DNA of 45,683 nt from Gemmatimonadales bacterium. GTDB taxonomy: Bacteria; Gemmatimonadota; Gemmatimonadetes; Gemmatimonadales; GWC2-71-9. Positions 1 through 45,683 of the stretch are shown here, one piece after another. Below the pieces are notes generated by a model. That model searched no databases and was not told the origin of the DNA. It was given only the letters and a program-made list of their open reading frames with translations. The stretch covers positions 1-45,683 of the forward strand of contig JBFJHJ010000027.1 of NCBI GenBank assembly GCA_041613315.1, written 5' to 3'. Both the position numbers and the translations under genes were made by a program. Positions within the stretch are counted from its first letter, which is position 1. Every line of letters begins with the position of its first letter.

Positions 1-70
1 GCACCCCGTGTTGCGCGGCGCGGTGATCGCTGGCAACATTCGGCCACCCACGTGACGTGGAAGTGAAGCG

Positions 71-2128
71 ATGATGAAGACCCGGGTCTCGGCGGCCGTG
101 TTCGCGCTCGCCGCCGCGCTGTCCGCGCCCGCGATGGCGCAGACGGGAGACCGGCCGCTGCGCATCGAACAGCTGCTCACGCTGGATCGGGTCGCGGATC
201 CCCAGATCTCGCCCGACGGGCGCTGGGTCGCCCATAGCCTCACGGCGACCGATCTGGAGGCGGACGATCGGCGGACGGACGTCTGGCTCGTGCCGGCCGG
301 GAGCGGCCGGCCGCGCCGCGTGAGCGATGATTCCCTGGGCGGTCGCGGCGCGCGATGGTCGCCGGACGGATCGACGCTGGCCTTTGTCACGACGCGCGGC
401 GGCACGCCGCAGGTGCACCTGTACGGTGTGGCGACCCGACGCACCCGCCGGCTGACCGACCTGGCCACGGGGGTGGACGGCGTCGTGTGGTCCCCGACGG
501 GGACGCATCTCGCGTTCGTGTCCCGGGTCTACCCGCCCTGCCCCGACGACGCCTGTAATGCCCGCCGGCTCCGCGAGGACGAGCGCCGCCCGTCGAGCGC
601 CCGGCGGGCGGACGAGCTGCTTTACCGGCACTGGTCCAGCTGGGACGACGGCCGGCGCAGCCATCTCTTCGTAGTGCCGGTGAGCGGCGGAGCGCCGGTG
701 GATCTCACCGCGGGCAAGGACTTCGACGTGCCGCTGCCGCCGTTCGGGTCGTCGACGGACTACGCGTTCCGCGCGGATGGGGCGGGACTGGTGTTCACCA
801 CGAAGCTCGGCACGGATCGGGCGTGGTCCACGAACAGCGACCTCTATGCTGTGGGGCTCGCCGGGGGGGACCTTCGTAACCTCACCCCTCGGTTCCCCGG
901 CGCGGAGCACGCGCCGGCGCCCTCGCCCGACGGCACGCTGCTGGCATTTCTCTCGCAGGAGCGCGCGGGCTTCGAGTCGGATCGGCAGCGCCTCATGGTG
1001 CTCGAGCTCGCGACGGGCGACGCCAGGGACGTGACCCGCGGGATCGATGTGAGCGTGGCCGAGTTCCGTTGGCTCCCGACCTCCCGGGAGCTGGTATTCG
1101 TCGCGCAGCGAGGGCAACGCCACCGGGTCTTCCGCGCAGACGTGGCGGGGACCGTGCGGGAGGTGTTGGCGTGGGGTAACAGTACCCAAATCTCGGTCGC
1201 CGCCGACGGCAACACGGTGGCCCTCGTCAATGATGCGGTGCACCGGCCGGGCCAGGTGCACGTTTGGACCCTGACGGGCGGGGGCGAGCCGCGCGCGATC
1301 ACCGACTACAATGCGAGCGTCCGCCGTGAGGTACGGATGCACCCCGCCGAGGAGATCCGGTGGGTGGGGGCCGACGGCGCCAGCGTCTACGGTCTCTTGG
1401 TCCGGCCGCCCCAGTTTGTGCGGGGGCAGCGCTACCCCTTGCTCGTGCTGGTTCACGGGGGGCCGCAGGGCGCTTGGCTCGATCAATTCCACTCCCGCTG
1501 GAACGCGCAGATGTTCGCTGCCGCCGGGTATGTGACCGTGCTGCTCAACCCCCGGGGCTCGACCGGCTTCGGCCAGCGGTTCGTCGACCAGATCTCCGGC
1601 GATTGGGGTGGTCGGGCGTTGATCGATATCGTGGCGGGCGTGGAGCACGCGGCGCGGTTCCCCTTCGTCGATTCGACTCGCATCGCTGCCGCGGGGGGGT
1701 CGTTCGGCGGGTACATGGTCAACTGGCTGAACGCGCACTCGACGCGGTTCGACGCGTTCATCAGTCATGCCGGCATCTATGATCTGGAGGCGTTCTACGG
1801 CGCGACCGAGGAGCTCTGGTTCCCGGAGTGGGAGTTCGGCGGGCCGCCGTGGGCCAACCGCTCGGCCTATGAGACCTGGTCGCCGCACCGGGTCGCGCAG
1901 AACTTTCGCACGCCCACGCTCGTCATCCATGGGGCGCGCGACTACCGCGTGCCCGACACGCAAGGGCTGCAGATGTTCACGGCGCTCCGGCGGCAGGGCG
2001 TGCCGGCCCGCCTGCTCTACTTTCCCGACGAGGGACACTGGATCAACCGCCCGCAGAACCAGCGGACGTGGTGGTACGAGATCCACGCATGGCTGGCGCG
2101 CTACCTGACCCCGAGCGCCGGCGGCTGA
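71..2128 (+). CDS. Secreted S9 family peptidase (prolyl oligopeptidase / dipeptidyl-peptidase 5-like)
   Basis: Signal peptide ending APAMA|Q; WD40/PD40-like SPDG repeats; HGGPQ; NPRGSTGFG; nucleophile elbow GGSFGG; catalytic Asp in RDYRV and His in DEGHW. Confidence 0.93.
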   Translation: MMKTRVSAAVFALAAALSAPAMAQTGDRPLRIEQLLTLDRVADPQISPDGRWVAHSLTATDLEADDRRTDVWLVPAGSGRPRRVSDDSLGGRGARWSPDGSTLAFVTTRGGTPQVHLYGVATRRTRRLTDLATGVDGVVWSPTGTHLAFVSRVYPPCPDDACNARRLREDERRPSSARRADELLYRHWSSWDDGRRSHLFVVPVSGGAPVDLTAGKDFDVPLPPFGSSTDYAFRADGAGLVFTTKLGTDRAWSTNSDLYAVGLAGGDLRNLTPRFPGAEHAPAPSPDGTLLAFLSQERAGFESDRQRLMVLELATGDARDVTRGIDVSVAEFRWLPTSRELVFVAQRGQRHRVFRADVAGTVREVLAWGNSTQISVAADGNTVALVNDAVHRPGQVHVWTLTGGGEPRAITDYNASVRREVRMHPAEEIRWVGADGASVYGLLVRPPQFVRGQRYPLLVLVHGGPQGAWLDQFHSRWNAQMFAAAGYVTVLLNPRGSTGFGQRFVDQISGDWGGRALIDIVAGVEHAARFPFVDSTRIAAAGGSFGGYMVNWLNAHSTRFDAFISHAGIYDLEAFYGATEELWFPEWEFGGPPWANRSAYETWSPHRVAQNFRTPTLVIHGARDYRVPDTQGLQMFTALRRQGVPARLLYFPDEGHWINRPQNQRTWWYEIHAWLARYLTPSAGG

Positions 2129-2163
2129 GCTGCCGGCACTCCCGGCGTTCCGGCGTATTCATC

Positions 2164-2169
2164 TATATT
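2164..2169 (+). promoter_or_regulatory. Candidate -10 element (TATATT) for the PRTase-like / PIG-L genes
   Basis: AT-rich TANNNT hexamer in a very GC-rich background, 10 nt upstream of ATG 2180. Confidence 0.35.
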
Positions 2170-2179
2170 CGCTGAGGCC

Positions 2180-2833
2180 ATGAGCGCAGCGTCCGCGGTC
2201 CAGCCGTTGTATCCGACACGTTCGGCTGCCGGCGCCGAGTTGGGCAGGCAGCTGTACCAGCGGGTCACGCCGCCCGTGCTGGTCCTCGGGGTCACGCCGG
2301 GCGGCGTCGAAGTCGCGGCCCACGCGGCCAGGGCGCTCGCCTGCCCGTTCGACGTCATCGTGGCAGCCCCGATCCGGGTCCCCGAGGCCGGAGTCGTGGG
2401 CGCCGTGGCGGAGGACGCCGATGCGGTCATGGACCCGGGGTTCGAGCCGCGCTTCAGCATGATCGAGGCGTTGGAGGCGGCGATCAACTCGGCCCGCCAG
2501 ACGGTGAAGACCGAGCGGCTGCTCTTCCGAGGGCAGCGCCCGCTGCGTTCCGTGGAGGGTGTGCATGTCGTTGTCGTCGAAGGTTTCATCACGGACCCCT
2601 GGGCCGCGCTGGCGGCGGCCGAGGCCGTGGCGCGCCTCGAGCCGGCGCGCGTCGCCATCGCCGCCGCCGCGGCTACCGCTGCCGTGCAGGACCGCATGCG
2701 CGCGCGCCGCTACGACTTCATTTGCCCGTCGATCGTCGCAGCCGGCGACGGCCACCCCCAGCCGTTCGGCGACGCCCTGGATCCCAGCGCGGAACGGCTC
2801 CGCAGCATCGTGGCGGCGCGCGCCGCTGCGTAG
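2180..2833 (+). CDS. Phosphoribosyltransferase-fold protein (COG1926-like) with a degenerate PRPP-binding loop
   Basis: Follows the family pattern (RSAAGAELG, LVLGVTPGGVEVA..A.AL.CPFDV, LFRGQRP, VVVVEGFITD, PARVAIA), but VEGFITDP replaces the canonical DDGLATG. Confidence 0.75.
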   Translation: MSAASAVQPLYPTRSAAGAELGRQLYQRVTPPVLVLGVTPGGVEVAAHAARALACPFDVIVAAPIRVPEAGVVGAVAEDADAVMDPGFEPRFSMIEALEAAINSARQTVKTERLLFRGQRPLRSVEGVHVVVVEGFITDPWAALAAAEAVARLEPARVAIAAAAATAAVQDRMRARRYDFICPSIVAAGDGHPQPFGDALDPSAERLRSIVAARAAA

Positions 2834-5333
2834 CGTCCTGGCCCTCGTGGCGCTCGCCACCGCCGGTGGGGGCGCCGCCGCGGCCCAGCTCGAGCCGCCC
2901 TCGACTGGCGGGGCTGCGGCGCTCGACCGCGCGCTCCAACGCCTCGCGGAGCCGCGACGCGTCCTGGTGATCGGCGCCCACCCCGACGATGAGGACACCT
3001 CGCTCCTGGCACTTCTCGCCCAAGGCTACGGCGCCGACGCCGCGTACCTGTCCCTTTCGCGCGGCGAAGGCGGGCAGAACCTCATCGGCGAGGAACTGGG
3101 CGTCACGCTCGGTCTGCTCCGCTCCCAGGAGCTGGTCGCCGCCCGCCAACTGGACGGGGCCCGTCAGTTCTTCACGCGCGCGTACGACTTCGGCTACTCC
3201 CGCACGCTGGACGAGACGTCGCAGTCTTGGCCGCCGGACGAAGTGCTCGAGGATGTCGTGCGGATCGTTCGTCGGTTCCGGCCGCACGTAATCGTCGCGT
3301 CGTGGTCCGGAACACCGCGAGACCGGCACGGCCAGCACCAGATGGCCGGCGTCGTGGCCCGACGGGCCTTCGACGTCGCGGACGACCCGGCCATGTTTCC
3401 GCAGCTGGGGGCGGAGGAGGGGCTCGCGCCGTGGCGACCCACCAAGCTCTACCGCACGACGTTCTTCGACTCGGCGGCGACCACTCTGTCGCCGTTCACC
3501 GGCGACCTCGACCCGCGCACCGGCCGCTCGTACCATCAGATCGCGATGGCGAGCCGGAGCCTGCATCGCTCCCAGGATATGGGGCAGCTGCAACGGACGG
3601 GGCCGGCACGCACGCGGATGGCGCTGCTGAGCGACCGGACGGACCGTCCGGGAACGGCAGCAGACCGCGACATCTTCGAGGGAATCCCCGCCGACAGCTC
3701 GTGGCTCCTGCGGTTCGCCGATTCACTGCGCGCCACCGTGTCGGCGCCGAGGCTCGCCGACGCCGTCCCGGCGCTCGCTGCCGCGCTGCGGCGCGCCCGC
3801 ACGGAGGGTGTGGCCCCCGAGCGCCTCGAGCTCCTCGAACACGCGCTGGCCATCGCCGCCGGACTCGTCGTCGACGCGGTGGCCGCGGCCTCCACCGTGG
3901 TGCCCGGCGATACGATCGGCGTGCGCGTCGAGGCGTACAACGGCGGCCCGCTTCGGGCTCAGCTGGTGAACGTGACGGTGCGCAGCCGGGAGGGCTGGCC
4001 GGTGGCCGCCGTCGGAGCGGCGGCTTCGCCGCTGCCGCCCGAGGCGGACGCGACACGCCGGTTCCTCGTGCGCGTTCCCCCGTTTGCACGCGCCACGGCC
4101 CCGTATTTCCTCGAACGGCCGATGGTAGGAGCGCTCTACGACTGGACCGGCGCGCCACCGGCGGTCCGGGGGCTCCCCTTCGCGCCGCCGCTACTCCAGG
4201 CCGCGGTCACGCTTTCGGTGGCCGGGACGCCCGTGACGATCACCCGGGAGGTGACGTACCGCGGCAACGACCAGGCGCGCGGCGAAGTGCGGCAGCCGGT
4301 CCGCGTGGTGCCGGGACTCGAGGTTCGGCTCGAGCCCGACGAGGTCGTCTGGTCATCGGATGGGCCGGCGTCCCGGCCGTTCACGGTCACGCTCACATCG
4401 AACGTCGCGCGACGCGTGGAGGGGACCGTGACGCTGAATGGGACCGGGGGAGCTACGGCTGTGGCGCGGCGCTTCGTGCTCGAGCGGGCCGGCGAGCCGG
4501 GGGCGGTGCAGTTCGAGGTGACTCGCCCGTCCGAGCTGCGGCGCGGCGAGTTGCGGCTCGTGGCGACCGCGCGCACCACCACCGGCGAGACGTACGACAC
4601 CGGCGTGGACATCGTCGCCTACCCCCACGTCGCGTCGACACCGTACGCGCGGCGGGCGGAGAGCGTCGTGCGGATCGCGCCCATCGCCGTGCCGGCCGTC
4701 CGCGCCGTCGGCTACGTGCGCGGCGCATCGGATCGCGTGCCGGAGGCCCTCGCGCGGGTGGGGCTCCCGGTGGAGCTGCTGGACGCCGACGCGCTCGCCC
4801 GCGGCGACCTGTCCCGCTTCGACGCGATCGTGATCGGGAGCCGCGCCTACGAAACGGATCCGGCGCTGGTGCGGCACAATGCTCGCCTGCTGGCCTTCGT
4901 CCGGCAGGGCGGGCTCCTCCTGGTGCAGTATCAGCAGTACCAGTTCGTCCAAGGCGGCTTCGCCCCGTATCGCCTTACGATCGACCGGCCGCACGACCGC
5001 GTGACCGATGAGACCGCGGCGGTGACGGCCCTCGTGTCCGACCATGCGGCGCTGCGGCGGCCCAATGCCATCGGGCCGGACGATTGGACGGGATGGCCCC
5101 AGGAGCTGGGGTTGTACTTCGCCGCGACCTGGGACGGGCGCTACACGCCGCTGCTCGAACTGGCGGATCCCGGAATGCCGCCCGCACGGGGCGGCCTGCT
5201 GGTCGCGTCGTACGGCCGGGGGACGTATGTGTACACGGGGCTCAGCTTCTTTCGAGCGCTGCCCGCGGCGGTACCCGGTGCGTTCCGACTGTTTCTGAAT
5301 CTGCTCGCGTTGGGGGAGTCGGGTGGGCGGTAG
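2826..5333 (+). CDS. Secreted PIG-L/LmbE family deacetylase with NEW3-like beta domains and a C-terminal class I GATase-like domain
   Basis: AHPDDED, SRGEGGQNLIG, FFTRAYDFGYS, HGQHQ and SLHRSQDMG motifs; C-terminal GLSFFRALP.VPGA.RLF.NLL. The start is uncertain (CTG 2826 or GTG 2847). The ORF-track start at 2559 overlaps the PRTase gene. Confidence 0.88.
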   Translation: MRSVLALVALATAGGGAAAAQLEPPSTGGAAALDRALQRLAEPRRVLVIGAHPDDEDTSLLALLAQGYGADAAYLSLSRGEGGQNLIGEELGVTLGLLRSQELVAARQLDGARQFFTRAYDFGYSRTLDETSQSWPPDEVLEDVVRIVRRFRPHVIVASWSGTPRDRHGQHQMAGVVARRAFDVADDPAMFPQLGAEEGLAPWRPTKLYRTTFFDSAATTLSPFTGDLDPRTGRSYHQIAMASRSLHRSQDMGQLQRTGPARTRMALLSDRTDRPGTAADRDIFEGIPADSSWLLRFADSLRATVSAPRLADAVPALAAALRRARTEGVAPERLELLEHALAIAAGLVVDAVAAASTVVPGDTIGVRVEAYNGGPLRAQLVNVTVRSREGWPVAAVGAAASPLPPEADATRRFLVRVPPFARATAPYFLERPMVGALYDWTGAPPAVRGLPFAPPLLQAAVTLSVAGTPVTITREVTYRGNDQARGEVRQPVRVVPGLEVRLEPDEVVWSSDGPASRPFTVTLTSNVARRVEGTVTLNGTGGATAVARRFVLERAGEPGAVQFEVTRPSELRRGELRLVATARTTTGETYDTGVDIVAYPHVASTPYARRAESVVRIAPIAVPAVRAVGYVRGASDRVPEALARVGLPVELLDADALARGDLSRFDAIVIGSRAYETDPALVRHNARLLAFVRQGGLLLVQYQQYQFVQGGFAPYRLTIDRPHDRVTDETAAVTALVSDHAALRRPNAIGPDDWTGWPQELGLYFAATWDGRYTPLLELADPGMPPARGGLLVASYGRGTYVYTGLSFFRALPAAVPGAFRLFLNLLALGESGGR

Positions 5334-5411
5334 GGCGGACGGGTGGTGGTGTTCGCCTCGTGCGCGAGTTCTGGGGAGCAACGAGGCGTCCCGCTGACCG
5401 TCCATCGGCCA

Positions 5412-6446
5412 GTGCGCCTGACCGTGTGGGGGGTGGTGGCGGTGCTCGTCGCCGCCGCGGGGTGCGATGACGGCCGGACTCCGGTGGTGCTCTATTCGCC
5501 GCACGGCCGCGATCTGCTGTCCTTGATCGAGCGGACGTTCGAGGCGGCGAACCCGGACGTGGACATCCGGTGGCTCGACATGGGATCGCAGGACGCGCTC
5601 GATCGGGTTCGGTCCGAACGGGCGAACCCGCAGGCGGATGTGTGGTTTGGCGGTCCCTCCATTCTGTTCGCGCGCGCGGCGGCCGAATCCCTGCTCGCCG
5701 CGTACCGGCCCGGGTGGGCCGAGGCCATCCCCCCGCGGGCGCGCGGCCCGCACGATCTCTATGTCGCGGCGTACGAAACGCCCGCGGTGATCGCGTTCAA
5801 CGCCGCGGCGGTCGACTCCGCCGGGGCGCCCCACGACTGGGATGAGGTGCTGGCGCCACGCTGGACCGGCCAGGTGATCATTCGCGATCCGCTGGCCTCC
5901 GGGACGATGCGGACGATCTTCGGGATGATCGTCCAGCGGGGGCTGGAGGCGACCGGCGATACCGCGGCCGGTTTCGCGTGGTTCCGGCGGCTCGATGCAC
6001 AGACGAAGGAATACGTCTTCAACCCCGCCCTCCTGCACCTCAAGCTCCTGCGGCAGGAGGGACTCGTCACGCTGTGGGATCTGCCGGACATTCTGATCGA
6101 GCGGGAGAAAGGGAGCCCGTTTGGCTACACGTTGCCGCGGAGCGGCACGCCGGTCATCGAGGACGCGGTCGCGCTCGTGCGCGGGGCGCCGCACCCCGCG
6201 GCGGCCCGGCGCTTCATCGAGTGGGTGGGATCCGTCGAGGCCCAGCTGCTCGCCGCCCGCCAGGCGTTTCGTCTGCCGGCACGGTCGGACCTCCCGCGCG
6301 ACTCGCTCCCCGAGTGGGCGCGCGTGGTCTACGCCGAACTCGTGGTCGCGGACATGGACTGGGAGCTGTTGAGTGAGCGCGGCGCGGCGTGGATGGCGTA
6401 CTGGGACCGACACGTGCGGGGCCGCGGCGCGGCGGGGCGGCGCTGA
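5412..6446 (+). CDS. ABC transporter substrate-binding lipoprotein (AfuA/FbpA/ThiB-like family)
   Basis: Lipobox AAAGC after the GTG 5412 start; motifs YSPHG, RSERANPQADVWFGG, DPLASGT and GAPHPAAARRFIEWV. Confidence 0.88.
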   Translation: MRLTVWGVVAVLVAAAGCDDGRTPVVLYSPHGRDLLSLIERTFEAANPDVDIRWLDMGSQDALDRVRSERANPQADVWFGGPSILFARAAAESLLAAYRPGWAEAIPPRARGPHDLYVAAYETPAVIAFNAAAVDSAGAPHDWDEVLAPRWTGQVIIRDPLASGTMRTIFGMIVQRGLEATGDTAAGFAWFRRLDAQTKEYVFNPALLHLKLLRQEGLVTLWDLPDILIEREKGSPFGYTLPRSGTPVIEDAVALVRGAPHPAAARRFIEWVGSVEAQLLAARQAFRLPARSDLPRDSLPEWARVVYAELVVADMDWELLSERGAAWMAYWDRHVRGRGAAGRR

Positions 6447-7480
6447 TGGCGGAATCGTTCCTCCGGCTGGAGGGGCTGACCAAGCGCTTCGGTGATCGGG
6501 TAGCGGTCGACGACCTGACCGTTGCGGTCGCGCGCGGGAGCGTCTTGGCGCTGCTGGGGCCGAGCGGGAGCGGCAAGACGACGACCCTGCGCCTCCTCGC
6601 GGGGTTCGAGCGCCCGGACCGCGGCCGGATCGTCGTGGCTGGCGCCGACCTCACGGCGCGCCCGCCGGCCGAGCGGCGCTTCGGCATGGTCTTCCAGCAC
6701 TATGCCCTCTTTCCGCACCTCACCGTGGGCGAGAACGTGGCGTTCGGGGTTGGTCGCCCTGAAGGCGAGGGAGACCGCCGCCACCGGGTGGCCGAGATGC
6801 TGGAGCTGGTGGATCTCGCCGGCTTCGAGGATCGGCAGGTAAGCGAGCTCTCCGGGGGGCAGCAGCAACGGGTGGCCGTGGCGCGGGCGCTCGCCCCGCA
6901 TCCGCAGATCCTCCTCCTGGACGAGCCGCTCTCGAACCTTGATCCCGGGCTGCGGGAGCGCACGCGACGCGAGTTGCGCAGCGTGCTCCGCCGTGTGGGC
7001 ATCACGACGGTGCTCGTGACCCACGAGCAGGAGGAGGCGTTCGCACTCGGCGATCGCGTGGCGGTGCTGCAAGAGGGACGCCTCGAGCAGGTGGGCTCAC
7101 CGTTCGAGTTGTACGAGCGACCCCGCACACGGTTTGTGGCGACCTTCGTGGGCCGGGCGAGCGTCCTTTCCGGTGTGGTCGCCGGCGCGGGGCGGGTGCG
7201 CGTGGCGGGAGACGTGGAATGGCCGGCCGACACCCCGGACGGGCTGGCGTCGGGGGCGGCCGTGTCCGTCGTGGTGCGTCCCGAAGCGCTGCGTTTCGCC
7301 GACCGTGGGTTGCCGGGAACGGTCACGGAGTGCCGCTACACGGGCGCACGGGCGTATTACCTCGTGGACGTCGGTGGCCAGACGGTCGAGGTGGAAGCGG
7401 CGGCGCAGGCGGCGCCGATAGGTGGGACGGTGCACCTCACGGCGGAGCGGGCCGCCGCGTTCCCCGAGGGGGCGGCGTGA
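6446..7480 (+). CDS. ABC transporter ATP-binding protein (FbpC/PotA-like, C-terminal TOBE domain)
   Basis: Walker A GPSGSGKT, Q-loop MVFQHYALFPHL, signature LSGGQQQR, Walker B LLLDEPLSNLD, H-loop VTHEQEEA. The ATG overlaps the upstream TGA (TGATG). Confidence 0.95.
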   Translation: MAESFLRLEGLTKRFGDRVAVDDLTVAVARGSVLALLGPSGSGKTTTLRLLAGFERPDRGRIVVAGADLTARPPAERRFGMVFQHYALFPHLTVGENVAFGVGRPEGEGDRRHRVAEMLELVDLAGFEDRQVSELSGGQQQRVAVARALAPHPQILLLDEPLSNLDPGLRERTRRELRSVLRRVGITTVLVTHEQEEAFALGDRVAVLQEGRLEQVGSPFELYERPRTRFVATFVGRASVLSGVVAGAGRVRVAGDVEWPADTPDGLASGAAVSVVVRPEALRFADRGLPGTVTECRYTGARAYYLVDVGGQTVEVEAAAQAAPIGGTVHLTAERAAAFPEGAA

Positions 7481-9111
7481 GGGGGCGGTCGCGCGGCGTC
7501 ACCCTCACGCTGCTCCTGGTCTGGGTCGTCGCGTATCCGCTCGCGCTGGTGTTTCTCGAGAGCGTCCGCGGCAGCGAAGGATGGACGGCCGAATACGTCG
7601 TGGCCTTCGCACGTGACGGCGGGGAGTGGGCGGTGCTGTGGGCGAGCCTCTGGATCTCGGTGGTGAGCGTCGTGCTGGCGGCGCTCGTCGGCGTGCCCTT
7701 GGCGTTCGTCTTCGAACGGCTCGACTTCCCGGGCCGCCGGGTGCTGGGGGCGCTGATCGCGCTCCCCGCCGTCCTGCCCCCCCTCGTGGGCGTTATCGCT
7801 TTCCTTTTCCTCTATGGCGAGAGCGGGTTCGTGGCGCGTGCCGTCGCGATCCTGTTCGGCCTGGACGGACCGCCGTGGCGTCTGCGAGGGGCGGGCGCGA
7901 TCCTGCTGGTCCACGCGTACAGCATGTACGTGTATTTCTATCTCTTCACGCGGTCTGGGCTTGCGAGGCTCGACGGTTCGATGCTCGAGGCGGCGCAGTC
8001 GCTGGGCGCCGGCACCGTCGCCACGTTCCGCCGGGTGACGCTGCCGCTCCTCAGACCTCAGCTCGCCGCCGCCGGGCTCTTGACCTTCATGACCGCGCTG
8101 GGATCCTTCAGCGCGCCGTACATCTTCGGCGGCGGGTTCCGCGTCATGACGACCCAAATCGTCGCGAGCAAACTGAACGGTGACATTCCCCGCGCGCTCG
8201 TGGAAACGGCGGCGCTAGCTGCCGTGGCGCTCGTCGGACTCGCGCTGCTCAAGCGGACCGAGGGCGCGCGCTCGGTCGTCGCGGTGGGGAAGGGCACGCC
8301 TCCCGCGGCCCGCGTCCTGGCCCGGCCCCTGACCCGTTGGGGGGCTGCGGCCGTGGGGTGGCTCTTCGGCGCCGTCCTGCTCCTGCCGCACGCGACGCTG
8401 GTGGTGGTGTCGCTCGTGCCCGCCGGCACGTGGACCACGCAACTCCTGCCTCCCGCCTACACGTTGGCCAACTACGCCGATCTGGTCACGGAGCCCGAAC
8501 GGCTCCGCCCGCTGGCCAACTCGCTGTGGATGGCGGGCGTCGCCACCGTGGCGGCCGTGGGGATCTCCCTCTGGGCGGGCTGGCTCGTCGTACGGCGCCG
8601 CGCGGTGTTGAGGCGCCTCATCGAGTGGCTGCTCACGGTCCCGTGGGCCGTGCCGGGCACCGTGCTGGCGATCGCGCTGGCCACCGCGTTCAGCGTACGC
8701 GCCCCGTGGGTCGCGCGCTGGGTGTTTGTGGGGACGCTCGTCATCCTCCCGCTGGCGTACCTGGTTCGGAACATTCCGCTCGTGGCAGGGTCGGTTCTCG
8801 CGGGGTTTCGTCAGCTCGACCCCTCGCTCGACGAGGCGGCGGCGTCCCTTGGCGCTGGCAAGTGGCGGACGCTGGCCCGGGTGACCGTCCCGCTCCTGCG
8901 CCCCGCGATCCTCGCCGGGGCCGCCCTCGCGTTCGCGACGGCCTCGGGCGACTTTGTGACGTCCATCGTGCTGTACACCTTCGAGACGCGGCCCATCGCG
9001 ATCGAGATCCTGGCGTCGCTCCGCCAGTTCGATCTGGGCGCAGCCGCGGCGTACGGGGTGGTGCTGATGTTCTTCTCGGCGGGGGCAATGCTCGTGGGGA
9101 CCCGGCGGTGA
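7477..9111 (+). CDS. ABC transporter permease (FbpB/ThiP-like, two BPD_transp_1 domains)
   Basis: Two EAA loops (EAAQSLGAG and DEAAASLGAG); many TM segments; GTGA overlap with the ATPase stop. Confidence 0.92.
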   Translation: MRGRSRGVTLTLLLVWVVAYPLALVFLESVRGSEGWTAEYVVAFARDGGEWAVLWASLWISVVSVVLAALVGVPLAFVFERLDFPGRRVLGALIALPAVLPPLVGVIAFLFLYGESGFVARAVAILFGLDGPPWRLRGAGAILLVHAYSMYVYFYLFTRSGLARLDGSMLEAAQSLGAGTVATFRRVTLPLLRPQLAAAGLLTFMTALGSFSAPYIFGGGFRVMTTQIVASKLNGDIPRALVETAALAAVALVGLALLKRTEGARSVVAVGKGTPPAARVLARPLTRWGAAAVGWLFGAVLLLPHATLVVVSLVPAGTWTTQLLPPAYTLANYADLVTEPERLRPLANSLWMAGVATVAAVGISLWAGWLVVRRRAVLRRLIEWLLTVPWAVPGTVLAIALATAFSVRAPWVARWVFVGTLVILPLAYLVRNIPLVAGSVLAGFRQLDPSLDEAAASLGAGKWRTLARVTVPLLRPAILAGAALAFATASGDFVTSIVLYTFETRPIAIEILASLRQFDLGAAAAYGVVLMFFSAGAMLVGTRR

Positions 9112-10331
9112 ACGCGACGGTCAAGCGGCTGTCCGTGCTCATGGCGACGGCCTTCGTGGACATGATCGGGTTCGCCATGGTGTTCCCGTTGCTTCCGTTC
9201 TACGCCCTCCGGCTCGAGGCCCAGGAATGGATCATCGGCTGGATGATCGCGGCCTTCTCGATCGTGCAGCTCGCGTCCGCGCCGTTGTGGGGGCGCCTTT
9301 CCGACCGCTACGGGCGCCGAGGAGCAATCCTCTTCGGGCTCGGCACCTCGGCCGTCGCGTTTGTGGTGTTCGGCTTCGCTGTGACGATCTGGATGCTGTT
9401 CCTCTCCCGGGCGGTGCAGGGCTTGGGCGGGGGCACGACGGGCGTGCTCCAGGCGTACGTGGCCGACGTGACCGAGCCGCGGGATCGCGCCAAGGCGCTG
9501 GGGTGGCTGTCCGCCTCCACGGCGGCCGGCGTCATGATCGGCCCGGCCATCGGCTCGCTCGCGTTCACGCTCGGACCGGAGGCCCCCGGGCTCATTGCGG
9601 CGGGCCTCTGCGTGGTGAACATCCTGTTCGCCTGGCGGTGGCTGCCCGAATCCCGGCCGCGCCGCGCCACGCCCGCGGCCGGCGAGATGGAGGATCCCGC
9701 GACGCCGCCGCGGATGCGGCCGGTCTGGGCCGTGATCCTGGAGTTCCTGCGGGAGCCCCACGGCGATGTCGCGCGCCTGGTGTGGATCTATGCCGTGGGC
9801 ATGTTGGGCTTCATGTCCATGACCGCCGTGCTCGCCCTCTATCTGGAGAGCGACTTCGGAGTCACGGAGGAGACGATCGGCATCTTCTTCGTCTACGTGG
9901 GATTCCTGGGTGTGGTGATGCGGGCGCTCATTCTGGGGAAGCTGGTGGACTGGTTGGGTGAAACGCGGGTGATGCGGCTGGGCGCGCTCCTTCTCACCCT
10001 CGGGCTCGTGGGCATCCCGCTCCCGCGGTCAGTGCTGCCGTTGGCGATGGTCATCGCGCTGATCCCCCTCGGGACGGCCTGCCTCTTCCCCTCGGTCACG
10101 GCGCTGGTCACGCACCGGGCGCCGGACCATGAACGGGGGCAGACGTTGGGCGTGCAGCAGACGTTTGGGGGCGTCTCGCGCGTCCTCGCGCCCATCTGGG
10201 CCACGGCCGCGTTCCAGGGCCTCGGCGTCGCGGTGCCGTTCTATATCGCGGGGGCCGTGGTCGCCCTGGTGACGCTCCTGGCGTTCCGCGTGCGGGCGGT
10301 ACCCGAGCCCGCCGAGGTCGTTGTGTCGTGA
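9108..10331 (+). CDS. MFS transporter, DHA1/TetA-like
   Basis: Motif A GRLSDRYGRR; FVDMIGFAMVFPLLPFY; QAYVADVT..RDRAKALG; GPAIG motif; about 12 TM segments; GTGA overlap. Confidence 0.92.
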   Translation: MNATVKRLSVLMATAFVDMIGFAMVFPLLPFYALRLEAQEWIIGWMIAAFSIVQLASAPLWGRLSDRYGRRGAILFGLGTSAVAFVVFGFAVTIWMLFLSRAVQGLGGGTTGVLQAYVADVTEPRDRAKALGWLSASTAAGVMIGPAIGSLAFTLGPEAPGLIAAGLCVVNILFAWRWLPESRPRRATPAAGEMEDPATPPRMRPVWAVILEFLREPHGDVARLVWIYAVGMLGFMSMTAVLALYLESDFGVTEETIGIFFVYVGFLGVVMRALILGKLVDWLGETRVMRLGALLLTLGLVGIPLPRSVLPLAMVIALIPLGTACLFPSVTALVTHRAPDHERGQTLGVQQTFGGVSRVLAPIWATAAFQGLGVAVPFYIAGAVVALVTLLAFRVRAVPEPAEVVVS

Positions 10332-10389
10332 GCACGATGTGCGCCGTGTGCCAATCCGGCCGGCAAACGCCCCGGTCTTCGACGGGTTA

Positions 10390-10420
10390 GCGGCGGCATC
10401 GGGATGCGCCATCCCGCCGC
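10390..10420. terminator. Possible stem-loop between the convergent MFS and amidohydrolase genes
   Basis: GCGGCGG...CCGCCGC arms enclosing GGGATG-CGC-CATCCC; no U-tract. Confidence 0.3.
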
Positions 10421-10444
10421 CCACCCTCGCGCACGGCTCACTGG

Positions 10445-12172
10445 TCACGGTCGTTGGTATACGATCTCCCCGCCCAACACCGTCATCAGGACCCGCGTGT
10501 CCAGGATCCGCTCCGCCGCCACCGTCATGATGTCCTGATCCAGCACGACGAAGTCCGCGTACTTGCCGCGTGAGAGCGAGCCCGTCTCCTGCTCCATGAA
10601 CGCCGCGTACGCCGGCCACAGCGTGATGCTCTGGAGAGCTTCCTCGCGCGTGGTCCGCTCCGCCGGAAACCAGCCGCCGGCCGGCCACCCGTCCGCGTCC
10701 TGTCGCGTGATGAACGCCTTGAAGGAGATCAAGGGATTCGGCGACTCGACGGGGAAATCGGAGCCGTTGGGGATGACGACCCCGGTGTTGAGGAGCGAAC
10801 GCCAGGCGTACGCTCCCTGGACCCGCGTCCACCCCACACGGTTCATCGCCCAGTACATATCGCTCGTTTGGTGGCTGCCCTGCATCGACGGGATCACGTC
10901 CAGCTCCGCGAAGCGCGGGAGGTCCTGGAAGTGGATGACCTGGGCGTGCTCGATCCGAAAGCGGTGGTCGCTGGTCGGCACCTCGTGGAGCGCCGACGCG
11001 AAGGCGTCCAGCACCATACGGTTCGCGCGGTCGCCGATAGCATGGACGTTGAGTTGGAAGCCGTGCTGCAGTGCGCGGACGGCGACCGCGCGCACGCGGC
11101 CGTACGGCGTCGTGATGAGTCCTGTGTTCTGTGGATCGTCGTTATACGGTTCCAGCAGCGCCGCCCCCCGGCTCCCCAGGGCGCCGTCCGACGTGATCTT
11201 GATGGCCCGGATCCAGAGCCGACCCCCATGCAGTCCGTGTTGCGGACCGCGGGACAAGTACCGCTCGAGCGTCGCGTCGTCCGAGCTGGTCATCACGTAG
11301 TTGCGGAGGCCGTACCGTCCTTCGCGCGCGAGTTCTTCGTAGACGTCGATCACCTCGGAGCCGACACCGGCATCGTGGACGCCGGTGAGCCCCCAACGAT
11401 TCGCCTCCGCGATCGCGGCAAGCACGGCCTCGCGCGTCTCGTCCTTGGAAGCGGCGGGAATCACTCGGCTCACGGCCCCTTGCGCGCGATCGATCAGCAC
11501 GCCGGTCGGGTTCCCCTGCGCGTCGCGAAGCACGCGCCCACCCTCGGGATCGCGTGTGCGCGCCGTGACGCCGGCGAGCGCCATCGCCTTGGCATTCACC
11601 AGCGCCGCGTGGCCGTCCACCCGGGTCAAGTACACCGGATGGTCCGGCACGGCCCGCGAGAGGGCCTCGTGCGTCGGGAACTGCGTGTCGCCCCAATCGT
11701 TCTGGTCCCACCCGCGCCCTCGGATCCACTGTCCGCTGGGGACGCTGCGCGCCCGGTCCGCCACCCGGCGGATCACGTCGTCGTACGAGCGAGTCCCGAC
11801 CAGGTCGACCGTCCGGAGCGCGGTGCCCAGTCCGGCGAGGTGCACGTGAGCGTCCACCATGCCGGGGATCACCGTGCGCCCCTCGAGGTCGAGCCGGCGC
11901 GTCGCGGGCCCGGCCAGCGCCAGCGCACCGCGCGCGCTTCCCACAAACAGGATCTTCCCGTCTCGGACGGCCAGGGCCGCGGCGAGCGGCCGGGTGGCGT
12001 CCACCGTGTAGATGCGCGCATTGGTGACGATCAGGTCGGCCGGTGGTTGTTGGGCGGTGGCAGCGGTGGTCGTGGCGGCCACCGCGGTCGCGATCACGCC
12101 GAGACGGTGGACGTAGCGGCCGCCGTTCGTGCGGCTGCCGGCCCTCCGGCCGACCAGGGAATGACGCCTCAT
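10445..12172 (-). CDS. Secreted metal-dependent amidohydrolase (Amidohydro_3, YtcJ-like)
   Basis: Motifs PGMVDAHVH, RVDGHA, K.TSDGALGSRGA, HAIGDRAN, RIEHAQ, GSDFPV and GKYADFVVLD. GAGGAG RBS before ATG 12172, followed by a signal-like segment ending ATA|QQ. Confidence 0.92.
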   Translation of the reverse strand: MRRHSLVGRRAGSRTNGGRYVHRLGVIATAVAATTTAATAQQPPADLIVTNARIYTVDATRPLAAALAVRDGKILFVGSARGALALAGPATRRLDLEGRTVIPGMVDAHVHLAGLGTALRTVDLVGTRSYDDVIRRVADRARSVPSGQWIRGRGWDQNDWGDTQFPTHEALSRAVPDHPVYLTRVDGHAALVNAKAMALAGVTARTRDPEGGRVLRDAQGNPTGVLIDRAQGAVSRVIPAASKDETREAVLAAIAEANRWGLTGVHDAGVGSEVIDVYEELAREGRYGLRNYVMTSSDDATLERYLSRGPQHGLHGGRLWIRAIKITSDGALGSRGAALLEPYNDDPQNTGLITTPYGRVRAVAVRALQHGFQLNVHAIGDRANRMVLDAFASALHEVPTSDHRFRIEHAQVIHFQDLPRFAELDVIPSMQGSHQTSDMYWAMNRVGWTRVQGAYAWRSLLNTGVVIPNGSDFPVESPNPLISFKAFITRQDADGWPAGGWFPAERTTREEALQSITLWPAYAAFMEQETGSLSRGKYADFVVLDQDIMTVAAERILDTRVLMTVLGGEIVYQRP

Positions 12173-12201
12173 GTGCTCCTCGCTTGTCGTTGGACGCAAG
12201 G

Positions 12202-13479
12202 TTACGGCTGCGCGACGCCCGCCAGCGCCGCCGCCAGCAGGATGATCTGTTTCGTCCCGATCTTCGCGGAGGCGATGTCGGCCCACTCGCTCAACGTGTG
12301 CTGCTCGCCACCCACGGCCCGGCCGACGGAGATCGTGGGAATGCCGCGCACCACGCCGACGTTGGCATCGGTGGATCCGGTGGCCACGGCGGGCGGGCGA
12401 TCGCCGAAGTCGTAGCCCAGATGGCGCAAGACGTCCACCGCCGTCTGCACGAGGGGATGCGCCCGGCGGTCCGCGAGCTGCTCGGGCGTTCCCCCCGCCT
12501 CGTTGCGTTGGATCCATTCGCGCCGATAGGCAACGCGCCCGGCCTGGGCGGCCCGCTCGCACGTGGCCACGATCGTGCTGTCGAGCCGGCTGAGGAGCGA
12601 GGGGTCCACCGTGCGCAGGTCGACCGTGAAGAACGCCTCCTGGGCGATGGCATTTACCACGTGGCCGCCGCCCACGATGCCCACGTTGTAGACCGCGGTG
12701 ACGGGCGCGTCCGGTGGCGGGAGCGGGATCTGGTAGATGTCCAGGATGCAGCGTGCGGCCGCCCGTGCCGGGTGGGGCTTGCCGCGGGAGTACAGCGTGT
12801 GGGATCCCTCACCGCTGAACACCATCCGGGACCAGTAGATCCCCAACGCGCCGTAGTTCACCGGGCCCAGCCCGCCGTCGAGCGCGATCAGCATGTCCGT
12901 GACGCCGGGATTGTGGTCCAGCCAGTAGCGCATGCCGTGCAGTCCGAGCTCTTCCTGGGCGGTGCCGAGAAAGATGATGTCCCCTCCCGTCTGGAGACCG
13001 GCGGCGTGCATCGCGCGGGCGGCCGCCAGCATGTTGGCGACGGACGCGCTGTTGTCGAAGACGCCGGGGGCGAACAGCCGGCCGTCCCGTCGCGCGACGG
13101 TCACGTCGGTCTCCATCGGATGGACCGTGTCGAGGTGTGCGGCGAACACGATCGTCGGGCCGCCGCCGGCGCCGGGACGCCGGGCGAACACGTTGCCGAT
13201 CGAGTCGCTGAAGACATCGAGCCCCAGCGCCTCGAGCTGCGCCCGGACGTACGCCGCCCGCTCCTCCTCGTAACGCGAGGTCCCCGGTATCTCGGTGATG
13301 TGGATCCATTCGGCGACGTGCGCGTCGAAGGTTGCGTCGATGTGGGCGAGTGCGGCATGCACGGCAGGCACGCGCGCGAGCTCGGCCGAGAACGCCGTGG
13401 ACGCGCGAGGCTCCTGGGCGTCGAGTGGCGCGGCGCCCGCCAGCACGGCGACGACCAACGGTGCGACTCGGGAACGCAT
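12202..13479 (-). CDS. Secreted M20/M25/M40 family metallo-hydrolase (peptidase T-like)
   Basis: AHLDTV, GVFDN, TAQEELG, ALDG, YNVG...GG...NAI, GSTDAN and HTLSEW motifs; signal peptide; GAGGAG RBS. Confidence 0.9.
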   Translation of the reverse strand: MRSRVAPLVVAVLAGAAPLDAQEPRASTAFSAELARVPAVHAALAHIDATFDAHVAEWIHITEIPGTSRYEEERAAYVRAQLEALGLDVFSDSIGNVFARRPGAGGGPTIVFAAHLDTVHPMETDVTVARRDGRLFAPGVFDNSASVANMLAAARAMHAAGLQTGGDIIFLGTAQEELGLHGMRYWLDHNPGVTDMLIALDGGLGPVNYGALGIYWSRMVFSGEGSHTLYSRGKPHPARAAARCILDIYQIPLPPPDAPVTAVYNVGIVGGGHVVNAIAQEAFFTVDLRTVDPSLLSRLDSTIVATCERAAQAGRVAYRREWIQRNEAGGTPEQLADRRAHPLVQTAVDVLRHLGYDFGDRPPAVATGSTDANVGVVRGIPTISVGRAVGGEQHTLSEWADIASAKIGTKQIILLAAALAGVAQP

Positions 13480-13552
13480 GGCGGCTCCTCAGATGGCGGG
13501 GTCGGACGCGGGGAAGCTACCGCCGCGTGAGACCGGTCGCGAGGCCCGGCCG

Positions 13553-14404
13553 CTACCGTAGGTGCCGGTCGAGGAACGTGTGCAGGGTGTCCCGGTAGGA
13601 GTGGCCGCCGGCCGCGTACGTGTCGTTGTGTCCGGCGCCGTCCAAGACGACCAGCGCTTCGGCGCGACCCGCCTCGGCCACCGCCCGGCCCATCCACAGG
13701 GGTGCCACTCGGTCGTGATCGCCGTGAAACACGAGGAGCGGCGCCGTGAGCCGCCGCGCGCGGCCGAGGTTGTCGAGCTCGAGGCGGAGGAGGCTCTTGG
13801 GAATCATGGCATAGTGCTCGTCGGCCATGTCGTGCCCGCTCGAGAACGGGGAGTCGAGCACGACGGCGCGCACGGGCTGTGTGGTGGCCAGGTAGAGGGC
13901 GACGGCGGCGCCCAAGGACCGCCCGTACACCGCGATGCGCGTGCTGTCGATCTCACGGCGGGCGGCGAGCCACCCCCACGCCGCGTCGGCGTCGTGGTAG
14001 AGCCCCGGCTCGGTCGGCGTCCCACCGCTCTGGCCGTAGCCGCGGTAATCGAGCGCGAGGAGGCCGATGCCCGCCGGCCGGAGCGCCGCCAGGATTGGTC
14101 CCAACGCCCCCACCGTCTCCATGTTGCCGTAGAACCAGACGAGACCGGGGGCCCCCCCGGGTGGCGTGGGCGCTGGGTTGGGCGGCAGGTACCAGCCCCG
14201 GAGCGTCACGCCGTCGCTGGTCGTCACCGTGACAACGTCGCCGTCCGGCATCCCCGCGGCGGCGGGTGCCGGCAGCGGAGCGCTCGGGCCGGGGAAGGCG
14301 AGGCGCTCCTGGAAGCGCCAGGCCAGGAGCACGAAGAGCCCGTACACGACGGCGACGACCAACAGGACCTTGACGATCACGGAGACCGTGGGGGACGAAG
14401 GCAT
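13553..14404 (-). CDS. Alpha/beta hydrolase (Bem46/ABHD-like) with an N-terminal membrane anchor
   Basis: N-terminal TM then QERLAFP; DYRGYGQS.G.PTE.GLY.DA; nucleophile GRSLG; HGDHD; GAGHND. Confidence 0.9.
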   Translation of the reverse strand: MPSSPTVSVIVKVLLVVAVVYGLFVLLAWRFQERLAFPGPSAPLPAPAAAGMPDGDVVTVTTSDGVTLRGWYLPPNPAPTPPGGAPGLVWFYGNMETVGALGPILAALRPAGIGLLALDYRGYGQSGGTPTEPGLYHDADAAWGWLAARREIDSTRIAVYGRSLGAAVALYLATTQPVRAVVLDSPFSSGHDMADEHYAMIPKSLLRLELDNLGRARRLTAPLLVFHGDHDRVAPLWMGRAVAEAGRAEALVVLDGAGHNDTYAAGGHSYRDTLHTFLDRHLR

Positions 14405-14432
14405 GGAAAGGAAAGTAATCGGGGAGGCGCGG

Positions 14433-15740
14433 CTAGGGCTCGGGGCATGCGTGAAGCGCCGCGTCTACCCACTCGCGCACCTCGGCCGGCGTCGGTCGGG
14501 CCCGGCCGGGCGCGTGGAGGTGCACGACGACCCACAAGCGCTCGGGCAGGGCGCTCGCGAGGGTGCAGACCGAGCGCACGCCGATCCGCCAGAGCACCTC
14601 GCCGTGGACCGTGCCGATGCCGCGCAGCGTCACGAGGCGCGCGGCGTCCACGGCGTCGGCAATCGGTGCGCGGGGGCCGCCGGTGCGGCGAGCCACCACG
14701 TCGGGGTCCGCCGCGGCGAGCGCAAACGGCGAGCTCACGCCGGCCGCCCGCAGCTCGTCCGCCAAGGGTGCACTGATCCCCGGCAGCTCGACCAGCCTCG
14801 GCGTCATCGAGCTGATGGTCCACCGCTCCATGCCCGCGAGGACGAGCACGGCGAAGACGGCGGCGGCCACGCCCGCGCCGATACGCGTGATGCGGCGCGC
14901 CGCCCGCCCGGACGCTCGCTCCCCCTCGCTCGCCGCCACCGGCGCCGCCACACCTTGGACGCACAGCACGTGGTACAGCGCCCACGCTTCGAGGGCGAAG
15001 AACGGGAATCCCAAGAAGCCGAGGGGCGGCATCTCGAACACCTTGAGCTGCTCGAGCCATGGGACCGTGTAGATCCACTGCCCGCGGGCAAGGTGGTTGT
15101 AGCCCTCCCACAACGCGCCGATCCCCAAGCCGCCCATCATGGGGCGGCCGATCCGTCCCCATTCCCCTCGAGCGGCGTCTCCCAGCAGCGACCACTCGGG
15201 ACGGTGGCGGTAGACGAACGGGTCGGTGATCAACCAGATCGCGCCCCAGACGAGAGGGAAGCACCGCTCCGGCCACAGGAGGGCCGCCACCGCCGCGGCA
15301 ACGCCCACTCCCACCGCGGCTCGCAGCTCCCACGGTCGCACCCGAAGCGGCGCGGACCGCCAGCCGTGCCCGACGCGCGCGGCGTCGAGCGCCCGCTCGG
15401 CGAGCACGATGGCCGGCACCACCGTGGCAAACGAGAGCAGGATCCCGGCCCACCGCTCGACCAGGGCCCGCGGCAGGAACACGTAATACCAGTTGTCGAG
15501 GCGGAAATTCGCCGCCTCGAAGAGCAGCCAGATCGGCGCCGACCACAGGAACAACGACGCGGCACGGCGTGGATCGGCGATGAGGGGCGTGCGCCCGTCC
15601 AGTCGATGGGCGAGCCGGTCGAGCAGCACGAGGGTGGGGTACCAGACGATGACGTAAAACCATGTGGGGACCGGTTCGACGTCCATCAGGCGGAGCGCCC
15701 ATGCCACGCCGATGATCGCGAGCGAGAGTGCTGTCCACAT
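14433..15740 (-). CDS. Multi-pass membrane protein with a C-terminal DUF4332-like helix-hairpin-helix domain
   Basis: About 9 hydrophobic segments with WLLFEAAN..NWYY, LWEGYN..QWIY and FEMPPLGFLGFP motifs; C-terminal LPGIS / LRGIG HhH motifs and RPTPAEVREWV. Confidence 0.72.
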   Translation of the reverse strand: MWTALSLAIIGVAWALRLMDVEPVPTWFYVIVWYPTLVLLDRLAHRLDGRTPLIADPRRAASLFLWSAPIWLLFEAANFRLDNWYYVFLPRALVERWAGILLSFATVVPAIVLAERALDAARVGHGWRSAPLRVRPWELRAAVGVGVAAAVAALLWPERCFPLVWGAIWLITDPFVYRHRPEWSLLGDAARGEWGRIGRPMMGGLGIGALWEGYNHLARGQWIYTVPWLEQLKVFEMPPLGFLGFPFFALEAWALYHVLCVQGVAAPVAASEGERASGRAARRITRIGAGVAAAVFAVLVLAGMERWTISSMTPRLVELPGISAPLADELRAAGVSSPFALAAADPDVVARRTGGPRAPIADAVDAARLVTLRGIGTVHGEVLWRIGVRSVCTLASALPERLWVVVHLHAPGRARPTPAEVREWVDAALHACPEP

Positions 15741-15879
15741 CGGGCACAAGGTGACGGCGCTGCATAGCGGAGGGAAGGGCAACGGCCCAGCCGCGGTCAC
15801 GCCGACTCCTCGCGTCGAGCTCCGGCCATGACGCCGCGCCGGCTTGATTCCGCTTCCCGGCCGACGTTGATTGCGCCAT

Positions 15880-16809
15880 ATGGCTGAGTTGACGATCGTC
15901 TGTCGTGGTCTCGTCAAGCGTTACGGCGACCTGACCGCGGTGGACGGCATCGATCTCGAGGTATCGCGCGGCGAGTGCTTCGGCATGCTGGGCCCGAACG
16001 GTGCCGGGAAGACCACGACGATCGAGATGCTGGAAGGGTTGCTCGTGCCCGATGCCGGGTCGGTGGAGGTGCTGCACCTCTCCTGGGACGGCCACGCGCG
16101 GGAGCTGCGCGAGCGCCTCGGAACCCAGCTGCAAGAGACCAGGCTTCCCGAGAAGCTCAGCGTGGAAGAGACGGTGACCCTGTTCCGGAGCTTGTACCGC
16201 CGGGGAACGACCGTCGAAGCCGTACTGCACGCCGTCCAGCTCGAGGAGAAACGCAAGACCTGGGTGAGCCGGCTGTCCGGGGGGCAGCGCCAGCGGCTTG
16301 CGGTGGCGTGCGCCCTCGTGTGCGAGCCGGACGTGTTGTTCCTGGACGAGCCGACCACGGGACTGGACCCGCAGTCGCGACGTCAAGTGTGGGAGATCAT
16401 CGCCGGCTTTCGCGCGCGCGGCGGCACGGTCCTGCTCACGACGCACTACATGGAGGAGGCCGAGCGGCTGTGCGACCGCGTGGCCGTGATCGACCGTGGA
16501 CGGATCATCGCGCTCGGGAGTCCGGCGGAGCTGATCGCGTCCTTGGGGGCGGAGCATGTGGTCGAGTTCGCCCTCGAGGACGGCGCCGCCGTGGGGGAGG
16601 AGGTGCTGGCCCGGCTTCCCGGCGTCGAGAGCGTGGCCTGGGAGAACGGCCGGACGCGCCTGACCGTGCGTGGCGTGCACCGGACGGTGCCGGCGCTCAT
16701 TCGGCTGTTGGGCGACCGCGGCGCGCGGCTCAGCGAGCTGGTGACGCACCACGCCACCCTTGAGGATGTGTTTCTTTCCCTCACCGGCCGACACCTGCGC
16801 GATGAATAG
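15880..16809 (+). CDS. ABC transporter ATP-binding protein (DrrA/CcmA-like exporter)
   Basis: GPNGAGKTT, LSGGQRQR, FLDEPTTGLDP, TTHYMEEAE and TLEDVFL.LTG motifs. Confidence 0.95.
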   Translation: MAELTIVCRGLVKRYGDLTAVDGIDLEVSRGECFGMLGPNGAGKTTTIEMLEGLLVPDAGSVEVLHLSWDGHARELRERLGTQLQETRLPEKLSVEETVTLFRSLYRRGTTVEAVLHAVQLEEKRKTWVSRLSGGQRQRLAVACALVCEPDVLFLDEPTTGLDPQSRRQVWEIIAGFRARGGTVLLTTHYMEEAERLCDRVAVIDRGRIIALGSPAELIASLGAEHVVEFALEDGAAVGEEVLARLPGVESVAWENGRTRLTVRGVHRTVPALIRLLGDRGARLSELVTHHATLEDVFLSLTGRHLRDE

Positions 16810-17842
16810 CCTGTCCACCAACGCGCTGATGCAGCTCACGCTGTGGCGCCTCCGCGAGTTTCTCCGCGAGCCCGAGGCGATGTTCTGGGTGTTCGCGTTT
16901 CCGGTCCTGCTGGCCTTCGCCTTGGGGCTCGCGTTCAAGAGCCGCGGTCCGGAGGTCGTGCGGGTGGCCGTGGAGGAGGGCCCGGGGGCGGACGCGGTGT
17001 GGGCGGCGCTCGCCGCCGCGCCGCGCGTCGAGGCCGTGCGACTCGCGCCGGTCGATGCGGACCATCGGCTGCGCGTGGGGCGCGTGGCGCTGGTCGTGCG
17101 GCCCGGCGATCCCGTCGTCCTCCGCTTCGATTCGACGCGGGCCGAGAGCGACGTCGCGCGGCTGGTGGTGGGCGACGCGTTGCAGGAGGCCGCCGGCCGT
17201 CGCGACGTGCGGGTGATCCGCGAGCAGCGGGTGAGCGAACCCGGGGCGCGCTACATCGACTTCCTGATCCCGGGGCTCATCGGCCTCAACATCATGGGGA
17301 CCGGGATGTGGGGGATCGGTTTCGGCATCGTGAAGGCCCGAAACCACAAGCTCCTCAAGCGGTTCATCGCCTCGCCGATGCGCAAGAGCGACTACTTGGC
17401 GTCGCATATGTTGGCGCGGCTGGTGTTCCTGGGGCTGGAGGTGGCGGCGGTGGTCGCCTTCGGGGTCTACGTGTTCGACGTCCCCTTGCGCGGGTCGCTG
17501 GCCGCGCTCGCGGTCGTGTCGGTGCTGGGTGCGCTCACGTTCTCGGGCCTCGGGCTGCTCGTGGCAAGCCGGAGTCGCACCACCGAGGGCGTCTCGGGGC
17601 TCATGAACCTGGTCATGGTGCCCATGTGGATTCTGTCCGGCGTGTTCTTCGCCTACTCGCACTTCCCGGACGCGATGCAGCCGTTCATCAAAGCCCTGCC
17701 GCTCACGGCGCTCAACGACGCGTTGCGGGGCGTCATGCTCGATGGCACGCCGCTCGTCGCCACGGCCGGGCTACTGGCGATCCTGACGATATGGGGCATC
17801 GCGAGCTTCGGCGCTGCCCTCGCCGTCTTTCGCTGGAGTTGA
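16802..17842 (+). CDS. ABC-2 type exporter permease
   Basis: REPEAMFWVFAFP, YIDFLIPGLIG, LKRFIASP, LSGVFF and LPLTALNDALR motifs; 6-TM topology; overlaps the ATPase stop. Confidence 0.92.
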   Translation: MNSLSTNALMQLTLWRLREFLREPEAMFWVFAFPVLLAFALGLAFKSRGPEVVRVAVEEGPGADAVWAALAAAPRVEAVRLAPVDADHRLRVGRVALVVRPGDPVVLRFDSTRAESDVARLVVGDALQEAAGRRDVRVIREQRVSEPGARYIDFLIPGLIGLNIMGTGMWGIGFGIVKARNHKLLKRFIASPMRKSDYLASHMLARLVFLGLEVAAVVAFGVYVFDVPLRGSLAALAVVSVLGALTFSGLGLLVASRSRTTEGVSGLMNLVMVPMWILSGVFFAYSHFPDAMQPFIKALPLTALNDALRGVMLDGTPLVATAGLLAILTIWGIASFGAALAVFRWS

Positions 17843-17855
17843 GGAGGGAAGCGTC

Positions 17856-18218
17856 ATGGGAGCGAAACTGAGCGGGTCGGCGCAGCGTGCCCTGGAGTCG
17901 CTCGAGGAGGCGCGGCGCAAATGGGAGCGGGTGCGCTCGCTGGTGGAACAAGCCGCCAGCGCCCGGACGGGCACGGACATGTTTCTGACGATGATCTGGC
18001 GGGCGGCGACCGACGTGAATCGGATCTTCATGAGTGCGGGGCAGGGCGTGCTCGCCGACCAGGCCAATCAGTTGGCGATGCTGGTGAAGCGGGGGGGAGC
18101 GCTCTCGACCAAGTTGCGCCCGATGCGGGAGTTCGTGGCCGCGGTGAACGCCGGGATCGATCGGGCGAAGAAGCAGGTCGTCGATAGTGACCGCACCTCG
18201 GGCGAGGCGACCGACTGA
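17856..18218 (+). CDS. Hypothetical all-helical protein (120 aa)
   Basis: GAGGAGGG RBS, amphipathic helical pattern, fills the gap after the ABC-2 permease. Confidence 0.75.
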   Translation: MGAKLSGSAQRALESLEEARRKWERVRSLVEQAASARTGTDMFLTMIWRAATDVNRIFMSAGQGVLADQANQLAMLVKRGGALSTKLRPMREFVAAVNAGIDRAKKQVVDSDRTSGEATD

Positions 18219-18276
18219 CGCCCGTCGCTTCCCCCGTCCGCCGCAATCGTGAAACTCCCCACCCCTTGTGTGCGTA

Positions 18277-18323
18277 CTGAACGGTGTTAGCTTAACGCCG
18301 TTCGGGATCTTAACGCTGTAAAG
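18277..18323 (+). promoter_or_regulatory. Three tandem imperfect palindromes, probably TetR operators overlapping the promoter
   Basis: CTGAACGGTGTTAG (18277-18290), CTTAACGCCGTTCG (18291-18304) and CTTAACGCTGTAAAG (18309-18323). Candidate -35 TTGTGT (18266) and -10 TAGCTT (18288). Confidence 0.7.
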
Positions 18324-18368
18324 GTCATCAATAATTATCTGGGACAATCACTTGACGATGGTTGCCGC

Positions 18369-19016
18369 ATGACACCACGTACCGCAGATCCGACGCGTGT
18401 CGCGGAGTTGGAGCGCGCCATTCTCGAAGCTGCCCGCGACCTCATGGCTGCTGGTGGGATCGAGGCACTGTCCATGCGGGTCGTGGGGGATCGCGTCGGC
18501 GTGAGCGCCCCCGCGCTCTACCACTACTTCGACAGCAAGGATGCGCTCGTGCGGCGCGTCGTCGAGATGGCGTTCCGCCGCTTCGGCGAGTACCTGAGCC
18601 GCGCCGCGGACGAGCATCCATGCGGCTCCCTGGAGCGGGTGTGGGCCTTGGGCCGCGCCTACATCCGGTTCGCGATGGAGAACCAGGCCTCGTTCCGCGT
18701 GCTCTTCAGCCTCCAGCGCGACGTTCCCCGCGCGGTCGAGGACCTGCCGGAGGGTGGCGGCTACGCGTTGCTCCGCCAGGCGATCGTCGATGCGATCGAG
18801 GCCGGCCGCATGCGGCGTGCGAGTCCCGACCTCCTCGCGATGTACCTGTGGTGTGTGGCCCACGGCCTCGTCACGATCTCGCTGGCGTGTCGCTTTGAGC
18901 ACGGAGAGGACTGCGCCGCCCCCGAGCTGCCGGAATCGCCCGAGGAGCTGTTTCACGCCTTCGCCCCGATCGTCAACAGCGGCCTGCGGGCGGGTGAGGA
19001 GGCGACGCATGACTGA
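18369..19016 (+). CDS. TetR/AcrR family transcriptional regulator (WHG-type C-terminal domain)
   Basis: HTH ILEAARDL...LSMRVVGDRVGVSAPALYHYFDSKDAL; C-terminal LGRAYIRFA.EN and LWCVAHGL. Confidence 0.95.
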   Translation: MTPRTADPTRVAELERAILEAARDLMAAGGIEALSMRVVGDRVGVSAPALYHYFDSKDALVRRVVEMAFRRFGEYLSRAADEHPCGSLERVWALGRAYIRFAMENQASFRVLFSLQRDVPRAVEDLPEGGGYALLRQAIVDAIEAGRMRRASPDLLAMYLWCVAHGLVTISLACRFEHGEDCAAPELPESPEELFHAFAPIVNSGLRAGEEATHD

Positions 19017-20487
19017 ACGGATCGCACGCGTCACGACGCGCGTGGCACTCATCCTCATTGCCGCGCTGGCCCCGCGGCCGGCGGCGGCGCAAGGTCCGGA
19101 CGCGCCGGACACCATGTCCCTCGGGCGGGCGATTCAGACGGCGCTCGAGAACAGTCGCACGCTGGCCGATGCGGAGTACGGCTTGCGGGCCGCGAAGGGG
19201 CTCGTGCGCGAGGCGTGGGCGAGCGCGCTGCCGGACATCCAGGCGAGCGCGTCGTACCAGCGCAACTTCCAGATTCAGGAAGTGTTCCTCCCCGCCATCA
19301 TCTTCGATCCCACGGCGCCGCCGGACGCGTTGATTCCGGCGCGCTTCGGGTCGGAGAACACCTGGCAGGCGGCCCTGACGGTGAGCCAACCCCTGTTCCA
19401 GGCGGAGGTGTTCATCGGGATCGGGGCGGCGGGCCGGTTCCGCGACCTCCAGGAGGAGACGGTCCGAGGGACGGCGCAGCGGGTCGTGTCGGCCGTGCGG
19501 CAGGCGTACTTCGACGCGTTGCTCGCCCATGAGGAGCTGCGGCTCACGCGGGAGAGCATCGGGAGAGTGCGGCGGACGCTGGAGGACACGCGCGCGCGGA
19601 ATCGCGCGGGATTGGTGAGCGACTACGATGTGCTCCGGCTCGAGGTCCAGCTCGCGAACCTCGAGGCCAACCTGCGGCGCGCCGAGAATGCGGTGGAGGC
19701 CCGGCGGCGCGCGCTGCTGGTCGAGACCGGGACGGAGTCCTCACGCCCGATCGCACTGGAGGGGCGGCTGGGGGAGATGGACCTGGCGGATCCCGAGCGC
19801 AACGTGCCGGGCAATGCCGAGTTGCTCGCTCAGGCCGGGGCCGCCGCGGCGGCGGACCGCCCGCTCGACGAGTTGCTCACCGTTGCCATGCAGCGGCGGA
19901 GCGACCTGCGGCAGCTCCGCTCGACCGTCTCGCTCGAGGAGACGCGGGCGGCCGTCGAACGGGCCGCGTACTTCCCGAAGCTGTCGGTATTCTCGAATTA
20001 CAATGTCTCCGCGCAGCAAAACGGCAGTCCCAACTTCTTCGGCGCCGGTCCCGATCAGCGCACCACGTCCGCGGCGGCCGGGCTCCGGGTCGAGGTGCCC
20101 GTCTTCAGCGGCTTCGCGCGGGCGGCCCGGGTGCAGCAGGCGCGGGCGTCGGTCCGGCAGAATGAGGCGCGTTTGGAGCGTGTCGAGCAGGAAGCGTCGA
20201 ACCAGGTGCGGACGTTGCACGCAGACGTGCAGGAGGCGCGCCAGCGGGCGGCGGCGCAACGTCGCGCGGTGGGCCAGGCACGGCGCGGGTTCGAGATCGC
20301 GTCGGCGGAGTACCGTGCCGGCGTGGGGTCGCAGCTCCAAGTGACGGACGCCGAGGTGGCGCTCAGCGAATCAGAATTCAACTACGCCCGCGCGGTGTAC
20401 GACTATCTCACGGCGCGGGCCCAGCTCGAATTGGCGATTGGAACGGTACCGGACGTCGCCGGCCAGGCAGTGGACGGCGCGTTTTGA
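19009..20487 (+). CDS. TolC family outer membrane efflux protein
   Basis: Signal peptide; two OEP repeats (ALPDIQASA / YFPKLSV, VRQAYFDAL, EYRAGVGSQLQVTDAE, ARAQLELAIG); GAGGAGG RBS before ATG 19009. Confidence 0.92.
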   Translation: MTERIARVTTRVALILIAALAPRPAAAQGPDAPDTMSLGRAIQTALENSRTLADAEYGLRAAKGLVREAWASALPDIQASASYQRNFQIQEVFLPAIIFDPTAPPDALIPARFGSENTWQAALTVSQPLFQAEVFIGIGAAGRFRDLQEETVRGTAQRVVSAVRQAYFDALLAHEELRLTRESIGRVRRTLEDTRARNRAGLVSDYDVLRLEVQLANLEANLRRAENAVEARRRALLVETGTESSRPIALEGRLGEMDLADPERNVPGNAELLAQAGAAAAADRPLDELLTVAMQRRSDLRQLRSTVSLEETRAAVERAAYFPKLSVFSNYNVSAQQNGSPNFFGAGPDQRTTSAAAGLRVEVPVFSGFARAARVQQARASVRQNEARLERVEQEASNQVRTLHADVQEARQRAAAQRRAVGQARRGFEIASAEYRAGVGSQLQVTDAEVALSESEFNYARAVYDYLTARAQLELAIGTVPDVAGQAVDGAF

Positions 20488-20501
20488 GGGGGACACGAGC
20501 C

Positions 20502-21614
20502 ATGGTGGTAGCGCAAGTGCACAGCGGGCTGCTCGCGGTGGCGGCCCTGGTGGTGGCCGGCGGCCTGGCGGGCTGCGCCCGGTCCGAGCAGGGAGCGGTC
20601 CGGGCCGACGAGCGGAGCGCGCAGGCCGCGGTCGCCGGTCGCATCGTGAACGTCGAGGTGGCGCCGGCGGCCCGCTCGCGCTTCACGGATTACATCCGGA
20701 TCACGGGAGAGGTGGAAGCGCTGCACGATGTGCGCGTCGCCGCGGAAGAGGCGGGTGTGATCGAGCGCTTCTACGTCGAGAAGGGCCAGCGCGTGGCTGG
20801 AGGAGCCCCTCTCGCGAAGCTGGACGACGCCGTGCTGTCGGCGCAAGTCGCCGAGGCGCGGGCGCAGGCGCGGCTGGCGGAGGAGACGTTCGAGCGCCAG
20901 CGGCAGCTGTGGGAGGAGGACCGGATGGGGAGCGAGATCGCTTACCTCCAGGCGAAGTACGGCGCCGAGACGGCGGCCGCGCGGCTCCAGATGCTGCAGG
21001 CCCGGTGGGAGCGGACGGTGGTTCGCGCCCCGGTGGCGGGCGTCTTCGACGAGAAGTTCCTCGAAGCCGGCGAGATGGCGGCGCCGGGCGCGCCCGTCGC
21101 GCGCGTGGTTGCCGTGAATCGGGTCAAGATCGCGGGTGGTGTGCCGGAGCGGTTCGCGCTCTCGGTGAAAGCCGGTGACCCGGCACGGGTCACGCTCGAC
21201 GTGCTGCCCGGCCGGGAGTTTACCGGGCGGATCAGCTTCGTGGGCTCCACGGTCGATGCGGCGAACCGCACGGTGCCCATCGAGATCGAGATGGAGAATC
21301 CCGACCGCGTGGCCAAGCCGCGGATGGTGGCGAACGTCCAGATCGTACGGATCCGGCTCGACAATGTGATCGTGGTGCCACAAGACGTGCTGCGCCGCAC
21401 GGAAGACGGGTATCAGCTGTTCGTGGTCGGCGAGCGGGACGGGCACCCGGTTGCCGAGGCGCGGCTGGTCCGCCCCGGCCCCTCGTACCAGAACCGCGTG
21501 GTGATCGAGGCGGGGCTCGCCGAGGGTGACGCGGTGATCGTGGTCGGCCACCGGCTCGTGGACGACGGCAGCCACGTCCGGATCGTGAGCACCGTGGCCG
21601 GGAGTCAGCGATGA
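20502..21614 (+). CDS. RND efflux periplasmic adaptor (membrane fusion protein), lipoprotein
   Basis: Lipobox LAGC; lipoyl halves (VAAEEAGVIE..VEKGQRV and VRAPVAGV); beta-barrel GRISFVGSTVD..NRT; GLAEGDAVIVVG. Confidence 0.93.
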   Translation: MVVAQVHSGLLAVAALVVAGGLAGCARSEQGAVRADERSAQAAVAGRIVNVEVAPAARSRFTDYIRITGEVEALHDVRVAAEEAGVIERFYVEKGQRVAGGAPLAKLDDAVLSAQVAEARAQARLAEETFERQRQLWEEDRMGSEIAYLQAKYGAETAAARLQMLQARWERTVVRAPVAGVFDEKFLEAGEMAAPGAPVARVVAVNRVKIAGGVPERFALSVKAGDPARVTLDVLPGREFTGRISFVGSTVDAANRTVPIEIEMENPDRVAKPRMVANVQIVRIRLDNVIVVPQDVLRRTEDGYQLFVVGERDGHPVAEARLVRPGPSYQNRVVIEAGLAEGDAVIVVGHRLVDDGSHVRIVSTVAGSQR

Positions 21615-24600
21615 ACCCGACGCGCCCGCCGCACTCGACCGCCTTCACGGAGTTCGGCCTCTCCTCGATCGCCGTAAACCACCCGGTGGTGGTCGTGGCG
21701 CTCACCGTGATCCTCGTGATCATGGGGCTCGTTTCGTACATCAACGTGCCGAAGGAATCGTCGCCCGAGATCGTCGTGCCGTTCATCGCGGTGAACACGA
21801 TCTATTCGGGGGTCGCGCCCAAGGACATCGAGACGCTGATCACTCGGCCGCTCGAGGATGAGCTCAACACCATCGCCGACGTCAAACAGATCACCTCGAC
21901 GTCCATCGAGGGCTACTCCAGCATCACGGTGGAGTTCCAGGTCGGGATGGACATGAACGAAGCGCTCCAACGGGTGCGCGAGAAGGTCGACCTGGCGAAG
22001 CCCGAGCTGCCGCCGCAGGCCGAGGAGCCGGGCATCGTCGAGTTCAACTTCGCCGAGTTCCCGATCATGCAGGTGAACGTCTCGGGGTCGTACAGTCTGG
22101 AGCGCCTGCGGGAGGTCGCCGAAGACCTGCAGGATCGACTGGAGCAGATCCCCAGCGTGTTGGAGGTGCAGCTCTCGGGCGGCCTGGAGCGCGAGGTCCA
22201 GGTGGACGTCGATCTGGCCAAGTTGAAGTTCTACAACCTGTCGTTCGACGACGTGATCGGCGCGATCCGGCAAGAGAACGTCACCATTCCGGGTGGGTCG
22301 ATCGACGTCGGGGACATGCGGTACTTGGTCCGTGTCCCGGGCGAGTTCGAGGCGCCCGAGCCGATCGCCGACGTCGTCATCGATACCAAGAACGGCCGTC
22401 CGATCTACGTCCGCGACGTGGCGGGCGTCGACTTCGGGTTCAAGGAGCGCGACAGCTACGCCCGGCTCGATGGGCAGGCCGTGATTTCCCTGGCGATCGT
22501 CAAGCGCTCGGGAGAGAACATCATCGAGACGGCCGCTCGGGTGCGTGAGGTGATCACGCAGCAGTCGGCGAGGTTTCCCCCGGGGACCGTCGTGAAGATC
22601 ACCTCGGATCAGTCCGAGGAGATCCGCGAGATGGTGTCGAGTCTGGAGAACAACATCATCTCCGGGCTCATTCTGGTGAGTGCCGTCCTGCTGTTCGTGC
22701 TAGGGGCGCGGACGGCCTCGTTCGTGGGGCTCGCGATCCCGACCTCGATGCTCTTGTCGTTCAGCGTCATCCAGTTGGCCGGCTTCTCGATGAACATGGT
22801 GGTGCTGTTCAGCCTGATCTTGGCGCTCGGCATGCTGGTGGACAACGCCATCGTGGTGGTAGAGAACATCTACCGATTCCGCGAGCAGGGCTTCGACCGG
22901 GCGCACGCCGCGAAGTACGGGACGGCCGAGGTGGCGGTGCCGATCATCGCGTCGACCGCCACGACGCTGGCGGCGTTTCTCCCGATGGCGTTCTGGCCGG
23001 GCATCATCGGCGAGTTCATGAAGTTCCTGCCGCTCACGCTCATCATTACGCTCTCGTCGTCGCTCTTCGTGGCGCTCGTGATCGTGCCGACCATGTGCGC
23101 CCTCATGCTGGACCCGGAGGACGCGCCGCCGGTGCCGCTCACGCCCGCGATGAAACGGCTGCTGATCGGCCTCGCCGTGGCCGCGGTCGTCGTGACGGCT
23201 GGGGTCAATCCGCTGACCGCCGTGCTGCTCCTCGTGACCGCCACGGCGCTCTATGCGTTCCATCACCACGTGGGCCGGCCGGCCGGGCACTGGTTCATGG
23301 CGCAGGGCCTCCCCCGCATTCTGGTGCACTACCGACGGCTCCTGGACTGGGCGCTCCGCCATGGGGAAGAGGTGACGCCGGGGCCCGTGGTCCAGCGCCT
23401 GCAGGCAAGCGCCAGCCGGTGGCGGCTCACGCGGCGGCCGGCCACATGGGCGATCGAACGCTACCTCGATCACCGGCTCCGCATGTTGGCGGCCGCCGGC
23501 GGGACGCTGGTCGTCGCGATCCTGTCGTTCGCCGTGCTCAACGCGGGCATCGAGTTGTTCCCCGAGGACATCCCGCCGGCCACGGTCTACGCGCAGGTCG
23601 AGGCCCCGCAGGGCACGCGGGTCGAGCTGACCGACCGCCTGGCGCACGCCGTGGAGAGCCGGCTCGCGCGGCTGGAGGGGCACGAGGACTTCGAGTCGGT
23701 GGTGGCCACCGCCGGATCGCAGCTGTCCGGCGGCGGCTTCGGCGGCGGCCTTGGCGGCCACGTCGCGACCGTGGCCGTGAATTTCGTCGACTTCGAGGAC
23801 CGCACGACCGACGTGTTCGCTACGCTGGAACGCATGCGGGAGCAGATCGCCACGTGGGTCGCCGGCGCGGATGTTTCCGTCGAGGTGCCGAATCCGGGCC
23901 CGCCCACGGGCCTCCCGGTCACCATCGAGATCAGCGGCGACGCCCCCGAGCGGCTGCGTCGCTATGGCGACAGCGTCGTGACGATTCTCGAGAACTCTCC
24001 CGTGTTCCCGAAGCTGGACGGCCTCGAGAGCGACATGGCGGAGGGGCGGCCGGAGCTGGTGGTCGAGGTGGACCGGGAGAAGGCCGCGCTGTACGGGCTC
24101 TCCACCCAGCTGATCGGCAGTACGCTGCGCAGCGCGATCAACGGAACCGTGGCGTCGAAGTACCGCGACGGCAACGACGAATACGACATCACGGTCCGCC
24201 TCGCCAAGCCCTATCGGGACGACCTGAGCTCCCTGGGCGATCTCACGATCGTGGAGGACGGGCAGCAGATCCCCCTGTCCTCGGTCGCGCGGTGGTATGT
24301 CGGCCAGGGCTTCGGCGACGTCAGGCGCAAGGACCTCGACCGTGTGGTCACGATCTCGTCTGACGTCCGAGCGGGCTACAACGGCAACGCCGTGCTCGCC
24401 GAGGCGCAGCAGATCCTGGCCGACTTCCGGTCGAACCTCCCGGCGGGCTACCGTATGGTGTACACGGGCGAGCAGCAGGAACAGCAGGAAGCAGAGGAGT
24501 TCCTGTCGGGAGCGTTCGTGCTCGCGGTGTTCCTGATCGGCTTGATCCTGATCTCGCAGTTCAACTCGCTCACCAAGCCGCTCATCATCTTGAGCTCGGT

Positions 24601-25195
24601 CCTGCTCTCGACGATCGGCGTGCTCATCGGCTTGATGCTGTTCCGCATGCCCTTTGGAATCATCATGACGGGGGTCGGGGTGATCAGCCTCGCCGGCGTG
24701 GTCGTCAACAACTCGATCGTGTTGATCGACTACGTGGACATCTTGCGTAAGCGCGACGGGTTGCCGCGGCGGCAGGCGATTCTACAGGGCGGCGTCACGC
24801 GGTTCCGGCCGGTCATCCTCACCGCGATCACCACCGTGCTGGGGCTGGTCCCGCTCGCCGTGGGCCTGAACTTCGACTTCATCGGGCTCTACGCCCGATT
24901 GAGCCCCGACTTCTTCTGGGGCGGCGAGCAGGCGGCGTGGTGGGGTCCCATGGCGATCGCCGTGATCGCGGGCTTGAGCTTCGCCACGTTCTTGACGCTC
25001 GTGCTGGTGCCGGTGATGTACTCCTTGCTCGACGACTTCGACGACTGGGTGTCGCGCACCTTCCGCCCCCGCTTCGAAGTGACGGACGAGCACCCGGTGC
25101 TGCGGGCCGAGGTCGGGCCGCCGCCGGTCGAGGAGCCGGCACGGGAGCCGGTGACGGTGCGAGGGCGGCTCGACGCGGGCGGGCTCACGGCCTAG
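21611..25195 (+). CDS. RND efflux transporter permease (AcrB/AcrD/AcrF family)
   Basis: GMLVDNAIVVVENIYR (TM4), GVVVNNSIVLID (TM10) and RFRPVILTAITTVLGLVP (TM11); ATGA overlap with the MFP gene. Confidence 0.95.
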   Translation: MNPTRPPHSTAFTEFGLSSIAVNHPVVVVALTVILVIMGLVSYINVPKESSPEIVVPFIAVNTIYSGVAPKDIETLITRPLEDELNTIADVKQITSTSIEGYSSITVEFQVGMDMNEALQRVREKVDLAKPELPPQAEEPGIVEFNFAEFPIMQVNVSGSYSLERLREVAEDLQDRLEQIPSVLEVQLSGGLEREVQVDVDLAKLKFYNLSFDDVIGAIRQENVTIPGGSIDVGDMRYLVRVPGEFEAPEPIADVVIDTKNGRPIYVRDVAGVDFGFKERDSYARLDGQAVISLAIVKRSGENIIETAARVREVITQQSARFPPGTVVKITSDQSEEIREMVSSLENNIISGLILVSAVLLFVLGARTASFVGLAIPTSMLLSFSVIQLAGFSMNMVVLFSLILALGMLVDNAIVVVENIYRFREQGFDRAHAAKYGTAEVAVPIIASTATTLAAFLPMAFWPGIIGEFMKFLPLTLIITLSSSLFVALVIVPTMCALMLDPEDAPPVPLTPAMKRLLIGLAVAAVVVTAGVNPLTAVLLLVTATALYAFHHHVGRPAGHWFMAQGLPRILVHYRRLLDWALRHGEEVTPGPVVQRLQASASRWRLTRRPATWAIERYLDHRLRMLAAAGGTLVVAILSFAVLNAGIELFPEDIPPATVYAQVEAPQGTRVELTDRLAHAVESRLARLEGHEDFESVVATAGSQLSGGGFGGGLGGHVATVAVNFVDFEDRTTDVFATLERMREQIATWVAGADVSVEVPNPGPPTGLPVTIEISGDAPERLRRYGDSVVTILENSPVFPKLDGLESDMAEGRPELVVEVDREKAALYGLSTQLIGSTLRSAINGTVASKYRDGNDEYDITVRLAKPYRDDLSSLGDLTIVEDGQQIPLSSVARWYVGQGFGDVRRKDLDRVVTISSDVRAGYNGNAVLAEAQQILADFRSNLPAGYRMVYTGEQQEQQEAEEFLSGAFVLAVFLIGLILISQFNSLTKPLIILSSVLLSTIGVLIGLMLFRMPFGIIMTGVGVISLAGVVVNNSIVLIDYVDILRKRDGLPRRQAILQGGVTRFRPVILTAITTVLGLVPLAVGLNFDFIGLYARLSPDFFWGGEQAAWWGPMAIAVIAGLSFATFLTLVLVPVMYSLLDDFDDWVSRTFRPRFEVTDEHPVLRAEVGPPPVEEPAREPVTVRGRLDAGGLTA

Positions 25196-25278
25196 TCCAC
25201 CGGCGCCACGCCCGGTCGCCCAAGGCCCGACCGGTGCGGTGGTCGGCGAGCGGGCGGGAGCGACGTCCGGGAGGTGAG

Positions 25279-26127
25279 CTAGCCGGCGCGCGGCTCGCGC
25301 CGCCCCGTCCCGAACCAAGCCTCGTAGAGGTCGGGACGGCGGTCCCGCCAGAACAGCCGGCGGGCGGGCGACTGGCTGCACTGGGTGAAGTCGAGATCGG
25401 CGACGATCAGCTCTTCCTGGAGGCGGGCGCCGCGGGCCACGACCCGGCCCTCCGGATCCACCACGAACGACTCACCCGAGAAGGTGAGTCGTTCTTCCTT
25501 TCCGACGCGGTTGCACAGGGCCGCGAAGTAGCCGTTCTGAAACGCCGCAGTGCGCACCTCGGCCTCGTACATGCCGTCGGGCCACTCGTCCAGGCCCCCG
25601 GCCTGCGGGATCACCACGAGTTCGGCGCCCCCTACTCCGAGGGACCGCATATACTCGGGATAGTGCCGGTCGTAGCAGATCGCGACGCCGACCTGCCCGG
25701 CGCGCGTGGCGTACACGGGCGCCCCGCGGTCGCCCTGGGCGTAGTACGCCCGCTCGTGAAAGCACGCGTAGTCCGTGATGTGCACCATGCGGGTGACGCC
25801 GAGCAGCGCGCCGTCGGCGTCGAACACGGGAGAGCTGTCGAAGCAGCGGTCGGCCGCGCGCTCGTACATGTTGAAGACGGTGACCAGGCCCAGCTCGCGG
25901 GCGCAGCGACCGATCGCGTCGGTCGTCGGTCCCGGAATGGACTCCGCGAGGTCGTGGGCGTCGAACGCCGGGAACTGCGGAAAGAAGGGCAGGCCCGCGA
26001 GCTCGGGGAAGGCGACCAGCTCGGCGCCGGCGTCTCGCGCGGCGCGCATCGCGTCTCGCACCCGCTCGAGGCGATGACCGGGGTCGGCGGCAGCGGCGAG
26101 TTGCGCGAGGGCGATCCGCGGACTCAT
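25279..26127 (-). CDS. Carbon-nitrogen hydrolase (nitrilase superfamily; N-carbamoylputrescine amidase / beta-ureidopropionase-like)
   Basis: FPEL (catalytic Glu), ICYDRHYPE (catalytic Cys), NRVG.E...F.G.SFVVDP.G and RDRRPDLY. The catalytic-Lys position reads TRMVH. ATGA overlap with the methyltransferase stop. Confidence 0.88.
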   Translation of the reverse strand: MSPRIALAQLAAAADPGHRLERVRDAMRAARDAGAELVAFPELAGLPFFPQFPAFDAHDLAESIPGPTTDAIGRCARELGLVTVFNMYERAADRCFDSSPVFDADGALLGVTRMVHITDYACFHERAYYAQGDRGAPVYATRAGQVGVAICYDRHYPEYMRSLGVGGAELVVIPQAGGLDEWPDGMYEAEVRTAAFQNGYFAALCNRVGKEERLTFSGESFVVDPEGRVVARGARLQEELIVADLDFTQCSQSPARRLFWRDRRPDLYEAWFGTGRREPRAG

Positions 26128-26786
26128 GAAGCGCGCCGCCGGCCGACGGTGACGAGCGAGCCCGTCGTCACCTTCCACGCCTCCGACGCCTCATCGGGGG
26201 GCAGGGTCACCTGCCGCTGCTCCGTCACTTCGAGATCTGCCTCCTCGAAGGCACGGGACCACTGACCGCGGTCCCACAGCGTCATCGGCACGCCGACGTC
26301 GGTCGGCCAGTCGTGGCTGGCGGGGTTCTCGGCGTAGTAGTCCACCGCGCAGGCGACGACGCCGCCCGGCTTGAGCAGCCGGCGGATCGCCGCCATGCCG
26401 GTGCAGGGCTCGGGAAGATAGTAGAGGACCTCCATCGAGAAGATCACGTCGAAGCGCCCCGGCGGGAGGGGATGGGTCGGGAACGCGGCCAGGTGATACT
26501 CGACCGTGGGGTACGGCACCGAGAGGCGCCGCGCCAGTGCCAGCATGGCGGGTGAGACGTCGAGGCCCACCGCACGTCCGTTGGGCGAAGCCCGGGCGGC
26601 CCAGCGGACCGTGTAACCGGTGCCGCAGCCGACATCGAGGTACCAGGTGTCGTGGCGTAACGGCAACTGCGCGAACACTCGGCGAGCGAAGGGGATGTGG
26701 CTGTCTGCCATTCCTTCGGCCCGGCCGTGGTCCGCCCAGGCGTCGAACACCGTTCGGACCCGGGCGATGTGGTCCGCATCGCTCAT
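26124..26786 (-). CDS. Class I SAM-dependent methyltransferase
   Basis: Motif I YLDVGCGTG, GLDVSPAML, FDVIFSMEVLYY and RLLKPGG. The start is either ATG 26786 or ATG 26813. Confidence 0.9.
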   Translation of the reverse strand: MSDADHIARVRTVFDAWADHGRAEGMADSHIPFARRVFAQLPLRHDTWYLDVGCGTGYTVRWAARASPNGRAVGLDVSPAMLALARRLSVPYPTVEYHLAAFPTHPLPPGRFDVIFSMEVLYYLPEPCTGMAAIRRLLKPGGVVACAVDYYAENPASHDWPTDVGVPMTLWDRGQWSRAFEEADLEVTEQRQVTLPPDEASEAWKVTTGSLVTVGRRRAS

Positions 26787-27070
26787 CGGCACAGGAGCTT
26801 GACGGGAGGTCATCCGAGGGTTTCAATCTACACCCATGTTCCGATCCGCAACGGGTCAGGCGGGCGGCAGCGGAACTCGGGACCCGTATGCGGGGTTCCA
26901 CTTGCACATTACCGGAGATCCACGATCACGGTGATGACCTCGACAGCCGGATGCACAGTGGCCGGAATCGAACCCCGTCGCCCGACGCGGCGCCGGGGCG
27001 TTCCCTTTCGTTGGGCCACGGCGCCTGGACGGCCCGTCGACGGGTCACACCCACATGGAGGATGGCTCTC

Positions 27071-30067
27071 ATGAAGGCCAGAATTGGTGTGCTGCTCGCG
27101 CTGTTCGTGTGCTTCGGCATGGGGATGGCGAACGGGCAAACGCGCATCGTCACTGGTTCGGTGACGGATGCCTTGACCGGCGAGCCCGTGGTCGGTGCGG
27201 AAGTGTCGGTGGCCGGCCAGGCGATCCGCGCGATCGTGCAGGATAACGGCGCCTTTTCGATCGGGGTGCCGGCCGGGCCGGTGACGGTTCGCATCCGGCG
27301 CATCGGCTATCGGGCATTCGAGGCGGTCGTTCCAGCGAACCAGAACACGCTGAACGTCACGCTCGCGGCCGATGTGCTCCAGCTCGACGAGGTCGTCGTG
27401 ACGGGCACGGCCACCCAGATCGCCCGGCAGAACCTCGCCAACGCCGTGGCGACGGTGAGTGGTGAGGCGGTGACCCAGGTGAGCTCCGAGAGCGTCGAAC
27501 ACGCGCTCCAGGGCAAGGTGGTCGGGGCGGACATTCAGGTGAACTCGTACGCGCCGGGCGGCGGCGCGCAGGTGCGGTTACGTGGTGTGACCTCCATCAA
27601 TGCGACGGCCTCGCCGCTCTACGTCATTGACGGGGTGATCGTGAGCGACGCGGCGATCCCCTCGAACCAAAACGCCGTCACGGCGTCAACCGGCGGCAAC
27701 AACCCGGCCCTGACACAAGACGGTCAGGTGAACCGGATCGCGGACCTCAACCCCAACGACATCGAGAGTGTCGAGGTGCTGAAGGGAGCGTCGGCGTCGG
27801 CGATCTACGGGTCCAAAGCGTCGAACGGCGTGATCATCATCACCACGAAGCGGGGGCGGGCGGGACGGCCACAGGTCAACGTCAGCCAGCGCTTCGGGAT
27901 CTTCGACCTCGCCAACAAGCTCGGCTCTCGGACGTTCGAGGACGCGGCCGAGCTCGACGCACAGTTCGGCGCCGGCACGGCCGCGGCGGTGGGCTTCACA
28001 CCCGGCGTCGCGTTTGACCTCGAGCAGGAGCTCGCTGGCCGGAACGATCTCTCGACGGAGACGGCCTTCAGCGTCACGGGTGGGGCGAACGACACTCGCT
28101 ACTTCCTGTCGGGGCTGTGGAAGAACGACGCAGGCGTGATGGAGAACACCGGGTTCGCCAAGCACTCCATTCGCGCCAACGTGGACCAGGCGTTCGGCGA
28201 CCGGCTGAACGCCAGTGTCAGCACGAACTTCACGCACACGGACGCGCGCCGCGGCCTCCAGAACAACGACAACGCGGGCGTCAGCCCCTACATGGTGTTC
28301 CCGTTCACGGCGAACGTGGTAGACCTCAAACGCCGGGCGGACGGGACGTTCCCGGACAATCCGTTCGAGCGCAGCAACCCGCTGCAGACGCTCGGGCTGA
28401 TGAAGAATGACGAAAACGTGTGGCGGTTCATCGGCTCGGGTCGGCTCGACCTGGCCGCGGTCCAGACCCAGCAGCAGCAGCTCAACCTGATCGGGGTGGC
28501 CGGGATCGACTTCTTCCAGCAGCAGAACGAGCTGTTCTTCCCACCCGAGCTCCAGTTCGAGGACGACGACGGGTTTCCTGGAACGTCGTTGCTCACGAAC
28601 AGCGACAACGTGAATATCACGCTCAATGGAAGCGCGGTGTACACCTATTCTCCCGGGGGCGGCGGAACGCGGTTCACGACGTCCACCGGGGTGCAGTACG
28701 AAACCCGGGACCTGAACATCGCCCGGGTCACGAGCCGGGGGCTCACGGCCGGGCAACCGAACATCGACGCGGGCACGAACGTGACCGTGAACGAGATCCG
28801 GCAGCGGGTGGAGGACTTCGGGTTCTACGTGCAGGAAGAAGTGCTGATGCTCAACGATCGGCTGCTGCTGACCGCGGGATTCCGCGCCGACCAGTCGAGT
28901 GCCAATGCGGACGACACTAAGCTCTACTTCTTCCCCAAGCTCGCGGGGTCGTACCGTTTCCCCGACCTCGGCGGTGTCGTCAACGACCTCAAGATCCGGG
29001 TCGCGTACGGCGAGTCCGGGAACCAGCCCCTGTTCGGGCAGAAGTTCACACCGCTTGACGCCACCAACAACATCGAGGGGATCGCCGGGATCACGATCCC
29101 CGGGAACGTACTGGCGGCCAACGTCGGCTCCAAGGAGTTGAAGCCGGAGCGGCAGCGGGAGATCGAGGGTGGCGTGGACGCGACGCTCTTCAACGACCGC
29201 GCGACGCTCGAGTTCACCGTCTATCAGAAGACCATCACCGACCTCTTGCTGACGCGCGCGCTGGCGCCGTCGTCGGGGTTCAGTCAGGAGATCTTCAACG
29301 GCGGCAAGCTCCGGACGCGTGGGGTCGAGCTAGGGGTAGGTCTGATCCCCGTGCAGTCGCCCGGGTTCAGCTGGGTGTTCCGCTCCAACTTCTTCCTCAA
29401 CCGGAGCAACGTCACCGAGTTGCCCGTGCCGTCGTTCCTGCCGGCCTCGTCGGGCTTCGGGGTCGGGCTCGGCACGATCCGTATCGAGCAGGGAAAGTCG
29501 GCGACCCAGTTCGTCGGGAACATCCGGATCGACCCGGTGTCGGGCGCCCCGGTGGACTCGACGATCGGCGACGTGAATCCCGACTTCAAAGTGGCGTTCA
29601 CGAACGACATCAATTGGAAGGCGCTCCGGCTGTACTTCCACTGGGACTGGCAGCAAGGCGGCACCATCGTGAATCTGACCCGGCTGCTCTACGATGCGGG
29701 CGGCCTGACCAAGGACTTCGATGTCCCGGCGCCGGGGGAGACCCAGGGCGCCGGCCTCAAGCGGTTGTTGGAGGGTCCTCTGGTGGGTGGGGACACGCGG
29801 ATCTACGCGGAGGACGCCACCTTCCTCAAGCTGCGGGAGATCACGCTCTCGTATGCGTTGCCGCAGTCTGCCGTTCGCGGCATTTGGGGCGGCATCCGGA
29901 ACGCGCGGTTGAGCGTGAGCGCGCGCAACCTGCTCACGTTCACCGACTACTCGGGGATGGACCCGGAAGTGAGCAACTTCGGCAACCAGCCCACGGGCCG
30001 TAACATCGACGTGGCGCCGTTCCCCCGGACCCGCAGCTTCTGGTTCGGCATCGATCTGGGATTCTAG
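27071..30067 (+). CDS. susC: SusC/RagA family TonB-linked outer membrane transporter
   Basis: Signal peptide; carboxypeptidase-regulatory-like domain; TonB box LDEVVVTG; plug with PLYVIDG; SusC signature DLNPNDIESVEVLKGASASAIYGSKASNGVIIITTKRG; C-terminal Phe; GGAGG RBS. The symbol is a family-level assignment. Confidence 0.95.
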   Translation: MKARIGVLLALFVCFGMGMANGQTRIVTGSVTDALTGEPVVGAEVSVAGQAIRAIVQDNGAFSIGVPAGPVTVRIRRIGYRAFEAVVPANQNTLNVTLAADVLQLDEVVVTGTATQIARQNLANAVATVSGEAVTQVSSESVEHALQGKVVGADIQVNSYAPGGGAQVRLRGVTSINATASPLYVIDGVIVSDAAIPSNQNAVTASTGGNNPALTQDGQVNRIADLNPNDIESVEVLKGASASAIYGSKASNGVIIITTKRGRAGRPQVNVSQRFGIFDLANKLGSRTFEDAAELDAQFGAGTAAAVGFTPGVAFDLEQELAGRNDLSTETAFSVTGGANDTRYFLSGLWKNDAGVMENTGFAKHSIRANVDQAFGDRLNASVSTNFTHTDARRGLQNNDNAGVSPYMVFPFTANVVDLKRRADGTFPDNPFERSNPLQTLGLMKNDENVWRFIGSGRLDLAAVQTQQQQLNLIGVAGIDFFQQQNELFFPPELQFEDDDGFPGTSLLTNSDNVNITLNGSAVYTYSPGGGGTRFTTSTGVQYETRDLNIARVTSRGLTAGQPNIDAGTNVTVNEIRQRVEDFGFYVQEEVLMLNDRLLLTAGFRADQSSANADDTKLYFFPKLAGSYRFPDLGGVVNDLKIRVAYGESGNQPLFGQKFTPLDATNNIEGIAGITIPGNVLAANVGSKELKPERQREIEGGVDATLFNDRATLEFTVYQKTITDLLLTRALAPSSGFSQEIFNGGKLRTRGVELGVGLIPVQSPGFSWVFRSNFFLNRSNVTELPVPSFLPASSGFGVGLGTIRIEQGKSATQFVGNIRIDPVSGAPVDSTIGDVNPDFKVAFTNDINWKALRLYFHWDWQQGGTIVNLTRLLYDAGGLTKDFDVPAPGETQGAGLKRLLEGPLVGGDTRIYAEDATFLKLREITLSYALPQSAVRGIWGGIRNARLSVSARNLLTFTDYSGMDPEVSNFGNQPTGRNIDVAPFPRTRSFWFGIDLGF

Positions 30068-30096
30068 CCATGCGCACACCACTGAGGACACCGACC

Positions 30097-31518
30097 ATGC
30101 TACGCTCCACGAAACTGTCCCTCGCGGCCCCGCTGGTTGTGGCGCTCGCGCTGGGTGGCTGTGAATCGTTGACGGTGCCGGACTTCAACAACCCGGGCAT
30201 CGAGACCCTGACCGAGAACCCGACGCGCTCGGTGGTCATCGCCGCGGCGCACGGGCTGCTGCTGGATGCCCGGTCGGGGATCTCCGGGCGCGCCGGCTAC
30301 GTCTCCGCGCTCGGCATCCTCGGGCGGGAGTCGTACAACTTCGATGCGTCGGACCCGCGGTTCGTGACCGAGATGCTGATTGGGCCACTGGATGGCGGCA
30401 CGCCGGCCTTCGGCGGCGCGCAGTGGATTCCGCGGTATACCGGCTACCGCGACGCCCAGAACGTCCTGAACGGTCTCGATGCCCTCTCGGAGGGCGAGAT
30501 GTCCACCGCCGAGAAGGCGGGGATTCGAGGCTTCGCCAGGACGATGCAGGCGCTCGACCTGCTCCTCGTGATCAATACGCGAGACGACAACGGCGCGGTG
30601 ATCGCGGTGACGGATGACCCGACCGGCGAGCCCGCACCCATCGTGACCAAGGCGGAAGTCTTCACCAAGATCGCGCAGCTCCTCGACGATGCCTCGTCGG
30701 ATCTTCAGAGCGCCGGAAGCGCCTTCGCGTCGGACATCCGCTTCCCGAGCGGCTTCACCGGCTTCAAGACGCCCGCAACGTTCCGCCAGTTCAACCGCGC
30801 GCTGCGGTCACGGGTCGCGGTGTACATGGGCGCCACCGACCCGGCGCAATACACCGCGGCGCTCAACACCTTCCTCCCGGCGTCGTTCATCAGCACGACG
30901 GCATCGCTGAGCACCGGTGTGTATTACAATTTCGGGACCGGGGCCGGCGAGACCGGGAATGGGCTGTTCGAACCGTCCAACCTCGTCCTCTTGGCCCACC
31001 CGTCCATCCGCGCTGACGCACAGCTCCAGGCGGGCGGGGCGCGCGACCAGCGCTACCTCAACAAGGTCAAGACGGTCGCCTCGGTGGGCGATCAGGCGAG
31101 CCAGGGCATTGCGAGCGACTTGGCGTACACGATCTACGGCAGTACCAACGCGCCGATCTCGATCATCAAGAACGAGGAACTGATCCTCCTGCGGGCCGAG
31201 GCGAATCTGGGAGCCGGGAACGTGGATGCCGCGCTCACCGACATCAACTTCATCCGGCAGAACGCGGGTGGGTTGACAGCCATCCCCCTGCTCACGTGGC
31301 AAGGATGGAGCGCCGCTCAGCGCCTCGACGAGCTGCTGTACAACAAGCGCTACTCGCTGGCGTACGAGGGCGGCCACCGTTGGATCGATATGCGGCGCTA
31401 TGGCCGGCTGAGCCAGCTTCCGCTCGACAAGCCGAACTTCACGGTGCAGGCCAAGTACCCCTTCCCGGCTCGGGAATGTGATGCCCGCACGCAGAAGCCC
31501 GCGCAAGGGTGTGGATGA
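30097..31518 (+). CDS. susD: RagB/SusD family nutrient-binding outer membrane lipoprotein
   Basis: Lipobox LGGC; EELILLRAEA; INFIR; EGGHRWIDMRRYG; directly downstream of SusC. Start is 30097 (GAGG RBS) or 30070. The symbol is a family-level assignment. Confidence 0.93.
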   Translation: MLRSTKLSLAAPLVVALALGGCESLTVPDFNNPGIETLTENPTRSVVIAAAHGLLLDARSGISGRAGYVSALGILGRESYNFDASDPRFVTEMLIGPLDGGTPAFGGAQWIPRYTGYRDAQNVLNGLDALSEGEMSTAEKAGIRGFARTMQALDLLLVINTRDDNGAVIAVTDDPTGEPAPIVTKAEVFTKIAQLLDDASSDLQSAGSAFASDIRFPSGFTGFKTPATFRQFNRALRSRVAVYMGATDPAQYTAALNTFLPASFISTTASLSTGVYYNFGTGAGETGNGLFEPSNLVLLAHPSIRADAQLQAGGARDQRYLNKVKTVASVGDQASQGIASDLAYTIYGSTNAPISIIKNEELILLRAEANLGAGNVDAALTDINFIRQNAGGLTAIPLLTWQGWSAAQRLDELLYNKRYSLAYEGGHRWIDMRRYGRLSQLPLDKPNFTVQAKYPFPARECDARTQKPAQGCG

Positions 31519-31559
31519 CCGCGCGCGACCGACCGTGTGCGGCATGACGTGCTCTGACC

Positions 31560-31592
31560 CGCCCCCGTCGCGCGACACCCGCGGCGGGGGCG
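31560..31592 (+). terminator. GC-rich stem-loop after susD
   Basis: CGCCCCCGTCGCG / CGCGGCGGGGGCG 13-bp stem (one G:U pair) with a 7-nt loop. There is no U-tract, so it may be an mRNA-stabilising or processing hairpin. Confidence 0.5.
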
Positions 31593-31627
31593 CGGTCGTC
31601 TGGGGCAGCGGTGTCAGGAGGTGACCG

Positions 31628-32365
31628 ATGCGAGCGACCTGGTGCGTCTTCATCGCCGCGCTCATGGGCGCTTCGCCCGCGGACGCGCAAGTTCGCACGC
31701 TCGCGGGCCGCGTGAGCGACGCGGTGACCGGTGAGCCGCTCGGCGCCGGCGAGGTCCTGGTCAAGGAGACCGGGACGCGCGATCGGTTGCGGCCGGACGG
31801 GGTGTTCGTGGTGCGCGCGCCGCGCGAGGCGGTGACGCTCGTGGTGCGGAGCGTCGGCTACCGGTCGCGGAGCGTGCCGGTGGCCGTGCATGAGGACGTG
31901 ATGTTCGTGCAACTGGTCCCAGACCCCCTAAAGCTCGACGCCGCGAACGTGGAGCATCGCTCCGCTCCCGGGGTGTCCGGCGACGCGGTCAGCGCGGTCC
32001 CGGCCTCCAGCGTCAAGGAAGTCCTTCAGGGTCGGGTGGCGGGCGCCGACGTCCAGCGGAACTCCGGCGCGCCGGGCGGCGACCTGCAGGTGCGTCTTCG
32101 GGGGATCAGCTCGATCCTCGGCTCGACGACGCCGCTCTACGTCGTGGACGGCGTGGTGGTCAGCGATGCGAGCGTGGGCTCCGGGGTGTCCGCCGTGACG
32201 GGCGGCGCCGATCCCCTCCCCGGTCGGCTGGCCGACCTCAACCTTCTCGACATCGCACAGATCGACGTGCTCAAGGGGGTGGCGGCCACGACCACGTATG
32301 GGCCCAGAGCCGCCAACGGCGTGATCGTGATTACGACGAAGCGCGGGCGCGGGTCGCGGCCTTAA
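31628..32365 (+). CDS. Stand-alone SusC-type N-terminal + plug-domain protein with no beta-barrel
   Basis: AGGAGG RBS; signal peptide; N-terminal domain and plug collinear with the upstream SusC; ends at YGPRAANGVIVITTKRGRGSRP*. Confidence 0.85.
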   Translation: MRATWCVFIAALMGASPADAQVRTLAGRVSDAVTGEPLGAGEVLVKETGTRDRLRPDGVFVVRAPREAVTLVVRSVGYRSRSVPVAVHEDVMFVQLVPDPLKLDAANVEHRSAPGVSGDAVSAVPASSVKEVLQGRVAGADVQRNSGAPGGDLQVRLRGISSILGSTTPLYVVDGVVVSDASVGSGVSAVTGGADPLPGRLADLNLLDIAQIDVLKGVAATTTYGPRAANGVIVITTKRGRGSRP

Positions 32366-33300
32366 GACCGCACCCACACGAAATAGCTCGACTGGCTGAG
32401 CGCGTTCTCGATCACCCATTGGATCACGAGGCCCGGCTCCACCTGCAACCGTTCAGTGGTGACGCGTCCCGCCCCGCCGATCAAGTCCGCGAGGAGCTGG
32501 ATCGTGGCACCCGGACCGAGCAGGGCCTCGGGCACCTCGAACGTCTCGGTGTTCATCGTGGTCACGGTCCCCAGCCGAAAGCGGTTGCCGCCCCGGAGGA
32601 TGTAGATCCGGACGTCGCTCCAGTTGTGATTGGAGACCTCGACGGTGGTCCCGACCCACTGGGCGTCCACCGTGACGAGCCCCACGCTCTGCAGGCCCAT
32701 GAGTATCAGCAGCGCCGGCAAATCTGTAACGGCGGCAGCAGCGATCCCGAGCGCCACCGCCGGCTCCGCGTCGAGGGTGAGCAGGCTGTCCGGCCCCACG
32801 ACGCCTGGAATGGCGGGGCCCGGCGCCACCATCGCCGACCCCACGCGGGCCTCGGCCCCTTGTCGCCGGGCGAGTCGGCCGTAGGTCTGGCCAAGGGTGT
32901 CCATCGCGGGCACGGACAGCTCCAGCGTCCGATCGGCCGGAGGGCGTCCGGCGCCGATCGACGCGCCCGGTGCGACGAAGATCGAGTCGGCGGCCAGCGC
33001 GACGAGCGCGGCCGCTCCCCACGCCTGGGTCCCGACGAGCGCATAGACCGGGACGCCCGACGCTTCGACCGCGTCGGCGATGAGCCGTGCCATGTCAAAG
33101 CTGCCGCCGCCCGAGCTGAGCTCGAGGATTACCGCCGAAGCCCCCCCCGCGTCGGCGGCGTCCAGGGTGCGCGTGACCAGCCGCTGCGCCTGGAGGCCGA
33201 CGGCGCCGGTCAAGGCGACGCGGTACACGAGAACGTCCTGGGCGGGCGCCGCGCGGGGGGCGAGCACCGCCAGGGCGACGAGCAGCGGAATCGACCGCAT
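32362..33300 (-). CDS. Secreted NfeD N-terminal (ClpP/crotonase-fold)-like protein fused to a C-terminal beta domain; catalytic residues absent
   Basis: Signal peptide ending APA|Q; NfeD-like VILELSSGGG, VPVYALV, ALVALAADSIFVAPGASIGA, AMV and LLTLDAEPA; no TM or OB domain; C-terminal VEVSNHNWSDVRIY..RFRLGTV domain. Confidence 0.72.
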   Translation of the reverse strand: MRSIPLLVALAVLAPRAAPAQDVLVYRVALTGAVGLQAQRLVTRTLDAADAGGASAVILELSSGGGSFDMARLIADAVEASGVPVYALVGTQAWGAAALVALAADSIFVAPGASIGAGRPPADRTLELSVPAMDTLGQTYGRLARRQGAEARVGSAMVAPGPAIPGVVGPDSLLTLDAEPAVALGIAAAAVTDLPALLILMGLQSVGLVTVDAQWVGTTVEVSNHNWSDVRIYILRGGNRFRLGTVTTMNTETFEVPEALLGPGATIQLLADLIGGAGRVTTERLQVEPGLVIQWVIENALSQSSYFVWVRS

Positions 33301-33332
33301 CCGGCACCTTCTTCGGAACGGGGCCGTGTTCT

Positions 33333-35138
33333 CTACCCGCCAGCGCGTGGCCGGTTTCGTACACCGCCCTTCGGGGACAGTACACGCGCGAGCCGGGCGA
33401 GGAACGCGCGCCAGGGGCGGGTCGCCTGCCGCAGGGCGCCCGCGTACGCCGTCGCCGTGGGGAAACGGTCGTCGGGGCTCCGCGCCGCTCCCCGCTGCAA
33501 CACGCGCCACAGCCGCTCCGACACGTCGCGGCGCACCTCCGCGACGTTCGGGAGCTCCCCCGCGGTGTGCTGGGCCAATATCGCCTCCACCGTCCGGCCG
33601 GTAAACGGGGCCCGGCCGGTGAGCGCGTAGTACGCCGTGAGTGTGAGCGAGTACAGGTCGCTGCGGCGGTCCACCGGCTCGCCCAACAGCTGCTCGGGGG
33701 CCGCGAACTCGGGCGTCCCCGAACGCGAGGAGGCACCGCCGTGGCGGTCCACGCCCTTCAGCGCCAGCGCCAACCCGAAGTCGGCGATCCGCACCCGGCC
33801 GGTCGCATGTTCGATCAACAGATTCTCGGGCTTGAGGTCACGGTGCACCAGGCCACGCTCGTGGGCATGGCCGAGGGCGTCCAACGCCTCGCCGAGCACG
33901 TGGACCACCCGATCGACGGGCAGCCGTCCCTCCGTCTCGACGACTCTCGAGAGGCTGCGGCCACGCACGTACTCCATGGTGTACCAGATGAGCCCGGCCC
34001 GCCCGCCGATGTCGTAGATGTTGACGATGTTGGGGTGCTCCAGCTGGGCGACGAGCCGGGCCTCCCGACGGAACCGCTCCACCACGGCGGGATCCGCCGT
34101 GAGATACGGATGCAGCACCTTGAGCGCGACCTCGCGCTCGAGGGCGAGGTCGCGCACGCGATACACCCGTCCGAACCCGCCCGTGCCCAACTCGTCGAGC
34201 AACTCGTAGTCGTCTCCCAGCGCGCGTCGCAAGCGCTTCTCCCACGCGCGCGGGTCCTCCGTGGTGGTCGGGAGGTCGGCGGTCACCGAGAGCCGCGGAT
34301 CGTATTCGCCCAAGTCCGATAACAGATCGGCCCCCATCTCGGCGGCGGTGAGGTAGCGGCTGTGCGGCTCGGGTCGGAGCGCCCGCATCACCACCCGCTG
34401 GAGAGCCTGCGGGCACGCCGGCCGGAGCGTGCGGGGGTCCACCACTTGCCGGGGGTCCTCGGCGGGCGGCTGACCCGTCGCCGCGAAGTAGAGCACGGCC
34501 GCCACCCCGTACACATCGCTCGACGGATCGCCGGGGCTGCCGTCGCGAAGCTCCGGGGCGAGGTACGGTACGCCGGCCGGATCCACGAGCGCGCGTGTGG
34601 CGACGTCGAGCAACACGCTCGCGTAGCGCAGGTCGGTCAGGTAGGTCCGGCCGGCGAGCTCGAGCATCACCGTCCGCGGCACGACGCGGCGTACCACGAT
34701 CCGCTGCGCATGAGCATACTCGAGCACGCTGGTGAGATCGCGGGCCAATTTGAGTACGTCGGGGATGAGCCGCGGCCCCCGCGCGACGGCCTCGGTCAGA
34801 CTCTCGCCCTCGATCCAGCGGGTGACGCGGAACGCCCAGTCCTCCCGGTATCCCGCCCAGTACACCGACCGAATCACCGGGTGATCCAGCGCGGCCAGCA
34901 GCTCGGTCTCGCGCTCGAACCACGTTCGCCCCGGGGCCCCCGGCGCCATATGGACCCGCAGCGCGGCCTTGCGCTTCAGCACCACGTCACGGCAGACGAA
35001 GAGCGCGCGCTCGTCGGAGGCGGCCACGAGCTGGAGGATCTCCAGCTCGCTCCGGAAGTGCGCACCGGCCTGGTCCATGAGCTGGAGGTGATCGACGCCG
35101 GGAGCGATGCGCGTGTCGGCGGGTCTGGGGGCGATCAT
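33333..35138 (-). CDS. Tandem pseudokinase + active Hanks-type Ser/Thr protein kinase, soluble
   Basis: The C-terminal domain has GTGGFG, VALK, HRDLKPEN, DFG, GTPEFAAPE and SDLYSL. The N-terminal kinase fold keeps LDHPVI, EGESL, YLAPE and SDVYG but lacks the catalytic motifs. The start is ATG 35138 or 35078. Confidence 0.92.
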   Translation of the reverse strand: MIAPRPADTRIAPGVDHLQLMDQAGAHFRSELEILQLVAASDERALFVCRDVVLKRKAALRVHMAPGAPGRTWFERETELLAALDHPVIRSVYWAGYREDWAFRVTRWIEGESLTEAVARGPRLIPDVLKLARDLTSVLEYAHAQRIVVRRVVPRTVMLELAGRTYLTDLRYASVLLDVATRALVDPAGVPYLAPELRDGSPGDPSSDVYGVAAVLYFAATGQPPAEDPRQVVDPRTLRPACPQALQRVVMRALRPEPHSRYLTAAEMGADLLSDLGEYDPRLSVTADLPTTTEDPRAWEKRLRRALGDDYELLDELGTGGFGRVYRVRDLALEREVALKVLHPYLTADPAVVERFRREARLVAQLEHPNIVNIYDIGGRAGLIWYTMEYVRGRSLSRVVETEGRLPVDRVVHVLGEALDALGHAHERGLVHRDLKPENLLIEHATGRVRIADFGLALALKGVDRHGGASSRSGTPEFAAPEQLLGEPVDRRSDLYSLTLTAYYALTGRAPFTGRTVEAILAQHTAGELPNVAEVRRDVSERLWRVLQRGAARSPDDRFPTATAYAGALRQATRPWRAFLARLARVLSPKGGVRNRPRAGG

Positions 35139-35210
35139 CCACAATAATAACGTCGGGCCGACGGATGAGGGCGAGCGCCCCGGGCGTTCGGCCGGGATCT
35201 CGCGACACCG

Positions 35211-35239
35211 TTGTACGGGCCGGTGGGAGGGCATAGCTT
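35211..35239 (+). promoter_or_regulatory. sigma70-type promoter for the FHA-protease gene
   Basis: TTGTAC (35211-35216), a 17-nt spacer and TAGCTT (35234-35239); the ATG is 8 nt downstream. Confidence 0.6.
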
Positions 35240-35247
35240 CCCCCACC

Positions 35248-36906
35248 ATGCCCTACCTGCGACTGCGCAATCAGACGAGCGGCGAGCCGCACGAGTTCGA
35301 ACGTGGTGAGGTGCGGATGGGGCGTGAGCCCGGGCTGGAGCTGGTGGTGAGCGGCACCACCGGCGACGTGGTGTCGGGCACGCATGCCCGGCTCGTGCAC
35401 CGGGACGGCACGTGGTGGCTCGAAGACCTGGGGAGCCGCAACGGCACCTATCTCGACGAGCGCCGCGTCACGCCGGCCGCGCCGCGCCGCGTTGCCCCGG
35501 GCGCGGTCATCGGCCTGGGCCGCCGCGGGCCGCGGTTCGTCGTGGACGCCGTGTTGCCCCGCACGATCGAGGACACGACTCCTGAGGACCTGCCCAGCCC
35601 GGCGGCGCGCGACACGGCCGATTCCGTGGCGGGCGCCGCCGCCGGACGGACCCCTGAGTTCCGCGCCACGGTGGCCGGGCCCCGGGATGTCCCACCCGCG
35701 CCGGTCGCCGATGTCCGCCGCCGGAGCTTCGGCGGCAAGGGCAAGACGGTCTTCTTTCAAGAGATGTTCGCGGAGACGCACCGCCGGACGGCGCGGCGTG
35801 TCCGGTGGATCGTCTGGTCGTTCGTGGTCCTCCTCGCGGGCGCCACGGGAACCCTGTACTGGTTCGGCGAGCGCCGGGTCCAGGAGGCTATCGCCCGCCA
35901 GGATCAAGCGACCGATTCGATCCGCCGTGCCTCGCGCATCGAGTACGAGCGGCTTCGGGCCGAACTCGAGCGTGCGCGGTCCGGCTCCGCCCCGGCGGTG
36001 GTGGTGGAGAGCCTCCGCACCGCGTTGGAGGAGGCCGGACGGCGCACGACGGCCCTCGAGTCGGCGCTCGGTCGGGCGCAAGCGTCGCTCGAGGAGCAGC
36101 TGGCCGCGGGCGACGAGTTGCGCCGGCAGGCGGAGGCCGAGCTGGCACGGTTGCGCACCGATCTGGCGCGCGCTGCCGAGCGGCAACCCAGCGGCGCGGT
36201 GTTGGACAGCCTGCGCGCCGCGGTCGCCGCGGCGGAAGCACGGGCGGGCGCGCTCGAGAGTCAGCTCCGGGCCGTCAAGGGGGTGGACTTGGCAGCGGTG
36301 GCACAGGCCAACCAGGCGGCGGTGGGGCTCGTCGCGGCGTACGTGGGTCCCGATGTCTTCGACGCCTCCGGGTTCGCGATTACGCCGAGCGGGTACTTCG
36401 TGAGCAATCGCCACGTGCTCGTGCGCGACGGCCGGCGGCCGGACTCGGTGTTCGTTACGATGGCGGACCAGCAGGTGATGCGCCGTGCCGATATCGCCGC
36501 CGTGGCGGCGGCGGGCGGTCCCGATCTGGCGATTCTCAAGATCCGAAGCCACAGCGGCGTGTACGTGCACCGCGTCGACTGGTCGGGCACGCGAGTGCGA
36601 CAGGGAGAGCCGGCGGCACTCATCGGCTTCCCCGCCGGGTTCGCGGCGGCTCTCGACCAGAGCCGCACCGTGCGCACCTCGATGAGCGCCGGGATCTTCA
36701 GCAAAGTGACCCCCGAGACGATCCAGTTCGACGGCTTCACGGTGAGCGGATCGAGCGGGAGCCCCATCTTCAATGCGGACGGCGAGGTCGTGGCGATCCA
36801 CCGGGCGGGGTTGCGGGACGCGGTGGGGATGGGCTTCGCCGAGCCGGCGTCCCAGCTCGTGCCGCTTCTGCCGCCGGCCGCGCGCGCCGAGCTGAACCTT
36901 CGCTGA
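35248..36906 (+). CDS. FHA domain - TM - coiled coil - trypsin-like serine protease
   Basis: FHA motifs MGRE, VSGTHA and LEDLGSRNGT; TM WIVWSFVVLLAGATGTLYWF; heptad-rich Ala/Glu/Arg segment; protease triad SNRHV, PDLAIL and GSSGSP. Confidence 0.9.
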   Translation: MPYLRLRNQTSGEPHEFERGEVRMGREPGLELVVSGTTGDVVSGTHARLVHRDGTWWLEDLGSRNGTYLDERRVTPAAPRRVAPGAVIGLGRRGPRFVVDAVLPRTIEDTTPEDLPSPAARDTADSVAGAAAGRTPEFRATVAGPRDVPPAPVADVRRRSFGGKGKTVFFQEMFAETHRRTARRVRWIVWSFVVLLAGATGTLYWFGERRVQEAIARQDQATDSIRRASRIEYERLRAELERARSGSAPAVVVESLRTALEEAGRRTTALESALGRAQASLEEQLAAGDELRRQAEAELARLRTDLARAAERQPSGAVLDSLRAAVAAAEARAGALESQLRAVKGVDLAAVAQANQAAVGLVAAYVGPDVFDASGFAITPSGYFVSNRHVLVRDGRRPDSVFVTMADQQVMRRADIAAVAAAGGPDLAILKIRSHSGVYVHRVDWSGTRVRQGEPAALIGFPAGFAAALDQSRTVRTSMSAGIFSKVTPETIQFDGFTVSGSSGSPIFNADGEVVAIHRAGLRDAVGMGFAEPASQLVPLLPPAARAELNLR

Positions 36907-36913
36907 CGCGGCG

Positions 36914-39559
36914 GTGGCGAGCGTCGCGGTGACGTCCCCGATCACGGTCGTGATCGTGCCCCACACCCACTGGGACCGGGAGTGGTACGAGCCGGAGGCG
37001 CGCTTTCGCCAGCGCCTGGTGGCGGCGTTGGACGACGCGCTCGATCGCCTCGCGTCCGGGGAGCTGGGCATGTTCCTGCTCGACGGACAGACGGTGCTCC
37101 TGCGGGATTACCTGAGCGTCCGGCCCGAGCGGGCGGCCGACGTGCGGCGACTGGTCCGAGCCGGGCGGCTGCTCGTCGGACCATGGTACGTGCTGGCCGA
37201 CGAGCTGCTGCCGGCGGACGAGACGCTGGTGCGCAACCTCCTCGTGGGCCGCGCGGACGGACGCCGCCACGGGGGCTGGCTGGCGGTCGGATACTCACCT
37301 GACGCCTTCGGCCATCCGGCCGCCCTCCCCACGATTCTGCGTGGCTTCGGCATCGCGCACGCGATCGTGTGGCGCGGCTGCACCGGCGAGCAGGGCGCCG
37401 ATCTCTTCCGCTGGCGGTCCCCGGACGGCTCGTCGGTCCTCCTGCACCACCTCCCGCCGCCCGGCTACGAGCTGGGCGCGAACCTGCCGCGGGAACGCGC
37501 GGCGCTGCAGCGGCGCTGGAGCGAGATCCGCGGTGTGCTGGAGCCCCGGGCCGCGCACGGGGTGCTGCTGCTCCTGAACGGGGCCGATCATCACGCACCG
37601 CAGCAGCACTTGCCCGAGATCGTCCGGCGCCTGGGTGGACTTGCGCCGCGACACCGCTTCCGCGTCGGCTCGCCCGCGGACTACTTCGCCGCGCTCCCCC
37701 GCGCACCCGCCATTCCGATCGTGGATGGCGAGCTGCGCCGCGCCGACGGTCACGCGTGGGCGCTTCAGGGGACGCTTGCCACCCGCACCGGACTCAAGCA
37801 GAGGATCGCCGAAGCGGAGCGCCTGTTGCTGCGGTGGGCGGAGCCGCAAGCCGCGTTGGCGTGGGTCGCCGGGGGCGCTGATCGGCGGGCGCTGCTCGAC
37901 GCGGCCTGGCGCGCACACCTCGAGAACTGTTTCCACGACACGATCTGCGGCACCACGAGCGATGAGGTCGCGTGGACCGCCGGTCTCCGCACGCGGTCGG
38001 TGGCCGTGCAGGCCCGCGGCGTACTGGACGACGCGCTCCACGAGCGGTTGGGCCAGGATCGCGGCCGCGCGCGGCACGCGCGGTCCCGCTGGTCTCCCAC
38101 GCTCGTTGTGGTCAACCCTTCGCCGTTCGCGCGGGGTGGCGTGCTGGAGGCGACGGTCACCTTTCCCCGTCGGCAGGTGGTCGTTGGGCGGGCCCCCACG
38201 GCGGCCGCGCGGCGGTCCGCGCCACCGCCCGGTGCCGTCGCGCTCGTGGATGGCCGCGGCGCGTCGCTTCCGCTGCAGGTGCTGGATCGACAGGCGGCGT
38301 GGGAGCGGTTGGACAGTCCGCGGGACTATCCCGCGCAGGATGAGGTGTGGGCGTACCGGGTGGCGCTGTACGCGCGCGACGTCCCGGCGCTGGGGACGCG
38401 CGCGTACCGCGCGCGCGACCGTGGTGGTGCCGCACGCCTCGCCGAGCGCGTGGGCGCGCGTGGCCGATCCATCACGGCGCCCTGGTGTCGAGTGACCGGA
38501 GGGGACCGCACCGGGTTCTCGCTGCACGAGCGGGAAACGAAACGACGCTGGCACGCGCTGGGCCACCTCGTGAGCGAGCACGATCTCGGGGACACCTACA
38601 CGTTCCAGCCCGCGCGCGGCGGTCGGCCGCGCCGGGCGGTGTGGGGACGCGCCCGAACCGTGTGGCGTGGTCCGCTGGTGGCGGCCCTGGCCCGCGAGTT
38701 CCGTATCGGCGACGCCGTGCGCGGCACCGTGTACGCGCGACTCGACGCGGGTTCCCGCCTCGTCCGGGTTGTGGTGGAGGGCGAGAATCGCGCGGGGCAG
38801 CACCGGCTGCGGCTGGCGCTTCCGCTCGGGGACGCCGGCCGGCGCGGGCGTACGCTCGCCGACATGGCGTATGGTTCGGTCACGCGGCAGCGCGAGGCGC
38901 TGGATGTCCCGCGGTTCTCGCGCGAGTGGCCCGTGGCCACCGCGCCAATGCACCGCTGGGTCAGCGTGCCGGACGGGCTCACCCTGTTCGCGCGCGGACT
39001 CTACGAGTACGAGCTCGCCGCGGACGGGACGCTCTGGATCACCTTGCTGCGCTCCGTTGCGGAGCTTTCCAGGGGCGACCTCGCCGCACGGCCGGGACAC
39101 GCCGGATGGCCCGTGGCGACACCGAACGCGTTGGAGTTCGGGAGGTTCCGTACGGAGCTCGCGTTCGCCACGGAAACCGTCGCCGACGACCGGGGGCCCG
39201 CCGCCTGGGATCGGGTGGAGCGGCTGGCCGAAGAGTTTCACGCCCCCTTGGGCGGCCGGATGTTCCGGTATGGCCTCGCGTGTCCGGAGCGGCTTCGGGG
39301 CCCCGAGCTGTCCGGGGCTGGACTCGCGCTCAAGGCCGTCAAGCCGTCGGCAGATGGTCGGGCGCTGGTGTTGCGGTGCGTGAACGTGACGGCCACGTCC
39401 GTCGTAGGCGCGTGGCACCTGCCGTTCCGTGCACGGCGCGCCGAGCGGGCGCGGCTGGACGAGCGCGCGACCGGCCGGCTCCCTGTCCGTTCGGGCGGCC
39501 GTGTGGTGCGATTCGACGCCGGTCCACGAGAGGTGGTGACCGTGCGGGTGGAGCCCTGA
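36914..39559 (+). CDS. Glycoside hydrolase family 38 (alpha-mannosidase / mannosylglycerate hydrolase-like)
   Basis: HTHWDREW, LDGQT, VGPWYVLADE, PDAFGH (nucleophile), NGADH, FHDTICGT and ITLLRSV motifs; no signal peptide. Confidence 0.9.
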   Translation: MASVAVTSPITVVIVPHTHWDREWYEPEARFRQRLVAALDDALDRLASGELGMFLLDGQTVLLRDYLSVRPERAADVRRLVRAGRLLVGPWYVLADELLPADETLVRNLLVGRADGRRHGGWLAVGYSPDAFGHPAALPTILRGFGIAHAIVWRGCTGEQGADLFRWRSPDGSSVLLHHLPPPGYELGANLPRERAALQRRWSEIRGVLEPRAAHGVLLLLNGADHHAPQQHLPEIVRRLGGLAPRHRFRVGSPADYFAALPRAPAIPIVDGELRRADGHAWALQGTLATRTGLKQRIAEAERLLLRWAEPQAALAWVAGGADRRALLDAAWRAHLENCFHDTICGTTSDEVAWTAGLRTRSVAVQARGVLDDALHERLGQDRGRARHARSRWSPTLVVVNPSPFARGGVLEATVTFPRRQVVVGRAPTAAARRSAPPPGAVALVDGRGASLPLQVLDRQAAWERLDSPRDYPAQDEVWAYRVALYARDVPALGTRAYRARDRGGAARLAERVGARGRSITAPWCRVTGGDRTGFSLHERETKRRWHALGHLVSEHDLGDTYTFQPARGGRPRRAVWGRARTVWRGPLVAALAREFRIGDAVRGTVYARLDAGSRLVRVVVEGENRAGQHRLRLALPLGDAGRRGRTLADMAYGSVTRQREALDVPRFSREWPVATAPMHRWVSVPDGLTLFARGLYEYELAADGTLWITLLRSVAELSRGDLAARPGHAGWPVATPNALEFGRFRTELAFATETVADDRGPAAWDRVERLAEEFHAPLGGRMFRYGLACPERLRGPELSGAGLALKAVKPSADGRALVLRCVNVTATSVVGAWHLPFRARRAERARLDERATGRLPVRSGGRVVRFDAGPREVVTVRVEP

Positions 39560-39720
39560 GCAGAGGACGGCGGCTTCCGCGCCCCTGACGGAGCGGCCGC
39601 CGCGCCGCCACATTGGTATGGGTAGCCGACGGCCGCGTGAAAAGGCTCCCGCTCGGTTGGGGGCCGCTGATGGTGTATCGCGGCGGCGACGCCGCCACGG
39701 CCTTGTCCTGAGGTGATCCG

Positions 39721-41784
39721 ATGCGCGTACTCCGAAGCCCCTACCGTCCCGTCGTCCACGCCCTGCTGCTGCTCTGCGCCGCGGGAGCGGCTGGGGCGCA
39801 GCAGCGTGCCATGACCGTGGTCGACCTCATCAACGTCCCCTCGGTCTCCGATCCGCAGATCTCGTCAGATGGTGCGTTCGTCGTGTACACCCGCAGCGCC
39901 GCCGATTGGAAGGCGAACAAGACCGTCGCGCACCTCTGGCGTGTGAAGACGGACGGAACGGAGTCGCTGCAGCTCACGAACGGCGACGACGGCGAGCGGG
40001 GCGCGCGCTGGTCCCCGGACGGCGCGACCGTCGCGTTCCTGGCCAAGCGAGGCGGCGCCGAGCACACGCAGGTCTATCTGATCCGCAGCGCCGGAGGCGA
40101 GGCGCAGGTGCTCACGACACACGCGACCGACGTGTCGGATCTCGCATGGTCACCCGACGGGCGGTGGATCTACTTCGTCGCCGCCGACGAGAAGAGCGAC
40201 ACGGAGAAGGCCCGCGAGGAGGTGAAGGACAACGTGTACGCGTTCGACGAGAGCTACCAGCATCGGCATCTCTGGCGCGTGCCGGTGGCGGGGGGCGACG
40301 AGGAACGGATCACGACCGGCGAGTTCACGGTCCGCGGCTACGAGGTGTCGCGGGACGGCGCGCTGATCGTGCATCATCGCGCGCCCTCGCCGCGGCTCGA
40401 CGACGGTCAGTTGAGCGAAGTCTGGATCATGGGCGCGACGGGGGACGGCGCGCGCCGGCTGACGGAGAACGGCATCGGCGAGTCCGGCGCGGAGCTCTCA
40501 CCGGACAATGCGCGGGTCCTGTTCGTTGCCAACGCGAACGCCGAATTCGAGTTCTACTACAACGACAAGCTGTTCCTCGTCCCGGCGGCGGGCGGCAGGC
40601 CGGAAGTGCTGCTGCCGGAGTTTCCGCATGAGATTCAGCGCGCCACCTGGGCCGCTGACGGCCGCGCGATCTTCGTGCTGGCCAACACGGGAGTCCGCCA
40701 GCAGCTCTTCCGGTTCGACGTGCCAGGGGGGCGCGTCACCCAGCTCACCGACGGGGATCACACCGTGCGGTCGTGGACGTACGCGCCCCGCGCCGGCCGG
40801 CACGTCTTCACGGTGAGCAGTCCCACGAACGCCGGCGATATCTGGATGCTCTCCGACCGTGGACGGGGGCAGCCGGCGCGCGTCACGAAGATCTTCGACT
40901 ATCTGGCCCGCGACTTTCGCTTGCCCCGGGTCGAAGCCGTCCAGTGGGCCGGGGAGGACGGCGTGAGCGTCGAGGGGCTCCTCTTCTATCCGCTGGACTA
41001 CCGTCCGGGGGAGCGGTATCCCCTCGTCGTGCAGACCCACGGGGGTCCGGCCGCGTCCGACAAGTACTCGTGGGAGGGGTCGGGCGACTATCCACAGGTG
41101 TTGACCGCGATGGGCTACATGGTGCTCAAGCCGAACTACCGCGGCAGCACCGGATACGGTGACGAGTTCCTGCGGGACATGGTGGGCGGCTATTTCGACC
41201 AAGCCCACAAGGACGTCATGGCCGGCGTGGACCACCTCATCGGGCGGGGCATGGTCGACGGCGAGCGGATGGCCAAGATGGGATGGAGCGCGGGTGGCCA
41301 CATGACGAACAAGATCATCACCTACCCGGATCGGTTCAAAGCGGCCGCGTCGGGCGCGGGCGCCGCCAACTGGATCTCGATGTACGCCCAGAGCGACACG
41401 CGCGTCTACCGCACGCCCTGGTTCGGCGGCACCCCGTGGCAGCGGGACGCCCCGCTCGATCAGTATTGGGCGGACTCACCGCTCCGCGACGCCTGGAAAG
41501 TCACCACGCCCACGATCTTCCTCGTGGGTGAGGATGACCGGCGCGTGCCGATGCCGCAGTCGGTCGAGATGTATCGGGCGCTCACGGCGAACGGCGTGCC
41601 GACGCACCTCTACGTGGCGCCGAGACAGGGGCACGGGTGGCGCGAGCTGCAGCAGCGGCTGTTCAAGGCGAACGTCGAGATCGCCTGGTTCGAGCAGTGG
41701 GTGCGCGGGCGGGACTACGTGTGGGAGCGCTCGCCGGTGCATCCGCCCGAGGGAGGGCAGCGCGCGGCGACGGGCGCTCGTTAG
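39721..41784 (+). CDS. Secreted S9 family peptidase
   Basis: Signal peptide; WSPDG propeller repeats; HGGP; PNYRGSTGYG; nucleophile GWSAGG; EDDRRV; QGHGW. Confidence 0.93.
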   Translation: MRVLRSPYRPVVHALLLLCAAGAAGAQQRAMTVVDLINVPSVSDPQISSDGAFVVYTRSAADWKANKTVAHLWRVKTDGTESLQLTNGDDGERGARWSPDGATVAFLAKRGGAEHTQVYLIRSAGGEAQVLTTHATDVSDLAWSPDGRWIYFVAADEKSDTEKAREEVKDNVYAFDESYQHRHLWRVPVAGGDEERITTGEFTVRGYEVSRDGALIVHHRAPSPRLDDGQLSEVWIMGATGDGARRLTENGIGESGAELSPDNARVLFVANANAEFEFYYNDKLFLVPAAGGRPEVLLPEFPHEIQRATWAADGRAIFVLANTGVRQQLFRFDVPGGRVTQLTDGDHTVRSWTYAPRAGRHVFTVSSPTNAGDIWMLSDRGRGQPARVTKIFDYLARDFRLPRVEAVQWAGEDGVSVEGLLFYPLDYRPGERYPLVVQTHGGPAASDKYSWEGSGDYPQVLTAMGYMVLKPNYRGSTGYGDEFLRDMVGGYFDQAHKDVMAGVDHLIGRGMVDGERMAKMGWSAGGHMTNKIITYPDRFKAAASGAGAANWISMYAQSDTRVYRTPWFGGTPWQRDAPLDQYWADSPLRDAWKVTTPTIFLVGEDDRRVPMPQSVEMYRALTANGVPTHLYVAPRQGHGWRELQQRLFKANVEIAWFEQWVRGRDYVWERSPVHPPEGGQRAATGAR

Positions 41785-41829
41785 GCGGTCAGGGGTGGGC
41801 GCCTGGAGTGGCGATGCCCTCGGCTCCCG

Positions 41830-42537
41830 TTAGTGATCGCGGCGGTTGAGGAACCGCTCCAGCCGACCCTCCGCCGACGCGGCGTGCGGCCCGACATAGT
41901 CCCGCCGCACGTCGTGCAGCGCGTCCCAGAGCACGTCGGCCTGCTCAGCGGCGTCGAGGAAGACGGCCGACACGCCGGGGGCGCGCCCGCACATCGCTCG
42001 GGCCGCGAGCGCGAGGGCGTGGGACGCGAAAGTGATGTAGGCCCGCACCATCGAGGCTCCGCCGCGGCGCGCCACGGCCTCAGGAAAACAGCCCGCCCAC
42101 CAGAGCGCGAGCGCACCGATATCCGCCGCGCGTTCGGCCTGCGCCACAGTGCCGCTAGGCAACGCGCTGATCGCGCGCCACCAGTCGGCCAGCCCGCACC
42201 GGCCGCGCGCGAGCCGCGCCGACTCCCGCGCCGGCGCGAACGCCACCGGCAGCGTGGCCGTGTAGTCGGCAAGCGCGATGTCCTGAAGCCCTCGCTGTCT
42301 CAGGGCCGCGCGGACCGGGACGTACCACAGGAGGGTGAGCGGGAGCGGAGCGGGCGCCCCGCCCTTGCCGCGCACGGCCTCCAGTGCGGCGCGCGAATCG
42401 AGCAGGCCATCCACATCGCCGGCCTCCAACGCCGCCGCAGCCGGGCGCGCCTCGTCCGGGTCCGACCGGCCGATCTCCGCCACCAGCCGGGCGAGATCGT
42501 CGCGGCGCAGCAGTCGGTGGATCATCGGTGCGATCAT
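41830..42537 (-). CDS. Hypothetical helical protein (about 235 aa)
   Basis: AAGGAG RBS before ATG 42537; protein-like composition; upstream sigma54-type promoter. Confidence 0.75.
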   Translation of the reverse strand: MIAPMIHRLLRRDDLARLVAEIGRSDPDEARPAAAALEAGDVDGLLDSRAALEAVRGKGGAPAPLPLTLLWYVPVRAALRQRGLQDIALADYTATLPVAFAPARESARLARGRCGLADWWRAISALPSGTVAQAERAADIGALALWWAGCFPEAVARRGGASMVRAYITFASHALALAARAMCGRAPGVSAVFLDAAEQADVLWDALHDVRRDYVGPHAASAEGRLERFLNRRDH

Positions 42538-42659
42538 CGCCACTCCTTGCGTGCTCCCGTTCACGAGTGGTGCGTCCCGCTACGAGCTTGAACCCGGGCC
42601 CGCGCCGGGGCTGTGGGAGTCGTCACACGGTGACACACCCCACCCTGCCCGCGAGAGGA

Positions 42660-42690
42660 GCAAAGTCGGTGCCGAATGTCCAACCTGTTG
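42660..42690 (-). promoter_or_regulatory. sigma54 (-24/-12) promoter with an adjacent IHF-like site
   Basis: The minus strand reads CGGCAC-CGACT-TTGC (42674-42660), with exact GG-N10-GC spacing. CAACAGGTTG (42690-42681) matches the IHF core CAA-N4-TTR. Confidence 0.65.
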
Positions 42691-42833
42691 TGGGACAATA
42701 CGTTGCGTTCCCTGCCGTCGGATCGTCCCTGGCATCGTGCGCGGCGACTGGCAGAACGCGGACGCCGGATCGCGTGCGCCGGCCGGCGGCGTAGACGGCG
42801 CCGCTCGCACGGGAGATCGGAGCGGTGACGACG

Positions 42834-43808
42834 ATGATGCGCGCCGTCCGAATCACGGCCGCCGGGGATCCCGATGTGTTGTGCCTCGCGGAGGCGCCGC
42901 GCCCGGTCCCGGGTCGTGGCGAGCTCCTGGTGCGGGTGCGCGCGGCCGGCGTCAATCGGGCCGACCTGCTCCAGCGGCGCGGGCAGTATCCTGCGCCCGC
43001 GGGCGTGCCGCCGGACATTCCGGGGCTCGAATTCGCCGGCGACGTGGTCGAGGTGGGCAGCGCCGTTGAGCGATGGGCGCCGGAGGAGCGGGTCATGGGC
43101 CTCGTGGGGGGTGGGGCGTATGCCGAATTCCTCACCGTCGACGCGCGGCACGCGATGGCGGTGCCGGCCCCGTGGTCCTTCGACGCCGCGGCGGCGGTGC
43201 CCGAAGCGTTCATCACCGCGCATGACGCCCTGCGTCAGGCTCGCCTGCAGCGGGGCGAGCGGGTGCTGGTGCACGCCGTGGGGAGCGGTGTGGGAGTGGC
43301 GCTCCTCCAGCTCGCCAAAGCCGAAGGGTCCGTGGTGGCCGGCACCTCCCGGACGCCGGCGAAGCTCGAGCGCGCGGCGGCGCTGGGCCTCGACCGGCCC
43401 GTGCTGGTGCGCGGCGCGTTCGTACCCGACGCCGACCTGACCGACTGGGCCGACGTGATTGCGGACTTGGTGGGTGGGCCGTACCTGGCGGGGAATCTCC
43501 GGGCCGTGGCGCGCCGCGGCCGGATCGTCGTCATCGGCCTCACAGGGGGCCGGGAGGCGGAGGTGGATCTCCGATTGATCATGAGCAAGCGCGTGACGGT
43601 GATCGGTACGGTGCTGCGCGCGCGCAGTGCCGAGGAGAAAGGGGCGGTCGTGGCCGCGTTTGTCGCGAGCGCGATTCCCCATTTCGAGGCGGGAACGGTT
43701 CGGCCGCTCGTCGATCGGACTTTTCCGATGGCCGCCGCCGCCGAAGCGCACCGCTACATGGAAGAAAACCGCAACTTCGGTGCCGTCGTGCTGCGCTGGG
43801 ATCCGTGA
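42834..43808 (+). CDS. NAD(P)H-quinone oxidoreductase, PIG3-type MDR family
   Basis: AGVNRADLLQRRGQYP, PGLEFAG, GGAYAE, PEAFITA, VHAVGSGVG, GTVLRAR and AHRYME..NFG motifs. The start is GTG 42825 or ATG 42834/42837. Confidence 0.93.
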   Translation: MMRAVRITAAGDPDVLCLAEAPRPVPGRGELLVRVRAAGVNRADLLQRRGQYPAPAGVPPDIPGLEFAGDVVEVGSAVERWAPEERVMGLVGGGAYAEFLTVDARHAMAVPAPWSFDAAAAVPEAFITAHDALRQARLQRGERVLVHAVGSGVGVALLQLAKAEGSVVAGTSRTPAKLERAAALGLDRPVLVRGAFVPDADLTDWADVIADLVGGPYLAGNLRAVARRGRIVVIGLTGGREAEVDLRLIMSKRVTVIGTVLRARSAEEKGAVVAAFVASAIPHFEAGTVRPLVDRTFPMAAAAEAHRYMEENRNFGAVVLRWDP

Positions 43809-43858
43809 GGCGGCGGGAGTGTGGCGGAGCGCGGCCGCACGAGCGGCGGGGCGGTGCG

Positions 43859-45682
43859 CTAGAACCGCTGCACCAGCGTCAGTAAGACGCTCCGCGGGGC
43901 GCCGGGGTTTCGCTCCTGGACGTCGGCGTACTTCTCCTGAAACAGGTTCGCGATCTTCGCCTGCAGGTCCAGACTCGCGAGCCGGTATCCGAGCCGCAGA
44001 TCCACCAGCGTGATCGCGCCGCGGTCGTCGAGCGGATACACGAGGACGCGTTGGACGCGACTCCGGTACCGGAGGTCGACGGCGACGAGTCCGCCGTCGA
44101 GCGTAGCCGTGAGGTTGTGCGCCGATCGGTAGGGCAGGTGCTCGCCGCTGCGCCGGTCCCGCGTGTCCAACAGCGTGTAGGTGACGGCGAAACTCAGGCG
44201 ATCCGGCACGACCCCCACCTCGGTCCCCAGGTCGAGCCCTCGGACCCGTGCGCGTGCCACGTTGCCGAACTGGAACGTGAACAGCTGACCGGGCACGGGC
44301 GTGGGCTCGATGAGATCGACGAATTCGCTGTGAAACAACGCGGCATCGAGCGTGAGGCGGCCCGAGACGGCCGTGGTCACGCCGATCTCGCCTCCCCACG
44401 AGGTCTCTCCCTGCAGAGCGGGATTCGGGATCACGCGAAAGTTGAACAGGGTCGTCGAGACGAACTGCTCTACGGCGCTGGGCGCCCGGTATCCCCGCGC
44501 GAATGACACGCGGAGGCTGGTCTGGGCCGACGGCGCGTACACGAGGCCGACTTTGGGACTCACCGCGAACTCGTCCGCCGATCCCTCGGCTGCCCGGCGG
44601 TCCAACCGGACCCCGAACGAGGTGCGGACGTGGTCCGACAGCGCGATCTCGTCCTGGACGAACGCCGCCAGATCGTAGAGATCGGGCGTCCCGAGAAAGT
44701 TCGACCGGACGCCGGTCCAGATCGCTTCCGTGCCGGCAGTGACGGCATGGCCGGAGAACGGATTGAAGGACGCCTGCGCGTCAAGACCCAGGCGAGTGGT
44801 GCGGTGGAAGTTCTGATTGTCGTGGTAGTAGTTCTGGACGGCATTGCGTTGCAGGTGCGGGCGAAGGCGGATGAGGAGGCTCTGCGTCGCGACCGGCGTC
44901 ACCGTGGCGCCCACGTTCAACTTGTCCGACCGCACCCAGTCCCCCACGGCCTCGGGCGGGTCCACGTCGTACGGCCGGTCGCTCGCGCGCCAAGTCACGA
45001 ACTCGCCGTGATCCTCCCGCGCCCACACCGCGTAGACCTCCCACGCGGTCGGACTCGTCACCGGCAGCACCAGCTTGCCACGGAGGAACCACCGGGAGTA
45101 ATCGCCGTTCTGGTGGAAGCCGTCCGACGTCTTCCGGCCTGCGGCGAGTTGCGCGCCAACGGCTCCCAACCGACGCGCGTGCTGGATGTCCACACCCTGG
45201 AGGCTCAGCGTCTCGTCCGTGAAGCGGAACAGCATCGGCGGATCGTAGATGCCGAGGTGGGTCTTGATCGCCGTCGTCGGCCGCTCGGGAATGGACTTCG
45301 TGATCAGGTTGACCACGCCGCCCAACGCGTTGCTCCCGTACAGCGTGGACAGTGGTCCCTTGACGAGCTCGATGCGGTCGATGTCGAGCACGGGGAGCAG
45401 GTCGTAGTTGATGCTCCCGTCGGCGCCGGCCAGGACCCGATGGCCGTCCAGGAGCATGAGCACCCGGCTGCCGACGCCGCGCGCGAGCCCTGTCGCGCCC
45501 CGAATGTCGAGCTGCCCGCTGTTGATGATGACGCCGGGCACGAACGGCAGAGCGTCCTCGACCGTGACTACGCTGCGCCGCTGGATCGCCGAGTCGCTCA
45601 GCACGGCGACGCTCGCGGGGGTATCGCCGGGCCGGGCCGCGGACCGGCTGGCCGTCACCACGACGCCCGGCAGCTCGAACGC
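43859..45682 (-). CDS. TonB-dependent receptor (BtuB/CirA-like), 5' end outside the window
   Basis: The frame is open to the window edge; TonB box ELPGVVVTAS; plug IRG, IDRIELVKGP.STLYGSNALGGVVNLIT; RGYRAPS; NLFQEKY; C-terminal Phe. Confidence 0.92.
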   Translation of the reverse strand, partial: AFELPGVVVTASRSAARPGDTPASVAVLSDSAIQRRSVVTVEDALPFVPGVIINSGQLDIRGATGLARGVGSRVLMLLDGHRVLAGADGSINYDLLPVLDIDRIELVKGPLSTLYGSNALGGVVNLITKSIPERPTTAIKTHLGIYDPPMLFRFTDETLSLQGVDIQHARRLGAVGAQLAAGRKTSDGFHQNGDYSRWFLRGKLVLPVTSPTAWEVYAVWAREDHGEFVTWRASDRPYDVDPPEAVGDWVRSDKLNVGATVTPVATQSLLIRLRPHLQRNAVQNYYHDNQNFHRTTRLGLDAQASFNPFSGHAVTAGTEAIWTGVRSNFLGTPDLYDLAAFVQDEIALSDHVRTSFGVRLDRRAAEGSADEFAVSPKVGLVYAPSAQTSLRVSFARGYRAPSAVEQFVSTTLFNFRVIPNPALQGETSWGGEIGVTTAVSGRLTLDAALFHSEFVDLIEPTPVPGQLFTFQFGNVARARVRGLDLGTEVGVVPDRLSFAVTYTLLDTRDRRSGEHLPYRSAHNLTATLDGGLVAVDLRYRSRVQRVLVYPLDDRGAITLVDLRLGYRLASLDLQAKIANLFQEKYADVQERNPGAPRSVLLTLVQRF

Positions 45683-45683
45683 C

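Follow-up and report, generated by a model that had tools for sequence, protein, structure and literature searches.

A tandem pseudokinase-kinase gene and a divergent FHA-HtrA-like protease gene in Gemmatimonadales: an ancestral, separable pair and a possible phosphothreonine-controlled protease

Introduction

In a 45,683-nucleotide stretch of a Gemmatimonadales genome (the window), the gene for a tandem pseudokinase-kinase lies back to back with the gene for a protein that joins an FHA domain, a membrane helix, a coiled coil and a trypsin-like protease. This locus raises the question of whether phosphorylation in the cytoplasm controls a protease on the far side of the membrane, and whether the neighboring kinase is the one that writes the signal. 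A sequence-only reading of the window had proposed a dedicated circuit of this kind, relayed through the helix and coiled coil. A description of the FHA-TM-HtrA-like protease architecture or of the Gemmatimonadota tandem kinase was not found in the literature.

Organization of the locus

All the gene parts described by the sequence-only reading were recovered by domain search, motif reading and hydropathy. The tandem kinase gene (33333..35138, minus strand; 601 aa from a likely leaderless ATG at 35138) and the FHA-protease gene (35248..36906, plus strand; 552 aa) are divergent. As reported before, a gene with an NfeD1b_N domain (32362..33300, minus strand) begins 32 nt past the kinase stop, and a GH38 glycoside hydrolase gene (36914..39559, plus strand) starts 7 nt past the protease gene. 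A single divergent promoter region of about 110-170 nt had been proposed; the divergent pair stands, but the two genes are likely only 109 nt apart (35139-35247), with a probable promoter for each. A -35/-10 scan gave 0 sites, and a shared sigma-70 promoter was rejected. Judged from the sequence, the two genes likely have back-to-back leaderless promoters, each with its own -10-like hexamer: TATTAT (35144..35149, minus strand), 5 nt before the kinase ATG, and TAGCTT (35234..35239, plus strand), 8 nt before the FHA-protease ATG. TAnnnT lies 4-9 nt ahead of an in-frame start codon at 29 of 53 kinase loci, compared with 15 of 2025 internal ATG/GTG controls, and a -10 of this type precedes the start codon in 18 of 31 loci of the window's protease family (type A).

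The NfeD-like product (312 aa) matches NfeD1b_N at 73 bits (cut-off 40) and carries AWGAA where full-length NfeD has AWSAG, the catalytic Ser being Gly. It lacks the membrane domain and C-terminal OB fold of NfeD and is fused instead to a different small domain common in Gemmatimonadota. Its suggested role as substrate, inhibitor or scaffold was rejected, because, of 51 kinase loci, the window's is the only one where the gene adjoins the tandem kinase, and 140 other genomes gave just two full-length orthologs, both with SusD/plug genes as neighbors and on other contigs. It is a local neighbor travelling with a SusD/plug cassette, outside the module. The GH38 gene, an old neighbor, was also rejected as a module part, since it stays where type A has been deleted.

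The tandem kinase

The tandem kinase has no TM segment (best 19-residue hydropathy, 1.07), in agreement with the sequence-only reading. Its C-terminal Hanks domain (33396..34226, minus strand) has intact catalytic motifs (GxGGxG, VALK, HRDLKPEN, DFG and GTPEF), and among orthologs HRDxKPxN is kept in 50/51 and both DFG and AxK in 51/51. In the N-terminal pseudokinase domain (34266..35078, minus strand), assigned by motif comparison and by the kinase fold of its model, the beta3 Lys, HRD and DFG are replaced by R, xRR and DLR. This domain is strongly conserved: HRD and the beta3 AxK are each found in 0/51 orthologs, the beta3 position is an invariant Arg, and the alphaC Glu is retained. In the structure model both domains are confident (pLDDT 88.5), but the pTM of 0.54 does not fix how they pack, and the linker between them is disordered.

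The residue after DFG (DFG+1) is Leu in all 51 tandem kinases of the window's family (f1, 64 genomes) and its sister family (f3). For the eukaryotic kinases treated in PMC3898841, a residue with a beta branch at DFG+1 dictates Thr, and Leu accompanies Ser or no preference. By this rule, which derives from eukaryotic kinases, the tandem kinase would be Ser-leaning or unselective. The window kinase's activation loop is Ser-rich, ends in GGASSRS-GTP and contains no Thr; a single Thr is present there in 7 of 22 tandem kinases adjoining type A. With its DFG+1 Leu and Ser-rich loop, the tandem kinase is not the obvious phosphothreonine writer that it had been taken for. An FHA docking site on the kinase was also considered and rejected, as a conserved Thr is absent (activation loop, 7/22; inter-domain linker, 10/20).

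The active domain resembles PknB, with 38-39% identity and a TM-score of 0.91 to it, and has the active Hanks motifs of the PknB/Stk1 PASTA receptor kinases, whereas the tandem kinase lacks a TM helix and PASTA domains and scores 370 bits against a cut-off of 450. JAK JH2-JH1 and plant tandem kinase-pseudokinases likewise place a pseudokinase on the N-terminal side of an active kinase within a single chain. TYK2 and JAK1 were the top fold matches, with both domains aligned (rmsd about 19-24 A). However, FERM and SH2 domains are absent, and the protein is a PknB-like Ser/Thr kinase rather than a tyrosine kinase; the layout it has in common with JAK is likely of independent origin.

The FHA-protease

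The FHA domain of the window protein (residues 1-101, 35248..35550, plus strand; Pfam FHA 22-91) carries G25-R26, S43, H46, S63 and N65-G66, and its G-R/S/H/N-G residues are near-invariant in type A. A single predicted membrane helix follows (residues 188-206, 35809..35865, plus strand; KD 1.66), Arg-rich on the FHA side, and then a helical/coiled-coil stalk of three helices with a heptad pattern (residues 208-346, 35869..36285, plus strand). The C-terminal HtrA/DegS-like protease domain (36289..36903, plus strand; Trypsin_2 373-517) has an intact triad, H389/D426/S503, which is invariant in 30/30 type A proteins. A hydrophobic segment with KD of at least 1.6 is present in 29/30, and Lys/Arg is richer on its FHA side in 23/30. 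From hydropathy and the positive-inside bias, the FHA domain is predicted to be cytoplasmic and the protease periplasmic; the proposed inside-out architecture is, in predicted topology, a conserved family trait of type A. Among the best 150 sequence-search matches listed, 133 have one or two FHA motifs, the catalytic motif and a hydrophobic segment. A related-locus search returned 2 true orthologs among 8 loci, and FHA+trypsin proteins were found in other phyla too.

The closest fold matches of the protease were DegQ, HtrA1, DegP and DegS-deltaPDZ. Like the DegS/HtrA (S1C) proteases, type A is membrane-anchored, with a chymotrypsin fold and a His-Asp-Ser triad, and a homotrimer through the protease domain is predicted (score 0.83, best control 0.00), although solved HtrA trimers exist and this pass may reflect likeness to them. 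Of 30 solved homo-pairs, 20 came up to the score mark, as did 1 of 23 single chains; repeated runs had at least 46% of contacts in common, with partner pLDDT of at least 69, and the confident contacts lie in the protease domain only, none in the stalk. Type A differs from DegS/HtrA in lacking a PDZ domain (the protein ends 35 residues past the Trypsin_2 match), in having GSSGSP where the HtrA active-site motif is GNSGG, and in adding a stalk of 120-190 residues and the cytoplasmic FHA domain. NCBIfam HtrA cut-offs were not reached by the window protease (52 bits vs 450 for NF041521; DegS, 19 vs 423).

In the structure model, about 60 disordered residues part the FHA domain from the membrane helix. 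The proposed rigid relay through the helix and coiled coil is doubtful for this reason. In this linker lies Thr110, in T-T-P-E (35575..35577, plus strand; regional pLDDT<50), a candidate phosphosite and FHA ligand. The position is Thr in 28/28 aligned type A rows (2 gaps), and T-x-x-[E/D/Q] at its offset occurs in 24 of 25 scored type A proteins, compared with 4/26 in the type B paralogs described below and 2/22 after the second FHA domain (FHA2). This second domain, which has the fuller SRxH motif, makes 26 of 30 type A orthologs FHA-FHA and was lost in the window protein, so the linker Thr there would need to be read in trans. An S/T-T motif next to the membrane, present in both types A and B, was set aside as a phosphosite because it lies where a helix begins and might serve as its cap.

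The type B paralog operon

Type A and type B proteases form separate clades, type A being inherited vertically. Type B lies in a conserved FHA2/membrane-kinase/PP2C operon: in the 28 of 29 fetched loci that were scored, PP2C is directly upstream in 26/27, the kinase is present in 23/24, and all four genes in 20/23 with enough flank. The operon is also found in the window's genome, with its membrane kinase at G000:C29:11394-12956, and it ties the FHA-protease family to Hanks-kinase/PP2C signaling. Type B occurs in 40 of 64 f1 genomes and in 17 of the 19 with type A, genomes that are kin and not independent; in two genomes with type A (G022 and G069), type B was not detected.

DFG+1 is Ile in 22/22 type B operon kinases, all with two activation-loop Thr, and these kinases would be Thr-directed if the eukaryotic rule applies. 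The window's genome encodes 17 kinase-domain ORFs in 2.6 Mb, and DFG+1 is Ile or Val in 13 of the 15 scored.

The actinobacterial PknB/PknA-PstP-FhaA/B cluster and the T6SS PpkA-PppA-Fha genes are writer-eraser-reader sets. The type B operon is the same kind of set and, like the actinobacterial one, lies beside cell-wall genes (amidase, anmK and murQ; anmK or amidase in 22/28 loci), but its reader is part of one membrane-spanning chain with a protease. PASTA domains and RodA/PbpA or T6SS genes were absent from the loci examined.

Distribution of the kinase and type A

The tandem kinase is a single-copy, vertically inherited core gene, near-universal in Gemmatimonadales. The kinase-type A pair was not found by protein and profile searches in 43 genomes outside the order, where G106 and G151 carry distant FHA+trypsin ORFs. 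Of the 57 loci on the kinase tree, 22 have type A next to the kinase, as do 17 of the 19 f1 genomes that have type A; on this tree the adjacency is ancestral for f1 and f3, yet separable.

In one explanation, the adjacent pseudokinase-kinase would be dedicated to writing the signal: the pseudokinase domain would gate it in a JAK-like manner, T110 or the kinase itself would be phosphorylated, and FHA reading would activate the periplasmic protease. The ancestral adjacency speaks for this, as do the 12 of 18 basal-lineage loci in which the genes are directly back to back, the presence of the tandem kinase somewhere in 30 of the 31 further genomes with type A, and the conservation of the pseudokinase. 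The adjacency spans many genera (kinases beside type A are 55-64% identical) while the kinase's other flank changed. However, the kinase is present in 62/64 f1 genomes and type A in only 19/64, and several lineages have the kinase without type A. With the kinase intact, type A was deleted in G130, G082, G010 and the second copy in G013, and decayed in G003, G019 and G043; conversely, G155 retains an intact type A with its linker Thr where the kinase was deleted from the same locus. In 10 of the 31 further genomes with type A the two genes are not linked; they lie apart in 7/7 f3 genomes, G022 and G025, and a qor or ydjM gene intervenes in 8 of 22 adjacent loci. Control neighbors last equally within lineages (nitrilase 15/18, ABC-2 genes 12/12, GGDEF 12/13). 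Since each gene is retained without the other, a one-to-one circuit is not upheld, and with the DFG+1 Leu and the missing conserved loop or linker Thr we regard the dedicated-writer explanation as unlikely.

Discussion

The explanation we prefer, at a probability of roughly 0.45, is that the FHA-protease is a phosphothreonine-controlled clustering or positioning switch, written by a Thr-directed kinase of a wider network and not only by the tandem kinase. From the domains, triad, FHA residues, T110 and type B operon, which come from sequence comparison, we infer the following course of phosphorylation, clustering and proteolysis. A DFG-Ile kinase, with the type B operon membrane kinase as the prime candidate, would phosphorylate T110, and PP2C would remove the phosphate. 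FHA-phosphothreonine contacts, between trimers or with other phosphoproteins, may concentrate protease trimers or recruit them to places where the envelope is being worked on, and either would raise local proteolysis of envelope substrates. The tandem kinase is a core soluble kinase and has been a neighbor since a common ancestor; it may share the network, but neither gene needs the other. The invariance of T110, kept even in G155, which lacks the tandem kinase, argues for this explanation, as do the conserved type B operon, its frequent presence in genomes with type A, the DFG+1 Ile and paired loop Thr of its kinases, and the predicted protease trimer. Against it, the long-lasting adjacency fits a functional link, the DFG+1 rule is eukaryotic in origin and a Leu is also compatible with no preference, the window protein has no FHA2, the confident trimer contacts leave out the stalk, and G022 and G069 lack a detected type B.

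Such clustering would resemble that of the tandem-FHA module of M. tuberculosis Rv1747, in which, as described in PMC8339232, an FHA-linker(T152, T210)-FHA region phosphorylated by PknF undergoes oligomerization and phase separation. Most type A orthologs (26/30) have the same FHA-(invariant Thr)-FHA order, and the window protein keeps the Thr with one FHA domain. In type A, however, a predicted periplasmic protease carried by a coiled-coil stalk takes the place of the ABC transporter as effector, and the neighbor kinase is soluble, tandem and divergent, whereas PknF is a co-transcribed membrane receptor kinase; beside the type B paralog, a co-directional membrane kinase is present.

We consider it quite unlikely that the FHA domain and linker only tether the protease at a site, for example through division or wall-recycling phosphoproteins, with the protease always active or switched on by its substrate, in the manner of PDZ-less DegS/HtrA, and no activity signal crossing the membrane. 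The disordered linker is a poor conduit for conformational change, every trimer contact that the model predicts falls within the protease domain, and type B lies among amidase, anmK and murQ genes, all of which suit a tether; that the protein has an invariant Thr in a linker of its own instead favors self-directed FHA-phosphothreonine switching. Equally doubtful is a bolder form of kinase control, in which a JAK-like bacterial pseudokinase-kinase, its Arg-lined dead domain sensing a cytoplasmic nucleotide or phospho-ligand, would phosphorylate the linker Thr, and FHA-phosphothreonine cross-links would condense HtrA-type trimers into membrane clusters, switching on periplasmic proteolysis with no extracytoplasmic sensor. 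An anti-phage or conflict system, also raised before, with the kinase as infection sensor and the protease as killing effector, is very improbable: the kinase domain does match the PD-T4-6, MAD6 and PglW models of the MADS/BREX/PD-T4-6 defense kinases, but these matches are generic to the kinase domain and below the NCBIfam cut-offs (MAD6, 242 vs 460; PglW, 145 vs 990), the kinase is single-copy, vertical and near-universal, and the locus neighbors examined are housekeeping transport and metabolism genes, with no defense-system genes among them.

HtrA proteases are usually controlled from the periplasmic side, via PDZ domains. Type A has, in place of a PDZ domain, a phosphothreonine reader on the cytoplasmic side and a conserved Thr of its own, an arrangement suggesting that cytoplasmic Ser/Thr signaling can place or cluster a protease across the membrane. 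If this is true, the type A protease would offer a testable handle on the role of the many Hanks kinases in Gemmatimonadales.

Gene content and probable promoters of the locus

All four genes of the locus lie where the sequence-only reading had placed them. The NfeD-like gene (32362-33300; Pfam NfeD1b_N) and the tandem kinase gene (33333-35138; two kinase stretches in Pfam) are on the reverse strand, and the gene for the FHA-TM-coiled-coil-HtrA-like protease, termed type A (35248-36906; Pfam FHA and Trypsin_2), and a GH38 gene (36914-39559; Pfam GH38) are on the forward strand. Two true orthologs were found in named genomes, both Gemmatimonadota/Gemmatimonadales MAGs, and on this basis the window belongs to that order. 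A 244-aa ORF at 41830-42564 (-) has no match in Pfam or NCBIfam.

The divergent genes had been assigned a common promoter region. Instead, each likely has its own leaderless promoter, the two being 109 nt apart, because a -10-like hexamer precedes each start: TATTAT 5 nt ahead of the kinase ATG at 35138 (-) and TAGCTT 8 nt ahead of the type A ATG at 35248 (+). The pattern TAnnnT was found 4-9 nt ahead of an in-frame start in 29/53 kinase loci and 18/31 type A loci, compared with 15/2025 internal ATG/GTG codons of the window's genome. A -35/-10 promoter scan of the intergenic region gave 0 matches, and the kinase's element is unchanged where another gene is inserted upstream. Such hexamers immediately before the start codons, in the window (35139-35247) and at ortholog starts, suggest leaderless mRNAs for both genes.

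The NfeD-like protein, earlier proposed as a substrate, inhibitor or scaffold, was ruled out as part of the module: its gene adjoins the kinase in 1/51 loci, the window alone, and its two full-length orthologs in 140 other genomes (G013, G083) lie beside SusD/plug genes on other contigs. It is likely to be catalytically dead, as had been suggested, because Gly occupies the position of the nucleophile Ser of full-length NfeD. Its small C-terminal domain (32365-32664, -) has no Pfam family; there are three stand-alone relatives in the window's genome and Gemmatimonadota clusters of relatives in the ESM Atlas. At 27062-32365, a SusC-SusD pair is followed by a 245-aa protein consisting of a SusC N-terminal extension and plug with no barrel. 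G070 and G144 have this cassette too, located downstream of the kinase.

Architecture of the type A protease

The H-D-S triad is invariant and the FHA binding residues are near-invariant in 30 type A orthologs. Two FHA domains are present in 26 of these, and one in the window's copy, G144, G022 and G014. The window's protease has a single hydrophobic segment (residues 188-206), a segment of hydropathy at least 1.6 is present in 29/30 orthologs, and Lys/Arg are richer on the FHA side in 23/30 and equal in 4. These features support the proposed topology, with FHA predicted inside and the protease outside. The model comprises FHA (1-101), a disordered linker (107-171), an unbroken helix across the membrane segment, two further stalk helices and then the protease, whose fold matches DegQ/HtrA1/DegP/DegS-deltaPDZ. 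A rigid form of the envisaged relay through the TM segment and coiled coil is disfavored by the 60-residue disordered linker.

A three-copy prediction of residues 226-552 scored 0.83, compared with 0.00 for the best control, and passed a mark reached by 20/30 solved homo-pairs and 1/23 single chains. The runs had at least 46% of contacts in common, with a partner pLDDT of at least 69, and the confident contacts were confined to the protease domain, with none in the stalk. The pass may reflect likeness to solved HtrA trimers.

Although the linker is otherwise unconserved, residue 110 is Thr in 28/28 aligned type A rows (2 gaps). At this offset, 24/25 scored type A rows have T-x-x-[E/D/Q]; 5 further rows missed the anchor pattern, and 3 partial or split rows had been excluded beforehand. 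The motif was present in 4/26 rows of type B (a paralog described below) and 2/22 after FHA2. Thr110 is thus likely, as judged from conservation, to be a phosphorylation target on the protease itself.

The type A protein would work like the FHA module of Rv1747 coupled to a DegS-like protease. It belongs to neither family, as it has no ABC transporter and no PDZ domain and does not reach the family cut-offs. The FHA-linker(Thr)-FHA layout of Rv1747 is that of the orthologs with two FHA domains. A section of PMC8339232 reports that PknF phosphorylates the linker Thr of Rv1747, with oligomerization and phase separation. Our literature search of main texts found no paper on the FHA-TM-protease architecture or the tandem kinase. 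The kinase may be listed in family tables of the 2025 bacterial kinase atlas. FHA and trypsin domains of other systems come up in passages of PMC7159879 and bioRxiv 10.64898/2026.10.19.760177; the first part of PMC12599244, together with a term search of it, held no Gemmatimonadota or tandem kinase family. FHA+trypsin proteins are automatically annotated in databases, in Gemmatimonadota and other phyla. The kinase-type A pair is real and apparently undescribed.

The tandem kinase and its association with type A

The tandem kinase has no hydrophobic segment (best hydropathy 1.07). Among 51 copies from the window's family and its sister family, the N-terminal domain has neither HRD nor the beta3 Lys (0/51 each), and the C-terminal domain carries HRDxKPxN (50/51), DFG (51/51) and AxK (51/51). 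The pseudokinase domain is conserved despite its dead motifs, with Arg invariant both in the Gly-loop and at the beta3 site, the alphaC Glu, a WIxGE hinge and DLR replacing DFG. Both domains are confident in the AlphaFold2 model (pLDDT 88.5), their packing is not fixed (pTM 0.54), and the active domain matches PknB (TM 0.91); the whole protein resembles JAK/TYK2 in domain order only. In a further family of the order, the pseudokinase is more eroded, with HGAV and GWEW motifs and Ile/Val at DFG+1 of the active domain, and histidine kinase genes adjoin in several genomes (L052-L057).

Among 40 relatives, the tandem kinase is present in 24/24 genomes of the window's family, 8/8 of the sister family and 6/8 of the further family; 15 of these relatives have a type A ortholog. 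In an evenly drawn phylum sample of 140 genomes, the respective kinase counts are 62/64, 2/2 and 29/31 (+1 by profile); protein and profile searches did not find it in 43 genomes of other orders. Type A is present in 19/64 genomes of the window's family, adjoining the kinase in 17. In a 57-row tree of the kinase, with the root placed on the further family, the 22 adjacent loci make up basal lineages and one nested clade, with 7 changes of state, so adjacency looks ancestral, with several later losses; the type A tree yields the same groups. The expected synteny therefore holds in part, as an apparently ancestral pairing in one family, and is also freely broken.

We consider it unlikely that the tandem kinase is dedicated to controlling type A. 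Unrelated neighbors are equally persistent within lineages (nitrilase 15/18, ABC-2 genes 12/12, GGDEF 12/13), but the kinase-type A link stands out in being common to two lineages with differing downstream flanks. However, each gene is also kept without the other. The kinase is retained in G130, G082 and G010, where type A is absent genome-wide, and in G003, G019 and G043, where type A is truncated or a remnant. The 100% complete G155 has an intact type A at the ancestral locus, the kinase deleted there and absent genome-wide, and T-x-x-[E/D/Q] retained at the Thr110 site. Type A lies away from the kinase in 10/31 other type A genomes (7 of the sister family, G022, G025, G155), and a qor or ydjM gene intervenes in 8/22 adjacent loci.

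In one clade (L026, L027, L031 and 9 more kinase loci), a GAF-GGDEF gene lies upstream of the kinase (12/13), a CGNR zinc-finger gene is often present and the locus has no type A gene. G013 has two kinase loci on different tree branches (C65 and C31; L010, L058), one with type A and one without, which may reflect duplication or mis-binning.

The type B operon and the candidate writer

A paralog, type B, forms a separate clade from type A. In the window's genome it is the last gene (C29:13998-15431) of a co-directional four-gene operon (C29:10672-15431; L024), FHA-FHA, membrane Hanks kinase, membrane PP2C and FHA-TM-protease, flanked by amidase and anmK-murQ. We fetched 29 type B loci, of which 28 had a protease match (L086 was dropped). 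Where the flank was sufficient, PP2C was directly upstream in 26/27, a kinase was present in 23/24 and the complete four-gene set in 20/23; anmK or amidase was nearby in 22/28. Type B occurs in 40/64 genomes of the window's family, including 17/19 type A genomes, which as kin are not independent. The operon is a better-conserved circuit than the kinase-type A pair. At L085 (G037:C68), an FHA-TM-protease gene is flanked by three genes for kinases, one of them a fusion with PP2C, an arrangement unlike types A and B.

FHA domains bind phosphothreonine and are not known to bind phosphoserine. For eukaryotic kinases, a passage of Chen et al. (PMC3898841) links beta-branching at DFG+1 to Thr, and Leu to Ser or no preference. 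Leu occupies DFG+1 in 51/51 copies of the tandem kinase from the window's and sister families, with Ile/Val in the 6 copies of the further family; this position is Ile in 22/22 type B operon kinases and Ile/Val in 13/15 scored kinases of the window's genome. The operon kinases have about two activation-loop Thr (22/22); such Thr occur in 7/22 type-A-adjacent tandem kinases and not in the window's. The Leu and the few loop Thr lower the likelihood that the adjacent kinase, taken by the sequence-only reading as the writer, places the mark, and it is kept as a candidate.

More doubtful than a dedicated kinase is a role of the FHA domain as an anchor only, and a defense system is highly improbable. 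We favor, at a probability of roughly 45%, a phospho-switch at Thr110. A Thr-directed kinase, with the type B operon's membrane kinase as first candidate, and PP2C would set its phosphorylation, and FHA-phosphothreonine contacts would cross-link the predicted protease trimers or hold them at envelope machinery that is phosphorylated. Periplasmic proteolysis would then be controlled by clustering or placement of the protease.
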